Positions 1 to 56,481 of a DNA stretch of 56,481 nt are shown here, piece after piece. Position 1 is the first letter of the stretch. Each line of letters begins with the position of its first letter. Origin of the DNA: Candidatus Hodarchaeota archaeon (lineage in GTDB: Archaea; Asgardarchaeota; Heimdallarchaeia; Hodarchaeales; Hodarchaeaceae); the NCBI GenBank assembly GCA_016839815.1, contig JAEOTM010000033.1:1-56481 (forward strand), given 5' to 3'. A program made the translations under genes and the position numbers. The notes beneath the pieces were generated by a model. That model saw nothing but the letters and a program-made list of their open reading frames with translations. It ran no database searches and was not told the DNA's origin.

Positions 1-312
1 ATTAGTATCAATATTAGCTTCTATAGACCGAATACTATATTCTAAGAGTCCCAATACAAACCCAGAGGAGTATGTTTCTAGACTTGATGTAAGAGTGAAT
101 ACAGAACACACATCTTTTTGAATCTCTAATAACAGCTGTCTATTTTTGTTTAAAAGAGGATTGCCTAATTCTCCTTCCAATGAATCTAATGCCCAATATA
201 AGAATAAAGATTTCTCTGAATTTTGCACATCTGTAATAAACGGTATTAATCCATCTTGTTCTTTGAGTAACTTTTGGATTTCTGAAAAAACGATCGGTTG
301 AGCCAATTGCAT
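1..312 (-). CDS. Hypothetical protein, truncated by the window edge (not in ORF track)
   Basis: ATG at 312 with GAGGT SD-like sequence upstream; frame open to base 1 (MQLAQPIVFSEIQKLLKEQDGLIPF...). Confidence 0.7.
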   Translation of the reverse strand, partial: MQLAQPIVFSEIQKLLKEQDGLIPFITDVQNSEKSLFLYWALDSLEGELGNPLLNKNRQLLLEIQKDVCSVFTLTSSLETYSSGFVLGLLEYSIRSIEANIDTN

Positions 313-381
313 TACCTCAATATCTCTGATAATCAGCTGATTTTAGAGATAGCTCAAAAATGTTGACATTCAAAATAAAAT

Positions 382-399
382 TGATTGGTTAACCAATCA
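382..399. promoter_or_regulatory. Perfect 18-bp palindrome TGATTGGTTAACCAATCA, candidate operator
   Basis: Read directly; intergenic, about 70 bp upstream of the 312 start codon. Confidence 0.4.
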
Positions 400-445
400 G
401 AACGATGTATACAACTAAAAGAAAAAAAGTGGAGGATTGTTGGGA

Positions 446-2665
446 TTACCCAACAAGCATTCTGTAAACTTCGGCAGGATCGTGTTCACCAGGAGCTCTA
501 ATTTTAAATCGAATTTCGACTTTCTGCTCGGGTTGAACTTCTTCAAAAATCCATTTCATGGCTTGACCATTGTTTACTGAAGAATGTTCCTCATATCCGA
601 CTTCAGGATCTTCGTGAGTTTCACCAACTAACTCAAATCCATTTGGTAAAAAGTCTGTAATTTCAACGTTTTGAATAACGGCGGTACCATCATTCACACC
701 ACGAAGTACGACTTCATATTCATTGGCTTCCTCAGAGGAAGTAGAAGACACCATTTTACCTATTTTGAGTTTACGTCGTTCATGCACAACTGTAATTGGC
801 CCCGCTTCAGCTTCAGCTGATATGGGTTTCACCTCAGGATACATATTCCCTAGGACAGTAACCGTGCCGGAGAATTCTTCTTCTGGTCTGGCAGTAGCAT
901 ATAGTGGATATTTCACCAGTATTTCTTCTTCCTGCTCAAGAGGCCCAAAGATGGTTTCTTCAAGATGTTCCATTGTAATTACAACATTTCCATCAGAAAC
1001 GTCAAAGTCGAAGTTCTCAAGTTGTTCACTTTCTTTTAAGATTTCGATATGTTCTCGTTCAGGAGCTTCAAATCCTTCAGGGATAGCTTCTGATAGCTGG
1101 AGGTACATGATTTCTGTACTACCAATGGATTTAACAACCTGTTCAGAAATAACTTCTGTTCTTCTGAATGAGGGAATAACGAGAGGTTCGTAAGATTTAC
1201 TTACTTCAATACCCATAAATGGTAACGCATATCCAGGTAAAACACATTCTGCTACAACTTCTGCGTCAAACAGATATTTTACACTCAAATCAAGCTCTCT
1301 ACCAAATTGTGGAATCATATTGTCGTCTTCGACAGTTATTGTCCATGGATCAAGGGAAAATGTCTCACCAGGATCAATAGATCGCTCTTCTTCTGGAAAA
1401 TCTCTTCCTAACCACTCTACACGAACATTTCCTTCATCGAGAGGTCCTTCAAAGATTCTGACTTCCTTTAAGTCCATTTCAAATTCGCTAGTATTTTCGA
1501 GTTCAAACAAACAGTCGAAATCACCTGGATTTTCTTCTTGTTCTTCTCGAGAGATGAATTGAAATACTGAAGAACTACCAGTAATTGTATCTAATCCAAG
1601 ACCAGATAAACTCTTTTCTTTAACTTTGTAAGTAGCTTTAGTATCACCAATGATATAGGGATCATTGCTCTCTTCTGGTAACGTTACTCTCATAACACAG
1701 GATGCTTCTACGGAGTCGCCTGCTTCGATTTCTTCAATTGTCCAAAGGATATGACTACCGTCATCATCTGAGCTTTGAGTTAAACTACCAACATTGGCAT
1801 TGAAATCTCTTACATTTGTTGAATCGTCTAGAATGTATTTCTTAACAACTACATCGGTTAAAGCATCATCAAAGTCGTTTGTGAGTTTTAATGTGAATTT
1901 CATTCCAGATTCTTCACCTCTTGCGAAAAGTGGAGGGGAATCCTCTTTTTCTAAGTCCCAAAAGTCTTCTTGGACTTTTAATTTGGGTGCTTCAACTTGA
2001 AACTCAAATGGAACATATTTCGATGACCTAGGGTCCAATTCTTTTAGAGCAAAAGAATTTCCAAATACCGCTGTTCCCTGTTCTTCATCAGCTTCGAAAG
2101 TAACTTCATCGACGCCTTCTAATATAGTATCGATAGCCCATATTCTATCTTTACCACCTGTATTAGAAACTTCAAGTTTACCTGTACCAACGAGACCCTC
2201 GATTTGTTCACCTTCTTCATCGACTAGATTACTCTCTCTATCAATTCTATATTGAAGGGATTCTTGAATTTTGACATATAAGCCAGCTTGTCCTTTTTCT
2301 GTTTCATCTAGAGCACGATAATCTTCAGCAGCTCTTTCTTCATCTTCATCAGAAAACTCACTTTCTCCTACTGGTCTACCTGACTGCTGTATCCGATTTG
2401 CTCCGTCTTTGGCTTTATTTCGCGTCCCTCGATCTCTATCATCTCGTTGAATTCTCTGTAATACAGAGACTGCCTCTGGGTCGTTTAAAACTACAATTGA
2501 ATCAATTGCAGCTTTACGAACTTCTTTTTCTGGATCTTTCAGAGCAAAATCAAAGAGAACGTGCAAAGCAATCTTGTTCCGTTGTCTTTCAAGAGCTTTA
2601 ATAGCACTTATCTTTTCGTCTTTGCTGCTATTTCTATATTCGTCATATGACAATTTTGATGTCAC
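446..2665 (-). CDS. HEAT-repeat protein with putative mu-homology (adaptin MHD-like) domain and C-terminal Ig-like/DUF11-like domains
   Basis: aa 15-92 HEAT/PBS-type repeats (DPEKEVRKAAIDSI); aa ~128-362 follow the MHD pattern (LYVKIQESL..., HILWTIEEI, KSLSGLGL); C-terminal beta-rich repeats (NVEITDFLPNGF...MKWIF); very acidic; no signal peptide. Confidence 0.6.
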   Translation of the reverse strand: MTSKLSYDEYRNSSKDEKISAIKALERQRNKIALHVLFDFALKDPEKEVRKAAIDSIVVLNDPEAVSVLQRIQRDDRDRGTRNKAKDGANRIQQSGRPVGESEFSDEDEERAAEDYRALDETEKGQAGLYVKIQESLQYRIDRESNLVDEEGEQIEGLVGTGKLEVSNTGGKDRIWAIDTILEGVDEVTFEADEEQGTAVFGNSFALKELDPRSSKYVPFEFQVEAPKLKVQEDFWDLEKEDSPPLFARGEESGMKFTLKLTNDFDDALTDVVVKKYILDDSTNVRDFNANVGSLTQSSDDDGSHILWTIEEIEAGDSVEASCVMRVTLPEESNDPYIIGDTKATYKVKEKSLSGLGLDTITGSSSVFQFISREEQEENPGDFDCLFELENTSEFEMDLKEVRIFEGPLDEGNVRVEWLGRDFPEEERSIDPGETFSLDPWTITVEDDNMIPQFGRELDLSVKYLFDAEVVAECVLPGYALPFMGIEVSKSYEPLVIPSFRRTEVISEQVVKSIGSTEIMYLQLSEAIPEGFEAPEREHIEILKESEQLENFDFDVSDGNVVITMEHLEETIFGPLEQEEEILVKYPLYATARPEEEFSGTVTVLGNMYPEVKPISAEAEAGPITVVHERRKLKIGKMVSSTSSEEANEYEVVLRGVNDGTAVIQNVEITDFLPNGFELVGETHEDPEVGYEEHSSVNNGQAMKWIFEEVQPEQKVEIRFKIRAPGEHDPAEVYRMLVG

Positions 2666-2939
2666 CTTTCCTGTTTTTTATTAATATATTAAGTATAAAT
2701 TGTCCGCTCTGTTTACCAGATGTGAACAAACAAAGATTGAAAAATCTCTATTCAAGCGTTTTTTAAATTAATAATTAGTAAAAAAATTTATTGTTTATTC
2801 TCGGGGGAACTCGAAGATCGTAATTAATTACGTGTGAATTTTTATTTGATTGGGAAATACTCCGCTAAGATACTTTCTTGGGGCCTTTCATACCGACAAA
2901 AATAATGACACTCATTTATGCAGGAATAAAATCCTTTAC

Positions 2940-4316
2940 TTAAGACTCTGACGAGATTTTTTTAATAAAATCATTGAAACGACTAATTGACATCCTTAAA
3001 GCTTTTCTGAGCTGTTCAGACTCTGTAAAAGTGAGGATGTCTTCAATTGAAAATATACCGAGGTTATTTAATTTTACTAGAGTCTTTGGCCCGATTCCTG
3101 GAAGTGACAAAAGCCCTTTTGAAGGTTTGGTTTCATCTAGTGTTTCTGAATCCTCAGATATTGGTATATCTGTAAAATCAGAAGCACTCCTCATCCATTT
3201 AAGATATGTTTTCTTAGTTGTAATTCCACTGAGGAGTTCAAAAGTCGAATCGAGTAGTTCTTGAACAGTAAAAATCCCTACAGTGTTTATCTTACCTTCT
3301 GTTACTTTTCCTATCCCTTTAAGATTAATCACAGGCTGATTGAGAGGAGGTATTACCTCAGGTTTTATAATCATATCTGGTTCAATTATTCTACCAATCG
3401 GAGCTAATATTTCTCCTAACTCATTTGTTGAGATATCTAAAATCTTTTTAATAAGATCTACATCTTTAAAATCTAATAAATCAGTTTTTGACTTAATCCC
3501 TATCTTCTTCAGTTTTTTTACGAAAGCTGGAGTAATGCCTTTAATTACCTGTAAATCATCAGGAATAAAATCTTCATCTTTTTTGATATCTTTTTGACCA
3601 ATTTCTTCTGCTTTTTCACTGAGAAGAAGCTCTGCATCTTCTAGCATCTTCTCAAGTCTTTTATCACTTATTCTCATAACTTCAGCAAGGTAAATCCGGT
3701 TTTTATAGTTCCAAAGATCAGACACAGTCAGTACACTGATTTTAGCGAGTCGATTTGCATAAGTTTGGCCGATCCCCCTAACTTTGATAACTGAAATCGC
3801 TGTTATAACTTCAGAATCTAGTGTTGATACATCTACTTCTTCTTTAACTTCGATGACCGTTTCCAGAGGTGATATTTCACTTATTATCTCCTCTTCCACT
3901 ATTGGAACCAACTCTGGTAATTGATATATTATATCTCCACCGAGTAATGGAAATTCTACTCTTACTGATTTCTCAACAAAAAAGATTTGACTGAATGATA
4001 ATGATTGGCCAATTTCTCGACCCGCTTTTCGAACCTCCCTTATATTCTTTACACTATCCACCTTCACTTGCCATATTCCCAAATGTTCGTCTCGTATAGC
4101 AGTCGGAATTGGCCAATTGTTTACCAGTATATCACTTAGACCTTTTCCATATCTATTTAGTCGTGAATTCTGCTTATGATCAAGAATTTGTAACCGATAA
4201 CGCCCAGGTATAAGATCATTTTCAAATGAAACGTGAACATTAACTCTTTCCCCTGGTTTAAACGCAAAAACGCTTAGAATCGGATTATCGGCTAAGCAGA
4301 TACAAATAGAGGGCAT
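2940..4316 (-). CDS. Ig/MG2-like N-terminal domain plus four helix-hairpin-helix modules (DUF4332/Rad51-N-like)
   Basis: Four HhH units: VRGIGQTYANRL, DDLQVIKGITP, NLKGIGKVTE, SLPGIGPKT. ATG 4316 preferred over GTG 4343. Confidence 0.7.
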   Translation of the reverse strand: MPSICICLADNPILSVFAFKPGERVNVHVSFENDLIPGRYRLQILDHKQNSRLNRYGKGLSDILVNNWPIPTAIRDEHLGIWQVKVDSVKNIREVRKAGREIGQSLSFSQIFFVEKSVRVEFPLLGGDIIYQLPELVPIVEEEIISEISPLETVIEVKEEVDVSTLDSEVITAISVIKVRGIGQTYANRLAKISVLTVSDLWNYKNRIYLAEVMRISDKRLEKMLEDAELLLSEKAEEIGQKDIKKDEDFIPDDLQVIKGITPAFVKKLKKIGIKSKTDLLDFKDVDLIKKILDISTNELGEILAPIGRIIEPDMIIKPEVIPPLNQPVINLKGIGKVTEGKINTVGIFTVQELLDSTFELLSGITTKKTYLKWMRSASDFTDIPISEDSETLDETKPSKGLLSLPGIGPKTLVKLNNLGIFSIEDILTFTESEQLRKALRMSISRFNDFIKKISSES

Positions 4317-4378
4317 TTCAGACACGTTTCTAACGCTATTCACTCTTAGATATCGACAGAAAATTGAAGTATTTAGAA

Positions 4379-4702
4379 TTATTCTCCAGTAAAGAACTTG
4401 ACTTGATCTTTTACCTCGAAGAATAACTGGAAATTTTCAAATTCTGACTCAATACAGATCTGCCAGAGACCAAAATGTCTAGTTTTCAGTAGTTTTGGAA
4501 TCGGCCATTGTAATTCGATACCATCTTCAGACCCTTTACCATACCGATTTAATCTTGCGTTTTCTTTGCGATCAAGAATTCTTAATCGGTATTTATCAGG
4601 TATCTGTGAAAATTTTGCGTTAAACCTGAATTTTTGACCTGGTAAATATGTGTATAGCGCATTGTCTGCATTATTCGTTGATTTAAGGGAAAATTCTTTC
4701 AT
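4379..4702 (-). CDS. Small beta-sandwich protein, paralogous to the N-terminal domain of the downstream HhH protein
   Basis: Shares YRLxILDxKxNxRLNRYGKG, WPIP and GxWQ with 2940..4316. Confidence 0.75.
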   Translation of the reverse strand: MKEFSLKSTNNADNALYTYLPGQKFRFNAKFSQIPDKYRLRILDRKENARLNRYGKGSEDGIELQWPIPKLLKTRHFGLWQICIESEFENFQLFFEVKDQVKFFTGE

Positions 4703-4763
4703 TTGTGATAATATTCTGTAACTTCCCGATAAGGAGCAACATTATCGACATAACATTTGCAGA

Positions 4764-6071
4764 TCATGTAGTACTTCTTCTTCGTCTGATCTTCCAGAGA
4801 AGTCCACTAAAGATAATGACACCTATCAGAAGAACTAGTGTTGCAGCAAAAAAAGCATATCTGTAAGCAATTACTTCTGCTACACCTGAATAGATTTGGG
4901 TATCAATTATCGGACCTGTTAAAAATGTACCAGCAAGTCCCCAACTCAAAAAGAAGGTTGTATTAAAGATACTAAATCCTTTGGCACGTTGTTCCGCTGG
5001 TATAAGTTCAGAGACGAAAGCATATGATGCTGCCGTCACGATCACATCTCCCACTCCTCTTAAGGTACTTGCAAGATAGAGTAAGGGGAGAGAGGTACTG
5101 AATGTAATCATTAATAGAGACAATATTCCTATCCATGAACCTAGTAAAGTGGAATTGCCATCACCGATTTTAGCCCCTAACTTCCCCACGAATAATCCTA
5201 CTACAATAATACCGACGGATTGAAAATTTAATAGGATACTTAATTCACCTGAACCCATATCAAAACCAGATTCAAGCACCATATATTGTGAAAATATGAC
5301 AGCTAATGAGTTTCTTCCAAAATTAATAAACACCATGGCTATTAGGAAAATGAGGAATATGTAAGTTGTCTTCTCTTTTCGTGGTACAGATAATTCCTCT
5401 GCTAAAGATGTTTCCAAAGATTCTTTTTCTGTTTCTTCTTTGATTCCACCTTCTGGAATGAAAAACATAGGTATTGTTGAAATAAACATGACAAATGCGG
5501 CAATATAGAATAGAGAGCCATCATAAAAACCCCATCCCGGATACAGCGTTGTCAAACCATCATACAAGGCTCCTCCGATCAAAATTCCAATGATTCGTCC
5601 TACACCGCCGATACTAGAGAGTTGTCCTTGAATTTTCTGTCGTGTTTCATATTTATACAGATCAGAAATCAGCGAACTCCATCCTGTATTACTCATGCTC
5701 CAAAAGAATTCTACTCCACTCAGTCCTAGTATTATTACCCAACCAGCAACAAGAGGATTTGAAACCATTCGATGTGCAAAGAAAACGAACAAGGTGCTAA
5801 ATCCCGCCGAAATTTCTCCAATCACAACTAACGTTCGTCGCAATTGATATTTATCTGATATGATTCCCCAGAGGAATAATTGACATGAAGAATTGACGAT
5901 CATCGGTAAGGAAGCAAAGAGTGTGGTCTCTGTCACACTCAGTCCAAGAAATTCTCGTAAATAAATCGAAAGGTAGGTATAGAATAACCCTCTCCTAAAC
6001 ATTGCTAGGATTTGGAAGGAAGATAAACCAAAAAAGATAGTTGAACGACTTGATTTCTTATTCTTGAACAT
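4764..6071 (-). CDS. MFS transporter
   Basis: About 12 hydrophobic segments; motif A-like WGIISDKYQLRR; ATG 6071 follows a GAGGA SD-like sequence. Confidence 0.85.
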   Translation of the reverse strand: MFKNKKSSRSTIFFGLSSFQILAMFRRGLFYTYLSIYLREFLGLSVTETTLFASLPMIVNSSCQLFLWGIISDKYQLRRTLVVIGEISAGFSTLFVFFAHRMVSNPLVAGWVIILGLSGVEFFWSMSNTGWSSLISDLYKYETRQKIQGQLSSIGGVGRIIGILIGGALYDGLTTLYPGWGFYDGSLFYIAAFVMFISTIPMFFIPEGGIKEETEKESLETSLAEELSVPRKEKTTYIFLIFLIAMVFINFGRNSLAVIFSQYMVLESGFDMGSGELSILLNFQSVGIIVVGLFVGKLGAKIGDGNSTLLGSWIGILSLLMITFSTSLPLLYLASTLRGVGDVIVTAASYAFVSELIPAEQRAKGFSIFNTTFFLSWGLAGTFLTGPIIDTQIYSGVAEVIAYRYAFFAATLVLLIGVIIFSGLLWKIRRRRSTT

Positions 6072-6334
6072 TAATTTTCCTCTTAAATCCAGTATTTGTA
6101 ACCCAAAGATCGTTCCATCATAATCTATTATTTTGTTCAAAAGATATTTGAAGATCAATCCTAGAAATATCTTTACGGCACCTAACAAGTCCATCAATAA
6201 GAAGGATTTACCAATTAATTGTATTGAAAAGGAATTGGCTGTTACAATAAATATTTACCCCTTCGATCACTAAGTTGGCATTTAGGAGCAAAATAACCCA
6301 TTTATTCTTAAGGAATAATAATGAGGAAATAAAA

Positions 6335-6727
6335 ATGAGTCCCCAAAAGAAAAAGCCACCGAAAAGAGGCAAGGGTAAACGTAAAGGTTTTGCTCCAGAT
6401 CCCGGTTTTTCCAGACGTACTCGCTATCCAAGTGAGGCCGAAGTCATCGGAGTAGTTATTCGAAACCTTGGAGCACGAAGAATGGATGTACTATGTGCTG
6501 ATCAAGTTAAAAGAGTTGCACGAATTCCTGGTCGTTTCAGAAGAGGATATAGGATCACTGTAAATGATGTTGTATTAGTTGAACCTTGGGATGACCTTTC
6601 TGGTGATAGAGGAGATATCACATATCGCTATCGAAAAAATGAAATCCGTCCTCTTTCTAGACGCTACAAAAAGGAATTAGATTCACTAGATGTGGAAATT
6701 CCTCGAGTAATGGAAGAACAACCTTAA
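6335..6727 (+). CDS. eif1a: Translation initiation factor aIF1A/eIF1A
   Basis: EVIGVVIRNLGARRMDVLCAD...RIPGRFRR...DVVLVEPWD...GDITYRY; ATG 6335 after GAGGA. Confidence 0.92.
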   Translation: MSPQKKKPPKRGKGKRKGFAPDPGFSRRTRYPSEAEVIGVVIRNLGARRMDVLCADQVKRVARIPGRFRRGYRITVNDVVLVEPWDDLSGDRGDITYRYRKNEIRPLSRRYKKELDSLDVEIPRVMEEQP

Positions 6728-6798
6728 GTCTTACTGGGAATTAAATTTCCTTAGATCCTTGTTTTTAGGATCCTTATTCGCGCATAGGTGACTTAAAT

Positions 6799-7578
6799 TT
6801 GACTTACATTATTGCACATAGAGGATATTGTAAGACAACTGAACCTGATAATAGTATTCCCGCTTTTCAATCAGCTCTTAATGCAAAAGCAGATGGAATA
6901 GAATTTGATATACAACTTTCGTCAGATGAACATTTTGTGTGCTTTCATGATCCAGATCTTTCGAATCTTGGTCGGCCAGAACAACTCAATGAGTTAGACC
7001 TTAAAACTCTTACAGAAATTGAATTGGCAACAGGAATAACTATTCCATCTCTTGCAGATGTTTTGGAAAAATATGGAAACAGAATTTTCTTGAATATAGA
7101 ACTGAAAACTCAGAATAAGGGGGTAGAGGAGTTAATCCAGTTACTTAATCAATATGATATTGAAAAAAATCCAAAAAAACTCATCATTTCATCTTTTCAC
7201 GGGAACGCATTAAAGAATATTAAAAATCTTGATTCTGATATTCCTACTGGATTGTTAGTTGAATTCTCACGAAATATGATTTCTCAAGTTCAAGAATATA
7301 ATTGCGATGCACTTCACCTTTTTTACAACGAAGTTCCTGATGGATGGATAAATCTACCTTTCTGGCTATCTTCAAAAATTCATAAATTCTATGCACATCG
7401 GTGTTTTTCCAAAGCAAGTACTCTCGGTATTTTTGTGAACCCTTATACTGTGAATTCAGATCAATATTTACGTAATTGCTTTGAACGCAATGTAAATGGT
7501 GTTATAACAGATAATGTTGAGCGTGCTTACCAAATTAGGAAAGAAACAGTTAATCCCGACCGAAGGTCCACCAACTAA
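6799..7578 (+). CDS. Glycerophosphodiester phosphodiesterase family protein
   Basis: IIAHRG, ADGIEFDIQLS, FHD, LNIELK, GVITD motifs. Confidence 0.9.
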   Translation: MTYIIAHRGYCKTTEPDNSIPAFQSALNAKADGIEFDIQLSSDEHFVCFHDPDLSNLGRPEQLNELDLKTLTEIELATGITIPSLADVLEKYGNRIFLNIELKTQNKGVEELIQLLNQYDIEKNPKKLIISSFHGNALKNIKNLDSDIPTGLLVEFSRNMISQVQEYNCDALHLFYNEVPDGWINLPFWLSSKIHKFYAHRCFSKASTLGIFVNPYTVNSDQYLRNCFERNVNGVITDNVERAYQIRKETVNPDRRSTN

Positions 7579-8050
7579 TTCCAGTATTCTTATAGAGAAA
7601 TTTTCCCTCAATAATTTCCTCAGTTTCTAATAATTTGGGAGTAAATATTCGATCCCCACCCCACATATTCTCATATGGCACTTTTTCTTTTAGAAACCAA
7701 TGTAATTCCCCTTCAGAATTCGTAAAGTCTCTTTTTTCCTTTACAGTTACTGTATAGATAAATACTAACCAGTTAAATGCGGGTAAATCTTCTGATTCCT
7801 TCTTTCGATTAATTTCGTCAAAGTAAATATACCCTCGAAAATGAACTTCTGAAGGGTCAAACTCATAACCGGCTTCTTCCTTGATTTCTCGGATTATACA
7901 CTCAAGAGGAGTTTCTCCTGGTTCAAGTCTACCCCCAATTCCGACATACTTCCCCTCATGAAAGTCATTTTCCTTCTTATTTCGATAAAGTAACAGGACT
8001 TCATTTTCATAAAAAATGTAAGCTAAAGTTGCGAGTTTATGCATAGGCAT
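7550..8050 (-). CDS. Nudix hydrolase, 8-oxo-dGTP diphosphatase (MutX/MTH1-like)
   Basis: Nudix box GGRLEPGETPLECIIREIKEEAG; EGELHW and MWGGD motifs. Confidence 0.88.
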   Translation of the reverse strand: MPMHKLATLAYIFYENEVLLLYRNKKENDFHEGKYVGIGGRLEPGETPLECIIREIKEEAGYEFDPSEVHFRGYIYFDEINRKKESEDLPAFNWLVFIYTVTVKEKRDFTNSEGELHWFLKEKVPYENMWGGDRIFTPKLLETEEIIEGKFLYKNTGISWWTFGRD

Positions 8051-8236
8051 TCTAATTTTCGTCCAATGGTACAGAAATTATCTAACTAAAAATTTTTTTG
8101 CAACAACCCTTAGATAGCTCAACGGAAATTTAGAACTAAGTGATTTTCCACAGATATGAATTATACTCTTAGTCCTCTTAGTCTTTATCTCAGTAATTAT
8201 AAAATAACCACGAATTCGATCTAGTAGAGAGTAAAA

Positions 8237-8734
8237 ATGAAAGAATCAGAAATGAATGATCCAACATTTGCAATTGATATCAGACAGAGTAAAATATCTG
8301 ATGTTGACGCAATTAATGAACTTGAGAAACAAGTATTCTCATCAAAAATGCGTTATGGTCCTTCTCTGATTATGGCAATTATTAATACCTCATTACCTCA
8401 TTTAGCTCAAACAGCAATATTAAAAGATCAGAATACGATAGTAGGTTTTATTGCAGGAGAAATTGACAGTAGAAATCCTCTATTGGGAAGAATTATTACG
8501 ATAGAAGTCGATCCAAAGCTTCAACATCATAAAATTGGAAAACAACTACTGTTATCTTTTGAAAGGAAGATTAGTGATCATTATTCAGTAGAAAATCTTG
8601 AATTACAGGTTCATTATGAAAATCATAAAGCGATCCGTTTCTATAAAAAACATGGGTTTTCTGAGGTTAAAAAGTTAAAAAACTACTATGCACGAAAAGA
8701 ACATGCGATTCTTATGCATAAACTGCTCAGTTAA
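8237..8734 (+). CDS. GNAT acetyltransferase, RimI/Ard1-like
   Basis: IEVDPKLQHHKIGKQLL, LQVHYENHKAIRFYKKHGF, KNYY...AILM. Confidence 0.85.
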   Translation: MKESEMNDPTFAIDIRQSKISDVDAINELEKQVFSSKMRYGPSLIMAIINTSLPHLAQTAILKDQNTIVGFIAGEIDSRNPLLGRIITIEVDPKLQHHKIGKQLLLSFERKISDHYSVENLELQVHYENHKAIRFYKKHGFSEVKKLKNYYARKEHAILMHKLLS

Positions 8735-9485
8735 AGTTACTATTTTCATTTAATGCATTAATAATTCGAGGGAAGATTTCTCCAGCTTTTCCTTGAATAA
8801 CCACGTTTGCGTAATTATCCATACTTGTTGGCTCCTCATTTATAATTATAAGAGGAGTATTAGCAAAACTTACAACAGAAGGTAAAGCTGCCGCTGGGTA
8901 TACACTTAAACTGCTACCTATAATTATTACTAAATCTGCCTTAAGAAGAGCTCGTCTAGCCTCTTCAAATACATCGACAGGAGGAAGTTCACTGAATAAA
9001 ACTACATTTGGTTTTATTAATCCATCACACACCGTACATCTCGGTACATGTGCTGTTTCACGAATTTTCTCCACTGTTACACGATCATATTGTTTTTCAC
9101 AACTTAAACATGAAGCAGTTTCTCCTGTTCCATGGAGTTCAAGAACACGAGAGCTTCCTGCACGTTGATGTAGAAAATCAATGTTTTGAGTAATTACAGT
9201 TGTCAATTTACCCATAGATTCTAATGTTGCAAGTGCTAGATGGGCAGGATTAGGTTCTGCTGTTAACACCATCTCAGAAAGTTCAGAATGCATTGTCCAA
9301 AACTTTTCTGGCCATTTTAGGAATGCAGAATATTCTGCGTATTCATTCGGATCAAATCTCTCCCATAGTCCTCCAGAGCTCCGAAAATCTGGAATACCCG
9401 ATTCTACACTTATACCAGCACCTGTAAAAGCTACAATATTTGATTTTTTCTTTATCAAATCTGCCGCCTGTTTGTATAAATTCAC
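8727..9485 (-). CDS. cobB: NAD-dependent protein deacylase, Sir2 family
   Basis: GAGISVESGIPDFRS, TQNIDFLHQRAG, ELHG, two CxxC pairs, KPNVVLF, GSSLSVYPAA. Confidence 0.93.
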   Translation of the reverse strand: MNLYKQAADLIKKKSNIVAFTGAGISVESGIPDFRSSGGLWERFDPNEYAEYSAFLKWPEKFWTMHSELSEMVLTAEPNPAHLALATLESMGKLTTVITQNIDFLHQRAGSSRVLELHGTGETASCLSCEKQYDRVTVEKIRETAHVPRCTVCDGLIKPNVVLFSELPPVDVFEEARRALLKADLVIIIGSSLSVYPAAALPSVVSFANTPLIIINEEPTSMDNYANVVIQGKAGEIFPRIINALNENSNFN

Positions 9486-9496
9486 TTTCGAGATCC

Positions 9497-10657
9497 CTAA
9501 GGTATGTATGCATACAATGCTAGATCAATTCGTTGTCCCTCTTCTCCTAATAGAGACAAATACTCAACTCGTGGAAGACTATCCAATTTTATTGGTACTT
9601 CAAGTCTCCCAACCCTCTTTTGTTGTAAACGTACATTCTCAAATGCATGAATAACGAGTTTTAATGGATCCTCACGGTTAAGTTCAACCTGATTAGTATA
9701 TACTATAACAGGATTTTCGGGAATTGCGATATCTTGATGAGGTGCAATAAATCCTTGTCGGGGGTATTGTTGTGTTACTCGGCCTTGTGAGTGAATCCAT
9801 AAAGAAAGTGGCGAATGTATATTGACTAGAGTAAGAAGACGGATCTTAAATATAGCGATTTGTGGAATTAAAAAGGGTTGAACGAGACGAAATACAATTC
9901 TATGCTTGTGAACTCGCAACTGTGTTTCTCCAATAGAGATGTTTACCGCATCAGGTAAAGGAATAAATCTAACTACACTTCCATTTTTTTCAGTTGACCA
10001 TACAGATCCTCCAACATTTATTTGGGTAAGAAAATAAAGCTCTTTTTCGCTAATAGTTGAACTTATATCCTCAAAGTAGTCGATAGCTTGTTCTACTTCC
10101 TCTTCAGACGCACGACTCTTGTTTTGGAGTAATTTCAGATACTGAGTTTTGTCATGAGGACTCCCAATCATAGCCAACACTCGTATATGGGCGGCTCCAT
10201 TCTGAAATTTAGCATAGAAACGAGTCAATATTCCACCAGAAGCGTGTGCTAGAACTGAAATCTTGTGTGCATTTGTTATTTCTTTAATGGTTTTCACATT
10301 CTCTGAAAGATTAGCACTGGCAACGTTCAAATCAATTAAACTTGAAATATCAAGTGCAAAGATATAACGAAAACCATGTCTCCACAGTTCTCGTGCGAAC
10401 CAATTGAAAATGGTATGTTTCGACCTAAATCCATGAATTAGAAGGATAGGTTCATTGAATCGAGCATGAGTGAGATCTGGAAGATAATTTTCGGTCAAAT
10501 CAGTGTCAAGGTAAGAAAAACGCCACAAGCGCCATTCAATACCTTTTTTTTCAATTTCTATCCAAAAATGATCAAGTTCCTTTAATCGTACTGTTTCAGG
10601 CGTCACATCGACGAATTTGGTTTGACCTGGTTTACGATCTTCATCTTCATACGCCAT
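9497..10657 (-). CDS. Alpha/beta-hydrolase (lipase-like) domain with a C-terminal beta-sandwich (C2-like) domain
   Basis: PILLIHGF, LAHASGG elbow, MIGSPH; the C-terminal ~120 aa is beta-rich. Confidence 0.65.
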   Translation of the reverse strand: MAYEDEDRKPGQTKFVDVTPETVRLKELDHFWIEIEKKGIEWRLWRFSYLDTDLTENYLPDLTHARFNEPILLIHGFRSKHTIFNWFARELWRHGFRYIFALDISSLIDLNVASANLSENVKTIKEITNAHKISVLAHASGGILTRFYAKFQNGAAHIRVLAMIGSPHDKTQYLKLLQNKSRASEEEVEQAIDYFEDISSTISEKELYFLTQINVGGSVWSTEKNGSVVRFIPLPDAVNISIGETQLRVHKHRIVFRLVQPFLIPQIAIFKIRLLTLVNIHSPLSLWIHSQGRVTQQYPRQGFIAPHQDIAIPENPVIVYTNQVELNREDPLKLVIHAFENVRLQQKRVGRLEVPIKLDSLPRVEYLSLLGEEGQRIDLALYAYIP

Positions 10658-10961
10658 AAAACCACATATCGTTCTTCTTATCTGAACTCTAGTGAGTAAT
10701 TTACCAAATCCCTGCGATTGAAAAATATTTCTGGATCCAAGTGAAAAATCTTTTAATTATTTAATTAATATTGTATTGAGGAGGATTTAGAGAAAAAAAA
10801 ATTGAATTCATTTAGGAGTGGAAAAATGAAAAAATAACCCACTTTAAACTGCGTGAGAATACAAATTATGTGAGGTTATACCTATACCATCTATTAAGCT
10901 TGAAGATATTGAAGGAAAACGATTCGAAAGTATTTTTGCTTTTATTATTCAAAATCGACTT

Positions 10962-11855
10962 TTGATTGGTGTTCTTTTCGGACTTCCATTCATGCTATTT
11001 GGTTTATTCGCAGAATTAGCAATTTTACACTGGGATATGTCTATTTTAACGAAGAATCTGTTGAAAATAACTGCAGCAGTAATAATTTCTGTTTGTTTAC
11101 TTCCCTATGTATGGATGATTAATGATTATTATGATGCGCCATTTGATATCCTAGATAAGGAAAAAGGCAAACGGAACTACTTCTGTAATTCGAATATTCT
11201 AGAAAAGCCTTATCTTGCGAAACTTTTGCTAATTACACCTGTAATTATTTCTCTATCATTTAGTTTATTCATCGGATTAGATGGGTTACTCCTTATCGGG
11301 ATTACATTACTAGTAGGCCATTTTTACAGCGCTACTCCCATCCGTTTCAAAGAACGGTTGTTTCTTGATTTATTTACTCATGGATTGTATGCATCTGGTT
11401 TGTTCTTTGTTCTAGGAGGACTGGTTTTGTCACCATTATCAGAACTTTTTCAACAACCACTTTTTCTACTTTTTTTTGCTTTGTCAATTCTTGATGGCAT
11501 CTGGATACAATTCAATTCCCAATTACTCGATCTTGAGATAGATCAAAAAGGAAACCAGCAAACTACTTCTGTTGTATTAGGACATCGGTATAGCATTTTA
11601 CTGCTTCGAAGTCTCATTTTTTGTATGCTAGCATCTAGTATATTTTATTTGGGGTTGAATTCTTCATTAAAGAGTTATTTACCCGAAATAGTTGTAAACA
11701 TTTCCATTTTATTCTCAATTTCTTTGATGATTCTATATTTAATCCAGACTACGCGTTTACAGAGTAGTTTTGATGAGATACGTAAACATTCAGCATGGGT
11801 AAGAAGAAATTATATTTATTCATTCGCTATAATTGGTATTCTACTCATCAATTAA
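10962..11855 (+). CDS. UbiA-family prenyltransferase (true start probably upstream)
   Basis: INDYYDAPFD and QLLDLEIDQKG aspartate motifs; YSATPIRFKER; multiple TM segments; frame open back to 10857. Confidence 0.85.
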   Translation: MIGVLFGLPFMLFGLFAELAILHWDMSILTKNLLKITAAVIISVCLLPYVWMINDYYDAPFDILDKEKGKRNYFCNSNILEKPYLAKLLLITPVIISLSFSLFIGLDGLLLIGITLLVGHFYSATPIRFKERLFLDLFTHGLYASGLFFVLGGLVLSPLSELFQQPLFLLFFALSILDGIWIQFNSQLLDLEIDQKGNQQTTSVVLGHRYSILLLRSLIFCMLASSIFYLGLNSSLKSYLPEIVVNISILFSISLMILYLIQTTRLQSSFDEIRKHSAWVRRNYIYSFAIIGILLIN

Positions 11856-11958
11856 ATTATCTGGGAATAAGATCAACTTAATGTTAGATAGGAGGAACAT
11901 TCTTGATTGCTGGTTTGAGCTTCCCCCTGCAATAATGATTTGAATGTGAAGTGCTTGA

Positions 11959-12324
11959 ATGCCAAAAGATGGGTATAAACAATTAGAACTGGATCCCAAA
12001 AAGATGGCTAAGTGGTGGCAGGAAGCAGAGGAACAAATTAGACTCGCTCATCCTCACGAATCGAAAAAAAATCAAGAAGAACTTACAGAGAAGTATTTAC
12101 GATCTCGTATCGACAATATAATGAAAAAAAGGGAACTAAAACCTGATCCTGGTGAAAAGCAAATTGCTGAATGGTATCGGAACGAGCTTCTACACTTACG
12201 ACTAGAACTTCCAGAGACACCATTAAAACAAAGGGAAAGGATGGCCGCAGAATCCGTGGCGAAAAAAATTAAACATTACAAACGAACGATACAACTTGAT
12301 ACATTTTTTGACTCACCAGATTAA
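11959..12324 (+). CDS. Small basic helical protein with two internal repeats and a C-terminal LxxFF motif
   Basis: Repeats MAKWWQEAEEQIRLAHP and IAEWYRNELLHLRLELP; ends KRTIQLDTFFDSPD. Confidence 0.7.
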   Translation: MPKDGYKQLELDPKKMAKWWQEAEEQIRLAHPHESKKNQEELTEKYLRSRIDNIMKKRELKPDPGEKQIAEWYRNELLHLRLELPETPLKQRERMAAESVAKKIKHYKRTIQLDTFFDSPD

Positions 12325-12411
12325 AATGATTAAGTATTTACTTATAACGACGAGTAGTTCAATCAATTGTTCAGAATTAATAACACAAGTGTATTCTATG
12401 GAGAATTTAAT

Positions 12412-13131
12412 ATGACTAAGCGACTGTATCTTGAAGACAATTACATGAAAGATTTCAAAACTACTTTAGATAAAACAACAACAGATGGACTTGTATTAAA
12501 GGAAACTTCCTTTTACCCTGAAGGAGGAGGACAACCAGGGGATAAAGGAACTTTAATTATTAATAATCATCCCATAAAGGTAAAAAATACACGAATAAAG
12601 AAGGGAGAGATCATTCATGAGACAGATATTCAGGATTTTAGTGTGGGTTCTGAAGTCGAAGGAAAATTGAATTGGGAATACCGTTATGAGTTGATGCGAA
12701 GCCATTCAGCCCAACATGTTATCAGTCGATATTTTCAGATTAATTTTCAATCTGAAACGGTTAGTACACACTTGAAACAATCTAAAAGCAGGTTAGATTT
12801 TCAACCGTTACGAAAAATCTCCCCTGAAGAATTAACAGAAATAACCATAGAGATTAACTCTATTTTGGCAAAAAAGCTTCCCATATTAATAAAAACGTTA
12901 CCACGCGAAGAAGCATTCGCTTATCTCAGAGAAAAAGAATACCAGACAAAGTATCTAGAAATGGTGCCTAAATCAGTTAAATCGATTCGAATTATTTCTA
13001 TTGGCGACTATGATTTTGCAGCCTGTGCAGGTACACACGTAAAAAATACTGCAGAAATAGGTAAGATTTCACTTATAAGTACCAAGAATAAGGGGAAACT
13101 ACGAGAACGAATATTTTACTCTGTCCATTAA
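12412..13131 (+). CDS. alaXM: Alanyl-tRNA editing protein AlaX-M
   Basis: MTKRLYLED, FYPEGGGQPGD, HSAQH and CAGTH zinc motifs. Confidence 0.9.
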   Translation: MTKRLYLEDNYMKDFKTTLDKTTTDGLVLKETSFYPEGGGQPGDKGTLIINNHPIKVKNTRIKKGEIIHETDIQDFSVGSEVEGKLNWEYRYELMRSHSAQHVISRYFQINFQSETVSTHLKQSKSRLDFQPLRKISPEELTEITIEINSILAKKLPILIKTLPREEAFAYLREKEYQTKYLEMVPKSVKSIRIISIGDYDFAACAGTHVKNTAEIGKISLISTKNKGKLRERIFYSVH

Positions 13132-13144
13132 ACTGGATCAATAA

Positions 13145-14212
13145 TCAATTTTTACAATATTCAAGTAATACTGGTTTGTGAAAATACCTTCTCATCCATT
13201 TTTTAAGACGGAACTGATTTTTAGAGTCTAATTGATGATTTATTGTTACCTTTTTAGGAATTGTTGTATTTTTCTGAAAATATTCCTGGAGGTAATATAA
13301 GATAAAAACCTCCAACGACATATTCTCGGTTCTCTGGGCAATATGAGTATTTTTACTCACAATTTTTCCATTTTGATATGAATAGATTGTAGTAGGGATA
13401 AGTTTCGTTGAATCCGCTGAAATCTTGAAGATAAATGTATTTTGGTCATAAGGATGTCCGACACCCACAAAACGCCTTTTTAAGACTTTAAGTGCTTTTA
13501 AGGATGTGCAAACTCTTTGTGCCTCTTCAAACTCCATGTGGTCAATTAAAAATTCAATATATTCAGTCCATTCAGAAATAAGTTCTGAACTGGATGATTT
13601 TAGTGCATTAATCAATTTTTTTTCGTTGTTAGCTTCTATTTGGTCGTCTCTACTTTTTATCTGGTCACAATTCCTCGTACATAGATTTAATTGATATTCC
13701 CAACAAGAACGAGTATCTGTAGAAGTACAAAATTTTAAATTTCTACGTATTTGCTCAACCAGAATTTGCAGCTTCTTAAAATGAATATTGATCCTATAGA
13801 TTTCATCATGTTCCTTTAATTTGGGGAGAACCTCTTCTGTACTGGTTAAAAGATGAATATGAGGCATTTTCCTTAATATTAAATAGGAGAAAGAATGAAT
13901 TCCATTATTACGGACATTTAACCTTGGTTGGTTTGTCCAAATTTGGATCCTTTCGGTCTCGAATGCAACCTCCTCATTACAGCACTCTTGATACTCAATA
14001 TATCTTGTTAGGATCTGAATTTGGGAGTACTTCTTTTTCATTAATTTTGATCGCTTAAAATATTGAGATATACGTTTTTGGAGATTTTTAGAGGCACCAA
14101 TATAGAGAATATCTTGGTATTCATCAAGAAACCGATAAATTCCAGGACTGGTTGGAATAATTGAAAAATCTTTCAGGGGAGTACTGACCCGATTAAACAC
14201 CTGAGTATGCAC
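13145..14212 (-). CDS. GIY-YIG endonuclease, N-terminal half of UvrC (Cho-like)
   Basis: PGIYRF...YIGASKNLQKRISQYF; 4-Cys region CTSTDTRSCWEYQLNLCTRNC; UVR-like MEFEEAQ; no C-terminal HhH. Confidence 0.8.
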   Translation of the reverse strand: MHTQVFNRVSTPLKDFSIIPTSPGIYRFLDEYQDILYIGASKNLQKRISQYFKRSKLMKKKYSQIQILTRYIEYQECCNEEVAFETERIQIWTNQPRLNVRNNGIHSFSYLILRKMPHIHLLTSTEEVLPKLKEHDEIYRINIHFKKLQILVEQIRRNLKFCTSTDTRSCWEYQLNLCTRNCDQIKSRDDQIEANNEKKLINALKSSSSELISEWTEYIEFLIDHMEFEEAQRVCTSLKALKVLKRRFVGVGHPYDQNTFIFKISADSTKLIPTTIYSYQNGKIVSKNTHIAQRTENMSLEVFILYYLQEYFQKNTTIPKKVTINHQLDSKNQFRLKKWMRRYFHKPVLLEYCKN

Positions 14213-14360
14213 CTAGAAACAAATGTAGTTTGAAGATACTTCCAGCATGATATATTTTTATTTATGTCGGATCTAAATTTGATTTATTCAGCTCCCATAA
14301 AACAAAAATATGAAAACCTTTTTAGTTAAGAAGTGGAAAGAAGACTTTGGAGGACTTTCA

Positions 14361-14504
14361 ATGTCAGAAGATGATCAAAAAATACCAGATGATTTAAAGA
14401 AAGAATTGCTCAAAAAAACAAAAGATGACGGTTTTAGGGGTGGAATCGAAGAAGCCAAGGCAAAATTGGAAGGAAAAATTCCTACTAAGCCCAAGGAGGA
14501 ATAA
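14361..14504 (+). CDS. 47-aa charged hypothetical protein
   Basis: GGAGG SD before ATG 14361; MSEDDQKIPDDLKKELL... Confidence 0.55.
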   Translation: MSEDDQKIPDDLKKELLKKTKDDGFRGGIEEAKAKLEGKIPTKPKEE

Positions 14505-14625
14505 AACCAAAATAATTCAACTGTTCAAACTGGGGAGGGATTATAATCGTCATTATTTATAATCAAAACACTAAAATAAGTTTTAACCAGGTTTTTTCCT
14601 TCAGTGTTTTCCTTTAATAATTTCT

Positions 14626-15342
14626 CTATGACAGCATTTCCACTTCAGGGGATATAATGATTCCCTGGGAAGTAATAGATAGAGGAAATAGTCCTCGTTT
14701 ATGATTAATCCCTCTCATTTTAACAATTTCTATTCCTCGCTGACGTTTAGATCCTAGACGTTCGTTGTATAACCGTATAATACCCGCTGCAAGGAATTCT
14801 TCTACTGTAAATCCTTTAGAATTACTACTCTCTGTAATTGCTAAAGAAGTGATCCCAAAACGTCGAATGACGTCAAAAAATCGTAAAAAATTGTATCTTA
14901 CTTCACGAATATTATCGAAAAGAAGTGAAATAATGGTCAGAGGATCTATAACAAGACGTTTTGCGTCAATTTCATTAATTGATTCTTTAATACTTTTTGT
15001 GAGTGCAGGAAGATCTACTTTTGTTTGCTGAAGAGCTAACTGACCTTCTCCTATTGCACGTCCATAAGAGAAATCTAGTATTTTTAATCTCCCAGCATCT
15101 TCATATTTAGCCAAATCATACCCGAACGACTTCTGAGTAAGTAATAGCTCTTTTCTAGATTCATTAAAACTACAAAAAATCCCTGATTCGTCGAATTTAT
15201 CTATTCCCTCAACCAAGTAACCGACAGAAAGGCATGTTTTTCCACATCCAGGGGCACCAGAAATAATAGCTGTCCATCCTGTGGGTATCCCGCCTCCTAG
15301 AAGTTCGTCTAAACCTGGAATCCCTGTTTTTGTTAGCTCCAT
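14626..15342 (-). CDS. KaiC/RAD55-like single-domain ATPase
   Basis: KTGIPGLDELLGGGIP, Walker A GAPGCGKT, RLVID, IVKMRG. Confidence 0.9.
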   Translation of the reverse strand: MELTKTGIPGLDELLGGGIPTGWTAIISGAPGCGKTCLSVGYLVEGIDKFDESGIFCSFNESRKELLLTQKSFGYDLAKYEDAGRLKILDFSYGRAIGEGQLALQQTKVDLPALTKSIKESINEIDAKRLVIDPLTIISLLFDNIREVRYNFLRFFDVIRRFGITSLAITESSNSKGFTVEEFLAAGIIRLYNERLGSKRQRGIEIVKMRGINHKRGLFPLSITSQGIIISPEVEMLS

Positions 15343-15450
15343 TGAATCACCGTAAACTAAGAGTTACTGAAATGATACTTCTATGTACATTGAAATGAGC
15401 ATTACTTAAAAAGCATACATAACTGATTCTGGAATCAGAAGAAAAACATA

Positions 15451-16878
15451 TCATAATTCCGAAGTTACTCTAAGATTTTCTTTCAAATTTGACCCATTTA
15501 CAAGTAAAAGTTGAATATCCATTACATTTGTTCCTGTTGGTCCTAAAATAACTAAAGATTTGCCTAATTCAAGAAAAAAGCTACTTAAATCATTATTAGC
15601 TTGAAATGCATCTAAAGGAATTTTCTTTTGTTTATGGGTCTCAATGGTGAATCTATCACATATTGCTCCTGCAAAATATGAATTTCCATCAATTCCATCT
15701 GTTCCGAAGGATAATAATGAAATATCGGGAGAGGTATCAAGTTTACTTAATTCTTTAAGGAAAGCTGCAACAACTTCTTGATTTCTTCCTCCAATTCCTT
15801 CTCCTTTAACCTTAACAGTAGGTTCACCTCCAAAGATATATAGACATGGAGAGACATTCTTTTCATGTAGTTCTAATCCTAAGTTAGCTAAATTTCTTCC
15901 TACAATCCTAACTTCTTCTTCTATCATTTCTTCATTGTTTTTGTTATTTAAACCAACATTAGTTGCTTGATCACTTATAGCTTGTCTTGCTACTGAATTT
16001 GAACCGATAATAATAGGGTGAAATCGGGAAAAAATAGGGCTATCAGGTTTTGGTGTATCAGATATTTCACCAGCCTTCCCTCTTTTTAAAATTTTGTTAA
16101 TATTATTTGGTAAGTCTTCTTTCGATAAATTATACTCACTTAATATCCTAGCAACGTCATTGAATGTACTACGATCTGGGAAAAAAGGCCCAGACGCAAT
16201 ACTTTCAATTTTATCCCCAATAACGTCAGATAGCAATAGAACCAAGGTTGGAGCTGGAATTAGAGCTGCTGCTTTTCCACCTTTAATCAGAGATATGTGT
16301 TTCCTAATTACATTCATTTCATGGATTGACATCCCTGAGTGAAGAAGTAGGTGATTAAGCTCTTTAAGATCATTAAGCGTAATGGGGGGAACCGGAGCTG
16401 ACCATAATGCCGATCCTCCTCCACTTATCAAACTGATAACAAAATCATTTGGGCTTATTTTCTTAAAATAGTTTAAAGTTTTTTGTGTATTACGTATATT
16501 AGCTTCTGTTGGAAGAGGATGAGTAGATTCTACACACTGAATTTTTCCAAGAGAAAGGGATTGTTTTACCCCCTCTGGAACACTTATAATGCCCGATAAT
16601 TGCACATCGGATAGGATTGATTCAATTGCCTCAGCCATTCGCCCCACAGCTTTCCCTGTGCCAATCACATGGACATGTTTACCCGCAAGATGAAATTTTG
16701 AAGAAGAAATTTTAAGCAGTTGAGAGGAGGTGTCGTATTGAAGATTTTTTGCCACAATATCAAATGGATTAACTGCAGCTAGTCCAATTTGTGCGAAATT
16801 CAGAAGAAGCTTGCGGGATAAAAGTTCTTTTGAACTAGAAGGCAGCTCAACAAGTGATTCATAATTTTTAATTTTCAC
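15451..16878 (-). CDS. Glycerate 2-kinase (MOFRL/TtuD family)
   Basis: GTGKA, HPLP, ISGGGSAL, SDVIGD, GGEPTV, GGRNQE, GTDGIDG, TGTNVMD. Confidence 0.9.
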   Translation of the reverse strand: MKIKNYESLVELPSSSKELLSRKLLLNFAQIGLAAVNPFDIVAKNLQYDTSSQLLKISSSKFHLAGKHVHVIGTGKAVGRMAEAIESILSDVQLSGIISVPEGVKQSLSLGKIQCVESTHPLPTEANIRNTQKTLNYFKKISPNDFVISLISGGGSALWSAPVPPITLNDLKELNHLLLHSGMSIHEMNVIRKHISLIKGGKAAALIPAPTLVLLLSDVIGDKIESIASGPFFPDRSTFNDVARILSEYNLSKEDLPNNINKILKRGKAGEISDTPKPDSPIFSRFHPIIIGSNSVARQAISDQATNVGLNNKNNEEMIEEEVRIVGRNLANLGLELHEKNVSPCLYIFGGEPTVKVKGEGIGGRNQEVVAAFLKELSKLDTSPDISLLSFGTDGIDGNSYFAGAICDRFTIETHKQKKIPLDAFQANNDLSSFFLELGKSLVILGPTGTNVMDIQLLLVNGSNLKENLRVTSEL

Positions 16879-16880
16879 AG

Positions 16881-18455
16881 TTACACACTATCCTTCTTAC
16901 CGTATCCCCCACCACCTGGGGTTTTTATGATTAAGGTCTCACCTGATAGGAGTTCGGAAATGGTTCTTCCAGGTAGAACTTGCTTTTCTCCATTCTTCTT
17001 TTTTACGAGATTTTTCCCGCTCTTCCCTGATTGGCCTTCAAACAGACCGTATGGACAAAACTTTCTTCTTTCAGACTGTATTGAGACTATAGTATCCTCA
17101 AGACATTTAATTTCCTTTACAATGCCATTACCTCCGACAGTTTTTCCATCCCCTCCCGAATTCTCTCGAATAGCATACTTCTGTACCCTAAAAGGGTAAA
17201 TAAGTTCAAAGGCCTCTATAGGAGTATTCAAAGTGTTTGTCATATGGCTATGGATGGCAGATGTTCCATTTTGAACTTTTCCAGCTCCCGTTCCTCCTCC
17301 AAGAGTTTCATAATACGTAAAGGGTACTTTCCCTTTCGTTGATCCTAGAGCAACATTATTCATTGTTCCTTGAGATGCTGCCGGGATCTCAGGAAAAGCT
17401 TGAGCCAATGCTCCTAATAATACGTCTGCTATCCTTTGGGAGGTTTCGACATTTCCGCTCGAAACTGCAGCAGGTGGACTTGGATCAAGAAGACTTTCCT
17501 TAGGAATATTTATCTCGATATTTCTAAATAATCCAGCGTTCGTCATTATTGTTGGGTCTGTCAAAACTCTGAACACATAGTATACGCAGGAATAAACAAC
17601 GCTTTTTGGACAATTAACATTACCAATCTGTTGTTTAGCTGTCCCTTCAAATGATATAGAAATTTTGTCTCTAATAGCTTTAATACTAACTTGAATCTTC
17701 ACTGGTTGATCATTTATACCGTTAGAATCTAAAAAATCATTAAATTTTAGTACTTTAGTTGGAAAAGATTTTAGATGCTCTTTAAATGACCTTTCTGAAA
17801 GGTTCATTAATTGGATAATTGAATTTAGCAGAATTTCTCTCCCGTATTCATGTGATAACTCGGTTAACCTTTCTTCTCCTCTAAGAAGCGCTGCACGTTG
17901 AGCTCTAAAATCCCCAAGTCGTTCTTCTTTAATGCGAACATTTGCGAGAATTAAATTCAGAATATCTTTATTTTCGATTCCTTTTGAATATAGTTTTACT
18001 GGAGGAATTATCAAGCCTTCTTGATATATTTCCGTTGATGTACCCGGCATACTGCCAGGAGTTGAACCCCCAATATCTGAATGATGAGCTCTATTAGTTA
18101 CAAAAAATGTCAATTCATCTTCAATGAACACTGGTAGTATGAATGATATGTCTGGAAGATGAGTGCCTCCAGTGAAAGGTGAATTAAGTACAATTATATC
18201 CCCTGGATTAAAATCGGTTTTATCATATTGGGACAGTATTGTATCCATGGAAGAAAACATCGCACCTAGATGGACTGGAATATGTTCTGCTTGAGCCGCC
18301 AACTCTCCTTCAAAATTAAAAATCGCACATGAGAAATCAAGTCGCTCTTTACAGTTGGCACTGAATGAAGCACGACGAAGAACGATTCCCATTTCTTCCG
18401 CAATATTTTCTAAGGCTTTCTGAATAACACTTAAGCTAATAAGATCTGACTTCAT
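16881..18455 (-). CDS. Hydantoinase B/oxoprolinase family protein
   Basis: KERLDFSCAI, HIPVHLG, GGTHLPD, HHSDIGG, GTMNN, TPGGGGYG. Confidence 0.92.
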   Translation of the reverse strand: MKSDLISLSVIQKALENIAEEMGIVLRRASFSANCKERLDFSCAIFNFEGELAAQAEHIPVHLGAMFSSMDTILSQYDKTDFNPGDIIVLNSPFTGGTHLPDISFILPVFIEDELTFFVTNRAHHSDIGGSTPGSMPGTSTEIYQEGLIIPPVKLYSKGIENKDILNLILANVRIKEERLGDFRAQRAALLRGEERLTELSHEYGREILLNSIIQLMNLSERSFKEHLKSFPTKVLKFNDFLDSNGINDQPVKIQVSIKAIRDKISISFEGTAKQQIGNVNCPKSVVYSCVYYVFRVLTDPTIMTNAGLFRNIEINIPKESLLDPSPPAAVSSGNVETSQRIADVLLGALAQAFPEIPAASQGTMNNVALGSTKGKVPFTYYETLGGGTGAGKVQNGTSAIHSHMTNTLNTPIEAFELIYPFRVQKYAIRENSGGDGKTVGGNGIVKEIKCLEDTIVSIQSERRKFCPYGLFEGQSGKSGKNLVKKKNGEKQVLPGRTISELLSGETLIIKTPGGGGYGKKDSV

Positions 18456-18471
18456 TTTTTATACAGACCAC

Positions 18472-20496
18472 CTAGAACTTTTTCATAAGAATATGCCCAT
18501 CTTGAAGGATTTCAGCTATCCATCCTTCCTCAACTAGCACAGTGGAATCTGCCTGTTCAATAATACTTGGCCCATCAATTTTATTTCCTGAAAGCAGAAA
18601 TTCCTTTTGATATACCTTTGCTTCCTGCCATTCACCATCTAGATAAACCTTACGTACGTCTACTATGCTTTCTGAAGGAGGAAATTTCTTACCTAGTGGT
18701 AATTTGGCTAAAGTAAACTTGGGTAATTTAACAATTGCTGAAACACGAATATTAATCAACTCATGGGGAGCCTCTGGAGTTGAATATCCATATGCCTGTT
18801 CATGGGTAATATCGAATGATTCTTGCATATCCTGCACTTTTTCACTGTAAGGGACAGTAATCTCGTAAGATTGTCCCACAAGTCGAATATCGACATCTTT
18901 TACAATCAATATGTCCTTTTCTTGAAATCCATCATCTACACATAATTCTATTCCCTTTTGAATCAACTCGGTGAATGAAGATTCTAAATGAGGCTTAATT
19001 GATTTCGTTAATGGCTTAATAATAGATTTTGTCAAATCGTGTTTTATATTAGCGTTCAATAAGCCAAAAGCAGACCATACTCCTGGATAAGGAGGAATAA
19101 TTACTTGTGACATTGAAAGACGTCGAGCAAGAGAACAAGCATGTAATGGTCCCCCTCCTCCAAAGCAACACAGTGTGAAGTTTCGACTATCTAATCCTTT
19201 TTCAGTACTTACTTTTCGTAAGGCTAAAGCGACGTTATTTTCAAAAACCTCAATTACTCCTTCCGCAGCTTCCTCTATAGAATGTAGTGATAATTCCTTT
19301 GTAAGTTTAGCTAATACCTCTTCCGATTTTTTAGGGTGTATTTTTATCCTCCCATCACAGAAATAATCAGGATTTAATAAGCGTCTCACCAAATTCGCAT
19401 CTGTAACCGTAGGTTTTAATCCCCCTTTGTCATAACAAGCTGGACCTGGATCAGCTCCAGCACTCTCCGGACCAACATGTAATATTCCATATTTGAACCT
19501 AGCAATAGATCCTCCTCCTGCACCGATGGTCTTGACAGCAATAGCTGGTAAACTAATCGGATATCCTGAAATTTCATTTTCGGTGGTTATTTCAATCTTA
19601 CCATTTACAATACTTGCGACATCTGTAGATGTTCCACCAATATCCACTGTTAGTATATTATCGAGATGTAACAACTGGGAAGAATATGATCCGCCAAGAA
19701 CCCCTCCAGCCAATCCCGAGAGAATGGTTTCCACAGATTTTTCTGAAGCATTTCTAATCTGAGTAACCCCACCAGATGATAATAGAACTAATGGAGGATT
19801 TGGAATATTCTGTCTTTGGATTACTTTTAGGAAGGATCCAAAGTAGTTTTTCATCAGGGGAGCTATATAGGCATCTAGAACAGTCACACTCGTACGATCA
19901 TATTCTCGAAATACAGGAAATACCCAGCTTGATCGTGAAACATGCAAATCTGGAAGTTTGTTTTTTATTCTCTGGGTTATTTGAATTTCATGTTTCGGAT
20001 TGAAGAATGAAAACAATAATGAAACTGCTACTGACTCTATTCCAAGATCTTGAACTTTTTTGATAATTGAGAGAAGATCATCCACTTTCAAAGGGGTAAT
20101 TATTTTTCCTTCAGAGTTCAATCGCTCTCTGATTCCAAATCTATAGTCTTTTGGGATAAGAGGCTCAACCCTTTCAGGATAAAATGAATAAAGGTTTAAG
20201 CGATTCTGACGTCCAATCTCAATAATATCTGTAAATCCTTTGGTAGTAATTAATGCTGTTTTTACTCCTTTCTTTTCTAAGATAGCATTTGTAGCTACAG
20301 TTGTTCCATGTACAACCACATCCAAATCAGAAAGACAAACTTCTTTCTCTTTAAACAGCTCTAAACCTAGATGTGTACCAATAGATTGATTTTCTGGTGT
20401 ACTTGAAATTTTATGGAGGTGAACTTCTCCTTTTTCTGGATCAATGATTATAAAATCGGTAAAAGTTCCACCAATATCGATACCTAAGCACTTCAT
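18472..20496 (-). CDS. Hydantoinase A/oxoprolinase family protein
   Basis: GIDIGGTFTD, HGTTVATNA, DIGGTSTD, GAGGGS, ESAGADPGPACY. Confidence 0.92.
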   Translation of the reverse strand: MKCLGIDIGGTFTDFIIIDPEKGEVHLHKISSTPENQSIGTHLGLELFKEKEVCLSDLDVVVHGTTVATNAILEKKGVKTALITTKGFTDIIEIGRQNRLNLYSFYPERVEPLIPKDYRFGIRERLNSEGKIITPLKVDDLLSIIKKVQDLGIESVAVSLLFSFFNPKHEIQITQRIKNKLPDLHVSRSSWVFPVFREYDRTSVTVLDAYIAPLMKNYFGSFLKVIQRQNIPNPPLVLLSSGGVTQIRNASEKSVETILSGLAGGVLGGSYSSQLLHLDNILTVDIGGTSTDVASIVNGKIEITTENEISGYPISLPAIAVKTIGAGGGSIARFKYGILHVGPESAGADPGPACYDKGGLKPTVTDANLVRRLLNPDYFCDGRIKIHPKKSEEVLAKLTKELSLHSIEEAAEGVIEVFENNVALALRKVSTEKGLDSRNFTLCCFGGGGPLHACSLARRLSMSQVIIPPYPGVWSAFGLLNANIKHDLTKSIIKPLTKSIKPHLESSFTELIQKGIELCVDDGFQEKDILIVKDVDIRLVGQSYEITVPYSEKVQDMQESFDITHEQAYGYSTPEAPHELINIRVSAIVKLPKFTLAKLPLGKKFPPSESIVDVRKVYLDGEWQEAKVYQKEFLLSGNKIDGPSIIEQADSTVLVEEGWIAEILQDGHILMKKF

Positions 20497-20646
20497 CAGT
20501 TTACCCAGTGTTCTAACTTAATTAATGCAGAATTCGACTTTAAGGAGAGAATTTTAAAACGAAATCAATTTAAAATTCAGTAAACAATAATCTAAAGAAA
20601 GTTATATCTCTTTACCTAAAAGAAAATTTGTACTCTGTCAGCAGAA

Positions 20647-21621
20647 TTATGCAATTGCAAAACTGAGAGCAAACAACACACCGAAAACAAAATGAATTAA
20701 AATTGTTTGTCCATTAGCAGGTAGTAGCTCCTTGATTTTATCATAATTCTCATTTGCGTGAGTCACAGCTTTGATTGCTACCGGAACTGTTATTATAGGG
20801 AGAAGTGTGATAATAGGGAACCATGATAATGCAACAAATATTATAAGTGTAATGTAAGCTAATATCATTCCTATTGAATAAATTTTGATAGATTTCTTCT
20901 TACCAAGAGCCACTACTAAAGTATTCTTGCCTGCTTTGGCATCAGCTTCTGAATCCTGAAATTCATTCAAGAATAACACCAGAGAGATTAATATTGCAAT
21001 AGGTATAGAGGCTAGGAGTAAGGCACTTGAATTGACATGCCCCATCTGTATGTAATAAGCAGAAAAAACACCAAGTGGCCCAAAACCAACAAAGACCGCT
21101 ATTTCTCCCAATCCACGATAACTAAGACTAACTGGTAATGCTGTATAAAAGAATCCCAATAATACCGCCACAGAAAGAAATATAACTAATAAGTAACCTT
21201 GAATTAAGAATAAAATGACAAGTGCTGTTATAGATCCTATTATATAGGATAAAATGGACGCAATTAGTATTTTACGTGGAGCAATAATTTCATTTTGTAT
21301 CATTCGTGATCCCCCGTTAAACTGTGAATAATATTCGTTTATGTCATCTGTTGAACGATCATAATAGTCGTTTGCAAGGTTTGTACCTGCATGTATAGAT
21401 ACTCCTGCAACTAACGTTAACAGACCAAGAATAAAATCAAATGTGGCGGTTTCATAATAAGCGATGGCCATTCCAAGGAGCAATGGAACAATCGAGGCTG
21501 TGAAAAAAGGAGCTCTAAGCGCAAAGATCCAAATTTGGACTTTTTGGATAAAAGATGATTGGATTTGCTCATCTTGGGCTGCTAAATGTATCGACACATC
21601 CGTCATGAAATGATTCACCAA
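20647..21621 (-). CDS. menA: 1,4-dihydroxy-2-naphthoate prenyltransferase (MenA/UBIAD1-like)
   Basis: ALRAPFFTAS, NLANDYYD, GGSR, YRGLGE, NEFQDSEADAKAGKNTL. Confidence 0.85.
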   Translation of the reverse strand: MVNHFMTDVSIHLAAQDEQIQSSFIQKVQIWIFALRAPFFTASIVPLLLGMAIAYYETATFDFILGLLTLVAGVSIHAGTNLANDYYDRSTDDINEYYSQFNGGSRMIQNEIIAPRKILIASILSYIIGSITALVILFLIQGYLLVIFLSVAVLLGFFYTALPVSLSYRGLGEIAVFVGFGPLGVFSAYYIQMGHVNSSALLLASIPIAILISLVLFLNEFQDSEADAKAGKNTLVVALGKKKSIKIYSIGMILAYITLIIFVALSWFPIITLLPIITVPVAIKAVTHANENYDKIKELLPANGQTILIHFVFGVLFALSFAIA

Positions 21622-21732
21622 GTAAATGCTTTAATGAACACTTACAGAAGATTAAAATGGTTATTGATAATTCCTTGTTTACAACGATTACAATTTCTTG
21701 TTCTTGTACTCTATGCAAAATAGGTTAGTAAA

Positions 21733-21939
21733 ATGGTATCTACACGAGTACTTTCAATCAGAATCAATAAAAAAACCCTAGAACACTTAGAAAAGAACGC
21801 AAAAATACTCAACTTAAAAATATCAGTCTTAGCTGCAAAAGTTCTTGAAGAAAAAACTGATGAATGGTCAAAAGAATATGCAACAAGGATTTATCACGAA
21901 CTTGGACTCGATCAAGAAGGTATTTTGAGAGATGAGTAG
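21733..21939 (+). CDS. Ribbon-helix-helix-like small protein
   Basis: N-terminal strand TRVLSIRI followed by two helices; overlaps the next gene. Confidence 0.6.
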   Translation: MVSTRVLSIRINKKTLEHLEKNAKILNLKISVLAAKVLEEKTDEWSKEYATRIYHELGLDQEGILRDE

Positions 21940-22720
21940 TATGACTGTTTTGGAAACGTTAGTACTAGGTATCCCTCTTTTGGTTAATTCTGGTTTCTCC
22001 CTACTTCATAGTGTATCATTTTTTCGGCTCTTTAAACAAAAGGAGGAGCCTGTCCTTTTGCACATTTCGATTATTTTTATCTCAGTTAGTCTGCTATTCT
22101 TTTTCTTTCTATTAGCTGTTCTAATCCCTGATACCCCTTCAATTGATTTTTTCCTTGTCGCAAACGTATTTGTTTGGATTATTTTCATGGAAGTCGGAAA
22201 TGCATATTTTTCTGCGTTTTTAAATTGCACTAACCTTTTAGAAAAATACACACTCCCATTATTTGGGGGATCTATTGGTATGGCGGTTTTTACATTGATT
22301 AATCGCAGTACTTACCTTTTAATTGATCCAGTTCGAATTGAGATCTTTTTGTACTTAGGTAGTTTTATCTCGATAATTTATCTTTTAGTTCGGGCTTATA
22401 TGAGAGTTAACCTGATTTTAAATAACTTTGAAGATGAAGAAATCAAGCTTATGCTACTTACACAAAGAGTTTTCAGCATTGGCGCTTTTATATTAGTTTA
22501 TACATGTCTTTCTGTTTTTTGCTGGTTGGTATTTAAAGGAATTGAGCAATTGGACTTAATCCTGACTTCTTGGAATATTTATGATTGGTTGGTATACTTA
22601 AACGTAATTTTTTATCTGGTAATTATCCTTGGCGCTTTCATTTCTTCAAAAAGGATAGACTACCTCCAAATTGACTTGCTGTCAATCTTAAACATTCTAG
22701 ATTCACCAAAGACTACCTAG
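21932..22720 (+). CDS. Multi-pass (about 7 TM) membrane protein of unknown function
   Basis: About seven long hydrophobic stretches. Confidence 0.7.
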   Translation: MSSMTVLETLVLGIPLLVNSGFSLLHSVSFFRLFKQKEEPVLLHISIIFISVSLLFFFFLLAVLIPDTPSIDFFLVANVFVWIIFMEVGNAYFSAFLNCTNLLEKYTLPLFGGSIGMAVFTLINRSTYLLIDPVRIEIFLYLGSFISIIYLLVRAYMRVNLILNNFEDEEIKLMLLTQRVFSIGAFILVYTCLSVFCWLVFKGIEQLDLILTSWNIYDWLVYLNVIFYLVIILGAFISSKRIDYLQIDLLSILNILDSPKTT

Positions 22721-22729
22721 ATACTGATT

Positions 22730-23332
22730 TTGATGACACGAAAAATAAAGATCCTGTGTATAGGTGATAGTCATACAGCAGGATTTCCTCAATTTGATCC
22801 TCATTTTGGTGGAATCCCAGAAAGTACATACGAATTCTGGTTGGAAGTCGCCCTTCAAAAGAATTTTCCGAAGCTAATCGTTGAATTGGATAATGAAGGA
22901 GTATGTGGTGAATTTTCAAGCGATATATATCATCGATTACTAGCAATCTCCAATTTAACTCAATATACATGCGTATTGTTTTGGGGAGGAGCTAATGATC
23001 TTGGTATGGGAAGAAACCCTAAAGATATATGGTATACCATTGAGGGAGCCCATCAGTACTGTAACTCAATCCAAGTTCCTTGTTTCTTGTTTACAATTCC
23101 TCCCATGAATATCATTGGTCTAGAAAAACAAGTTCTTCAACTGAATCAGTTCATCCAAACACACGTTACTGACCATGTAGTCGATGTTTATCCGAAATTG
23201 GAACAAGATGGAAAATTAAAAGCAGAATTTGGGGTTGGAGATGGAGTCCACTTATCCATTCAAGGATACAAAACAGTAGCTGAGGTAGCATATCACATTC
23301 TATGTGATTTTCTCCCAAAAGAAATATCATGA
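22730..23332 (+). CDS. SGNH/GDSL hydrolase
   Basis: GDSHTAG, GVCGE, GGANDL, DGVH. Confidence 0.9.
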   Translation: MMTRKIKILCIGDSHTAGFPQFDPHFGGIPESTYEFWLEVALQKNFPKLIVELDNEGVCGEFSSDIYHRLLAISNLTQYTCVLFWGGANDLGMGRNPKDIWYTIEGAHQYCNSIQVPCFLFTIPPMNIIGLEKQVLQLNQFIQTHVTDHVVDVYPKLEQDGKLKAEFGVGDGVHLSIQGYKTVAEVAYHILCDFLPKEIS

Positions 23333-23383
23333 AGAATTAGAATGATTTGTGTCTCTTTAAGACTGAATTTCTACTATATTTTG

Positions 23384-24181
23384 TCAGATTAACTTTTGTA
23401 CTGTATCAGGTGTAGGTTTAAAATATTCTCCTCGCTTTAATGCCCTATCGATGGCTTGTTCTACCAAGTTGTAATTAACTCCCTTTTCATTTGCTAAAGC
23501 CCGTAATTTGGATAGTTCAAATGGTTCACTACCAATAGCATCCAGAATTTTATCCAAATCCGTTGTTTTTTCACTTAAATAGCGATAACTCTGTTTAATT
23601 TCTGGTACTTGCTCCGATTGAATCGTTTTTTTCTCAAGTGAGGTTTTAATTAGTGCTTCAATCGAATCACCAGGATTTTCTGCTTTATCTAAATAACAGT
23701 CGAGATGCGAATATTTATTCGAGATAAATCGTCTTCCATCATCCAATTCAATCAGTGTTGGTTCTGCAACCCTTATAGTTCCTTTCTCAATTTTTTCTTC
23801 ACATTGCTTACATCTCCCACGTGAACTTTTTGCATATTCTAGAAGGGGATTCTGTACAGGTTGCTCAGATTTCAATTCATTCGAAGGTTTCTTCTCCATT
23901 AGTTGATTAAGCGAGGCAAGTATCTGAGCTCGTAAATCTGGATCAGCATTATCTTCTTCCTTTGTTAGGAATGAGATAACATTTTGCATCTCATAACGAG
24001 GAGTACAGTTCACGTGATAGTACCGATAGGAGGTAATTACTTCCCCTTTGGGAGTGGTGAATGGAAAAGGGATCCCTATCCTAGGATCATCCTTGATTAT
24101 ATTTTCCTGACACCCCCGACATTTAGATCTTCCTGACTTTGCATTTTCTACTTTTGGACGCTCTAATCTTTCACCTGACAT
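23384..24181 (-). CDS. Tandem PARP-type zinc finger protein with a C-terminal winged helix
   Basis: Two ExAKSxRxxCxxC...HxxC fingers (C21/C24/H56/C59 and C124/C127...HLDC); C-terminal AIDRALKRGEYFKPTP. Confidence 0.85.
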   Translation of the reverse strand: MSGERLERPKVENAKSGRSKCRGCQENIIKDDPRIGIPFPFTTPKGEVITSYRYYHVNCTPRYEMQNVISFLTKEEDNADPDLRAQILASLNQLMEKKPSNELKSEQPVQNPLLEYAKSSRGRCKQCEEKIEKGTIRVAEPTLIELDDGRRFISNKYSHLDCYLDKAENPGDSIEALIKTSLEKKTIQSEQVPEIKQSYRYLSEKTTDLDKILDAIGSEPFELSKLRALANEKGVNYNLVEQAIDRALKRGEYFKPTPDTVQKLI

Positions 24182-24281
24182 TCTTAACCATATCTGTGAA
24201 AATTTTTACAGTAATACTCTGAATAACACTTAATGACATTAAAAATATTTCTCAAGCAGCAAGGATCAAATCCAAGGAAAA

Positions 24282-25235
24282 TCAAGATAAGAATGTGAAA
24301 CGTGTAGTCTTTATATTGCTTGAAATTGAACCAGGAGGCGAGGAATATAGTTTAGTTGCTTTTATAAACTTTTCAAGATTATTTGTTATGAATGTGATCA
24401 TTTCGGTTTTCAAAATATCAAAATCATACAGATCAGGAATAATATAGGTAAAAAATACGAAGATCTTATCGTAACACTTGAAATGCCAGATCACAGAATC
24501 ATGTAACCTTTTTGCTCCTATTAAAGTCAAATTTTCACGATATTTCTTCATCAAATATTCTCTCTTGATATATTGAGAGATAGAATTTAGTAAAGGATCC
24601 GCAACTCCCTGTAATTCTTGTTGTTTTGCAGTAGAAAATAAATAATTGCCTTGATCATCGTAAACAAGAATAAATGACACAAATTCAGCTAGATCAATCT
24701 TAATCTTACTCAATATATGCTTGTATATTGCCGCATCTTCACCTAAGGGCCCTCCCATTATCTCCTCAAAATTTCGCTCCCAAGAGTCTGTTTCTGGTAA
24801 ATTTGTATCTGTTTGAAAAGGAACATATTGACTTAATAGAGTTCCAGGGAGTTGTTGAAATTCTGGTGTTGTAGACATTGAAAGAAGACTTATACCACTT
24901 TCAGCCTTCGCATAGTCGACATAGATTGGTGAATTCGGCTTATCTGTCAAAGGGGTTAATGTTGGTTTAATTATATCTTTGAGTTGAATAATTGCTTCAA
25001 GTAAGCCTGAAATAAGAACGATATTCTCATTATTAGCTCGAGTAGAAGGTGTATCTTTGTATGTAATATCACCAAGCTCATTTACTTGCACAAAACGAGT
25101 ATAAACTGGCAAACCTCCCTCATCAGACAGAATAACTAGTAAATCCGATCCACGAAGTGATTTTGATTCCAAAAGTATGGCTTTTTCCTTCTTCGATCTG
25201 AGGGAGGATAGCTCACTAATTGGGTTTTCCTTCAA
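24282..25235 (-). CDS. Putative tandem longin/roadblock-like domain protein
   Basis: LLVILSDEGGLPVYTRF...LISGLLEAIIQL and FILVYDDQGNYLFS...LLNSISQYI both follow the longin b1-b2-aA pattern. Confidence 0.5.
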   Translation of the reverse strand: MKENPISELSSLRSKKEKAILLESKSLRGSDLLVILSDEGGLPVYTRFVQVNELGDITYKDTPSTRANNENIVLISGLLEAIIQLKDIIKPTLTPLTDKPNSPIYVDYAKAESGISLLSMSTTPEFQQLPGTLLSQYVPFQTDTNLPETDSWERNFEEIMGGPLGEDAAIYKHILSKIKIDLAEFVSFILVYDDQGNYLFSTAKQQELQGVADPLLNSISQYIKREYLMKKYRENLTLIGAKRLHDSVIWHFKCYDKIFVFFTYIIPDLYDFDILKTEMITFITNNLEKFIKATKLYSSPPGSISSNIKTTRFTFLS

Positions 25236-25365
25236 ATCAACTGGTCTCCGAGACTAGTAAGTACTCTATCTAGTGATCACATATATCTTAGAATACCTCT
25301 TCCTATAAAAATAAATCTAGTAAAACAATCCGAGGATCGATCTCTTTATCTATAGTAAACATTTG

Positions 25366-26379
25366 TTAAAAGAAACCATGTTCTAAGAGATCTTCCCATT
25401 TTAATTGGTGAAAGAGATAAAGAAATTCTTTAAATGTAATAATAGGTTTTAAATATCGAATCTTGTCATCAATAGCAATACGAGGGCAAGCAGTTACAAC
25501 CCAAGCTTCAATGTTGGTAAAATTTGATAACATCTGTGGATTTATATTTTCAGCGACGACAGTTAAACTTTCTAACTTTCTCTCTGATAATAGTGATTGA
25601 ATATTTCCAATCATATTCTGATTGAGCTGACCAAGTTTTGAACTTCCGATTATTCCCCATTTTTTAATGTTTCTCACTTTTGTAAGGAGTGTAAAACGTT
25701 GACGAATTACTTTAGTATGCTCTTCTTCCCCATAGGTCTTAATCCCTCCACTATAAGGATTGAATTGCATCAAAGGTTTGCTAGTATTTAGTAAAATCCC
25801 ATGAGTGTGAAAATATCCAGCATGAATACTAACAAAGCCATCACACTTTTCATCTCCTATTTGAAGTGAATGGACGTTGCATCCTAAAATTTGCCCTTCC
25901 TTGTATCTAATGATTTGAAAATTATACTCGGTAAGTTTCTCTTCTAATTTATCCAAGCTCTTTATATGTTGAATAGTTGACGCCAAACCGATAGTTTTCC
26001 ATTTTTTTTTCCGAATTTCATCAATAAGAGAATTGTAATCCAACTCTTGGGGTGGAACATAATAAGCTGGTATTATCATAATATCAATCAGGTCAGATTG
26101 AACTGAACTTACCTGACTGTGAAATCCAAACTCCGAATGACCAAAATGGATTAATAGATCACAATTAAGACGTTTTGCTAGAGCAATAGCCAGATCACAG
26201 ACACCATAGCTGGGATCTCCCGCAGTGTAAACCTGAATTCCCTCGTCAGAAAGGACTTTCTGTACCTGATTCAAAGGTTCATCTAGCATACCCTCCGGAA
26301 ATTGTAGTAGAACTGATTTATAATCATTATCTCGTACTTTTTGCACAATTCGATCAGTTTGTAATTCATAATCATTCAA
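25366..26379 (-). CDS. dph2: Diphthamide biosynthesis enzyme Dph2
   Basis: LLQFPEG, YGVCD, HFGH, GQILGC, TACPRI (three Fe-S cysteines). Confidence 0.92.
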   Translation of the reverse strand: MNDYELQTDRIVQKVRDNDYKSVLLQFPEGMLDEPLNQVQKVLSDEGIQVYTAGDPSYGVCDLAIALAKRLNCDLLIHFGHSEFGFHSQVSSVQSDLIDIMIIPAYYVPPQELDYNSLIDEIRKKKWKTIGLASTIQHIKSLDKLEEKLTEYNFQIIRYKEGQILGCNVHSLQIGDEKCDGFVSIHAGYFHTHGILLNTSKPLMQFNPYSGGIKTYGEEEHTKVIRQRFTLLTKVRNIKKWGIIGSSKLGQLNQNMIGNIQSLLSERKLESLTVVAENINPQMLSNFTNIEAWVVTACPRIAIDDKIRYLKPIITFKEFLYLFHQLKWEDLLEHGFF

Positions 26380-26520
26380 TCAGAGATCCCTCAAAATTGA
26401 AATCAGAATATATTCTTCAATATCGTTAGAATTAGGATTATACTTTTACTAAAAATTGATTCCCATTCCTATTGAAAACTAAAAGAATTTAAATAACGTC
26501 AGAGAATTAACTGACTTACT

Positions 26521-27453
26521 TTGTTAGAAACTCTCTTAATTGATCAAGGCGTCTTAAGTACCTCTGAAAGGAGAAAATTGTTATGTATGCCTGATGATAC
26601 TTTTTTTAGGACTCATAAACATAAGCTTTACAGAGAGTTTCTTGGATTTCCACGCTATTCAGTGATTTCACGCAAATACACAGAGGAATTTAACAAAGAG
26701 AATGATTCGACCTGTTCATTAGATTCCCTTTTTATTTGTGATGGGGCAACTGCACAGAATTCTGCACAATTCTTTTTTCCAATAGCAAAAAAGCTAAATC
26801 TATCCATTATCGGGACCAATCTCGATTTCACAGAACTTCCAAAGTTACGTTTTGAATCACAATTAGCAAAAGAAGATTTTGAGCCATTTGCTCCATATTC
26901 GTTACTTACGGATAAAAATACACATCCTACAACCACTCAAGGGCATGATATTGATGCTTGTACAAGTTTTTTGCCTACTTCAAGCAAATTATCAATAGAG
27001 AAGGGTAATGACTATCCAGCAGAACATAAAATCGCTACAGGGGCTATTAAGGATTCTAATGAATTCTTCCCTAGACATTTTAATATCGCTCGCTTAAATA
27101 TTGGTGATTTTGTAGAATATCGCCAAATCTTTACTCGTAATTGGCCTGATATGGACATGAATACACAAGAAGTTAAGAACTTGATTCTTCAAGAGGTAGA
27201 GAAGGTACTTTCAGCATTTAGTGTTGAAATTTTACATATCTCACTCTATAAGCTAGCTCGGTATTATAAATTGAGTGAGAAAACGAATAAATCCGTTGTA
27301 GAGCTCACAGATGAGATGAAACACTCTTGGAACTATACAGAATCTCTCTTAGTTCATAATCCAACACGTAGAATATGGGAGGAAGAACCCATTCATGCGT
27401 TGCAACACTTTTTTAACACACCAGGGTATTTAATTTTATTTAATCCATACTGA
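26521..27453 (+). CDS. Hypothetical protein, possibly a degenerate class I (CheR-like) methyltransferase fold
   Basis: DTFFR...LFICDGATA...IIGTNLD...FNIARLN order loosely matches SAM-MTase motifs. Confidence 0.4.
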   Translation: MLETLLIDQGVLSTSERRKLLCMPDDTFFRTHKHKLYREFLGFPRYSVISRKYTEEFNKENDSTCSLDSLFICDGATAQNSAQFFFPIAKKLNLSIIGTNLDFTELPKLRFESQLAKEDFEPFAPYSLLTDKNTHPTTTQGHDIDACTSFLPTSSKLSIEKGNDYPAEHKIATGAIKDSNEFFPRHFNIARLNIGDFVEYRQIFTRNWPDMDMNTQEVKNLILQEVEKVLSAFSVEILHISLYKLARYYKLSEKTNKSVVELTDEMKHSWNYTESLLVHNPTRRIWEEEPIHALQHFFNTPGYLILFNPY

Positions 27454-27578
27454 TGGTGAATTGGTAGTTTTTTTATCAGACTTCATCATTTCTTTCACAA
27501 CAGATATTAGATCAATCATTGGTAAGTAATATATCTAAAAAATGAAAATATACTACTGTTAGAGAGGTGGAACTAAAG

Positions 27579-28094
27579 ATGGAAGTTGAACCCCTTAAGA
27601 TGGAAGAGATAATTCCGACTATTGAACGAGTGAAAAATACCATTGTATCAATGGAAAATAATCTAAGTAAGGCCCAAAAGGAATTAGAGGAGAAAGAAAG
27701 TGCCCTGAGAGAGCGAGAAGATAAATTAAACCAAGCAAATCTACAAAAACAACAGCTTGAATTTGATTATATCTCACTCGAAACTGAATTTAAAAAAATC
27801 TCAGAGTTATTTAGCGAACTTTCTGGACAACAGGAAACCTCATTAGATATTAAGCAATTACTAGGAATATATATTACTCTATTAGAAAAGGTTTTTACTG
27901 GTAAGCCGCATGCAAAGATTCTTTATCTCTTACACGGTGATAAAGCCGAGATGACTCGTGAAGAGTTAACTAAAACCACTGGTTTTTCTGCAGCAATCGT
28001 TCTTCATTCCCTCCACGAACTTCATCGGGCAGAATTAATTAATTATGATGAAGAGAAAGGAATGGCCAACCTGGTGAATAGAATTTACGAATAA
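27579..28094 (+). CDS. Coiled-coil protein with a C-terminal winged HTH
   Basis: Heptad-rich N-terminal half; KILYLLH...MTREELTKTTGFSAAIVLHSLHELHRAELINYD; GAGGTGG SD. Confidence 0.7.
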   Translation: MEVEPLKMEEIIPTIERVKNTIVSMENNLSKAQKELEEKESALREREDKLNQANLQKQQLEFDYISLETEFKKISELFSELSGQQETSLDIKQLLGIYITLLEKVFTGKPHAKILYLLHGDKAEMTREELTKTTGFSAAIVLHSLHELHRAELINYDEEKGMANLVNRIYE

Positions 28095-28167
28095 CGATAG
28101 TATAGCATGAAAACATATTGTGTAGGTAATATCCGCTATTATATCGTATGTCGTCAAATAAGCTGCT

Positions 28168-29058
28168 ATGCTAATTGATGATTACCTAGTCTGGTTAGAG
28201 GTCGAAAAGGGCTATTCTCCTAAAACTATTCGAGAATACTCTTATGACCTTCAGATGTTTAATAATTTTAATAATGAACAATCCATCGAACTAAGAACTA
28301 CAACAGACTTACGTAGATTCTTTTTACATCTAAAACGGGAAAAAAAATATTCACCTCGCAGTCTCCATCGAAAGATCTGCTCACTTAAGAGCTTCTACAA
28401 GTTTCTGAAGAAAGAAGCGTATATCTCATCCAATCCAGCAGAGAACATAGAATCGCCAAAAATTCCTAAAAGTCTCCCCAAAACTATTTCTGTTGAAGAG
28501 ACATTACTTCTTTTAAAGACACCTGATAATCTAAGAGATCGTTTGATCCTCTTTCTCCTTTACGGAACTGGAATGCGAGTTTCAGAGCTTAGTAATTTGG
28601 ATCTTGGATGTATTGACATTGATAATCGTATGTTGCGTATTATAGGGGGAAAAGGTAACAAAGATAGATTAATTCCTCTCCCAGATGTCCTTATCCCTAT
28701 TCTAGAAGAGTACATGGTAAAACGACGCACTGATGTTTCATCATCAGCTTTGATCCTAAATCGATCAGGGAAGAGACTAACTTCACGATCGATTCAAAGG
28801 CTTGTAAAGAAGTATAGAGAACAAGCAGATCTGAACGATAAAAAACTAACCCCTCATACACTTAGACATGCATTTGCAACTCACCTACTTGCTAATGCAG
28901 TGGATATACGAGTAATCCAGGAATTACTCGGTCATGCTTCCCTTTCAACAACCCAATTATATACTCACGTCAGCTTAGCCCATTTAAGAAAATCTTATGA
29001 CCTTGGACATCCACTTTCCGAGAGGAATACCGAGAAAGCACCCGTTTTCGATGGGTGA
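28168..29058 (+). CDS. xerA: Tyrosine recombinase XerA (XerC/D-like)
   Basis: TGMRVSEL, GKGNKDR, HTLRHAFATHLL, QELLGHASLSTTQLYTHV; N-terminal SAM-like domain. Confidence 0.92.
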   Translation: MLIDDYLVWLEVEKGYSPKTIREYSYDLQMFNNFNNEQSIELRTTTDLRRFFLHLKREKKYSPRSLHRKICSLKSFYKFLKKEAYISSNPAENIESPKIPKSLPKTISVEETLLLLKTPDNLRDRLILFLLYGTGMRVSELSNLDLGCIDIDNRMLRIIGGKGNKDRLIPLPDVLIPILEEYMVKRRTDVSSSALILNRSGKRLTSRSIQRLVKKYREQADLNDKKLTPHTLRHAFATHLLANAVDIRVIQELLGHASLSTTQLYTHVSLAHLRKSYDLGHPLSERNTEKAPVFDG

Positions 29059-29114
29059 GGTATTATATAGCTTTGTACTCTAGAAAGATTAAATACCAGT
29101 AAGGGGATTATACA

Positions 29115-29909
29115 ATGGTTCGGGATCGACTCCGTCAGCCATTTGGCAGCTCCCAAAAAAATAAACATCAGAAATTCTTTCAAAAATTCGCAGAAGAATC
29201 CCTTTCCCGTACATGTTACATTTATTGGTATCTTTCAAAAAAACCAAAGGATATTGAATATACATACTCTCTGAATCCATTTGACTACATATTTCATTAT
29301 GAGAATAAATATTATCTCTCAAGTGATAGAATCTGGCCACTTAGAAAGAAGATTCGTTGGTTTGATACTAACATCGTTTTAATCTTTCATGACCTATCAT
29401 TATGGACAAGTATCCAGAAACAATTCATTAATCTCCGCTCGCTAGAGACAAATGAAGAAACAGATATTTACAATACATATATTACCTTCCAGCTCTCGAC
29501 TGAAACCTTCAATCCAGGATGGAGAGATCTTGATTTTGTTATTCGTTTTCCCAATAATCTTATTAATGTTCCCAAACGTTATAGACATCTAATGGGGGAA
29601 ATTGCCTATGGTTATCTTAAGGAAAATGAAATTGTCAGTTTCGCTGCAGCACCTCATATTCTCAATAGCGATAGCCATTCATATGCGATTATCAGGGGAA
29701 TTGAGACAAAATTATTAGAACGGAAACAAGGGTATTCACACAAAACACTCACTAAATTATGTAGTGAAATTCTCATAGACAAACAAATCAAGAATATTTA
29801 TCTCTGGGTAGAGGAATCTAATAAGAGTGCGATCCAACTATATAAAAAATTAGGATTTATTGAAGAGTCTAAACTCTATGCCATATATTGTGATTTGAAA
29901 CTGAAATGA
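29115..29909 (+). CDS. GNAT acetyltransferase with an N-terminal extension
   Basis: ERKQGYS, LWVEESNKSAIQLYKKLGF. Confidence 0.8.
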   Translation: MVRDRLRQPFGSSQKNKHQKFFQKFAEESLSRTCYIYWYLSKKPKDIEYTYSLNPFDYIFHYENKYYLSSDRIWPLRKKIRWFDTNIVLIFHDLSLWTSIQKQFINLRSLETNEETDIYNTYITFQLSTETFNPGWRDLDFVIRFPNNLINVPKRYRHLMGEIAYGYLKENEIVSFAAAPHILNSDSHSYAIIRGIETKLLERKQGYSHKTLTKLCSEILIDKQIKNIYLWVEESNKSAIQLYKKLGFIEESKLYAIYCDLKLK

Positions 29910-29946
29910 TGTATAAAAAAATAAGAAGGAGTGGAAAAATGCAGTT

Positions 29947-31299
29947 TTAGACTTTTTCCAGCTTTTCAATAAAATTTATATTCATTTCTTCTAGTTCTTT
30001 AAGCACTGGTTCATATATCGATTTTTTAACAGGGATTTGTACTCCCCGATCAGTAATTGTCCCATCTAGAATCATTCTTACTCCAATTGCTGCTGGTAGG
30101 CCAACGGTTCGTGACATAGAACTATCACCATGTGGGATTCCATAATCTATCATTGTTGAGGTTATTTTCTCTACACCAGTGTCTAATTTGTACTCAAATT
30201 GATGAACCATTACAAGCATATCTCTTTCGCCCTCAGCATATTGAAGATGTTCTTCAAATTGATAACATAATGCATCCAGTGGTGAAATCTTATTCTTTGG
30301 AAGAGGATCACCTCCTAAAAGGCCCATCCATTCAAATCGTTTGACTATATCATCAGTTTCTTCTAGGTTGAATTTGGCCATCAAATTCATTTTAGGATTC
30401 GACTCTAAAGGTTGATCTAGCAACTGGTTTATCAATTGGCCATAAGTGAAACTAGAAGGGAATTCTTTTTCTTCTAAATCAAGAAAACCTACATCAGCTA
30501 TCTTTTTCATGGTTCTACACCACCCTGGGTTCCGCAGTGTTCCCCTTATCATCGTTTTTGTTTCTGATATCCCGTAAACATCAATATATGGTTCCACAGA
30601 ATTACGATTAGGATAACCTTCTAGCAGTCCAAGTTCTTTTGTATCACCAGGTCCCTTTTCATTTACTGGAAAAGGAAGATAATGGTCAAATAAATCCTCT
30701 CCCGGAATCTCCACAATCTTTCCACCTTTCAAGTATTTTGCAGAGTTGCGTCCAGCTAAGATGACACCCCTAGGAGACCATGATAGTTTATACCCCCATG
30801 GATTATTGTTAGCATCAGGAGCAGGTAATCCTCCAGTATAAGATGTGAATGATAGGATTTTTCCTCCTTTTTCATGGATGCTATCTATAATTTTTTGAGC
30901 AGACATATGATCTATACCTGGATCTACTCCAATTTCATTTAATATTGTGATAGAAGCATTCTGTGCTTCATCATCCAAATTTCTCATCTCTGGACTCACA
31001 TAAGATGTCGTAACCATATGTTTACGATGTTTAATACATGCTTTTGCTACTTTGACGTGAAAAATATACGGTAAAAGACTTACCGCTAAGTCACATTCGT
31101 GAACTAGAGCTTCAAGTTCTGAATCAGTTGCTTGAGTAATATCAAATGCTTTCGCCATTCCATTAGGGTGGTTATCAATGAGTGCTTCAGCCTTTTGTAG
31201 CGTACGACTTGCTACAATGACCTGAAAGCCGTTTTCTAGAAGATACTTTACAGGAGGGCCAGCAACCATTCCCGCACCGAAAATTAGTACTTTTTTCAT
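29947..31299 (-). CDS. Saccharopine dehydrogenase (glutamate-forming; AASS C-terminal/Lys9-like)
   Basis: GAGMVA, SLLPY, TTSYVS, NEIGVDPGIDHM, GGLPAP, YKLSWSPRG, YPNRNS, RGTLR, MSRTVGLP. Confidence 0.92.
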   Translation of the reverse strand: MKKVLIFGAGMVAGPPVKYLLENGFQVIVASRTLQKAEALIDNHPNGMAKAFDITQATDSELEALVHECDLAVSLLPYIFHVKVAKACIKHRKHMVTTSYVSPEMRNLDDEAQNASITILNEIGVDPGIDHMSAQKIIDSIHEKGGKILSFTSYTGGLPAPDANNNPWGYKLSWSPRGVILAGRNSAKYLKGGKIVEIPGEDLFDHYLPFPVNEKGPGDTKELGLLEGYPNRNSVEPYIDVYGISETKTMIRGTLRNPGWCRTMKKIADVGFLDLEEKEFPSSFTYGQLINQLLDQPLESNPKMNLMAKFNLEETDDIVKRFEWMGLLGGDPLPKNKISPLDALCYQFEEHLQYAEGERDMLVMVHQFEYKLDTGVEKITSTMIDYGIPHGDSSMSRTVGLPAAIGVRMILDGTITDRGVQIPVKKSIYEPVLKELEEMNINFIEKLEKV

Positions 31300-31309
31300 A
31301 TTTATCACA

Positions 31310-32647
31310 TTAATTCGAGTTTAATTGGTTTAAAAATTCTTGTAGGTACCTATAAGTTGGGGTGAGTTTCCCTTGATGAGCAATAACCGCATTCTTGATA
31401 ACTGGAGGTAAATCTAGCTCATCAAAAGGTTTAGTATAGTCAGGTTTCGCAATGATAGGAATATAGGGTTTTAGGGTTGTTGAAAAATTCCTTGATGATT
31501 CCTTAGGGAGCTCGCAGGGAAGGTTATCGACGGCCATAATTGCTAATCCGTCACCAGATAGACCTAGATTGGCCTGCTGAGAAAATGGGTTATATATAAA
31601 TACTGGATGATCAGGTTCTGTAGCCATAAGGGTAGGTTCAATACCTCCTTCGATATCACATGATATATCTCCAATAACCTGTAATCTGACCATAATTTTA
31701 GATTGGTACATATCCTTCGCATGTTCTTTCGTAAGAAGACGAGGATACTTTTCACTCCAATATATACCATTCATTAAAATTGATAGGAACTGAATATACT
31801 CCTCAAATACTCCTTCATATTTAGTTGAACCATACTTATAGTAATCTTGTAGTTCAAAGCTTTCTCCCGTTTTGGGCTTAACCATATGCTCTTCTTTGAA
31901 TACAACCTTATAAACGTGATTTGAGGAGAATTCATCTGTTTTGTTTACAAAAAAATCTCTTAATTCCAACGGATCTAGCTCAATTACTGGTAACAAATCT
32001 AAAATTGACTGTGCTCCTCGTGAAACATTACCATATCCAGCAAAACCTACAACCATTGGTACTAGCTCTGGATCTAATCCATTTGTTTTGATTTTCTCCC
32101 CCACATCAGAAATTGCCTGTTTCATCTTTTCAAGGCCATTATATTCATAAGTATGTTTTAAGTCCAGAAAGGGTGTGTCTATTGCTAACTGATCTTTCAC
32201 TCGTTGTCCATACGCCCAGAGAGCTTGGTTCATTCCTGCTAACCCAGCATAATTTCCAAAATATATGAGACGGAATCCCTTTTCATCAACTATCTTTTCA
32301 TAATCAATAAGAGTAGTATTAAGCTCTAACATTCTCTTTAGAAGCGGCATATTATATTTTTGACCTTTAACTGTGTGACTAAAGAAAATATATACTTTTT
32401 CAGATTCTAATACATCAACTGGTATTTCTTTAATTGCAAATATTACTTTTGCTTTGCTTAAATCAGCAGAAACTGTAGCTCCAGCCTCCTCATATTCAGA
32501 ATCTTTGAATGCACGAATTTTTGACGTTTGTACAACAAAACTTAGTTTTTCTGTAGAAATTAGATCCATTACATGGGTAGGAACAACCGGTGTTCTACTT
32601 TCCCATTTATTCTTATCTTCCAACCGTATTCCTAATATATTACCCAT
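31310..32647 (-). CDS. Lysine-ketoglutarate reductase (AASS N-terminal-like)
   Basis: GIRLEDKNKWESRTP, FFSHTVKGQKYNM, LIDYE, GNVSRGA, GIYW, DISCD, MAVDNLPCELP. Confidence 0.88.
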   Translation of the reverse strand: MGNILGIRLEDKNKWESRTPVVPTHVMDLISTEKLSFVVQTSKIRAFKDSEYEEAGATVSADLSKAKVIFAIKEIPVDVLESEKVYIFFSHTVKGQKYNMPLLKRMLELNTTLIDYEKIVDEKGFRLIYFGNYAGLAGMNQALWAYGQRVKDQLAIDTPFLDLKHTYEYNGLEKMKQAISDVGEKIKTNGLDPELVPMVVGFAGYGNVSRGAQSILDLLPVIELDPLELRDFFVNKTDEFSSNHVYKVVFKEEHMVKPKTGESFELQDYYKYGSTKYEGVFEEYIQFLSILMNGIYWSEKYPRLLTKEHAKDMYQSKIMVRLQVIGDISCDIEGGIEPTLMATEPDHPVFIYNPFSQQANLGLSGDGLAIMAVDNLPCELPKESSRNFSTTLKPYIPIIAKPDYTKPFDELDLPPVIKNAVIAHQGKLTPTYRYLQEFLNQLNSN

Positions 32648-32929
32648 ATCTTTTTCATCCGAATTTGTGATTCTAGATATTGCATCTTAGCGATTATAAG
32701 GATAGCTTCTCAAAATTTTTCAGATAAATACATTTAACAATGAACTAAAGCTGAATCTTGCCCAATTAAGCGTCTAAAAACTGAGATAGTCTTAAAATTT
32801 TTAAAATTATGGTGCAAAAATTCTTCAGACCAATATCTTCAATCATATTGAAGCTTTGATAATAAAAATCTTAATATTTTTCTATTTTAAGGCTCTTAAA
32901 AATTATTATTTGACATAAAAAGTTGGTAG

Positions 32930-33364
32930 ATGCTAATGGCTAAAAAAAATCGTCCAATCTTACTCAGTTTAATTTCCTTACTAGAGATGCTAGTAGGAAT
33001 ACTCATTATACTTACTGGTGGATTCTTTGTTATTCTTTCTTTAGGATTGCTAGGGAACGAATTTGACACGTTGCTTGAAGAAACCTTTGCCGGAGCATTC
33101 GGTATCGTTCTCACCGCACTAGCAGGAGCATTCCTTTTTACAGGTTTTTTGATATTTCTTCTCGGTCATGGATTGTGGAAATTGAATTCTGTTGCTTGGT
33201 TCATATCTACAATACTATATGGATTAGCATTTCTTAATATCCTGTTGAATTATGAATCATATCTCTCTATTATTAAAGCAGGGAGTTATAATGAATTAAT
33301 GACCCCTATTGTAACAGTTTTTTTATTATTCTATTTTCTAAAAATTAGAGATAGATTTAGCTAA
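32930..33364 (+). CDS. Small 4-TM membrane protein
   Basis: RPILLSLI...GLWKLNSVAW hydrophobic pattern. Confidence 0.7.
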   Translation: MLMAKKNRPILLSLISLLEMLVGILIILTGGFFVILSLGLLGNEFDTLLEETFAGAFGIVLTALAGAFLFTGFLIFLLGHGLWKLNSVAWFISTILYGLAFLNILLNYESYLSIIKAGSYNELMTPIVTVFLLFYFLKIRDRFS

Positions 33365-33455
33365 GGTAAAAACAGATGGGATACGGTAATATATCAATAG
33401 TATTCTAGGATTAAAAAAATTAGAGAAAAAGAAAAAGTGAAAGGATGATATACAT

Positions 33456-34136
33456 CTACCAACGTTCTTGTTGATCTTGACGATCAGATCGTCCACGATA
33501 GCCTGAATTATCTCGACCTCGATAGGATCTTCCGCCACCATAGGACCGGCGTTGGCCACCACCACTACGGTCAAATTGTCTTCGTCGGCGTCTTCGATCT
33601 TCATGTTGTTCTTTGGATCGATCGTTTTCTGTGTTGACATCATCGAGTGAGATGACGCCTTCTGTGTCTTCAATTGAGCCCCATTTACCAAGTGCTAGAC
33701 GCATTTGGCTTTGAAATACATTAACATATCCGTTCTTTAGGACAAAGGTGCCTCCTTCAGTCACACGGTCGATAGTTTCATCCCAGAGTGTCAATGTAAT
33801 AGTTCCTGTTTCATCTCCTACCTTTAAATCGGCAAGATTGTGTTCTTCGTTAGTTTTCTTACTGACAATAGTTCTAGATTCGCCTTTTTCAACAACACAA
33901 AATGTTACTTGAAGTTTTCTTTCGAAAGGAGCCAGATCACTGATTTTCATCACATTGAGAGGTTCTTCTGCCTCCTGTGGGCTTTCAGAGGGAGTTTCAG
34001 TCACTTCGGAAGCTTCAGCTTTTTCTGATTCTTCAGCTTTTTCTGATTCTTCAGCTTTTTCTGATTCTTCAGCTTCCTCAGTTTCTTGAGATTCTTCTTC
34101 CTCTTCATTTTCTTGAGATTCTTGATATTCGGTCAT
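33456..34136 (-). CDS. ssb: Single OB-fold ssDNA-binding protein (crenarchaeal SSB-like) with acidic N-tail and Arg/Gly-rich C-tail
   Basis: MKISDL...VGDETGTITLTLWD...KNGYVNVFQSQMRLALGKWG. Confidence 0.85.
   Translation of the reverse strand: MTEYQESQENEEEEESQETEEAEESEKAEESEKAEESEKAEASEVTETPSESPQEAEEPLNVMKISDLAPFERKLQVTFCVVEKGESRTIVSKKTNEEHNLADLKVGDETGTITLTLWDETIDRVTEGGTFVLKNGYVNVFQSQMRLALGKWGSIEDTEGVISLDDVNTENDRSKEQHEDRRRRRRQFDRSGGGQRRSYGGGRSYRGRDNSGYRGRSDRQDQQERW
34013..34075. repeat. Perfect 18-bp tandem repeat (3.5 copies) encoding EESEKA in the SSB N-tail
   Basis: CTTCAGCTTTTTCTGATT at 34013, 34031 and 34049, plus a partial copy at 34067. Confidence 0.95.
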
Positions 34137-34518
34137 TTTTCTCACGATAGTTTGATATGGTACACGGAATATTTCTGATGCAAAAAACCGGAAAAAAGCT
34201 TATTCTTTCCCGTAATGCAAAACAGAGGTAAATTCTGTGTTATGTATGCGAAAAAAAACTAAAATATTAAGCTTTTGTTATTTAATGCATAAAACCTTGG
34301 AACACATATTAGAATTGCAGAAATTCACAATTTAAACCTTTTTTTGGTTTAAAAAGCAAATACTACTGTATTAAATAACCATCATAGATGTAAGGCAACC
34401 AAAAACTTATATCTAATCGAGAATAGTAACTTAAACAAAAACTAAACTTCGTAAATGATTCTATGCTAGAAGAAATAAATTTTCAAACTCTTTTTTCAAT
34501 TGGAAAATTGGTATTATA

Positions 34519-35601
34519 ATGAGTTCTTTACCTGATTTTGACCGTTTTGGAGATCAAATTGTCTATTATAAGAGCTCAGAAGATATGAAAGAGATCAAAA
34601 ACTCATCTATTGATGTGATAGTAACCTCACCCCCTTATAATAGGAGTAAAACATATTCAGATGACGAAGGTAATGTATACGATGATCAAAAATCAGAATC
34701 AGAATTTCAAGCTTTTCTAGCTCAAGTTTGGTCAGAATGTTACCGGGTTCTTTCTCCTCAAGGCATGTTTTTCGTAAATGTTGGGGATTCAGCCAATAAT
34801 CAAGGCTTTTCAAGCAGTATTGCAAAGACAATTCCAAAATCAGGTTTCATCCGTCTTCAAACAATCATTTGGCTCAAATCTTTTCTAGGAAGAGGGCATT
34901 ATACACCATCTGGTCGAAGTAGGCGCTTAAACAATATTTTTGAATATATTTTTGTCTTTGTGAAGAATAGAAAAACCTATCGAATGAATCCCCAAGCTAT
35001 TGGAATTCCTTATGCAGATAAGTCGAATATTGGAAGATATGCTAAATCAGATCTTCGAGATGCGGGAAATGTTTGGTTTATACCCTACTCTCGTACAACT
35101 GGAAGCACAATCAAAAAAGGCCACGAAGCTCCTTTCCCAATTGAACTTCCTTACAGATGTATTAAGTTAACAGACGCAGGATCTGTTCTCGATCCATTCG
35201 CTGGAACAGGTAGCACACTTACAGCCGCAAGGATCTTGAATATAAAGGGGATAGGCTATGAAAAATTCCCACGAAGAGAAGTAATCCGTCAACGAATAAC
35301 TGAACATCAATTTTTCCCTCAACCAGTCAATTTAATTCCCCATCTTGAGCAAACTATCCAAAAATTTGGGGAAATATCTAGATCGGTATCTTTTGATATG
35401 CTATTAGAAGCGAATTTCTTTTCCTTTACTAAAAAAGAATACAATGAACTTAGAATTGTCCAAGATGTTCTGGATAATTTAAGGCAAGATTCGACCCTGT
35501 TTACAGATTATATGAATTATTACAACCTGTATATAGAAAAAACTGAACAATTAGATAAGAGAATCGAACTCACAAAGTTTTTTGATAATTCTCCGAAATA
35601 A
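34519..35601 (+). CDS. Orphan beta-class DNA methyltransferase (N4-C or N6-A)
   Basis: VTSPPY motif IV precedes HEAPFP and VLDPFAGTGST motif I. Confidence 0.9.
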   Translation: MSSLPDFDRFGDQIVYYKSSEDMKEIKNSSIDVIVTSPPYNRSKTYSDDEGNVYDDQKSESEFQAFLAQVWSECYRVLSPQGMFFVNVGDSANNQGFSSSIAKTIPKSGFIRLQTIIWLKSFLGRGHYTPSGRSRRLNNIFEYIFVFVKNRKTYRMNPQAIGIPYADKSNIGRYAKSDLRDAGNVWFIPYSRTTGSTIKKGHEAPFPIELPYRCIKLTDAGSVLDPFAGTGSTLTAARILNIKGIGYEKFPRREVIRQRITEHQFFPQPVNLIPHLEQTIQKFGEISRSVSFDMLLEANFFSFTKKEYNELRIVQDVLDNLRQDSTLFTDYMNYYNLYIEKTEQLDKRIELTKFFDNSPK

Positions 35602-35647
35602 ATGAAGAACTACAAGGGGACTTTTGAGCTTGAGCTTTTCTGGATGA

Positions 35648-36889
35648 TTGGTGCATTCTCCCATGGATCTGGAAAATAGAATCCTCTTATGGACTGGTCT
35701 AGGTCATTTCTGTAATCATATCGGCAATTATTTGACTGCAGCTCTTCTTATTTATCTACAAACAGATATTCCGTTAACTCACACCCAAGAGGGTATTCTA
35801 GGCTCAATACCTATGCTGTTACTTGTGGTATTATCAACCGGTGTAGGTCGAATTGGTGATAAATATCCTTACTCAAAAAAACATCTTATTTGGACTGGAA
35901 TTATTGGGTTGGGAATTTTCAGTATTCTCATGTCATTCGCCATGACGTTTATAGATCTCATTCTAGCAACCATCGTTCTAGGAATATCATTATCAACATA
36001 TCATCCCGTAGCTTTTGCTATTCTGAATAATATGAAGAACCAAGATCGAAATATGGGAATTAACTCTGTATTTGGAAATTCAGGGAGCGCAATTACTCCC
36101 TTTATTGCGATGCTATTTTCAATCTTAACAAACTGGAGAATTGCATTTTTGATATTTGCAGTTTTTCAAATACTGATAGGTCTATTAATCTGGAGAGTAT
36201 TTCCTAATACGCCCGAATTACATAATGAATTAATGAATTCAAAAAATAATGAAATTGAAAAGGAGGGAGAACTGAAAAAGAATGTTGCTATCCTTGCACT
36301 TCTTGTTGTCTTAATTTCGGCCGCCCGTGCCCCTGTGTTTAGATGCATTTCTTATTTTACAACTATTGTATTTTCTGATGCATTTGCTTTTACTAGAATA
36401 GAATCTTCGATACTTACTGCCATTGTACTCGGAATTGGTGCAACAGCAACTTATCTAATGGGATATCTTAATGATAAACGCATTTCCAAAGGTGTTTCAA
36501 GAGATATTCGTGTTAATTTTCGACTTAATTCAATGTTTTTATCAAATGGGGTATCTACTATATTTTTACTAATACTTGCACTTATTCCTTACAATTTCTC
36601 CCTTCTCGTATTGGGTGTTTATATGGTTTTAGCTTTCTTTTTCTTCCTAGGGGCAGCTATTCTACCAACAATTATGAGTGAAATTTCCCCTAAAGATATG
36701 GGATCTGCTTTTGGTCTTCTTTTTTCAGGTGCAACGTTAACTGGGGCAATCGCACCGACTGTATTTGGATATCTGGCTGATACATATGATTTTAGCACTA
36801 GCTTCCTATTTCTTGGAATAGTAGCGTTTCTATGCTTGGTTTTTATTTATCTCTTCAAAAACACATACAACCGAAGTACACTTATATAA
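35648..36889 (+). CDS. MFS transporter
   Basis: GHFCNH, GRIGDKY, STYHP, FGYLAD; about 12 TM segments. Confidence 0.88.
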   Translation: MVHSPMDLENRILLWTGLGHFCNHIGNYLTAALLIYLQTDIPLTHTQEGILGSIPMLLLVVLSTGVGRIGDKYPYSKKHLIWTGIIGLGIFSILMSFAMTFIDLILATIVLGISLSTYHPVAFAILNNMKNQDRNMGINSVFGNSGSAITPFIAMLFSILTNWRIAFLIFAVFQILIGLLIWRVFPNTPELHNELMNSKNNEIEKEGELKKNVAILALLVVLISAARAPVFRCISYFTTIVFSDAFAFTRIESSILTAIVLGIGATATYLMGYLNDKRISKGVSRDIRVNFRLNSMFLSNGVSTIFLLILALIPYNFSLLVLGVYMVLAFFFFLGAAILPTIMSEISPKDMGSAFGLLFSGATLTGAIAPTVFGYLADTYDFSTSFLFLGIVAFLCLVFIYLFKNTYNRSTLI

Positions 36890-36894
36890 AAAAC

Positions 36895-37434
36895 TCAGAT
36901 TCGACCCAAATTCTTTTCTAGTTCATAATAAAACATAGGTAACTCTGAATCTTGAATTATTCGGGCTTTAACTCGAACTCCAGGTCCTTTGGAACTGATT
37001 TCTTTGTCAATCATACCTGTTGATGTAACAGCTTCAATAATTTGACGAAGAACCTTTGAATCAACCACAACTCGAAATAGGGGGGATAAAATCAGTTCCA
37101 GAAAGGGCTTAAATCTAAAAGGATTCACCAAACGTTCTGTTACAAAGGACAACGATACGAGAGACGCTCCGGTTAAAGTTTTAACTCCACCTGTTAGAAA
37201 TTTGTAATAACAATAAACGACTTTTGAATTATCCAAAGAAAAAATCTGGAATCCAGAAGTCTCTGCAAGATCCAGATTCGTTTGTTGTCCAACATTGGGC
37301 ATAGACATTGATGCGAGAAGTTTCAACTCATCAGGATAAAGAGTTTCAGGGAAGTGGGCGCGGACAACAGGTCCAACTTTACCATCAAATTCGGCATATA
37401 CCAAAATACCTTGATAATCCTCAGCAGAGGACAT
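36895..37434 (-). CDS. uDENN/longin-like domain protein
   Basis: ILVYAEFDGKVGPVVRAHFP...LKLLASMSMP matches the FDxxxGPxxxxxxP start of uDENN modules (AVL9/NPR2/DENND6-like). Confidence 0.7.
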   Translation of the reverse strand: MSSAEDYQGILVYAEFDGKVGPVVRAHFPETLYPDELKLLASMSMPNVGQQTNLDLAETSGFQIFSLDNSKVVYCYYKFLTGGVKTLTGASLVSLSFVTERLVNPFRFKPFLELILSPLFRVVVDSKVLRQIIEAVTSTGMIDKEISSKGPGVRVKARIIQDSELPMFYYELEKNLGRI

Positions 37435-37786
37435 ATGTAACCATTCCTACAAGGTCAAAGACTTTGAATTCTTTTAACTATTGACAATGTCAGTTCGTAA
37501 CTAACTAAAGCATAGCAATGTAGCTTTAAAAAAGTAAGTAAAAGACCGCTTTTAAGAGGGTACTCTGATGACATTCCACTCCAGCTGATATTGAACCAAA
37601 TTGTGTTTGTAAAATGAGTGAAGTAAAAGCAGGTTGACAATTCTTAGCGATCCTGAATGACTGAAAAAATTAATTCTTTAAAATTTTGGATTCCGGACGG
37701 TTTGACTAGTTACCTTTATCTAAAATGTGTGCTAAGAATAAACAAAGAAAGATTTTTTTACGCATTCTTCCCTCTGGAGCTGTCCC

Positions 37787-38815
37787 ATGTCATTATTGAA
37801 AAGGTTATTCCGACGAAGAGAGAAAGTCAAAGATATCGAATCGAAAGAGCTCATAGCGGAAAAATTAATTACATTTATTGGGCTTGGTATGGCGGGAAAG
37901 ACTACCATACTACAAAGACTCCGTACAGGGGAGTTTCATGGTAATTCAATTAGAACCATGGGTTTAAATGTTGATTCATTTGAATATCGGGATGTAAACT
38001 TCCAAGCGTTTGATCTAGGAGGTCAAGAAGCCTTCCATATGATATGGGAGGACTATTTACGAATTGCGTCGGCTATTGTTTACGTTATTGATTGCTCCTC
38101 TCCAGAAACTTTTGAAGAAAGCAAAGCTGCACTATTCAATGCTCTTCCCAATATCAAACCAGGTGGTATTTTGCTAGTAGCAGCAAATAAGGCAGACCTC
38201 TCAGGAGTCGATCCTTATGTCTTATTATTGCAACACTTTGACCTATATGAAATACAGCAAAAAGGACAATTTAAAGCGGTCAATATCTTCCACATGTCAG
38301 CTAAATCTGGTGTAAATTTTTATCAGGCATTTGATTGGTTAATTGAGACCTTAACAGGAGAAGTGATTCTCCCCAAAATTAATATTCATAACGTCTGTAT
38401 ATATAAAACTGAATCTGGTTTACTAGTTGGAACAAGTGCTAAGGAAGAAGAGGTTACATACGATCCTTCTATGTTGACAAGCATGTTTACAGCGGTAAAC
38501 ACGTTCGCCCAAGCTTCATTAGGTGCCGGGGTTAGAGAAATACTCATGAAACGTACTGGTAGCTCTGAATTAGATGAGAACTATAAATTGGTTCGGGTTG
38601 AAGAATCTGATTTCTCGGTTATTCTCATTGTTGATGAATCTGACTCAATGCGAAAAAGCCTCAAGATTGGAAAAGATTTACTTAACTGGACAAGAATACA
38701 AAGATCATCTATTGATGAGGAAACATTTTTAGAAACCATTGATGAAACAGAAATTCAAATCTATCTCAAATTGAAGTATCCAGATGATTTTAGAACAATA
38801 AAAGTCTCATCATAA
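37787..38815 (+). CDS. Arf/Sar-like small GTPase fused to a C-terminal longin domain
   Basis: G1 GLGMAGKTT, G2 RTMGLN, G3 FDLGGQ, G4 NKAD, G5 SAK; amphipathic N-helix MSLLKRLFRRR; longin HNVCIYKTESGLLV...MLTSMFTAVNTFA. Confidence 0.85.
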   Translation: MSLLKRLFRRREKVKDIESKELIAEKLITFIGLGMAGKTTILQRLRTGEFHGNSIRTMGLNVDSFEYRDVNFQAFDLGGQEAFHMIWEDYLRIASAIVYVIDCSSPETFEESKAALFNALPNIKPGGILLVAANKADLSGVDPYVLLLQHFDLYEIQQKGQFKAVNIFHMSAKSGVNFYQAFDWLIETLTGEVILPKINIHNVCIYKTESGLLVGTSAKEEEVTYDPSMLTSMFTAVNTFAQASLGAGVREILMKRTGSSELDENYKLVRVEESDFSVILIVDESDSMRKSLKIGKDLLNWTRIQRSSIDEETFLETIDETEIQIYLKLKYPDDFRTIKVSS

Positions 38816-38862
38816 GAAAATCTGATTAGCACCTAATATATAGTGTAAGTTTTCTACTCGAT

Positions 38863-40461
38863 CTATCTTCGGTTCATTCTCCTGAACCATTTCTTATTCT
38901 GTTTGTAGAGATTCTTGAATTCCGTAAATAAATCGTCGTAAAGTCTACGATGGTCTGGATTTGGAATAAATTCTTTATCATAATGACAGCACTGTTTTAC
39001 TTCATCCAAACTCTGGATTTCTCCTAAAGCCATTTTAGCGATTAACGCAGAACCTAATGCCCCTGCTTCTTGAGGATTTTCAACTCGCCTTATTCTTCTA
39101 TTCATAATATCGGCATATATTTGACACCATATCTCTGATTTTGCTCCTCCTCCTATAATTGAAAGCCACTCTACTTTTGAATAAAGGTTTTCAACTGTCT
39201 CAAGAGCCCATCGAGCATTTAACGCTACACCTTCAAAAACAGCCCTCAACAAATGACGTCGATCATGATCTAAGGAGAGATTAATTAAACCACCACGGAC
39301 ATGATCATCATCTAAGGGACATCTTTCCCCATATAACCAAGGCATAAACATCAAATATGTCCCACCTGCTGCTTTTGCACCAGGAGGACAATCTGAAACT
39401 AATTCGTCAAAGATTTCATAGATTTCCTTTTTCTCTTTGGATTCTAACTCCTCCTTAAAATAAAGAATATTATTTTTAGCCCATTCTAATGCGGAACCAG
39501 CAATCTCTTGATGACCTGTCACTAAATAGAATTGATCAGCAAATGCAGATCCCGTACAACCCGTGTAATGACTAATATCAACCTTTCTTTCAGAAACGTG
39601 GCCAGCTACCCAACCTGATGTTCCAATTTGGCAGTGAAGTTCTCCATCCAATACTGCACCTGAACCAATAGCGGCGGTTGTCATATCTCCTGCCCCATTG
39701 GCTACAGGAATGCCAGGAATTAAGCTTAAATCCGCAGCAGCCTTTTCAGACAATGGCCCGATAATATCGGTTGGTTTCCTCAATTCAGGCAACTTCTCCA
39801 TATCAATCCTAAAGGTCTTACATAATGATTTCGACCATTCATTCCGAGGTTTCCCTTTATCTTTTCGAGAATCCATTAACCACCAGATATAAGCAAGATC
39901 GGTAGAAGTTGCCATCTTCCCAGTCAATAAGAAAATAACATAATCCTTGACATCTAAAAATTTGAAAGTATTCTGAATAATTTCTGGATGGTTTTTTTGC
40001 AACCATAATATTTTAGGTATAACATCTTTCCCTGCCAAACCTGGAGATCCCCCTGTTATCTTCAGAAACTTTCTAAATAAACGGTAGGGGTTATAACCCA
40101 TTACTCGTGGCCAAGGCCACAGCTTGGACATCATTTCTGCACCTCGACCATCTAACCAGATCATACAATTCATTAGTGGTGTTCCAGAAGAATCTACGGG
40201 AAGACATCCCTGCATTTGTGAACTAAATGTAATAGCACTAATTTCAGAAGGATTTGTATTAGTCTTTTCCACTAGATCTCTTGTAGTATATGTTAGTGTT
40301 CGCCACCAATCAGCTGGATTATGCTCTGCATAACCTGCTTTAGGGTAGATAGTCTGATAATCCATGACTGAGGAATCAATAAACTCAATGTCATTGGAAA
40401 TTAAGACTGCTTTGGTACTAGTTGTTCCCAAATCATAGGCTAAAAACTTTTTTGTACTCAA
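38863..40461 (-). CDS. FGGY-family kinase (xylulokinase-like)
   Basis: YDLGTTSTKA, WLDGRG, GAGD, IGTSGW, PWLYGERCP, RAVFEGVA, GGGAKS. Confidence 0.9.
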   Translation of the reverse strand: MSTKKFLAYDLGTTSTKAVLISNDIEFIDSSVMDYQTIYPKAGYAEHNPADWWRTLTYTTRDLVEKTNTNPSEISAITFSSQMQGCLPVDSSGTPLMNCMIWLDGRGAEMMSKLWPWPRVMGYNPYRLFRKFLKITGGSPGLAGKDVIPKILWLQKNHPEIIQNTFKFLDVKDYVIFLLTGKMATSTDLAYIWWLMDSRKDKGKPRNEWSKSLCKTFRIDMEKLPELRKPTDIIGPLSEKAAADLSLIPGIPVANGAGDMTTAAIGSGAVLDGELHCQIGTSGWVAGHVSERKVDISHYTGCTGSAFADQFYLVTGHQEIAGSALEWAKNNILYFKEELESKEKKEIYEIFDELVSDCPPGAKAAGGTYLMFMPWLYGERCPLDDDHVRGGLINLSLDHDRRHLLRAVFEGVALNARWALETVENLYSKVEWLSIIGGGAKSEIWCQIYADIMNRRIRRVENPQEAGALGSALIAKMALGEIQSLDEVKQCCHYDKEFIPNPDHRRLYDDLFTEFKNLYKQNKKWFRRMNRR

Positions 40462-40476
40462 TAAATCACTTCACGA

Positions 40477-41847
40477 TTATAAATAGTCAATAGCTTCTTC
40501 CAACGACTTTTCAAAAACATCCAAGATATGGTCAGAATCCTCTTGTGTGATAGTAAGAGGGGGCTTGATTTTAACCACATTTCTATACAAAGAACCTGAA
40601 TCACTTGAAATGGGTGCGGATGTTCCGAAAATTACTCCATAATCATCTTTAGCAATATCTATGAGATCGGTGACTAATGTATTCGCAGGTTTCTTGGTTT
40701 CACGGTCTAATACCAATTCTATTCCAATCATCAATCCAGGACATCTGATATCCCCTATGTATTCTGATTCTTCTTGAAGAGCTTTCAATTTTTTAGTAAT
40801 ATACGCACCCTGTTTCCGAGTATTTTCTAATAGATTAGCTCTTTCCACATAATTCAAGAATATCAAGCCAGAGGCAAACATTAACGGATTAGCTCCAAAA
40901 GTTGAGTGTTCTTCAGCAGAATTAAAACCAGTTAAATCGTCACGACTAATGGTAACGCCCATCGGTAAACCACCACCAATTGCTTTTGTTAGACACGTAA
41001 TATCTGGTTTTACTCCGTCATAATACTCAGAAGAAAACCAATATCCAATCCGAGTAAGAAGTTGAGACTCATCCCAAATTAGGAAGATGTTATTTTTTTC
41101 AGTCCATTTTCTTAATTCTTTAATATACCTCTGAGGAGCAGGAATATGACCGCCAGGACCTTGAATTGGTTCCATTAGAATACCAGCTACCTTATCCAAC
41201 GAACCATATTCGATAAGATGTTTTGCGATCTCGAGACATTCTAAATTGCATGATTTTTCGTCTTGACTAGCGGGGCATCTGTAACAGTATGGAAAAGGAA
41301 TTTTTGATACTCTATCGAACCCCCAAGGGCGGAAACGGGTTACTCCTGCAAATCGTGTAGCTAAAGTCATCGTTGCTAATGAACTTCCATGGTAACCTCT
41401 TGTATAGGAATAGAAAGTCTCTGTTCCTGGATTGTTAATCATTGCTAATTTCAACGCGGCCTCAATAGCTGCTCCACCTCCCATCGCATTCACAGCAATT
41501 TTCGTCATCCCTTTAGGAGTAATAGAGGCAAGTTTATGGATAAAATTTATCCTAGGAATGGTAGGAAATCCATACCGAACATGGGTTAACCTTTTTACTT
41601 GTTCCGATACTCCATAGGCTACATCTGGATTGGCAAAACCTATGTTTGACGTCCAAGCTTGGCTGGTACAATCAAGAAATTCTTTTCCTGAATGATCTTT
41701 TAAATACACTCCTTTTCCTTCAATAAATACCTGATCATAAAACGGAACAAGACTTTTTTTGTGAACTGTCTTTAAATCTTCTTCTGTAAGTGACGTAATC
41801 CATTCAAGGATTTCTTCATCCTTAAATAACCTTTTTTGATTTTCCAT
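40477..41847 (-). CDS. Class III PLP-dependent aminotransferase-family enzyme, possibly a phospho-lyase
   Basis: GYHGSS, EPIQGPGG, WDESQ, PDITCLTKAIGGGLP, HSTFGANP, NVVKIKPPL. Confidence 0.85.
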   Translation of the reverse strand: MENQKRLFKDEEILEWITSLTEEDLKTVHKKSLVPFYDQVFIEGKGVYLKDHSGKEFLDCTSQAWTSNIGFANPDVAYGVSEQVKRLTHVRYGFPTIPRINFIHKLASITPKGMTKIAVNAMGGGAAIEAALKLAMINNPGTETFYSYTRGYHGSSLATMTLATRFAGVTRFRPWGFDRVSKIPFPYCYRCPASQDEKSCNLECLEIAKHLIEYGSLDKVAGILMEPIQGPGGHIPAPQRYIKELRKWTEKNNIFLIWDESQLLTRIGYWFSSEYYDGVKPDITCLTKAIGGGLPMGVTISRDDLTGFNSAEEHSTFGANPLMFASGLIFLNYVERANLLENTRKQGAYITKKLKALQEESEYIGDIRCPGLMIGIELVLDRETKKPANTLVTDLIDIAKDDYGVIFGTSAPISSDSGSLYRNVVKIKPPLTITQEDSDHILDVFEKSLEEAIDYL

Positions 41848-41870
41848 TCTGAATTTCCTGCCTTTAAAAC

Positions 41871-41911
41871 GTAAAAAAGTGGGAGTAGTTACAGAGAATC
41901 CACTTTTTTAC
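41871..41911. repeat. 12-bp perfect inverted repeat with a 17-nt loop upstream of the aminotransferase gene
   Basis: GTAAAAAAGTGG (41871-41882) pairs with CCACTTTTTTAC (41900-41911). Confidence 0.75.
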
Positions 41912-41993
41912 CTTAAGAATTTTTCCACCCTCACTATCGAGAAGTACCAAAAAGAATCCCCCCACATCTGCTGGTTTCTTTAACACGTCAGTA

Positions 41994-42374
41994 TCATTCA
42001 CGAATTCGTTCTTTCATAGAAAAGGGAATATCTCCATACTGCTCAGTTAAGAGCTGTGTAAATCGTAATTTATATTTTCCAACAGGTAAGGGTTGGTCTC
42101 TAGGAAAACGAAGAATTGCTAGCGTTTTTACGCTGAATTGAGCAGGATTTTGTTCATTGATTTTTTTATTCTTAATCACTTCATCGTTAATTATAACCTC
42201 AAAATCCTTATACTTTTCTTTTCCCTCAATCGTGTCACCTTTTATCTCGAATTTAATCGAATCAATGATAGTTGCGTCACTGATAGAATTCTTCATCTCT
42301 AATTGAAATCCCCCAACAACGTTTTTCAACGATTTCTTTACAAACAAGGTCCTCAATAAATCTTCATTTACCAT
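41994..42374 (-). CDS. Small beta-sandwich hypothetical protein
   Basis: 126-aa ORF in the operon (LFVKKSLKNVVGGFQLEMKN...GKYKLRF). Confidence 0.7.
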   Translation of the reverse strand: MVNEDLLRTLFVKKSLKNVVGGFQLEMKNSISDATIIDSIKFEIKGDTIEGKEKYKDFEVIINDEVIKNKKINEQNPAQFSVKTLAILRFPRDQPLPVGKYKLRFTQLLTEQYGDIPFSMKERIRE

Positions 42375-42454
42375 ATTAGTTCACTTAGTTAAGACAGTTT
42401 GTTGAATGAGACGTAAGAAATAATATAATAATAAAAAATTAACGGGGAAGAGGA

Positions 42455-43651
42455 TTAAAAATCGATTTCTTCCCCATTAAAGAAAGAGTTGTAGATCTTC
42501 ACGTAGTCCTCATAATCTACTCGTCTTGGGTTGGAAAGGGTACCAGAGTCATTAAGGGAGAAATCAATTACAGCCTCAATATTTGAATCATATTCCTCTT
42601 TCGATACTCCCATATCCTGCAAAGAGACAGGTAATTCCAGTTCGATTAATAACTTCTTAAACGCTGCTATTAAATTTTCAGTTAATTCCTCATTTGAACC
42701 GTCCTCTAATCCAACCCCACGAGCAAGATCCGCAATTCGCTCTGAAACTGCATTTCGATTGTACATCAGTGAATACAAGCAGGAAGCACCAATACACTGG
42801 GAATGAGGAATTTTCCATGCCGCTCCTATCGTATGACCTAGTGCGTGGCCTAATATAATTTGCGAATTTCCAAAACCCCATCCACTCATAGTTGCTGCAT
42901 TATGAAGCTTTTCCCTAACTTCATACTCAACCTCACCAGCTTTAGCCTGTTGATATGCTACTGGAATATTTCTCCATAATAATTTAAATGCATGAAGGAG
43001 TAATGCATCTGAAAAATCATTTGCCCAAGTGCTAAGATAACCCCCCACAGCATGACTTAATGCATCCAACCCAGTACCTGCGATTAGATGAGGAGGAAGG
43101 GTTTTCGTTAAGATCGGATCCAGAATCGTTATGTCAGCAACCAATTCACGATTACCAAAGGAGGCTTTACGCTCCGTATCAGAAGATTTATCTGTTAAAA
43201 CCGTTCCCCAAGTAACATCTGAGCCAGTTCCAGACGTAGTAGGAATATTTATAAGAATACACCCAGTTTTTTCTCGAAGTTTTAGTTCAGCAAAAGGATT
43301 TAACCCCTCAATGGCATCCATTCCATCTTCAGGTGAGGCCCACATTGGCCACATCCCTTTTGCAGAATCCATTACACTTCCCCCTCCTAATGCAATAATT
43401 ACATCTGGATGAGCTTGAGCTAGCTGTTTAGCTCCTTTTTCCACAACTTGAAGTGAGGGTTCACCAAGAATTTCATCAAAAATGGTAATTTTTGTTTCAG
43501 CTGCTTTTAACTGCTCCTCTACTAAAGATAGATGTAATTTCCTCATAACAGGATCTGTTACAATAAAAGCATGTTTGAAAGTCTTTTCAGAAAGAAATTC
43601 TAAGGCATCTTCACCAAATATGACTTTCCGAGGAGAGGTAAAGTCCCACAT
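42455..43651 (-). CDS. Iron-containing alcohol dehydrogenase
   Basis: ALGGGSVMDSAK, PTTSGTGSD, GLDALSHA, HALGH, PH metal ligands. Confidence 0.92.
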   Translation of the reverse strand: MWDFTSPRKVIFGEDALEFLSEKTFKHAFIVTDPVMRKLHLSLVEEQLKAAETKITIFDEILGEPSLQVVEKGAKQLAQAHPDVIIALGGGSVMDSAKGMWPMWASPEDGMDAIEGLNPFAELKLREKTGCILINIPTTSGTGSDVTWGTVLTDKSSDTERKASFGNRELVADITILDPILTKTLPPHLIAGTGLDALSHAVGGYLSTWANDFSDALLLHAFKLLWRNIPVAYQQAKAGEVEYEVREKLHNAATMSGWGFGNSQIILGHALGHTIGAAWKIPHSQCIGASCLYSLMYNRNAVSERIADLARGVGLEDGSNEELTENLIAAFKKLLIELELPVSLQDMGVSKEEYDSNIEAVIDFSLNDSGTLSNPRRVDYEDYVKIYNSFFNGEEIDF

Positions 43652-43664
43652 TACTTATGTTCTC

Positions 43665-44093
43665 CTAGGGATATTCTACGTTTTCGATCATTGTAGTGCA
43701 TTTCACTAACTCTTGGGCTGCTTTCAGTGCACGCATTAGCTTGGCCATTGATCTCGCTGAGCATTGTACGTCGAATTTTCGCTGCATAATTCCTTTTAAC
43801 GGTCCAATCTTCCCATCAAATAGCTTTAACCAATTTCCATACTTCCCCGCATATGTATATTCCACTTTGTCTGGGGCAGGTCTCTCAGGTGTAATTAAAT
43901 AGGCATCACGACACTTACCATGCCATAAATCGCAATAAATACTTGTTTCTTCAGTAAGTGTCCCTGTACCATCTGGTATCGTCTTGAAAATGAAGTCACC
44001 TTCCCAGTTTTTCGCTGCTTTTTCATATGCTTCACTTTCATTTATCTTCTTGACAAGTTCTGCAACCCATTCTTTTGAACCATAAACTACCAT
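43665..44093 (-). CDS. SCP2 sterol/lipid-binding domain protein
   Basis: YGSKEW...INESEAY...WEGDF...DLWHGKC...W..L.DGK..P.KGIMQRK. Confidence 0.8.
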   Translation of the reverse strand: MVVYGSKEWVAELVKKINESEAYEKAAKNWEGDFIFKTIPDGTGTLTEETSIYCDLWHGKCRDAYLITPERPAPDKVEYTYAGKYGNWLKLFDGKIGPLKGIMQRKFDVQCSARSMAKLMRALKAAQELVKCTTMIENVEYP

Positions 44094-44307
44094 TTGTATT
44101 TCCTTCTAACTTCTATTTTATTGCTTTTAACGATCTACATCCCTGAAATATTGAGCAGATCAGAATCTCTTTGAAGATTAATTTTGAAGTTTATAGACTT
44201 TCCTTAGGATAATCAATGCAAAGCTCAAGAATAGGCCTAGATTTTTAAGTAGAAAAAATACAGAGAGTGAATAACTGATTAAATTTTGGTTAACGAGTGT
44301 AGATACA

Positions 44308-46170
44308 ATGTTTGGATATATGGGAAAAATATTAAGAGTGAATTTGACAACAGGACAGATTTCAGAAGAAGTTCCAAATGAAACTGATTTAAAAATGTTT
44401 TTAGGAGGAGCTGGGTTGGCATCGAAATATTTATTTGATGAGGTCCCTAAAGGAGTTGATCCATTGGGTCCTGATAATAAATTGATCTTTATGACTGGAC
44501 CAATGACTGGAACGTCCTCTCCCAGCACCGGAAGATTTTCTGTTGTAGCGAAATCACCTCTAACTGGATTTTGGGGACAAGCTAATTCAGGAGGATTTTG
44601 GGGTAGAGATTTTAAACGATCGGGATATGACGGAGTAATATTTGAAGGAAAAGCAGAAAAACCTGTTTATTTAGTAACGGATAATGGGAAAGCAGAATTA
44701 CGTGATGCATCCCACCTTTGGGGTAAGAGTACTTCTGAAACAACGGCAAAAATTAAGGAGGATTTGGGAGAAAAGTTCAATGTGGCTTGTATTGGAATAG
44801 CAGGGGAGAATCAGGTTAGGTATGCAGCTATTATGAATGATGTTGATGAGAAGTATTGGGGAAGAGCTGCTGGGAGATGTGGGCTGGGAACGGTTATGGG
44901 GGCAAAAAACCTCAAAGCTATTGCTTCTCAAGGACGGATTCCTATAGAAATTGCCGAAGCAGAAGAATACCGCAAAAAAGCACGAGAAAGGTTTGATTGG
45001 GTGAACCAAAGCCTATTGAAAGTAACCCTTGAGGTATTTGGAACAGCTGCCATCCTCGATATGGTTAATCAAAGAGGAGGCTTGCCTTCACGAAATTGGC
45101 AAACAGGATATGTCGAACAATACGACCAAATAAATGGTGAGGCAATAAATGACACCATATTAGTTGGAGAAAAGGCTTGTTTTGCCTGTCCAATTGCCTG
45201 TGGTCGAGTTTCCGATATTAAAGACGGAAAATATAAATCCAAGGGAGAGGGGCCAGAATATGAGTCCATTGGTGCTTTCGGGAGTATGTGCGATATTTAC
45301 GATTTAAATGCTATTACCAAAGCTCACTTCCTCTGTAACGAATATGGAATTGACACGATTTCTGCGGGAGCAACGATCTCATTTGCCATGGAAGCTGTCG
45401 AAAAGGGAATCTTAACTGATACCAAAGGATCTAATATTAAATTTGGTGACCCTGATGTTATAATTGAGTTGATAGAAAAAATAGCTAAGCGAGAAGGTAT
45501 CGGCGACTTTTTAGCAGAGGGATCAAAAGCTATGTCGGAAACTCTTGGACAAGGGAGTGAAAAATTTGCAATGCACGTAAAAGGATTGGAGTTACCAGCC
45601 TATGACTCACGAGCAGCAAAAATCACTGGTTTAGCATATGCTACTGCTAATCGTGGAGGAGATCACATCACAGCGTATATTGAAGGACCAGCATTCATGT
45701 CCATGCCTTTTCTGATTGTCGATGAAGGAGAGGTTGATGAGGATGGACTCAAAGAAATCCCAGAAGAAGCACGAGTTGTGAAGGAATATGAAGATGCTTT
45801 TGGAGTTTTTGATGCACTTTCTGGATGTAAGTTTATGGGGATGGTATTAACAGGAGAAGATTGGGCCGATTTAATCCAAAGTCTGCTCGGGTATGAATTT
45901 ACTGAAAAAGATTTTAGACTGTTAGGAGAACGCATTTACAATATTGAAAGAGCATTCAATGTCCGGGAAGGACTCACAAGGGATGATGATACATTACCAG
46001 GAAGATTGTTAGAGGATCCCTTACCAGATGGACCAGCGGAGGGGCAAGTTGTTAATCTAGATCCAATGTTAGATGCCTATTACCAATATCGTGGTTGGGA
46101 TGATAATGGTAAACCTACTGCTGAAACGTTAACGAAGCTAGAACTAAATTGGCTTATAGATAAGATGTAA
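44308..46170 (+). CDS. aor: Tungsten aldehyde:ferredoxin oxidoreductase
   Basis: GYMGKILRVNL, AKSPLTG, GRAAGRCGLG, CFACPIAC, GPEYE, GIDTIS, RGGDH. Confidence 0.93.
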   Translation: MFGYMGKILRVNLTTGQISEEVPNETDLKMFLGGAGLASKYLFDEVPKGVDPLGPDNKLIFMTGPMTGTSSPSTGRFSVVAKSPLTGFWGQANSGGFWGRDFKRSGYDGVIFEGKAEKPVYLVTDNGKAELRDASHLWGKSTSETTAKIKEDLGEKFNVACIGIAGENQVRYAAIMNDVDEKYWGRAAGRCGLGTVMGAKNLKAIASQGRIPIEIAEAEEYRKKARERFDWVNQSLLKVTLEVFGTAAILDMVNQRGGLPSRNWQTGYVEQYDQINGEAINDTILVGEKACFACPIACGRVSDIKDGKYKSKGEGPEYESIGAFGSMCDIYDLNAITKAHFLCNEYGIDTISAGATISFAMEAVEKGILTDTKGSNIKFGDPDVIIELIEKIAKREGIGDFLAEGSKAMSETLGQGSEKFAMHVKGLELPAYDSRAAKITGLAYATANRGGDHITAYIEGPAFMSMPFLIVDEGEVDEDGLKEIPEEARVVKEYEDAFGVFDALSGCKFMGMVLTGEDWADLIQSLLGYEFTEKDFRLLGERIYNIERAFNVREGLTRDDDTLPGRLLEDPLPDGPAEGQVVNLDPMLDAYYQYRGWDDNGKPTAETLTKLELNWLIDKM

Positions 46171-46184
46171 TAACCAAAGGTGTT

Positions 46185-47867
46185 GTGAATATTGTGACTA
46201 CTTATGCTGACCAACCCTGGTTAAAGAGTTACTTTGTTGGGCCTATGAAGCTACCTAAAACCATGGCCCCTTATCCTGAAATCTCAGTCTATAAATTCCT
46301 TGAAGATTCCGCGTTAGAATATCCCGATAAAATTGCATGTGAATACTTAGATCAAAAATTAACCTATGATGAACTAAAACTTAAGGTTGACAAATTAGCA
46401 ACAGCATTTGCAGATTTAGGAGTAATGAAGAATGATAAAGTTGCAACAATACTCCCTACCTGTCCAGAATTCATAATCGTAGATTATGCACTCATGCGGC
46501 TGGGTGCGGTTCATGTACCCCTTTCAATTCTTCATAAAGCACCAGATCTATTATATGAATTAAATGAATCAAAAGCAACGACCGTAATATGTTCATATCG
46601 GCGTCTCGAAAGAATAGAAGAAATTAGAGACAGAATTTCAATTAAAAACTTGATCTACTCTCCAATTCCACTTTTTCCAGACTATGAAACTCCAGAAGTG
46701 CAAGGAAGCCCGGATGCTCTTAGATTGGAAGATCTAATCGAGAAATATGATCCCAACCCTCCCGATGTTACAATAAATGCCAAAGAAGATCTGGCTCTAC
46801 TTCCTTTCACAGGTGGTACAACTGGAGTTCCCAAAGGAACGATGTTATCCCATTATAACATCACATCTAATGTAATCCAATCGTTACAATGGTTTTTACA
46901 TCCTCTTGAGCGGGGAGTCAAGGGGAAATCTGCTACCTTAATTTGTGTACCTATTTTTCATCAGTACGGTCATTGGGCGATTCATGCGTCAATTTCTTGG
47001 GGCATGAGAATGGTTTTGGTAGATGCACGGGACATAGATCGAATCGCTGAGCTAGTCAAAAAGGTACGTCCATTCTCAGTCTACGGAGTACCAACACATT
47101 ATATGGAACTATTACAGAAAGATATCAAAAAAATGCCAATTGTATATATTTCAGGAGCAGCAGCTTTACCACCCGATGTAGCTGATAAATTTGAGAAGAA
47201 AACAGGTGTACCCATGACAGAAGGATATGGTATGACAGAAACAAGTCCGTTAACGCATATAAATCTATCAGCTATATCCAAAGTTACACGTTTCATGACC
47301 AAAGTTAAACGGGGAATTGGCGTTCCTGCTCCAGATACTGAAGTGAAACTTGTTGATCCTGATACTGGAAAAGAAGTACCCTTTGGTGATGAAGGGGAAA
47401 TCTGGGTACGTGGACCACAAGTAATGTTGGGATATTGGCCTGAAAAGGGAAAAGGGTTACAGAAGAATGGATGGTTAGCAACAGGGGATATAGGGAAAAT
47501 GGATGAAGATGGCTACTTTCAGATAGTTGATAGAATTAAAGACATGATTAATGTGTCAGGGATGAAAGTCTATTCCCGTGTGATTGATGATGCCCTTCAT
47601 ACCCATCCAGCTATCCGCATGGCGGGAGTTATTGGACTCCCAGATCTCGATCGACCTGGAAGTGAACGAGTAAAAGCATTTGTGATCCTCAGAGATAGAG
47701 ATAAAGGTTCAGTAACTGCAGAGGATATTCTAGAGTTTTGTAAAGAGACACTTCCTCCTTATGCTGTTCCTAAACAAATCGAAATTCGTGATTTTCTCCC
47801 GCTTACTCGCGTCATGAAGTTAGATAAAAAGAAGCTCAAAGCAGAAGAGACTCAGAAAGCTCCCTAA
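46185..47867 (+). CDS. Long-chain fatty-acid--CoA ligase (AMP-binding)
   Basis: FTGGTTGVPKG, EGYGMTETSP, TGDIG, DRIKDMI, YAVPK. Confidence 0.9.
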   Translation: MNIVTTYADQPWLKSYFVGPMKLPKTMAPYPEISVYKFLEDSALEYPDKIACEYLDQKLTYDELKLKVDKLATAFADLGVMKNDKVATILPTCPEFIIVDYALMRLGAVHVPLSILHKAPDLLYELNESKATTVICSYRRLERIEEIRDRISIKNLIYSPIPLFPDYETPEVQGSPDALRLEDLIEKYDPNPPDVTINAKEDLALLPFTGGTTGVPKGTMLSHYNITSNVIQSLQWFLHPLERGVKGKSATLICVPIFHQYGHWAIHASISWGMRMVLVDARDIDRIAELVKKVRPFSVYGVPTHYMELLQKDIKKMPIVYISGAAALPPDVADKFEKKTGVPMTEGYGMTETSPLTHINLSAISKVTRFMTKVKRGIGVPAPDTEVKLVDPDTGKEVPFGDEGEIWVRGPQVMLGYWPEKGKGLQKNGWLATGDIGKMDEDGYFQIVDRIKDMINVSGMKVYSRVIDDALHTHPAIRMAGVIGLPDLDRPGSERVKAFVILRDRDKGSVTAEDILEFCKETLPPYAVPKQIEIRDFLPLTRVMKLDKKKLKAEETQKAP

Positions 47868-47897
47868 GATTTTGACAAATATTCTAGAGGGATTCAT

Positions 47898-48206
47898 CTG
47901 TCAACCACAACAGAAAAACCACCAATAACGGTAATAACCAGATTTTTTGGTGCATTTAAGCAAGTTACAGAGAAAAGAGATATCGAAATCACACTTCCTC
48001 AAGGAGGAACAGTCGTTAATTTACTTGCTAAAGCTATCGGGGAGTTTCCGAAGTTACAGGGATTGTTGCTGGATGATAATCTCCAACTAGGTAGCTGGGT
48101 TGTTATACTGATCAATGGAAGAAATATGAGTATTTTTGATGGTATAGAAACACAATTAAGTGAGGGTGATGTGGTTGCCATCTTTCCTCCTGTTGCTGGA
48201 GGTTAA
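47898..48206 (+). CDS. MoaD/SAMP ubiquitin-like sulfur carrier (not in ORF track; probable CTG start)
   Basis: Translates ...ITVITRFFGAFKQVT...VILINGRNM...LSEGDVVAIFPPVAGG-stop; GAGGG lies just upstream of CTG 47898. Confidence 0.88.
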   Translation: MSTTTEKPPITVITRFFGAFKQVTEKRDIEITLPQGGTVVNLLAKAIGEFPKLQGLLLDDNLQLGSWVVILINGRNMSIFDGIETQLSEGDVVAIFPPVAGG

Positions 48207-50068
48207 AATCGACGTTTTCTCCGATGATATAAGACGGGGATAAGAATGAAGCAGGAGAGGAGTGTTCTAAGCCACATAAATCCAGAAGTACTCGCTAAAG
48301 TAGGGAGTGCACTAGTAGTAGAATCTTCTGTCGTTGTAGAACTTGATTCACTCTGAGATGTTGGATACTGCTGGGAATTCTCAATATATATGGTAATGGA
48401 AGTTATAGTATACAAACCTCCAATTCTACTTACATTCATTGAGAGAGTATATTCTCCATTAGATAGGCCAATGATATATGCCCAGAATTCAATATTTCCA
48501 AAATCTAATGAGATGTTTGTTAAAACATTGTAATACCCAGTGCTATTAGAGAGAATAAAGAGTATAAAGGAGATATTAGATGATCTAACTGTAGCTGAGA
48601 CATGCATTAGGTCAGTAATTATGGCACCATTAGTAGGAGAATTAAAAACAAATTTTTCATTACCTGTTATCCAAAAATCCATATTTGCATAATTATTCTT
48701 TGCATAATTCATGAATTCATTTGTCAAGTCAGTACGGATGTTTGGATCTGATAGATAATCTAATTGGAGGATTGAGGCTTCGGCTATGGATATCTTCGGT
48801 TTACTCACCAAATTTGATATATAAAGGAATTCCGGCTCAGTAATTAGCATATTATCCTTAAAGGCAGAGACAAGAGCTTTCCAAGCACTGTATAATTCTT
48901 GATGTGAGTGTGTTACTGCTCCTTCAAAATAAAAAGTGACAATATCATATATTTCTGTAGCTAAATCAAAATCAAAAGTAATTCCTGTTATATTGTGCAA
49001 TTTAATATAATCTTCATATAAGTCCTGCCTTTCATAGCCATTTATCTGTAAGGACAACGAAAAAGCATCTTCAACAACAGGAATTCGATCCAGACTATTA
49101 TCTAAACAGAGGGCCTGACCTTCAGGTGATAAAACAAAATCAATAAATGCTTCAGCCTGAACTCTCTCTTCCCCACTTGCACTTGAAGCTATTGCAATCG
49201 GTTCCACGGTTATCAAGGATCCTCCGGTTGGAATGATATACTCACATGAGGGATTCATGAATTCTGCTTGATAACCATACGAATCTATGGCTAATCCTAT
49301 CGCATGTTCACCAGTAATCACAGAATCACGAACAGCAGAGGTATAATCGTAGATTTCGGCGTTTCCAGCCATTCTAGTAATTAGATTCCAACCAAATTCC
49401 CACCCATAATTCTGTAGAATAGAATGATAGATGTAAGTATTTGAAATAGACTCTGGTGCATTCGTCATGCCAAGAGCAACTTGATCGGAATCCAAAAAAT
49501 ATTCAGGAGAAGCAAGATCCTCCCAAGTTTGAGGGAGAGATAGGTTATTTGAAGTTAAACTATCATGATTTACGAGAAATCCATAAGAAGACAGACATGA
49601 TCCTACCCAAAGGATTGAGCCTGATTCATTAGTTCTGATTGTCTGAACTCCTTCAATATCATTTGTTACATTCGCATTTATATAATTCGTTAATGTTTGG
49701 TTCTCTATCGGCACCAAATAGCCCGCATCGGCAATTATATCAAAAATTCCCTGAAGGCCACCCCATACTAAATCTATTGAATAGGAAGGGTTAGCAATTG
49801 CTGATATCCACCTATTTGTATCAGAGATTTCTAACCATAATATATCATCCACGGCAGGATTTTGAGCAAGGAAAGCATTTTCAAAGGTATTATAGATATT
49901 TGAACTATATCGTGTAATAGCCTGTAGAACCACACCAGCATTGATATTATCCCCCGTATTGTAATAAACTTCTCCATTCCCTTTATTAAATGCCATAGAA
50001 AATACAAAAACGATTATCAGAGCAAAAATTATGATTTTTCTATGTTTCACTATTAATCTACCTCTCAA
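48203..50068 (-). CDS. ABC-type extracellular solute-binding protein (Fe3+/thiamine-like) with an Ig-like domain and CTERM-type anchor
   Basis: N-terminal signal; PQTWEDLA, AEAFIDFVLSPEGQ; Ser/Thr linker, TSGF, TM, RRKRRF. Confidence 0.85.
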   Translation of the reverse strand: MRGRLIVKHRKIIIFALIIVFVFSMAFNKGNGEVYYNTGDNINAGVVLQAITRYSSNIYNTFENAFLAQNPAVDDILWLEISDTNRWISAIANPSYSIDLVWGGLQGIFDIIADAGYLVPIENQTLTNYINANVTNDIEGVQTIRTNESGSILWVGSCLSSYGFLVNHDSLTSNNLSLPQTWEDLASPEYFLDSDQVALGMTNAPESISNTYIYHSILQNYGWEFGWNLITRMAGNAEIYDYTSAVRDSVITGEHAIGLAIDSYGYQAEFMNPSCEYIIPTGGSLITVEPIAIASSASGEERVQAEAFIDFVLSPEGQALCLDNSLDRIPVVEDAFSLSLQINGYERQDLYEDYIKLHNITGITFDFDLATEIYDIVTFYFEGAVTHSHQELYSAWKALVSAFKDNMLITEPEFLYISNLVSKPKISIAEASILQLDYLSDPNIRTDLTNEFMNYAKNNYANMDFWITGNEKFVFNSPTNGAIITDLMHVSATVRSSNISFILFILSNSTGYYNVLTNISLDFGNIEFWAYIIGLSNGEYTLSMNVSRIGGLYTITSITIYIENSQQYPTSQSESSSTTTEDSTTSALPTLASTSGFMWLRTLLSCFILIPVLYHRRKRRF

Positions 50069-50174
50069 AATATCTACTTGATTGGGAGTGTATCATTCCT
50101 TAAAAAACTAATGAGCCCAGATTTCCTTAGAAAAATGAGCTCTTAGGAAAAAAAGAAATGTGAAGGAGGGGATC

Positions 50175-51512
50175 CTAAAGACGGGTGTCTGAGACTCCCC
50201 ATGTTTCCATTGCTCTAGCAAGCTCAGGATATTCATCTTCATGATCTTCCACATAATCCTCAAAATCTTCTGAGGCTTCTTTCATATCTTTCATACCAAT
50301 ATCAATAGCCTGTCTAAATGCTGTAGCACCAGCAATTGGCCCATCGGGATGTGCATGAATTCCACCTCCAGAACCAATCATACAATCATTTCCAAGATCT
50401 TGCATGACCCGTAACACCATACCAGGAGTAATTCCGCCACTAGGCATGGGTAAAACGGGTTTAAGATGATGCATTCTATATCGATGAGCTTTCGCTATTT
50501 CCATATATCTCTCCTTCAAATAGGGGGCTTTTCCGTAAGGAGCAGGATAAACAACAGTATCAGCACCAGCTAATCGGGCGAGCTTTCCCATAATTAAAAA
50601 TGAAGAGACACCTGAAAAAGGAGATTCATAGAATGCTCCTGCGAAATCCATGTGTCCTAAGATTGGAAGCTTAATTTCTGGATCTTCAGCAAGCATACGT
50701 AAAGCTGGAAACCCAACAACTAAATAATTAAGCATCAGTGCATTTCCTCCGGCATCTTGTACGGCTAGAGCGTTCTCTTTCAATTTCATGATTTTATCCG
50801 TTATGTTAACGGTATATAAGGTCTCCTCACCAATTTCATCTCGGACTTTGTCTACTGCTTCCATCATAAGAGGGACACGATCAGCTACACGATTATAATC
50901 CATGTCTGCTATTAATTCATCGTCTTTAACTATGTCACACCCACCTTTAGCAGCAGCATAGAATAATTGAGCACCTACTTCCGGTGTCCATCCGCTACAT
51001 GGTTTAATCATATTGTTCAAGAGAGGTCTATCTGGTACCTTAAGCAGTTTACGGATACCTTCAATTCCGAACTTCGGCCCTTGGAAATTTTTGATCCAAT
51101 TTTTTGGAAAACGCAGATCAAGCATTTTCAGCTTACCTCCCATCGAAATATTTCCAATGGTGGCAGTAAGCATTAGACCTATTTGATCGGTTTGATTAAT
51201 TGTTGGAAAGGCGATTTGATAAATAAAATTTCGTTCTTCTACACCTTTTGGAATTTCAAATTCGTGAGATGGCACTTCATAAATCCCAAGTACCTTTGCT
51301 CCATATTTTGAGCGTAACTCAGGAGTATTAGCTGGAACAGGAACCCACGTTCCTGTACTTTGTTCACAGGCTGCTGCACGTCCCATATACCACGGATCCA
51401 TTCTAGGACCTAACTGAACCATATAGGTTCCAATTATATACTCTTCAGGGTTAAGTCCTTCTTGAAGAGCTTCTTCTATCGGATCATACTGTGCAAAAAT
51501 ATCTTTAGGCAT
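50175..51512 (-). CDS. RuBisCO-like protein (form IV)
   Basis: EQSTGTW, GPKFGIEG, IKPCSG, KDDE, SGG, GGGIHAHP; several carboxylase residues are substituted. Confidence 0.9.
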   Translation of the reverse strand: MPKDIFAQYDPIEEALQEGLNPEEYIIGTYMVQLGPRMDPWYMGRAAACEQSTGTWVPVPANTPELRSKYGAKVLGIYEVPSHEFEIPKGVEERNFIYQIAFPTINQTDQIGLMLTATIGNISMGGKLKMLDLRFPKNWIKNFQGPKFGIEGIRKLLKVPDRPLLNNMIKPCSGWTPEVGAQLFYAAAKGGCDIVKDDELIADMDYNRVADRVPLMMEAVDKVRDEIGEETLYTVNITDKIMKLKENALAVQDAGGNALMLNYLVVGFPALRMLAEDPEIKLPILGHMDFAGAFYESPFSGVSSFLIMGKLARLAGADTVVYPAPYGKAPYLKERYMEIAKAHRYRMHHLKPVLPMPSGGITPGMVLRVMQDLGNDCMIGSGGGIHAHPDGPIAGATAFRQAIDIGMKDMKEASEDFEDYVEDHEDEYPELARAMETWGVSDTRL

Positions 51513-51668
51513 CGTTTTACCTCATTTATTCATCATTAGGTTTGAATTTAACGTATTATATTCTTGTGATAAATCTTATGCTTAGTTTTCCCTTCTCCCT
51601 TATTTCCTAGAAAACTTGTACAAGGTGAGTTCTAATCTCGGAAGGAGAATATTATCAACTTTTTAAGG

Positions 51669-51818
51669 TTAATCATACTTTAATGGTTCTGGTAAATCAG
51701 GATCGTTGATATTTCTAGAATTTTCTAATCGCAGTCGACATTCAAAGCACATTCCAGAGATATGATGACGAGTCATTAAGCGACCACATTTTTTGCATGG
51801 ACCAAGGACTGTACCCAT
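51669..51818 (-). CDS. 49-aa C4 zinc-finger microprotein (not in ORF track)
   Basis: MGTVLGPCKKCGRLMTRHHISGMCFECRLRLE...; GGTGG SD upstream of ATG 51818. Confidence 0.7.
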   Translation of the reverse strand: MGTVLGPCKKCGRLMTRHHISGMCFECRLRLENSRNINDPDLPEPLKYD

Positions 51819-51876
51819 TCAAAAACCACCTTTATACATGAGGGATGATCAAGTTATTCATTGAGGATTTGAGTTA

Positions 51877-52536
51877 TTAATTGTTCGTCCGTCGCCAATC
51901 GAGCAGTCCTGTTTGTTCGAAGATCTTGAATATAGCTATTCCTAGATATCCACCGAGAATTGATCCAAGAATGAAAGTTAACACTATCAGAATAACATAA
52001 ACTTCTATGGTATGATCATATCCTAGAAATGTTTCTAATTGAATGATTATATTTGAAACAGCCGCTAGTCCTGCAGACACAGCTATACACATGTGTCGTA
52101 ACCTTTTTTCTCTGAAAAAATTACTTAAAAGAAAAACTGATACTTCAAACACGATAGCTCCCCCTGTCGCAATCAAAAGTGCGAAAATACCAAGGGTATT
52201 TCCAGAAAATAATTCTACTAATCCCTTTATTATTCCAGCAACAAAAACTGCTCCAATTTTTTCATTTACCCACAAATAGATTAGTACAAACCAGATAATA
52301 TGTAATCCTGCAAAAATTTGACCGAATCCAGGTATCCCCAATGGTTTGAATACTGCACGAATAAAATTGGCAATGATTGAGCTTGATAGACCTCCCAAAG
52401 CTGCAAATAAGGCTATTATTACTAAATCTGATGTTTCAAAGTAATAGGGTGTTTGTGGGGCTTTTTTTAGTTCCTTGGAGTTATTTTCTGGTTTCATCCC
52501 GTTTTTTATCTCCTCTGATGTAAGTTGTTTTCCCAT
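51877..52536 (-). CDS. ECF transporter S component
   Basis: FETSDLVIIALFAALGG; KIGA..AGIIKGLVE; about 6 TM segments. Confidence 0.75.
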   Translation of the reverse strand: MGKQLTSEEIKNGMKPENNSKELKKAPQTPYYFETSDLVIIALFAALGGLSSSIIANFIRAVFKPLGIPGFGQIFAGLHIIWFVLIYLWVNEKIGAVFVAGIIKGLVELFSGNTLGIFALLIATGGAIVFEVSVFLLSNFFREKRLRHMCIAVSAGLAAVSNIIIQLETFLGYDHTIEVYVILIVLTFILGSILGGYLGIAIFKIFEQTGLLDWRRTNN

Positions 52537-52556
52537 TGGGGATGTAAACTAATTCA

Positions 52557-54305
52557 TTATAAATAGTTAATATCCTTTGGAATTGAATATAGAGATTCAA
52601 GATTCATTTCAAGCTCGTCCTCCCACTCCCTAATTGTATTCTTTTTCTTTTCTACCTCATAACTGTCAGAAGAACATGAATAGAGGTCTTGATACGTCTT
52701 CTGTAGTTTAAGTGCAAGCTTTCCAATTGTTATTACAGATGTGAGTTCTCCTTGGTCATGGGGGATTCGGATAGGTAGATTCAAGATAGAATTTTGAACA
52801 AAGTGTGGAAAGTCTGTCCTATTTGGATCAAAAAACTTGGATTGGATATATCTCATCATCAATTTAGAATTCAATACTCCAAGAAGATACTCTAACGAAA
52901 TATTTTTGTATTCTGATGGAATTTTCTTTTTCATTTGAAATATATAAACCACTTGAGATACCCATCGGTTATCAAAGTCAATAACCCAGTTCATCTTATT
53001 ACCAGTCTTTCGAACTAACAATTTAGGACTTTGATACAACTCAGGGGTCTTATAATTAATGCCTTGACAGTCTGTGTTGATATATCGATGTTCATGTGTG
53101 AAATACCTTTGAACCTGATAACCAGCCAGAAAAGGTCTATCAATTTTGGGATTCTGTTGTGAATCTGTTACAATTTCCGAATGAGGATCTGTCGGACTTA
53201 CCAATTGTTCACAAGTCGGATTTGTGCACTTCCTCTTCAGACGTGGGGGTGGATTCCATTTCCCACAATTTGGACATTGAAGCACGCGGCCTTTTTTGCC
53301 AATTTCTACTCCTCTCCCATTAAAAACCAGTGTACCAAGAGTAGTAACCTGTTTTTGTTCATTGTGAAGATCATTTTCTACTGCTTGAATAAAATCTGTA
53401 CTAACTCCAGCAAAAATATCAAATTCTAATTGAGGATTCTTCAAGAAACGACTCTGCTTACATTGGTAAAAATGAACTTCATCAAGCTTTATTCTCTCTT
53501 CTATCAAATCAATCCGTTCTGTTTTCGAAATTTTTGATATAACTCTTACTAAATGTTCAGAATTGCTCTTTGTTTTTTTTAATATGATTATCATCGACGG
53601 TTGAGTAACCTTTGGAAAAATATCTTCTCCTAAATTAACTAAGTGAGTTATTTGGCATTCTTCTAATATTATCTGTCGAATTTTCATATAATTCGGATTA
53701 GAAAGCAATGTATTTGGTACTACAAATCCTAAAAAGCCATTTTCATGTAATCCCATTATACTCCTTTCTAGGAATAAGCTCCACGAATCCATTTGTGAAG
53801 TAGCCGTTTTTAGGTAAGTTAATTTGCTCTTAAAGGTCGAAAGATCTGCTCCCCATGGTGGATTCCCGAATATGACTTGAAATTTCCCTCTCGTCTTAGG
53901 AAAGTTGATCTTCCAGTTCATAAGACTTGAACCTTGACCTTCAGTCCCTGAATTTGGTATAATGTCTAGTGCATTAAATGATTTGATCGTTTTCATGGTG
54001 AAGGGATGTCCAAGTAACTCTCGACACATCTGCACCTTACTCGGATCAAGATCAATACCATATAAATGGGAAATGAGTTCTTCTTTACTTTTTTGTTTCC
54101 AATATGTTTCAAGATACTCTAATGCTGAAATGAGGAAAATTCCTTCTCCCACTGCAGGATCTAAGATAGCTAGATCATCTTTAAGATCGTTTTCTACTCT
54201 ATTAAGATAAGGGCCAATTGTGTTTTCAACAATATATTCGACAATAAATGCTGGTGTAAAAACCTGGCCCAGCTCTTTGATCTTATTGGGAAGATTCTGT
54301 TGCAT
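52557..54305 (-). CDS. Orphan gamma-class N6-adenine methyltransferase (M.TaqI-like) with a zinc-ribbon insertion
   Basis: GQVFTP, ILDPAVGEGIFL, GNPPW, YLLGVLNS, LPI; insertion CPNCG...CTNPTC. Confidence 0.88.
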   Translation of the reverse strand: MQQNLPNKIKELGQVFTPAFIVEYIVENTIGPYLNRVENDLKDDLAILDPAVGEGIFLISALEYLETYWKQKSKEELISHLYGIDLDPSKVQMCRELLGHPFTMKTIKSFNALDIIPNSGTEGQGSSLMNWKINFPKTRGKFQVIFGNPPWGADLSTFKSKLTYLKTATSQMDSWSLFLERSIMGLHENGFLGFVVPNTLLSNPNYMKIRQIILEECQITHLVNLGEDIFPKVTQPSMIIILKKTKSNSEHLVRVISKISKTERIDLIEERIKLDEVHFYQCKQSRFLKNPQLEFDIFAGVSTDFIQAVENDLHNEQKQVTTLGTLVFNGRGVEIGKKGRVLQCPNCGKWNPPPRLKRKCTNPTCEQLVSPTDPHSEIVTDSQQNPKIDRPFLAGYQVQRYFTHEHRYINTDCQGINYKTPELYQSPKLLVRKTGNKMNWVIDFDNRWVSQVVYIFQMKKKIPSEYKNISLEYLLGVLNSKLMMRYIQSKFFDPNRTDFPHFVQNSILNLPIRIPHDQGELTSVITIGKLALKLQKTYQDLYSCSSDSYEVEKKKNTIREWEDELEMNLESLYSIPKDINYL

Positions 54306-54413
54306 AGACTGCACACTACAATAGGAAAAAAGACATTGTGCTAGATTGGCTAGCACCTTGAATTGATAGTATCAAAAAAAGGGAGAAAACTGATTTTTCA
54401 TACCTGATAATCT

Positions 54414-54842
54414 TTAGGGCATTATATCAGTATCTTTGATCGTTTTGCGTTTTGCGTGACGAGCAATATCAACGGCGGATTTAGCTAATGTGTAACAATA
54501 TGCTTCCAATTGCTTATTCAGATATTCAACCGCATCTCCACTTACTCTTTCCGCACCAGCATCTCTAATTACACGTTCTACACGTGCTTTTGCAAATGCT
54601 TTAGATTTAGGTCCAGTTGGAGAGGATTTTGGAACTCCAATTTTAGAGACTGCGACTTTTATATCGTCACCCTGGACAGTTTTTCTACCCGCGGCTTTGG
54701 CGAAATCAATTGCAGATTTCGAAACACTCTTGCCAAAATCAGCAACAAGCTCATCCATACGTCCAATACTCTTTGCAGATACGCGTTCTGCGCCTGCACC
54801 TTTCATGATTGCTTCAATTCTTGCCTTAGCAAAGACAGCCAT
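54414..54842 (-). CDS. Archaeal histone doublet (two tandem histone folds)
   Basis: Two HMf-like folds, AGAERVS...AGRKTV and AGAERVS...HAKRKTI, joined by VPKSSPTGPKSK. Confidence 0.92.
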   Translation of the reverse strand: MAVFAKARIEAIMKGAGAERVSAKSIGRMDELVADFGKSVSKSAIDFAKAAGRKTVQGDDIKVAVSKIGVPKSSPTGPKSKAFAKARVERVIRDAGAERVSGDAVEYLNKQLEAYCYTLAKSAVDIARHAKRKTIKDTDIMP

Positions 54843-55094
54843 TTTTTCTTTTCACCTTTTTCCAAATTTGTTTTTGATTCGATATTCCAGTAATAGAATG
54901 CAAATCTAGTGAATCCTCGAATGAAAGCCATTTTTAAAGATTTACATTTGAAATTATTCGATCACTAATTGCTATACGGATTATATTTGGGCAGTGACTC
55001 CTATAAATGCTTTTCTAGATTTCTTTGAGATAAGACGTGGAGAGTATCCACTGAATCTCATTTCAATAAGAAATATGATAGAAAGTTATGAAGT

Positions 55095-56481
55095 CTATAC
55101 ACGATTCATAACCTTAGTTTGTAATAATTTTATAACATCTAATAACGCTGTTGCTATGATAACCGTTCCAAAGATTAAGATCCAGTGGAAAAATGAGAGT
55201 GGGGTTAGTTCGAAAATATTTGCTAAGGGTTCGATATAGACAATGAATAAATGAAGGATAAATGCTAACCCTACTGCCCCTATCAAATAGAGGTTGTTAA
55301 AGGGGTTTGTTACCCAGATACTTTGATCATCAGGAGCCCTTGAGACAAATACTTGAAACAGTTCAAAAACCACAGAAACCGTTAATGCTAAAGTCCGAGC
55401 TAAGACTAAATTTTCATCAGTAAATCCCTCTCCAAATGCTAAAAAGAAAATCATTGTTGCTAAAAATGAGATTATCCCTGCTACGAGTGAAAAGATTAAA
55501 ATTTCATTTAACATGTTACTTTGTCTCCCCCGCGGTTTAGAATTCATGATATTTGGATCACCAGGATCAATGGACAGTGCCAAGGCAGGAAGCCCATCAG
55601 TAAGCAGATTAATCCATAGAATCCCTAGAGCAAGATAAGGAGAAGGTAAGCCAAGAAGCACTGTTGCTGTGAATACCACAAGGATCTCGTCAAAGTTTGA
55701 GCTTAGAAGATAGCGAATAAATTTCTTCATGTTAGCATAAATAATTCGCCCTTCTTCAACTGCGCTGACTATCGTACTGAAATTATCATCCATTAACACC
55801 ATATCACTGGCTTCACGTGCAACATCAGTACCAGAAATACCCATAGCAATACCAATATCCGCTTTTTTCAGAGCCGGTGCATCATTAACTCCATCACCCG
55901 TCATAGCAACGACTAATCCGAATTCCTCTTGGAGAGTTTCAACGATTCTACGTTTAATGCTAGGAGAGGCACGTGCGCATACATCTAAATCTTTCAATAC
56001 TTCTTTAAATTCATCGTCACTCATTGCTTCAAGTTCACTGGAGGTATGTGCTAGATAAAATGTATCCTCATATGGTTTCAAATCGAGAGATTTAGCAATT
56101 GCCAATGCTGTATCCAATTGATCTCCCGTTATCATGATAATCCGAATCCCAGCATTTTTACACTTTCTGATTGCATCTTCAACTTCCGTTCGTGGAGGGT
56201 CAATCATTGCAATTAGTCCCAAGAAAGTCATTTCAGTCTCAACAGATTCTTCTGAAAAGTCCGTTTGGTTATTGGGAAGTTCTTTTTGTGCAACTCCGAG
56301 TACACGAAACGCTTGACTGGCAAGTTCAGAATTATTACTAATAATCTGCTGTCGTACCTCATCCGACAACGGAACTCGTTTTCCATCTAAAAATACATGC
56401 GTACACAGATCAAGAATTATCCCTGGTGAACCTTTCATAAAGGCCCATGTCTGTTCAATACCAGGCCTTTTTCGGTTAAAT
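55095..56481 (-). CDS. P-type cation-transporting ATPase (type II, SERCA-like), C-terminal part; start lies outside the window
   Basis: KGSP, DPPR, MITGD, MTGDGVNDAPALK, LWINLLTDGLPA. Confidence 0.93.
   Translation of the reverse strand, partial: FNRKRPGIEQTWAFMKGSPGIILDLCTHVFLDGKRVPLSDEVRQQIISNNSELASQAFRVLGVAQKELPNNQTDFSEESVETEMTFLGLIAMIDPPRTEVEDAIRKCKNAGIRIIMITGDQLDTALAIAKSLDLKPYEDTFYLAHTSSELEAMSDDEFKEVLKDLDVCARASPSIKRRIVETLQEEFGLVVAMTGDGVNDAPALKKADIGIAMGISGTDVAREASDMVLMDDNFSTIVSAVEEGRIIYANMKKFIRYLLSSNFDEILVVFTATVLLGLPSPYLALGILWINLLTDGLPALALSIDPGDPNIMNSKPRGRQSNMLNEILIFSLVAGIISFLATMIFFLAFGEGFTDENLVLARTLALTVSVVFELFQVFVSRAPDDQSIWVTNPFNNLYLIGAVGLAFILHLFIVYIEPLANIFELTPLSFFHWILIFGTVIIATALLDVIKLLQTKVMNRV

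What the first reader, a model, noticed from the sequence alone, without database searches (positions are those of the whole stretch)
23384..24181. Archaeal protein with tandem PARP1-like Zn1-Zn2 fingers fused to a winged helix: candidate DNA-break sensor
Seen: finger 1 reads VENAKSGRSKCRGCQENIIKDDPRI...YYHVNC and finger 2 reads LEYAKSSRGRCKQCEEKIEKGTIRV...YSHLDC; their first Cys residues are 103 aa apart. Knowledge (recalled): human PARP1 Zn1 is [24 protein letters not shown] and Zn2 is [24 protein letters not shown], with nearly identical spacing. The DNA-gripping arginines (R18/R34 and their Zn2 equivalents) are conserved here. There is no catalytic ART or ligase domain. The C-terminus (AIDRALKRGEYFKPTPDTVQKL) instead resembles MCM/RPA32-type C-terminal winged helices, which are protein-recruitment modules. 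Inference: a stand-alone nick/break sensor that recruits a partner, possibly related to the origin of the PARP1/LigIII sensor module.
Basis: partly seen in the sequence, partly recalled or inferred. Interest (0 to 1): 0.85.

Follow-up and report, generated by a model that had tools for sequence, protein, structure and literature searches.

The report
Asgard PARP-type fingers with helicase-like tail
An archaeon from the lineage close to eukaryotes has a small, enzyme-free protein with two PARP1-type DNA-break-binding zinc fingers and a helicase-style protein-docking tail; it probably links damaged or gapped DNA to the replication machinery, but it is not the direct ancestor of PARP1's finger pair.

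Summary
Observation confirmed. The 265-aa minus-strand ORF has two zf-PARP fingers (Pfam 86 bits, cut-off 39) and a C-terminal winged helix. All eight zinc ligands and four DNA-contact-position arginines are invariant in 27 relatives. It is a conserved Hodarchaeales gene (19/21 congeners). No PARP catalytic or WGR domain was found in 83 class genomes. The winged helix is MCM/Rpa2-type, and its closest paralogue is the genome's own MCM tail. It gives only weak predicted binding to the Orc1/Cdc6 initiator (0.56, controls 0.00). Related Asgard proteins carry RPA/SSB OB folds between the same fingers, which supports a role at nicks, gaps or ss/ds junctions. The 'PARP1 origin' claim weakens. Bacteria have many stand-alone tandem zf-PARP proteins. 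A spacing near 100 aa recurs in unrelated lineages. PARP1's F44/D45 are not kept in position. In two trees the eukaryotic Zn1 and Zn2 group together, apart from these fingers. DNA-break binding is inferred, not shown. The scan already reported this family on another genome (e1-5444095). Verdict: new architecture of a known domain, moderately interesting.

The parts
23384..24181 (-). Gene for the 265-aa zf-PARP / zf-PARP / winged-helix protein
   Evidence: 19/21 congeners carry two zf-PARP matches
23894..24157 (-). Finger 1 (aa ~9-96): C21, C24, H56, C59; R18, K30, R34 invariant; hairpin F41 (26/27)
   Evidence: Pfam match 23960-24148; Z 9.4 to PARP1 Zn1; conservation
23573..23848 (-). Finger 2 (aa ~112-203): C124, C127, H159, C162; R121, K133, R137, L146, R150 invariant
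   Evidence: Pfam match 23675-23839; Z 8.5 to PARP1 Zn2; conservation
23387..23572 (-). C-terminal winged helix of MCM/Rpa2 type (aa ~204-265)
   Evidence: VIA Z 8.6 Rpa2-WH, 8.0 MCM-CTD; profile hits own MCM tail at E 3.7e-10, reciprocal 6.2e-8; best PDB profile hit 2m45
24237..24253 (-). Conserved upstream motif GAGAAATATTTTTAATG, BRE/TATA-like; probable own promoter (inference)
   Evidence: Same or nearly the same 17-mer upstream in L039, L045 and L052 within otherwise diverged spacers

Best explanation
It is a non-catalytic DNA-structure adaptor. Inferred steps: (1) the two zf-PARP fingers, joined by a flexible linker, grip the phosphate backbone without sequence preference and cap exposed bases at nicks, gaps or ss/ds junctions with their hydrophobic hairpins; (2) the tethered MCM/Rpa2-type winged helix then docks a replication or repair protein, with Orc1/Cdc6, primase or PolD as candidates by analogy. 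Signalling would be by physical recruitment or competition, not ADP-ribosylation. The tandem arose independently of PARP1's Zn1-Zn2 pair, within an Asgard family that shuffles zf-PARP, OB-fold and winged-helix modules. Shown: domains, conservation, distribution. Inferred: DNA binding, break preference, partner.
For: Invariant zinc ligands and R18/R34/R121/R137 in 27 relatives; R18/R122 form PARP1's phosphate grip (PMC8150716). The linker (aa 100-108) has low pLDDT and pTM is 0.48, consistent with independently moving domains. OB folds are partnered with the same fingers more than once: one congener has an SSB OB inserted between them, 58% identical to the window's SSB and 61% to its own intact ssb; another family has an RPA1-like OB there. 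The winged helix is homologous to MCM and Rpa2 tails across the class, and those tails are protein-docking modules: Rpa2-WH binds PriSL and PolD, MCM-WH binds Orc1 (PMC11686378, PMC12141716). Its net charge is near neutral, -6 to +3. Predicted complex with the main Orc1/Cdc6: weak support, 0.56 against best control 0.00, runs agreeing in 100% of contacts, partner pLDDT 86; 58/80 solved and 2/110 mismatched pairs reach the mark, but passes at or below 0.60 were 7 true and both false ones. No PARP catalytic or WGR domain found in 83 class genomes.
Against: No binding data exist. PARP1's base-stacking F44 aligns with Pro (22/27) and L151/I154 are not kept in register. Finger 2 is often net acidic. 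The Pfam match covers only model positions 1-63 and 1-55; the helical half diverges. Winged-helix fold matches are tied with DNA-binding types (DprA 8.4, ZBP1 8.2). The conserved neighbours (dph2, GDSL hydrolase, UbiA, Xer recombinase) include no break-repair gene.
Confidence: 0.6

Rival explanations
1. Narrower version: the winged helix mimics the MCM tail and binds Orc1/Cdc6, so the protein either recruits the initiator to breaks (restart) or competes with MCM loading when DNA is damaged (a simple checkpoint).
For: Closest paralogue is the own MCM tail, reciprocally; best PDB profile hit is the S. solfataricus MCM tail, reported to bind Orc1-1 (PMC12141716); weak predicted complex, 0.56 against best control 0.00.
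Against: The pass is in the weak band, and close cousins of a true partner also pass, so it may show only likeness to MCM. The 63-column tree cannot separate MCM from Rpa2 ancestry (AU p 0.42 and 0.50). Primase and PolD were not tested.
Confidence: 0.25
2. It is a general chromatin or transcription protein: fingers and winged helix all bind intact DNA, with no break specificity.
For: PARP1 also binds undamaged DNA (abstract of PMC6135609); winged-helix structural hits include regulators and Z-DNA binders at similar Z; F44 not conserved in position; no repair genes nearby.
Against: By sequence the winged helix matches replisome tails, not regulators, and is not consistently basic; repeated fusion with ssDNA-binding OB folds points to discontinuities.
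Confidence: 0.15
3. The protein is a surviving orthologue of the ancestral PARP1 Zn1-Zn2 module (finger 1 = Zn1, finger 2 = Zn2).
For: Spacing 103 versus 104, same residue numbers for R18/R34/H159/C162, one continuous alignment at E 2.8e-12; Hodarchaeales are close to eukaryotes (own knowledge); AU does not reject Hodarchaeales plus eukaryotes as a clade (p 0.32) or F2 with Zn2 (p 0.12).
Against: Eukaryotic F1 and F2 form a starred clade without these fingers in two trees (98/88 and 97/90); F1 with Zn1 is rejected marginally (p 0.047); mean identities show no pairing (F1: 26% to Zn1, 29% to Zn2; F2: 26% and 27%), and single-finger Asgard proteins are closer to eukaryotes (30-35%); spacing is 88-132 in eukaryotes, 83-125 in bacteria and 98-99 in OB-less relatives.
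Confidence: 0.1

Closest known systems
Human PARP1 Zn1-Zn2 (PDB 2n8a, 4av1, 3od8, 3odc)
   Same: Two zf-PARP fingers in tandem, same CCHC ligands, same grip arginines, similar spacing
   Different: No Zn3, BRCT, WGR or catalytic domain; F44 and D45 not kept in position; longer hairpin; divergent helical half; no finger-for-finger orthology; ends in a winged helix
Bacterial stand-alone tandem zf-PARP proteins (~180 aa; Myxococcota, Planctomycetes, Obscuribacterales)
   Same: Two fingers, no enzyme domain; top Atlas structural row
   Different: No winged helix; spacing about 91; each finger forms its own clade; no study of them found in the papers searched
Archaeal MCM C-terminal winged helix (2m45) and Rpa2 winged helix (9f27, 9f2a)
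   Same: Same fold and detectable sequence homology, same C-terminal position
   Different: Attached to zinc fingers, not to an AAA+ or OB core; partner unknown
DNA ligase III finger and plant ZDP
   Same: zf-PARP used as a nick-sensing module without ADP-ribosylation (own knowledge)
   Different: Those carry the repair enzyme in the same chain

Membership tests
zf-PARP (PF00645) | Score above gathering cut-off | tested here: met
   86.2 versus 39.3 bits; each finger 45 bits
zf-PARP (PF00645) | CxxC...HxxC ligands and PARP finger fold | tested here: met
   Invariant in 27 relatives; Z 9.4 and 8.5 to Zn1 and Zn2
PARP1-type break sensor | Phosphate-grip arginines | tested here: met
   R18, R34, R121, R137 invariant
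PARP1-type break sensor | Base-stacking F44 and activating D45 of Zn1 | tested here: not met
   Aligned positions are P44 (22/27) and K/D/N45; conserved F41, L146 and F152 may substitute
PARP1-type break sensor | Preference for nicks or ends | not testable with these tools
   Needs binding assays
PARP1 family | Zn3, WGR and catalytic ART domains | tested here: not met
   Absent from the protein. Catalytic domain 0/83 class genomes, no positive control rang; own-genome HMM best E 0.17; WGR 0/83 with controls ringing
PARP1 family | Finger 1 orthologous to Zn1 and finger 2 to Zn2 | tested here: inconclusive
   Not recovered in either tree; AU p 0.047 and 0.123; only 79 columns
MCM/Rpa2 C-terminal winged helix | Fold and sequence homology | tested here: met
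MCM/Rpa2 C-terminal winged helix | Descent from MCM rather than Rpa2 | tested here: inconclusive
   Profiles favour MCM (6e-8 versus 2e-3); tree unresolved
MCM/Rpa2 C-terminal winged helix | Binds Orc1/Cdc6, primase or PolD | tested here: inconclusive
   Orc1/Cdc6 weak support 0.56 versus best control 0.00; the others were not tested

The most novel reading that the evidence does not exclude
Hodarchaeales couple DNA-break recognition to replication licensing without enzymes: PARP-type fingers bind a nick or gap while a borrowed MCM tail engages the Orc1/Cdc6 initiator. It would be one member of an undescribed Asgard family of zf-PARP/OB/winged-helix adaptors from whose pool the eukaryotic PARP1 and ligase III finger may derive.
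Probability: 0.2. Interest if true: 0.8.

Novelty: new variant of a known kind. Interest (0 to 1): 0.52.

Why it matters
The break-sensing finger of PARP1 and ligase III is usually treated as eukaryotic, and a survey found no PARPs in archaea (PMC4245714). About a quarter of the 400 phylum genomes searched carry the finger, in at least five architectures, and no catalytic domain was found in the 83 class genomes searched. That makes it testable what the finger did before it was joined to ADP-ribosylation. This small protein is an easy test case, and an Orc1/Cdc6 link would be a new way to couple damage to replication initiation. Interest is limited because bacteria have similar tandems, NCBI already names a homologue 'PARP-type zinc finger-containing protein', and the origin question stays unresolved.

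Tried and rejected
Literature searches for Asgard or Hodarchaeales with zf-PARP or PARP found nothing relevant; the library lacks most subscription papers, and Samson et al. 2016 was not held. No RNA holder was listed for the region. The ESM Atlas feature search gave no usable hit. A search for longer fused forms returned only two eukaryotic PARP1s, which is weak evidence. My first idea, that the congener's OB fold is an ancestral remnant lost here, was rejected: it is a recent ssb duplicate and scores poorly against the other family's OB profile. The claim that the winged helix is simply a copy of MCM's tail could not be fixed by a tree. AU tests could not separate Asgard from bacterial affinity of eukaryotic fingers (p 0.42 and 0.28); the eukaryote plus single-finger-Asgard test did not finish. 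The nesting of bacterial finger 1 among Asgard fingers did not recur. Bacterial gene neighbourhoods, read by eye, showed no repair genes. One macrodomain gene exists on another contig, as in many archaea, so it is not evidence of a partner.

Full report
Observation. The window has a 265-aa ORF at 23384-24181 on the minus strand with the quoted motifs. Pfam zf-PARP scores 86.2 bits against a cut-off of 39.3, in two stretches, each passing alone. The best solved-structure matches are human PARP1 Zn1-Zn2, by sequence (2n8a, E 2.8e-12) and by fold (E 1.2e-10) of an AlphaFold model with mean pLDDT 82.8, a poorly ordered linker at aa 100-108 and pTM 0.48. First cysteines are 103 aa apart. Changes concentrate at third codon positions, and a BRE/TATA-like 17-mer is conserved upstream in three close relatives.

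Organism and distribution. Close homologues are labelled Hodarchaeales or Hodarchaeota. Across 400 genomes of the phylum, 101 have a zf-PARP match; 19 of 21 congeners have two. In most congeners examined the gene lies near dph2, a GDSL hydrolase and a Xer recombinase gene, as here. This is a stable lineage gene with no sign of recent transfer, but its neighbours say nothing about repair.

The fingers. In 27 relatives all eight zinc ligands, R18/K30/R34 and R121/K133/R137 are invariant. R18 and R122 are PARP1's phosphate-backbone grip; F44 stacks on bases and D45 relays activation (PMC8150716). Here F44 aligns with proline and D45 varies, which fits a protein with nothing to activate; other hairpin hydrophobes (F41, L146, F152) are conserved and could stack instead (inference). 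Pfam covers only the first 55-63 of 87 positions, so the helical half differs from the eukaryotic type.

The tail. Residues 203-265 are a winged helix; top matches are tied: Pyrococcus Rpa2 (Z 8.6, rmsd 2.0, 61 aligned), DprA 8.4, ZBP1 8.2, Sulfolobus MCM 8.0. Sequence is more specific. A family profile finds, in the own genome, the MCM C-terminus (E 3.7e-10) and then an Rpa2-like protein (E 0.0017). Across the class the hits I inspected were MCM, then Rpa2. An MCM-tail profile returns this gene second (E 6.2e-8), and the best PDB hit is the MCM tail 2m45. A tree cannot decide between MCM and Rpa2 ancestry. Both tails are docking modules: Rpa2's binds primase and PolD, MCM's binds Orc1 (PMC11686378; PMC12141716). 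I folded the winged helix with the genome's best-scoring Orc1/Cdc6, next to the PolD small-subunit gene: weak support, 0.56 against best control 0.00, runs agreeing in 100% of contacts, partner pLDDT 86. In calibration 58/80 solved and 2/110 mismatched pairs reached the mark, but at 0.60 or below only 7 solved ones and both mismatches; cousins of true partners also pass. It is a lead only.

A modular Asgard family. Other architectures are finger-OB-finger, finger-OB, finger-winged helix, and an unknown domain plus one finger. The OB in the finger-OB-finger family is RPA1-like (profile hit E 3.3e-18 to the own RPA1). One congener has an SSB OB inserted between the two fingers; it is 58% identical to the SSB in this window and 61% to that genome's own intact ssb, so it is a separate, diverged insertion and not an assembly artefact. 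Two independent pairings with ssDNA-binding folds are the best contextual evidence for work at gaps or ss/ds junctions.

No enzyme partner found. PARP catalytic domain: 0/83 class genomes (no positive control rang) and nothing in the own genome with a profile built from eukaryotic PARP1s (genome 89.5% complete). WGR: 0/83 with controls ringing.

Relation to PARP1. Stand-alone tandem zf-PARP proteins are abundant in bacteria: 255 hits at E 1e-10 or better, named ones from Myxococcaceae, Planctomycetes and Deltaproteobacteria, plus Obscuribacterales loci. Spacing medians are 102 (this family), 103 (eukaryotic PARP1, range 88-132), 91 (bacteria) and 98-99 (OB-less relatives of the finger-OB-finger type), so about 100 aa is one domain plus a linker. 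In two single-finger trees the eukaryotic fingers form a starred clade (98/88, one unassigned protein outside; 97/90) that excludes both Hodarchaeales fingers. AU tests: finger 1 with Zn1 p 0.047; finger 2 with Zn2 p 0.12; Hodarchaeales with eukaryotes p 0.32; eukaryotes plus Asgard against bacteria p 0.42; eukaryotes with bacterial finger 1 p 0.28. Mean identities show no finger-for-finger pairing, and the single-finger Asgard type is closest to eukaryotes. Caveats: only 79 columns, unsettled bootstraps, no root, and most eukaryote or bacterium labels were my reading of unannotated sequences. An independent duplication is likely; an Asgard source of the finger itself is open.

Prior work. No paper on Asgard zf-PARP proteins was found in the held library. 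This scan reported the same family on another genome (e1-5444095), which prompted the MCM test, and noted the sister architectures.

Verdict. A real, conserved Hodarchaeales gene with a new combination of known modules. It most likely works as an enzyme-free adaptor between DNA discontinuities and a replication protein (0.6). It is not a PARP and probably not the orthologue of PARP1's finger pair. Interest 0.52.

Noticed in passing
window 33456-34145 (-): Crenarchaeal-type SSB (Pfam Ssb-like_OB) with an acidic N-terminal extension and an Arg/Gly-rich tail; its orthologue is the source of the OB insert in the congener G064. Two more SSB paralogues and a GNAT-like protein fused to an OB fold exist in the genome.
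   Followed up: partly
L033:4991-6115 (+): Congener with finger-SSB OB-finger-winged helix, 372-375 aa, in a rearranged neighbourhood.
   Followed up: yes
L003-L032, L048:4733-6785: Widespread Asgard protein with an unannotated ~150-aa N-terminal domain and one C-terminal zf-PARP; its finger is the most eukaryote-like (30-35% identity). Better candidate for the source of the eukaryotic finger.
   Followed up: partly
L034:3693-5531 (+); P0128; P0145: Further Asgard architectures: a degenerate finger on a 613-aa unknown protein, an unannotated N-terminal domain plus finger in Hodarchaeales, and a second finger-OB-finger type.
   Followed up: no
P0135, P0150, P0038, P0078, P0146: Long (930-1030 aa), probably bacterial proteins with two or three zf-PARP fingers, one with ankyrin repeats; the rest has no Pfam match.
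   Followed up: partly
window 24282-25235 (-), 26521-27453 (+), 27567-28094 (+): Three conserved genes without a Pfam match above cut-off, syntenic across the genus between this gene and the Xer recombinase; the last is a coiled coil plus a winged-helix-like end.
   Followed up: no
L167, L168 (G000 C78 and C206): Two ATP-dependent ligase-like open frames of 651 aa, one scoring far lower (31 versus 129 bits).
   Followed up: no
L130-L133: Four Orc1/Cdc6 paralogues; one beside the PolD small subunit, another directly upstream of a GINS-like gene and mcm.
   Followed up: partly

Follow-up and report, generated by a model that had tools for sequence, protein, structure and literature searches.

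The cluster examined here, on a 56,481-nucleotide stretch of DNA from Candidatus Hodarchaeota archaeon (hereafter the window), consists of two units and not of one conserved set of eight genes. The first is a tight operon for the protein hyp126, a class III PLP enzyme and an FGGY-family kinase (the trio), and the second is a looser block, SCP2-FeADH / AOR-ligase-MoaD, which in the window lies between the trio and the gene for a RuBisCO-like protein (RLP). The explanation that we tentatively favour is that the first unit may combine transamination with phosphorylation and supply a keto-phosphate to the RLP.

Gene organization and conservation of the two units

Genes were assigned by Pfam and NCBIfam profile matches to open reading frames, and all eight genes of an earlier sequence-only reading were found at the coordinates that it gave. 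The minus strand encodes the FGGY-family kinase (532 aa, 38863-40461; FGGY_N 145 bits, FGGY_C 113 bits), the class III (Aminotran_3) PLP enzyme of the 'KIKPP' clade (456 aa, 40477-41847; PF00202, 255 bits), the beta-sandwich protein hyp126 (126 aa, 41994-42374; PF25653, 44.5 bits), an iron-type alcohol dehydrogenase (Fe-ADH, 42455-43651; Fe-ADH 134 bits, ADH_Fe_C 131 bits) and an SCP2-domain lipid-carrier-like protein (43665-44093; PF02036, 27.5 bits versus a cut-off of 21.3). From SCP2 to FGGY these five genes are co-directional with short gaps in the window. The plus strand encodes an aldehyde:ferredoxin oxidoreductase of the tungsto/molybdopterin AOR family (44308-46170), full length with both AFOR_N (269 bits) and AFOR_C (463 bits), followed by an AMP-forming (ANL) acyl-CoA ligase of long-chain type (46185-47867; AMP-binding 293 bits, with AMP-binding_C) and a ThiS/MoaD-fold protein (47925-48206). 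Fe-ADH scored under all NCBIfam equivalog cut-offs, and the best NCBIfam match of the ligase, PRK06187, reached 377 bits versus a cut-off of 476.

Three further minus-strand genes follow: a membrane-anchored solute-binding protein (SBP, 48203-50068; SBP_bac_6/8/1/11 matches and a weak PhnS2 match), the RLP, of form IV and YkrW/MtnW-like (50175-51512; RuBisCO_large 150 bits), which lies outside the borders drawn earlier, and a PF09819 (ABC_cobalt / ECF-S-like) membrane protein (51877-52536; 40.6 bits), co-directional with the RLP and adjoining it in G002, G009, G012 and G017. The SBP gene is a lineage-specific insertion between MoaD and RLP, missing in G002 and present in G018. Aminoethylphosphonate use, to which the weak PhnS2 and PbfA matches could have pointed, was rejected on account of this insertion and of scores that all fell far under the cut-offs.

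The first unit was present in about 18 of the 21 genomes compared within a single Hodarchaeales genus, with PLP orthologues of 72-92% identity. The flanks of the trio were inspected at eight loci, and in all eight the order hyp126-PLP-FGGY was kept with short gaps and hyp126 upstream of the PLP gene. The coupling of kinase and PLP enzyme proposed by the sequence-only reading is borne out by the 15-nt gap between the two genes in the window and by the conservation of the pair across the genus. The same reading had joined all eight genes in a single route from an amino-alcohol to acyl-CoA, and here the comparison is against it: AOR, ADH and ligase adjoin the trio in most genus genomes, but the AOR block was missing from the flanking sequence retrieved with the trio in G009 and G015, and in two further genomes ORFan genes part the second unit from the trio. 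SCP2 was paired with Fe-ADH in every relative locus spanning both genes. Because SCP2 and a long-chain-type ligase lie nearby, the hydrophobic amino-alcohol suggested earlier is still a plausible substrate, one that we infer from these neighbours.

The MoaD-like ORF was identified by a PF02597 beta-grasp match of 52 bits and a C-terminal Gly-Gly; its start codon is uncertain, as no ATG, GTG or TTG precedes the conserved N-terminus in the window, where the ORF shares the reading frame of the ligase and follows it after a single TAA. The orthologues in G002 and G010 begin with ATG and GTG, respectively. A role for this protein in AOR maturation or tungsten-cofactor supply, as had been assumed, was not supported by synteny in the genus: in loci without an adjacent AOR, MoaD remains next to the ligase, the RLP or both, lying beside the RLP in G009 (with the ligase) and in G001. 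AOR-ThiS pairs do occur in Freyarchaeota.

The gene between Fe-ADH and the PLP enzyme had been placed correctly and called hypothetical, but its fold is recognisable. The AF2 model of hyp126 (pLDDT 87) matched the beta chains of DgpB, DfgB and CGD in Foldseek with TM 0.63-0.66 and E from 7e-5, and the Pfam CGDB profile gave 19.5 bits, under its cut-off of 27.6. The predicted model has the same beta-sandwich fold as the C-glycoside deglycosidase beta subunits DgpB, DfgB and CarC, whereas identity to them is only 10-17% and no gene for an AP_endonuc_2 / TIM-barrel alpha subunit was found in the locus with Pfam. A predicted complex of hyp126 with the PLP enzyme scored 0.00, which is uninformative either way.

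The class III PLP enzyme and its KIKPP motif

The PLP enzyme carries the motif YRNVVKIKPPL, with NVVKIKPPL at residues 423-431, and the HMMER alignment set it opposite HRNVLKIKPPM of human ETNPPL (6tor), while Pyrococcus-type racemases retain NVLRI at this site. The Arg-to-Lys change noted by the sequence-only reading is therefore real and common to ETNPPL; as a sign of kinship with ETNPPL, however, it does not hold. By sequence score, 6tor came only 28th among the solved relatives with the single sequence (125 bits versus 175 for the top match) and 13th with the clade profile (312 versus 355), behind transaminases, racemases and a decarboxylase, with the Arthrobacter phospho-lyase outside the top 60. 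Ranking by overall fold cannot tell class III functions apart. Lys at the motif site is not an exclusive feature: of the 150 nearest representatives, 31 have it, and they are spread over several branches of the tree. In addition, the genome encodes an M23-class III fusion of AGXT2L/PRK06148-type architecture with the motif RNV(V/L)KIKPP, which fell outside the 23-member query clade.

Judged from its sequence, the enzyme is a member of a large unnamed 'KIKPP' class III clade and not an ETNPPL relative. Members of this clade bear generic database names ("aspartate aminotransferase family" or "4-aminobutyrate aminotransferase-like"), and the window enzyme scored under every NCBIfam cut-off. Its PLP catalytic residues are intact: Asp259, Gln262, Lys288 and Thr316 are found in every member of the clade, among them the Schiff-base Lys288 and pyridine-N Asp259 of the class III fold. 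At the position of Lys426, ordinary class III transaminases have an Arg that binds the keto-acid carboxylate, and the Glu partner of that Arg (GabT Glu211) is replaced by Pro231. Because Lys426 and Pro231 replace Arg and Glu, the amino acceptor is uncertain and the site resembles that of ETNPPL. Our literature search, whose sources did not include the Arthrobacter A1RDF1 paper, found no residue-level criteria for phospho-lyase specificity; lyases are rare in class III according to the PbfA paper.

Gene contexts in the clade are mixed. Some members lie near DeoR regulators, sugar ABC or PTS transporters, MocA-type dehydrogenases and AP_endonuc_2 barrels, and many have no kinase in their context. 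Phosphorylating partners comprise FGGY in the window, an APH kinase at L048, where the start and stop codons of the two genes overlap, and PTS at L025; HAD phosphatases occur near or fused to some members.

The FGGY kinase and the RuBisCO-like protein

The kinase is XylB-like, with both FGGY domains and 294 bits to TIGR01312 XylB versus a cut-off of 380, which a second paralogue also failed to reach; these scores speak neither for nor against a plain xylulokinase. The genome contains five FGGY paralogues, this one included, GlpK being located elsewhere, as are the six genes of the APH/hydroxylysine-kinase family, to which this partner kinase does not belong. In the kinase tree the window clade was sister to four kinases (SH-aLRT 97). 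Two of them, L092 and L095, come after RLP-aminotransferase and a third, L109, stands in an RLP-MFS-FGGY operon. The last, the C44 paralogue from the same genome as the window, follows the gene for a saccharopine-dehydrogenase-like enzyme at a distance of 19 nt; that protein is another amine/carbonyl enzyme and cannot be a phospho-lyase. The window kinase is sister to, not inside, the clade found directly upstream of bacterial RLPs. With its amine-handling neighbours and RLP loci, the sister clade points toward a possible link between the window kinase and the RLP.

The RLP contains PF00016 and PF02788. Against the PDB it scored best with DK-MTP-1-P enolases (2oek, 260 bits), and no true RuBisCO exceeded 195 bits. 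Within the genus, 17 of the 21 genomes carry an orthologue with 84-96% identity. Seven of these (G000, G002, G007, G010, G011, G019 and G020) have the RLP and the trio on one contig, 7-14 kb apart, whereas 2 Mb separates the two in the closed genome G009, and G013, G014 and G015 possess the PLP gene and no close RLP orthologue. Bacterial homologues, 53-57% identical, come from Chloroflexota, Caldisericota, Actinomycetota and Planctomycetota. An FGGY gene stands directly upstream of the RLP in 39 of 51 such loci; if only the 43 loci with 1.7 kb or more of sequence upstream are counted, the figure is 38. In 12 of the loci there is, in addition, a HemL-like class III enzyme, only weakly similar to that of the window (31% over 121 aa), which looks like a non-orthologous replacement of an amine-handling step. 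The RLP is probably the partner of the kinase and the user of its product.

Like the YkrW/MtnW DK-MTP-1-phosphate enolases (2oek, 2zvi), among which it scores best, the window RLP is teamed with a kinase, as in methionine salvage. Unlike in that pathway, the partner is FGGY and not MtnK, the set includes an aminotransferase-fold enzyme, and MtnA, MtnB and MtnX were not seen near the RLP. To our knowledge, RLPs of the YkrW/MtnW-like branch have been assigned no function outside methionine salvage. Literature searches found neither a published FGGY-RLP pair nor a description of the hyp126-PLP-FGGY module.

A proposed pathway and its alternatives

These observations, drawn from gene neighbourhoods, suggest a pathway in which the first unit would start from an amino-alcohol or amino-polyol bearing a 2-amino-1-hydroxy head group. 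The PLP enzyme would exchange the amine for a carbonyl by transamination, and the kinase would phosphorylate the neighbouring primary hydroxyl, either before or after the PLP step; the 1-phospho-2-keto product would then pass to the RLP for enolisation, isomerisation or cleavage. A keto-phosphate input is supported because the nearest solved relatives of the RLP use 1-phospho-2-keto compounds. In FucK/FucA and RhaB/RhaD, an FGGY kinase makes a ketose 1-phosphate which is then split, and the logic proposed here is alike, with an FGGY kinase beside a C-C/enol-handling enzyme acting on a 2-keto-1-phosphate; however, the downstream enzyme is an RLP and not a class II aldolase, and the ketose-like substrate would derive from an amine. 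The second unit may be a genus-specific add-on that converts a hydrophobic alcohol or aldehyde to the acid and on to acyl-CoA while ferredoxin is reduced, its substrate possibly being the tail freed from a lipidic amino-alcohol. Several findings speak against the favoured pathway: Lys426 and Pro231 make the PLP site resemble that of ETNPPL and leave the amino acceptor uncertain, clade member L048 is translationally coupled to its APH kinase in the classical phospho-lyase arrangement, the window kinase falls beside and not within the clade that directly precedes bacterial RLPs, no gene adjacent to the trio regenerates the amino acceptor, and the trio and RLP are only loosely linked in the genus, as G009 and G013-G015 show.

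There is a precedent for a class III transaminase acting on a sugar phosphate: GabT1, from azasugar synthesis, has a consensus with VPxPYCxRC at its end (PMC8382821); the consensus of the KIKPP clade ends likewise, and the window enzyme reads IPFPYCYRC. This precedent also serves an alternative that we regard as unlikely, in which the first unit would be a soluble amino-sugar/amino-alditol module running from amino-alditol through kinase and transaminase to a ketose phosphate, the reverse of a GabT1-type step, and the lipid, AOR and RLP adjacency would be chance specific to the genus. The sugar-related contexts of clade members, the XylB-like kinase, a hyp126 fold whose other known occurrence is in a subunit of a keto-sugar enzyme, and the trio standing alone in G009 and G015 all suit such a module. 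The recurrence of the sister kinases in RLP loci and the co-directional, closely spaced five-gene run from SCP2 to FGGY do not, and the likeness to the GabT1 three-gene cluster (PMC8382821) is confined to the sugar-phosphate chemistry of a class III enzyme and the (V/I)PxPYCxRC segment. The window enzyme does not have SGNxFR...FPN, a kinase takes the place of the phosphatase, and the host is archaeal. Azasugar biosynthesis itself was rejected: only the tail of SGNxFRxxxFPNxxxxxxxLxVPxPYCxRC was matched and the locus has no phosphatase gene.

Phospho-lysis, the chemistry proposed by the sequence-only reading, now appears improbable and less likely than transamination. The FGGY kinase would act first, a KIKPP phospho-lyase would release a carbonyl, NH3 and Pi, and the product would go to AOR/ADH and the ligase. 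The PLP enzyme does resemble ETNPPL and PHYKPL, which are paired with APH/HYKK-type kinases, in its class III fold, in the Lys that replaces the carboxylate Arg in RNVxKIKPP, also seen in the M23-class III fusion, and in its place beside a kinase. The FGGY, APH, PTS and HAD phosphatase associations of the clade make phospho-substrates plausible, and AOR, ADH and ligase are at hand in most of the genus. Nevertheless, ETNPPL and the Arthrobacter lyase are not its nearest relatives, the separate M23 fusion lies on another branch, the kinase is FGGY and not APH, many clade members do without a nearby kinase, and in G009 and G015 no AOR block is present in the retrieved flanks of the trio. FGGY kinases place their phosphate on primary hydroxyls, and elimination after such phosphorylation would give a methyl ketone and no aldehyde for the AOR. 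Moreover, a phospho-lyase upstream of the RLP is disfavoured because the RLP needs a phosphorylated substrate, which the lyase would destroy, and the sister kinases pair with the saccharopine-dehydrogenase-like enzyme or stand in RLP operons, where the phosphate must remain.

It is very unlikely that the PLP enzyme is an epimerase/racemase, a PbfA-type ammonia-lyase or a decarboxylase acting on the substrate or product of the kinase: isoleucine 2-epimerase, archaeal amino-acid racemases and dialkylglycine decarboxylase are among its best solved relatives and the PbfA model gave 209 bits over the full length, but all scores fell far under the family cut-offs, the racemases retain the Arg, and nothing in the neighbourhood suggests such chemistries.

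Within the favoured transamination-phosphorylation pathway, a more specific version, to which we give little weight, is an anaerobic route for sphingoid-type lipid amino-alcohols in Hodarchaeales and, by analogy, in many uncultured anaerobic bacteria. Deamination would take place at C2 and FGGY phosphorylation at C1, the RLP would cleave or enolise the RuBP-like 1-phospho-2-keto-3-hydroxy head group, and the fatty tail would be oxidised by the tungsten AOR and then activated to acyl-CoA.

Implications

If the favoured pathway holds, the Arg-to-Lys motif alone would be an unsafe basis for phospho-lyase calls. The KIKPP clade has thousands of metagenomic members, none of them characterised, and a single defined member would seed the annotation of the rest. 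Under the same condition, the set of FGGY kinase, RLP and aminotransferase, which recurs in Asgard archaea as well as in four or more bacterial phyla, would be a widespread undescribed catabolic route. The sphingoid version, if true, would give both a new RLP function and a new fate of the sphingolipid backbone in the closest archaeal relatives of eukaryotes.

Gene organization and conservation

All genes named in the sequence-only reading were recovered at their positions in this Hodarchaeales (Heimdall-group Asgard) stretch. SCP2 (44093-43665), Fe-ADH (43651-42455), a 126-aa protein (hyp126, 42374-41994), a class III PLP enzyme (41847-40477) and an FGGY kinase (40461-38863) are co-directional on the minus strand with gaps of 14, 80, 146 and 15 nt, and the plus strand carries AOR (44308-46170), an AMP-forming ligase (46185-47867) and a ThiS/MoaD-fold ORF with a C-terminal GG that ends at 48206. 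A RuBisCO-like protein (RLP, 50175-51512) lies outside the borders first drawn for the cluster.

The eight genes had been proposed as one divergent cluster. They form two units, because the trio of hyp126, PLP enzyme and FGGY kinase was intact in all eight flanking regions, with a convergent Arf-like GTPase gene alongside, whereas the SCP2-FeADH / AOR-ligase block varied. The block was contiguous with the trio in the source genome G000 and its congeners G002, G010 and G020, contiguous without the ligase in G001, separated from it by ORFan genes (~840-990 aa, no Pfam match) in G007 and G011, and not found in the flanking sequence retrieved for the trio of G009 and G015. About 18 of the 21 genus genomes carried a PLP orthologue (72-92% identity), and only paralogues of ~33% identity occurred outside the genus.

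All sibling loci examined have the Arf-like GTPase gene (342 aa, 37787-38815) in convergent orientation next to the FGGY kinase; its synteny is kept, with no evident functional link to the trio. ORFan genes without Pfam match from two sibling genomes (L015:11617-14565, L018:2568-5546 and L018:5708-8224; 982, 992 and 838 aa) are placed between hyp126 and Fe-ADH. Only in G000 and G018 does a 621-aa solute-binding protein (48203-50068), with a Ser/Thr-rich stalk, a C-terminal anchor and a weak resemblance to polyamine- or aminoethylphosphonate-type binding proteins, separate MoaD from the RLP.

Hyp126 matched PF25653, and its CGDB family match was weak. Its AF2 model (pLDDT 87) resembled C-glycoside deglycosidase beta subunits (TM 0.63-0.66). 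The locus contains no TIM-barrel partner. Distant homologues, both stand-alone and fused, occur in other Asgard lineages, and a stand-alone homologue was found among unrelated neighbours in 40 of 43 genomes of one Asgard family. In other Asgard lineages PF25653 also forms the C-terminal part of ~310-aa proteins and the N-terminal part of ~510-530-aa proteins (L044:5555-6490 and L045:2617-4203 are fused examples).

No ATG, GTG or TTG codon precedes the conserved N-terminus of the MoaD-like ORF (47865-48206). The ORF lies in the ligase frame with a single TAA between and 19 intervening codons free of stops, and its orthologues start with ATG in G002 and GTG in G010; possible explanations are an ATT or ATA start codon, read-through or a minor assembly error. 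Synteny in the genus does not back the proposed support of W-cofactor synthesis by MoaD: in loci with AOR elsewhere the MoaD-like gene adjoins the RLP, with the ligase alongside in G009 and 4 kb off in G001, and G017 keeps the order RLP-MoaD-ligase on a contig that stops just beyond the ligase. Within the genus MoaD thus tracks the RLP and the ANL ligase rather than AOR.

The PLP enzyme and the KIKPP clade

The motif that had suggested a phospho-lyase was correctly observed: in HMMER alignments residues 421-431 of the PLP enzyme (YRNVVKIKPPL) pair with HRNVLKIKPPM of the human ethanolamine-phosphate phospho-lyase ETNPPL (6tor), whereas Pyrococcus-type racemases retain NVLRI. The replaced Arg is Arg398 in E. 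coli GabT, and the position of its partner there, Glu211, is held by Pro231 (QGPGG) in this enzyme. The assignment as specifically ETNPPL-type was not borne out. Against all solved structures the best match was a Pyrococcus aminotransferase (7vno, 175 bits), other top matches were a thermophilic transaminase, isoleucine 2-epimerase, archaeal racemases and dialkylglycine decarboxylase, and ETNPPL ranked 28th (125 bits); a profile built from the PLP enzyme's clade placed it 13th (312 bits vs 355). Every NCBIfam model scored far under its cut-off.

A search of 1.8 billion representatives returned nearest relatives of 34-48% identity, almost all with NVxKIKPP and also with the PYCYRC...C...C segment. 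In a class III tree of 144 sequences the PLP enzyme fell in a 23-member clade (support 0.80-0.98) with the motif Lys in 19, and this Lys appeared on further branches as well. Catalytic Asp259, Gln262, Lys288 and Thr316 were invariant in the clade. The four-Cys segment PYCYRCx8Cx3C (residues 186-204) is at least 90% conserved there and may be a metal site; the consensus tail of an azasugar aminotransferase matches its first half. Elsewhere in the tree lies the genome's own Peptidase_M23-class III fusion (759 aa, L029:6248-8527, contig C19), with NVIKIKPP, a PRK06148/AGXT2L-like architecture and an adjoining metallophosphoesterase, which may be the more canonical phospho-lyase candidate.

The KIKPP clade is large and unnamed, and its gene contexts were mixed. 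In a gut Firmicute (Butyricicoccaceae), DeoR, PTS IIB, EIIC-GAT and the clade enzyme form one operon (L025:3654-8335) divergent from EIIA, HAD phosphatase and alanine dehydrogenase, an arrangement suggestive of an as yet uncharacterised, PTS-dependent pathway for amino-polyols. In L048:2590-6982 the start of the enzyme gene is overlapped by an APH-family kinase gene, and genes for a Mur ligase and a D-Ala-D-Ala ligase (Ddl) come next; this locus may be a mobile element, given a relaxase-like gene nearby. Other members accompany DeoR and sugar ABC transporters, MocA-type dehydrogenases and AP_endonuc_2, MttB or URO-D methyltransferase genes, or one teichoic-acid-like cluster, and some neighbours were uninformative. 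Equating the clade with phospho-lyases is not warranted. Considering that three independent phosphorylating systems occur in the clade, phospho-substrates are plausible.

The RuBisCO-like protein and the kinase family

The RLP scored best against DK-MTP-1-phosphate enolases (2oek, 260 bits). Orthologues (84-96% identity) were present in 17 of the 21 genus genomes; in seven, RLP and trio shared a contig 7-14 kb apart, in the closed genome G009 they were 2 Mb apart, and G013, G014 and G015 had the PLP gene without a close RLP orthologue. Bacterial RLPs 52-57% identical to it were found in 51 loci, mainly from Dehalococcoidia and other Chloroflexota and also from Caldisericota, Actinomycetota and Planctomycetota. 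In 39 of these loci the gene immediately upstream codes for an FGGY kinase; among the 43 with sufficient flanking sequence the count is 38. Twelve of the 51 also held a HemL-like class III enzyme with only weak likeness to the window's PLP enzyme. No paper on the FGGY-RLP pair or the KIKPP class III clade turned up in the literature collection searched.

The kinase tree resolved three related clades: the RLP-upstream bacterial kinases, the PLP-linked Hodarchaeales kinases, and a sister of the latter (SH-aLRT 97). This sister comprises four kinases. Two are the second kinases of L092 and L095, placed after RLP-aminotransferase; one belongs to the RLP-MFS-FGGY operon of L109; and the fourth is the paralogue on G000 contig C44, which has a saccharopine-dehydrogenase-like gene 19 nt upstream (L139:9078-11898). 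The C44 kinase shares 51% identity with kinases from within bacterial RLP loci and has EamA and Na/H-exchanger genes on its flanks. Kinases of this FGGY group therefore sit repeatedly behind amine/carbonyl-interconverting enzymes. Three unrelated types of such enzyme are involved, and for one of them phospho-lyase activity is impossible. The kinases also sit with an RLP, whose substrate must be phosphorylated.

Proposed pathway

The simplest account, which we favour tentatively at somewhat under even odds, joins transaminase, kinase and RLP. The KIKPP enzyme would deaminate the 2-amino-1-hydroxy head of an amino-alcohol to a ketone, most likely via transamination, the FGGY kinase would phosphorylate C1, and the 1-phospho-2-keto product would be handed to the RLP. 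Beta-phosphate amines are transaminated without elimination by histidinol-phosphate aminotransferase. Among class III transaminases, GabT1 acts on sugar phosphates (PMC8382821).

It is unlikely that the trio is a soluble amino-sugar module with no relation to the RLP or the lipid genes. Slightly less probable still is the route first proposed, from kinase through phospho-lyase and AOR or ADH to the ligase. In its favour are the KIKPP motif, the clade member coupled to an APH kinase and the lack of a partner for the amino acceptor. Against it, the phosphate required by the RLP would be lost, and a phospho-lyase acting after a primary-hydroxyl kinase would give a methyl ketone, not an aldehyde for AOR. 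Other PLP chemistry is improbable.

With SCP2, Fe-ADH, AOR and a ligase of long-chain type, the genes beside the trio suggest the processing of a hydrophobic alcohol or aldehyde. This fits a lipidic amino-alcohol substrate, but the SCP2-FeADH / AOR-ligase block is a genus-level add-on and its tie to the trio is putative.
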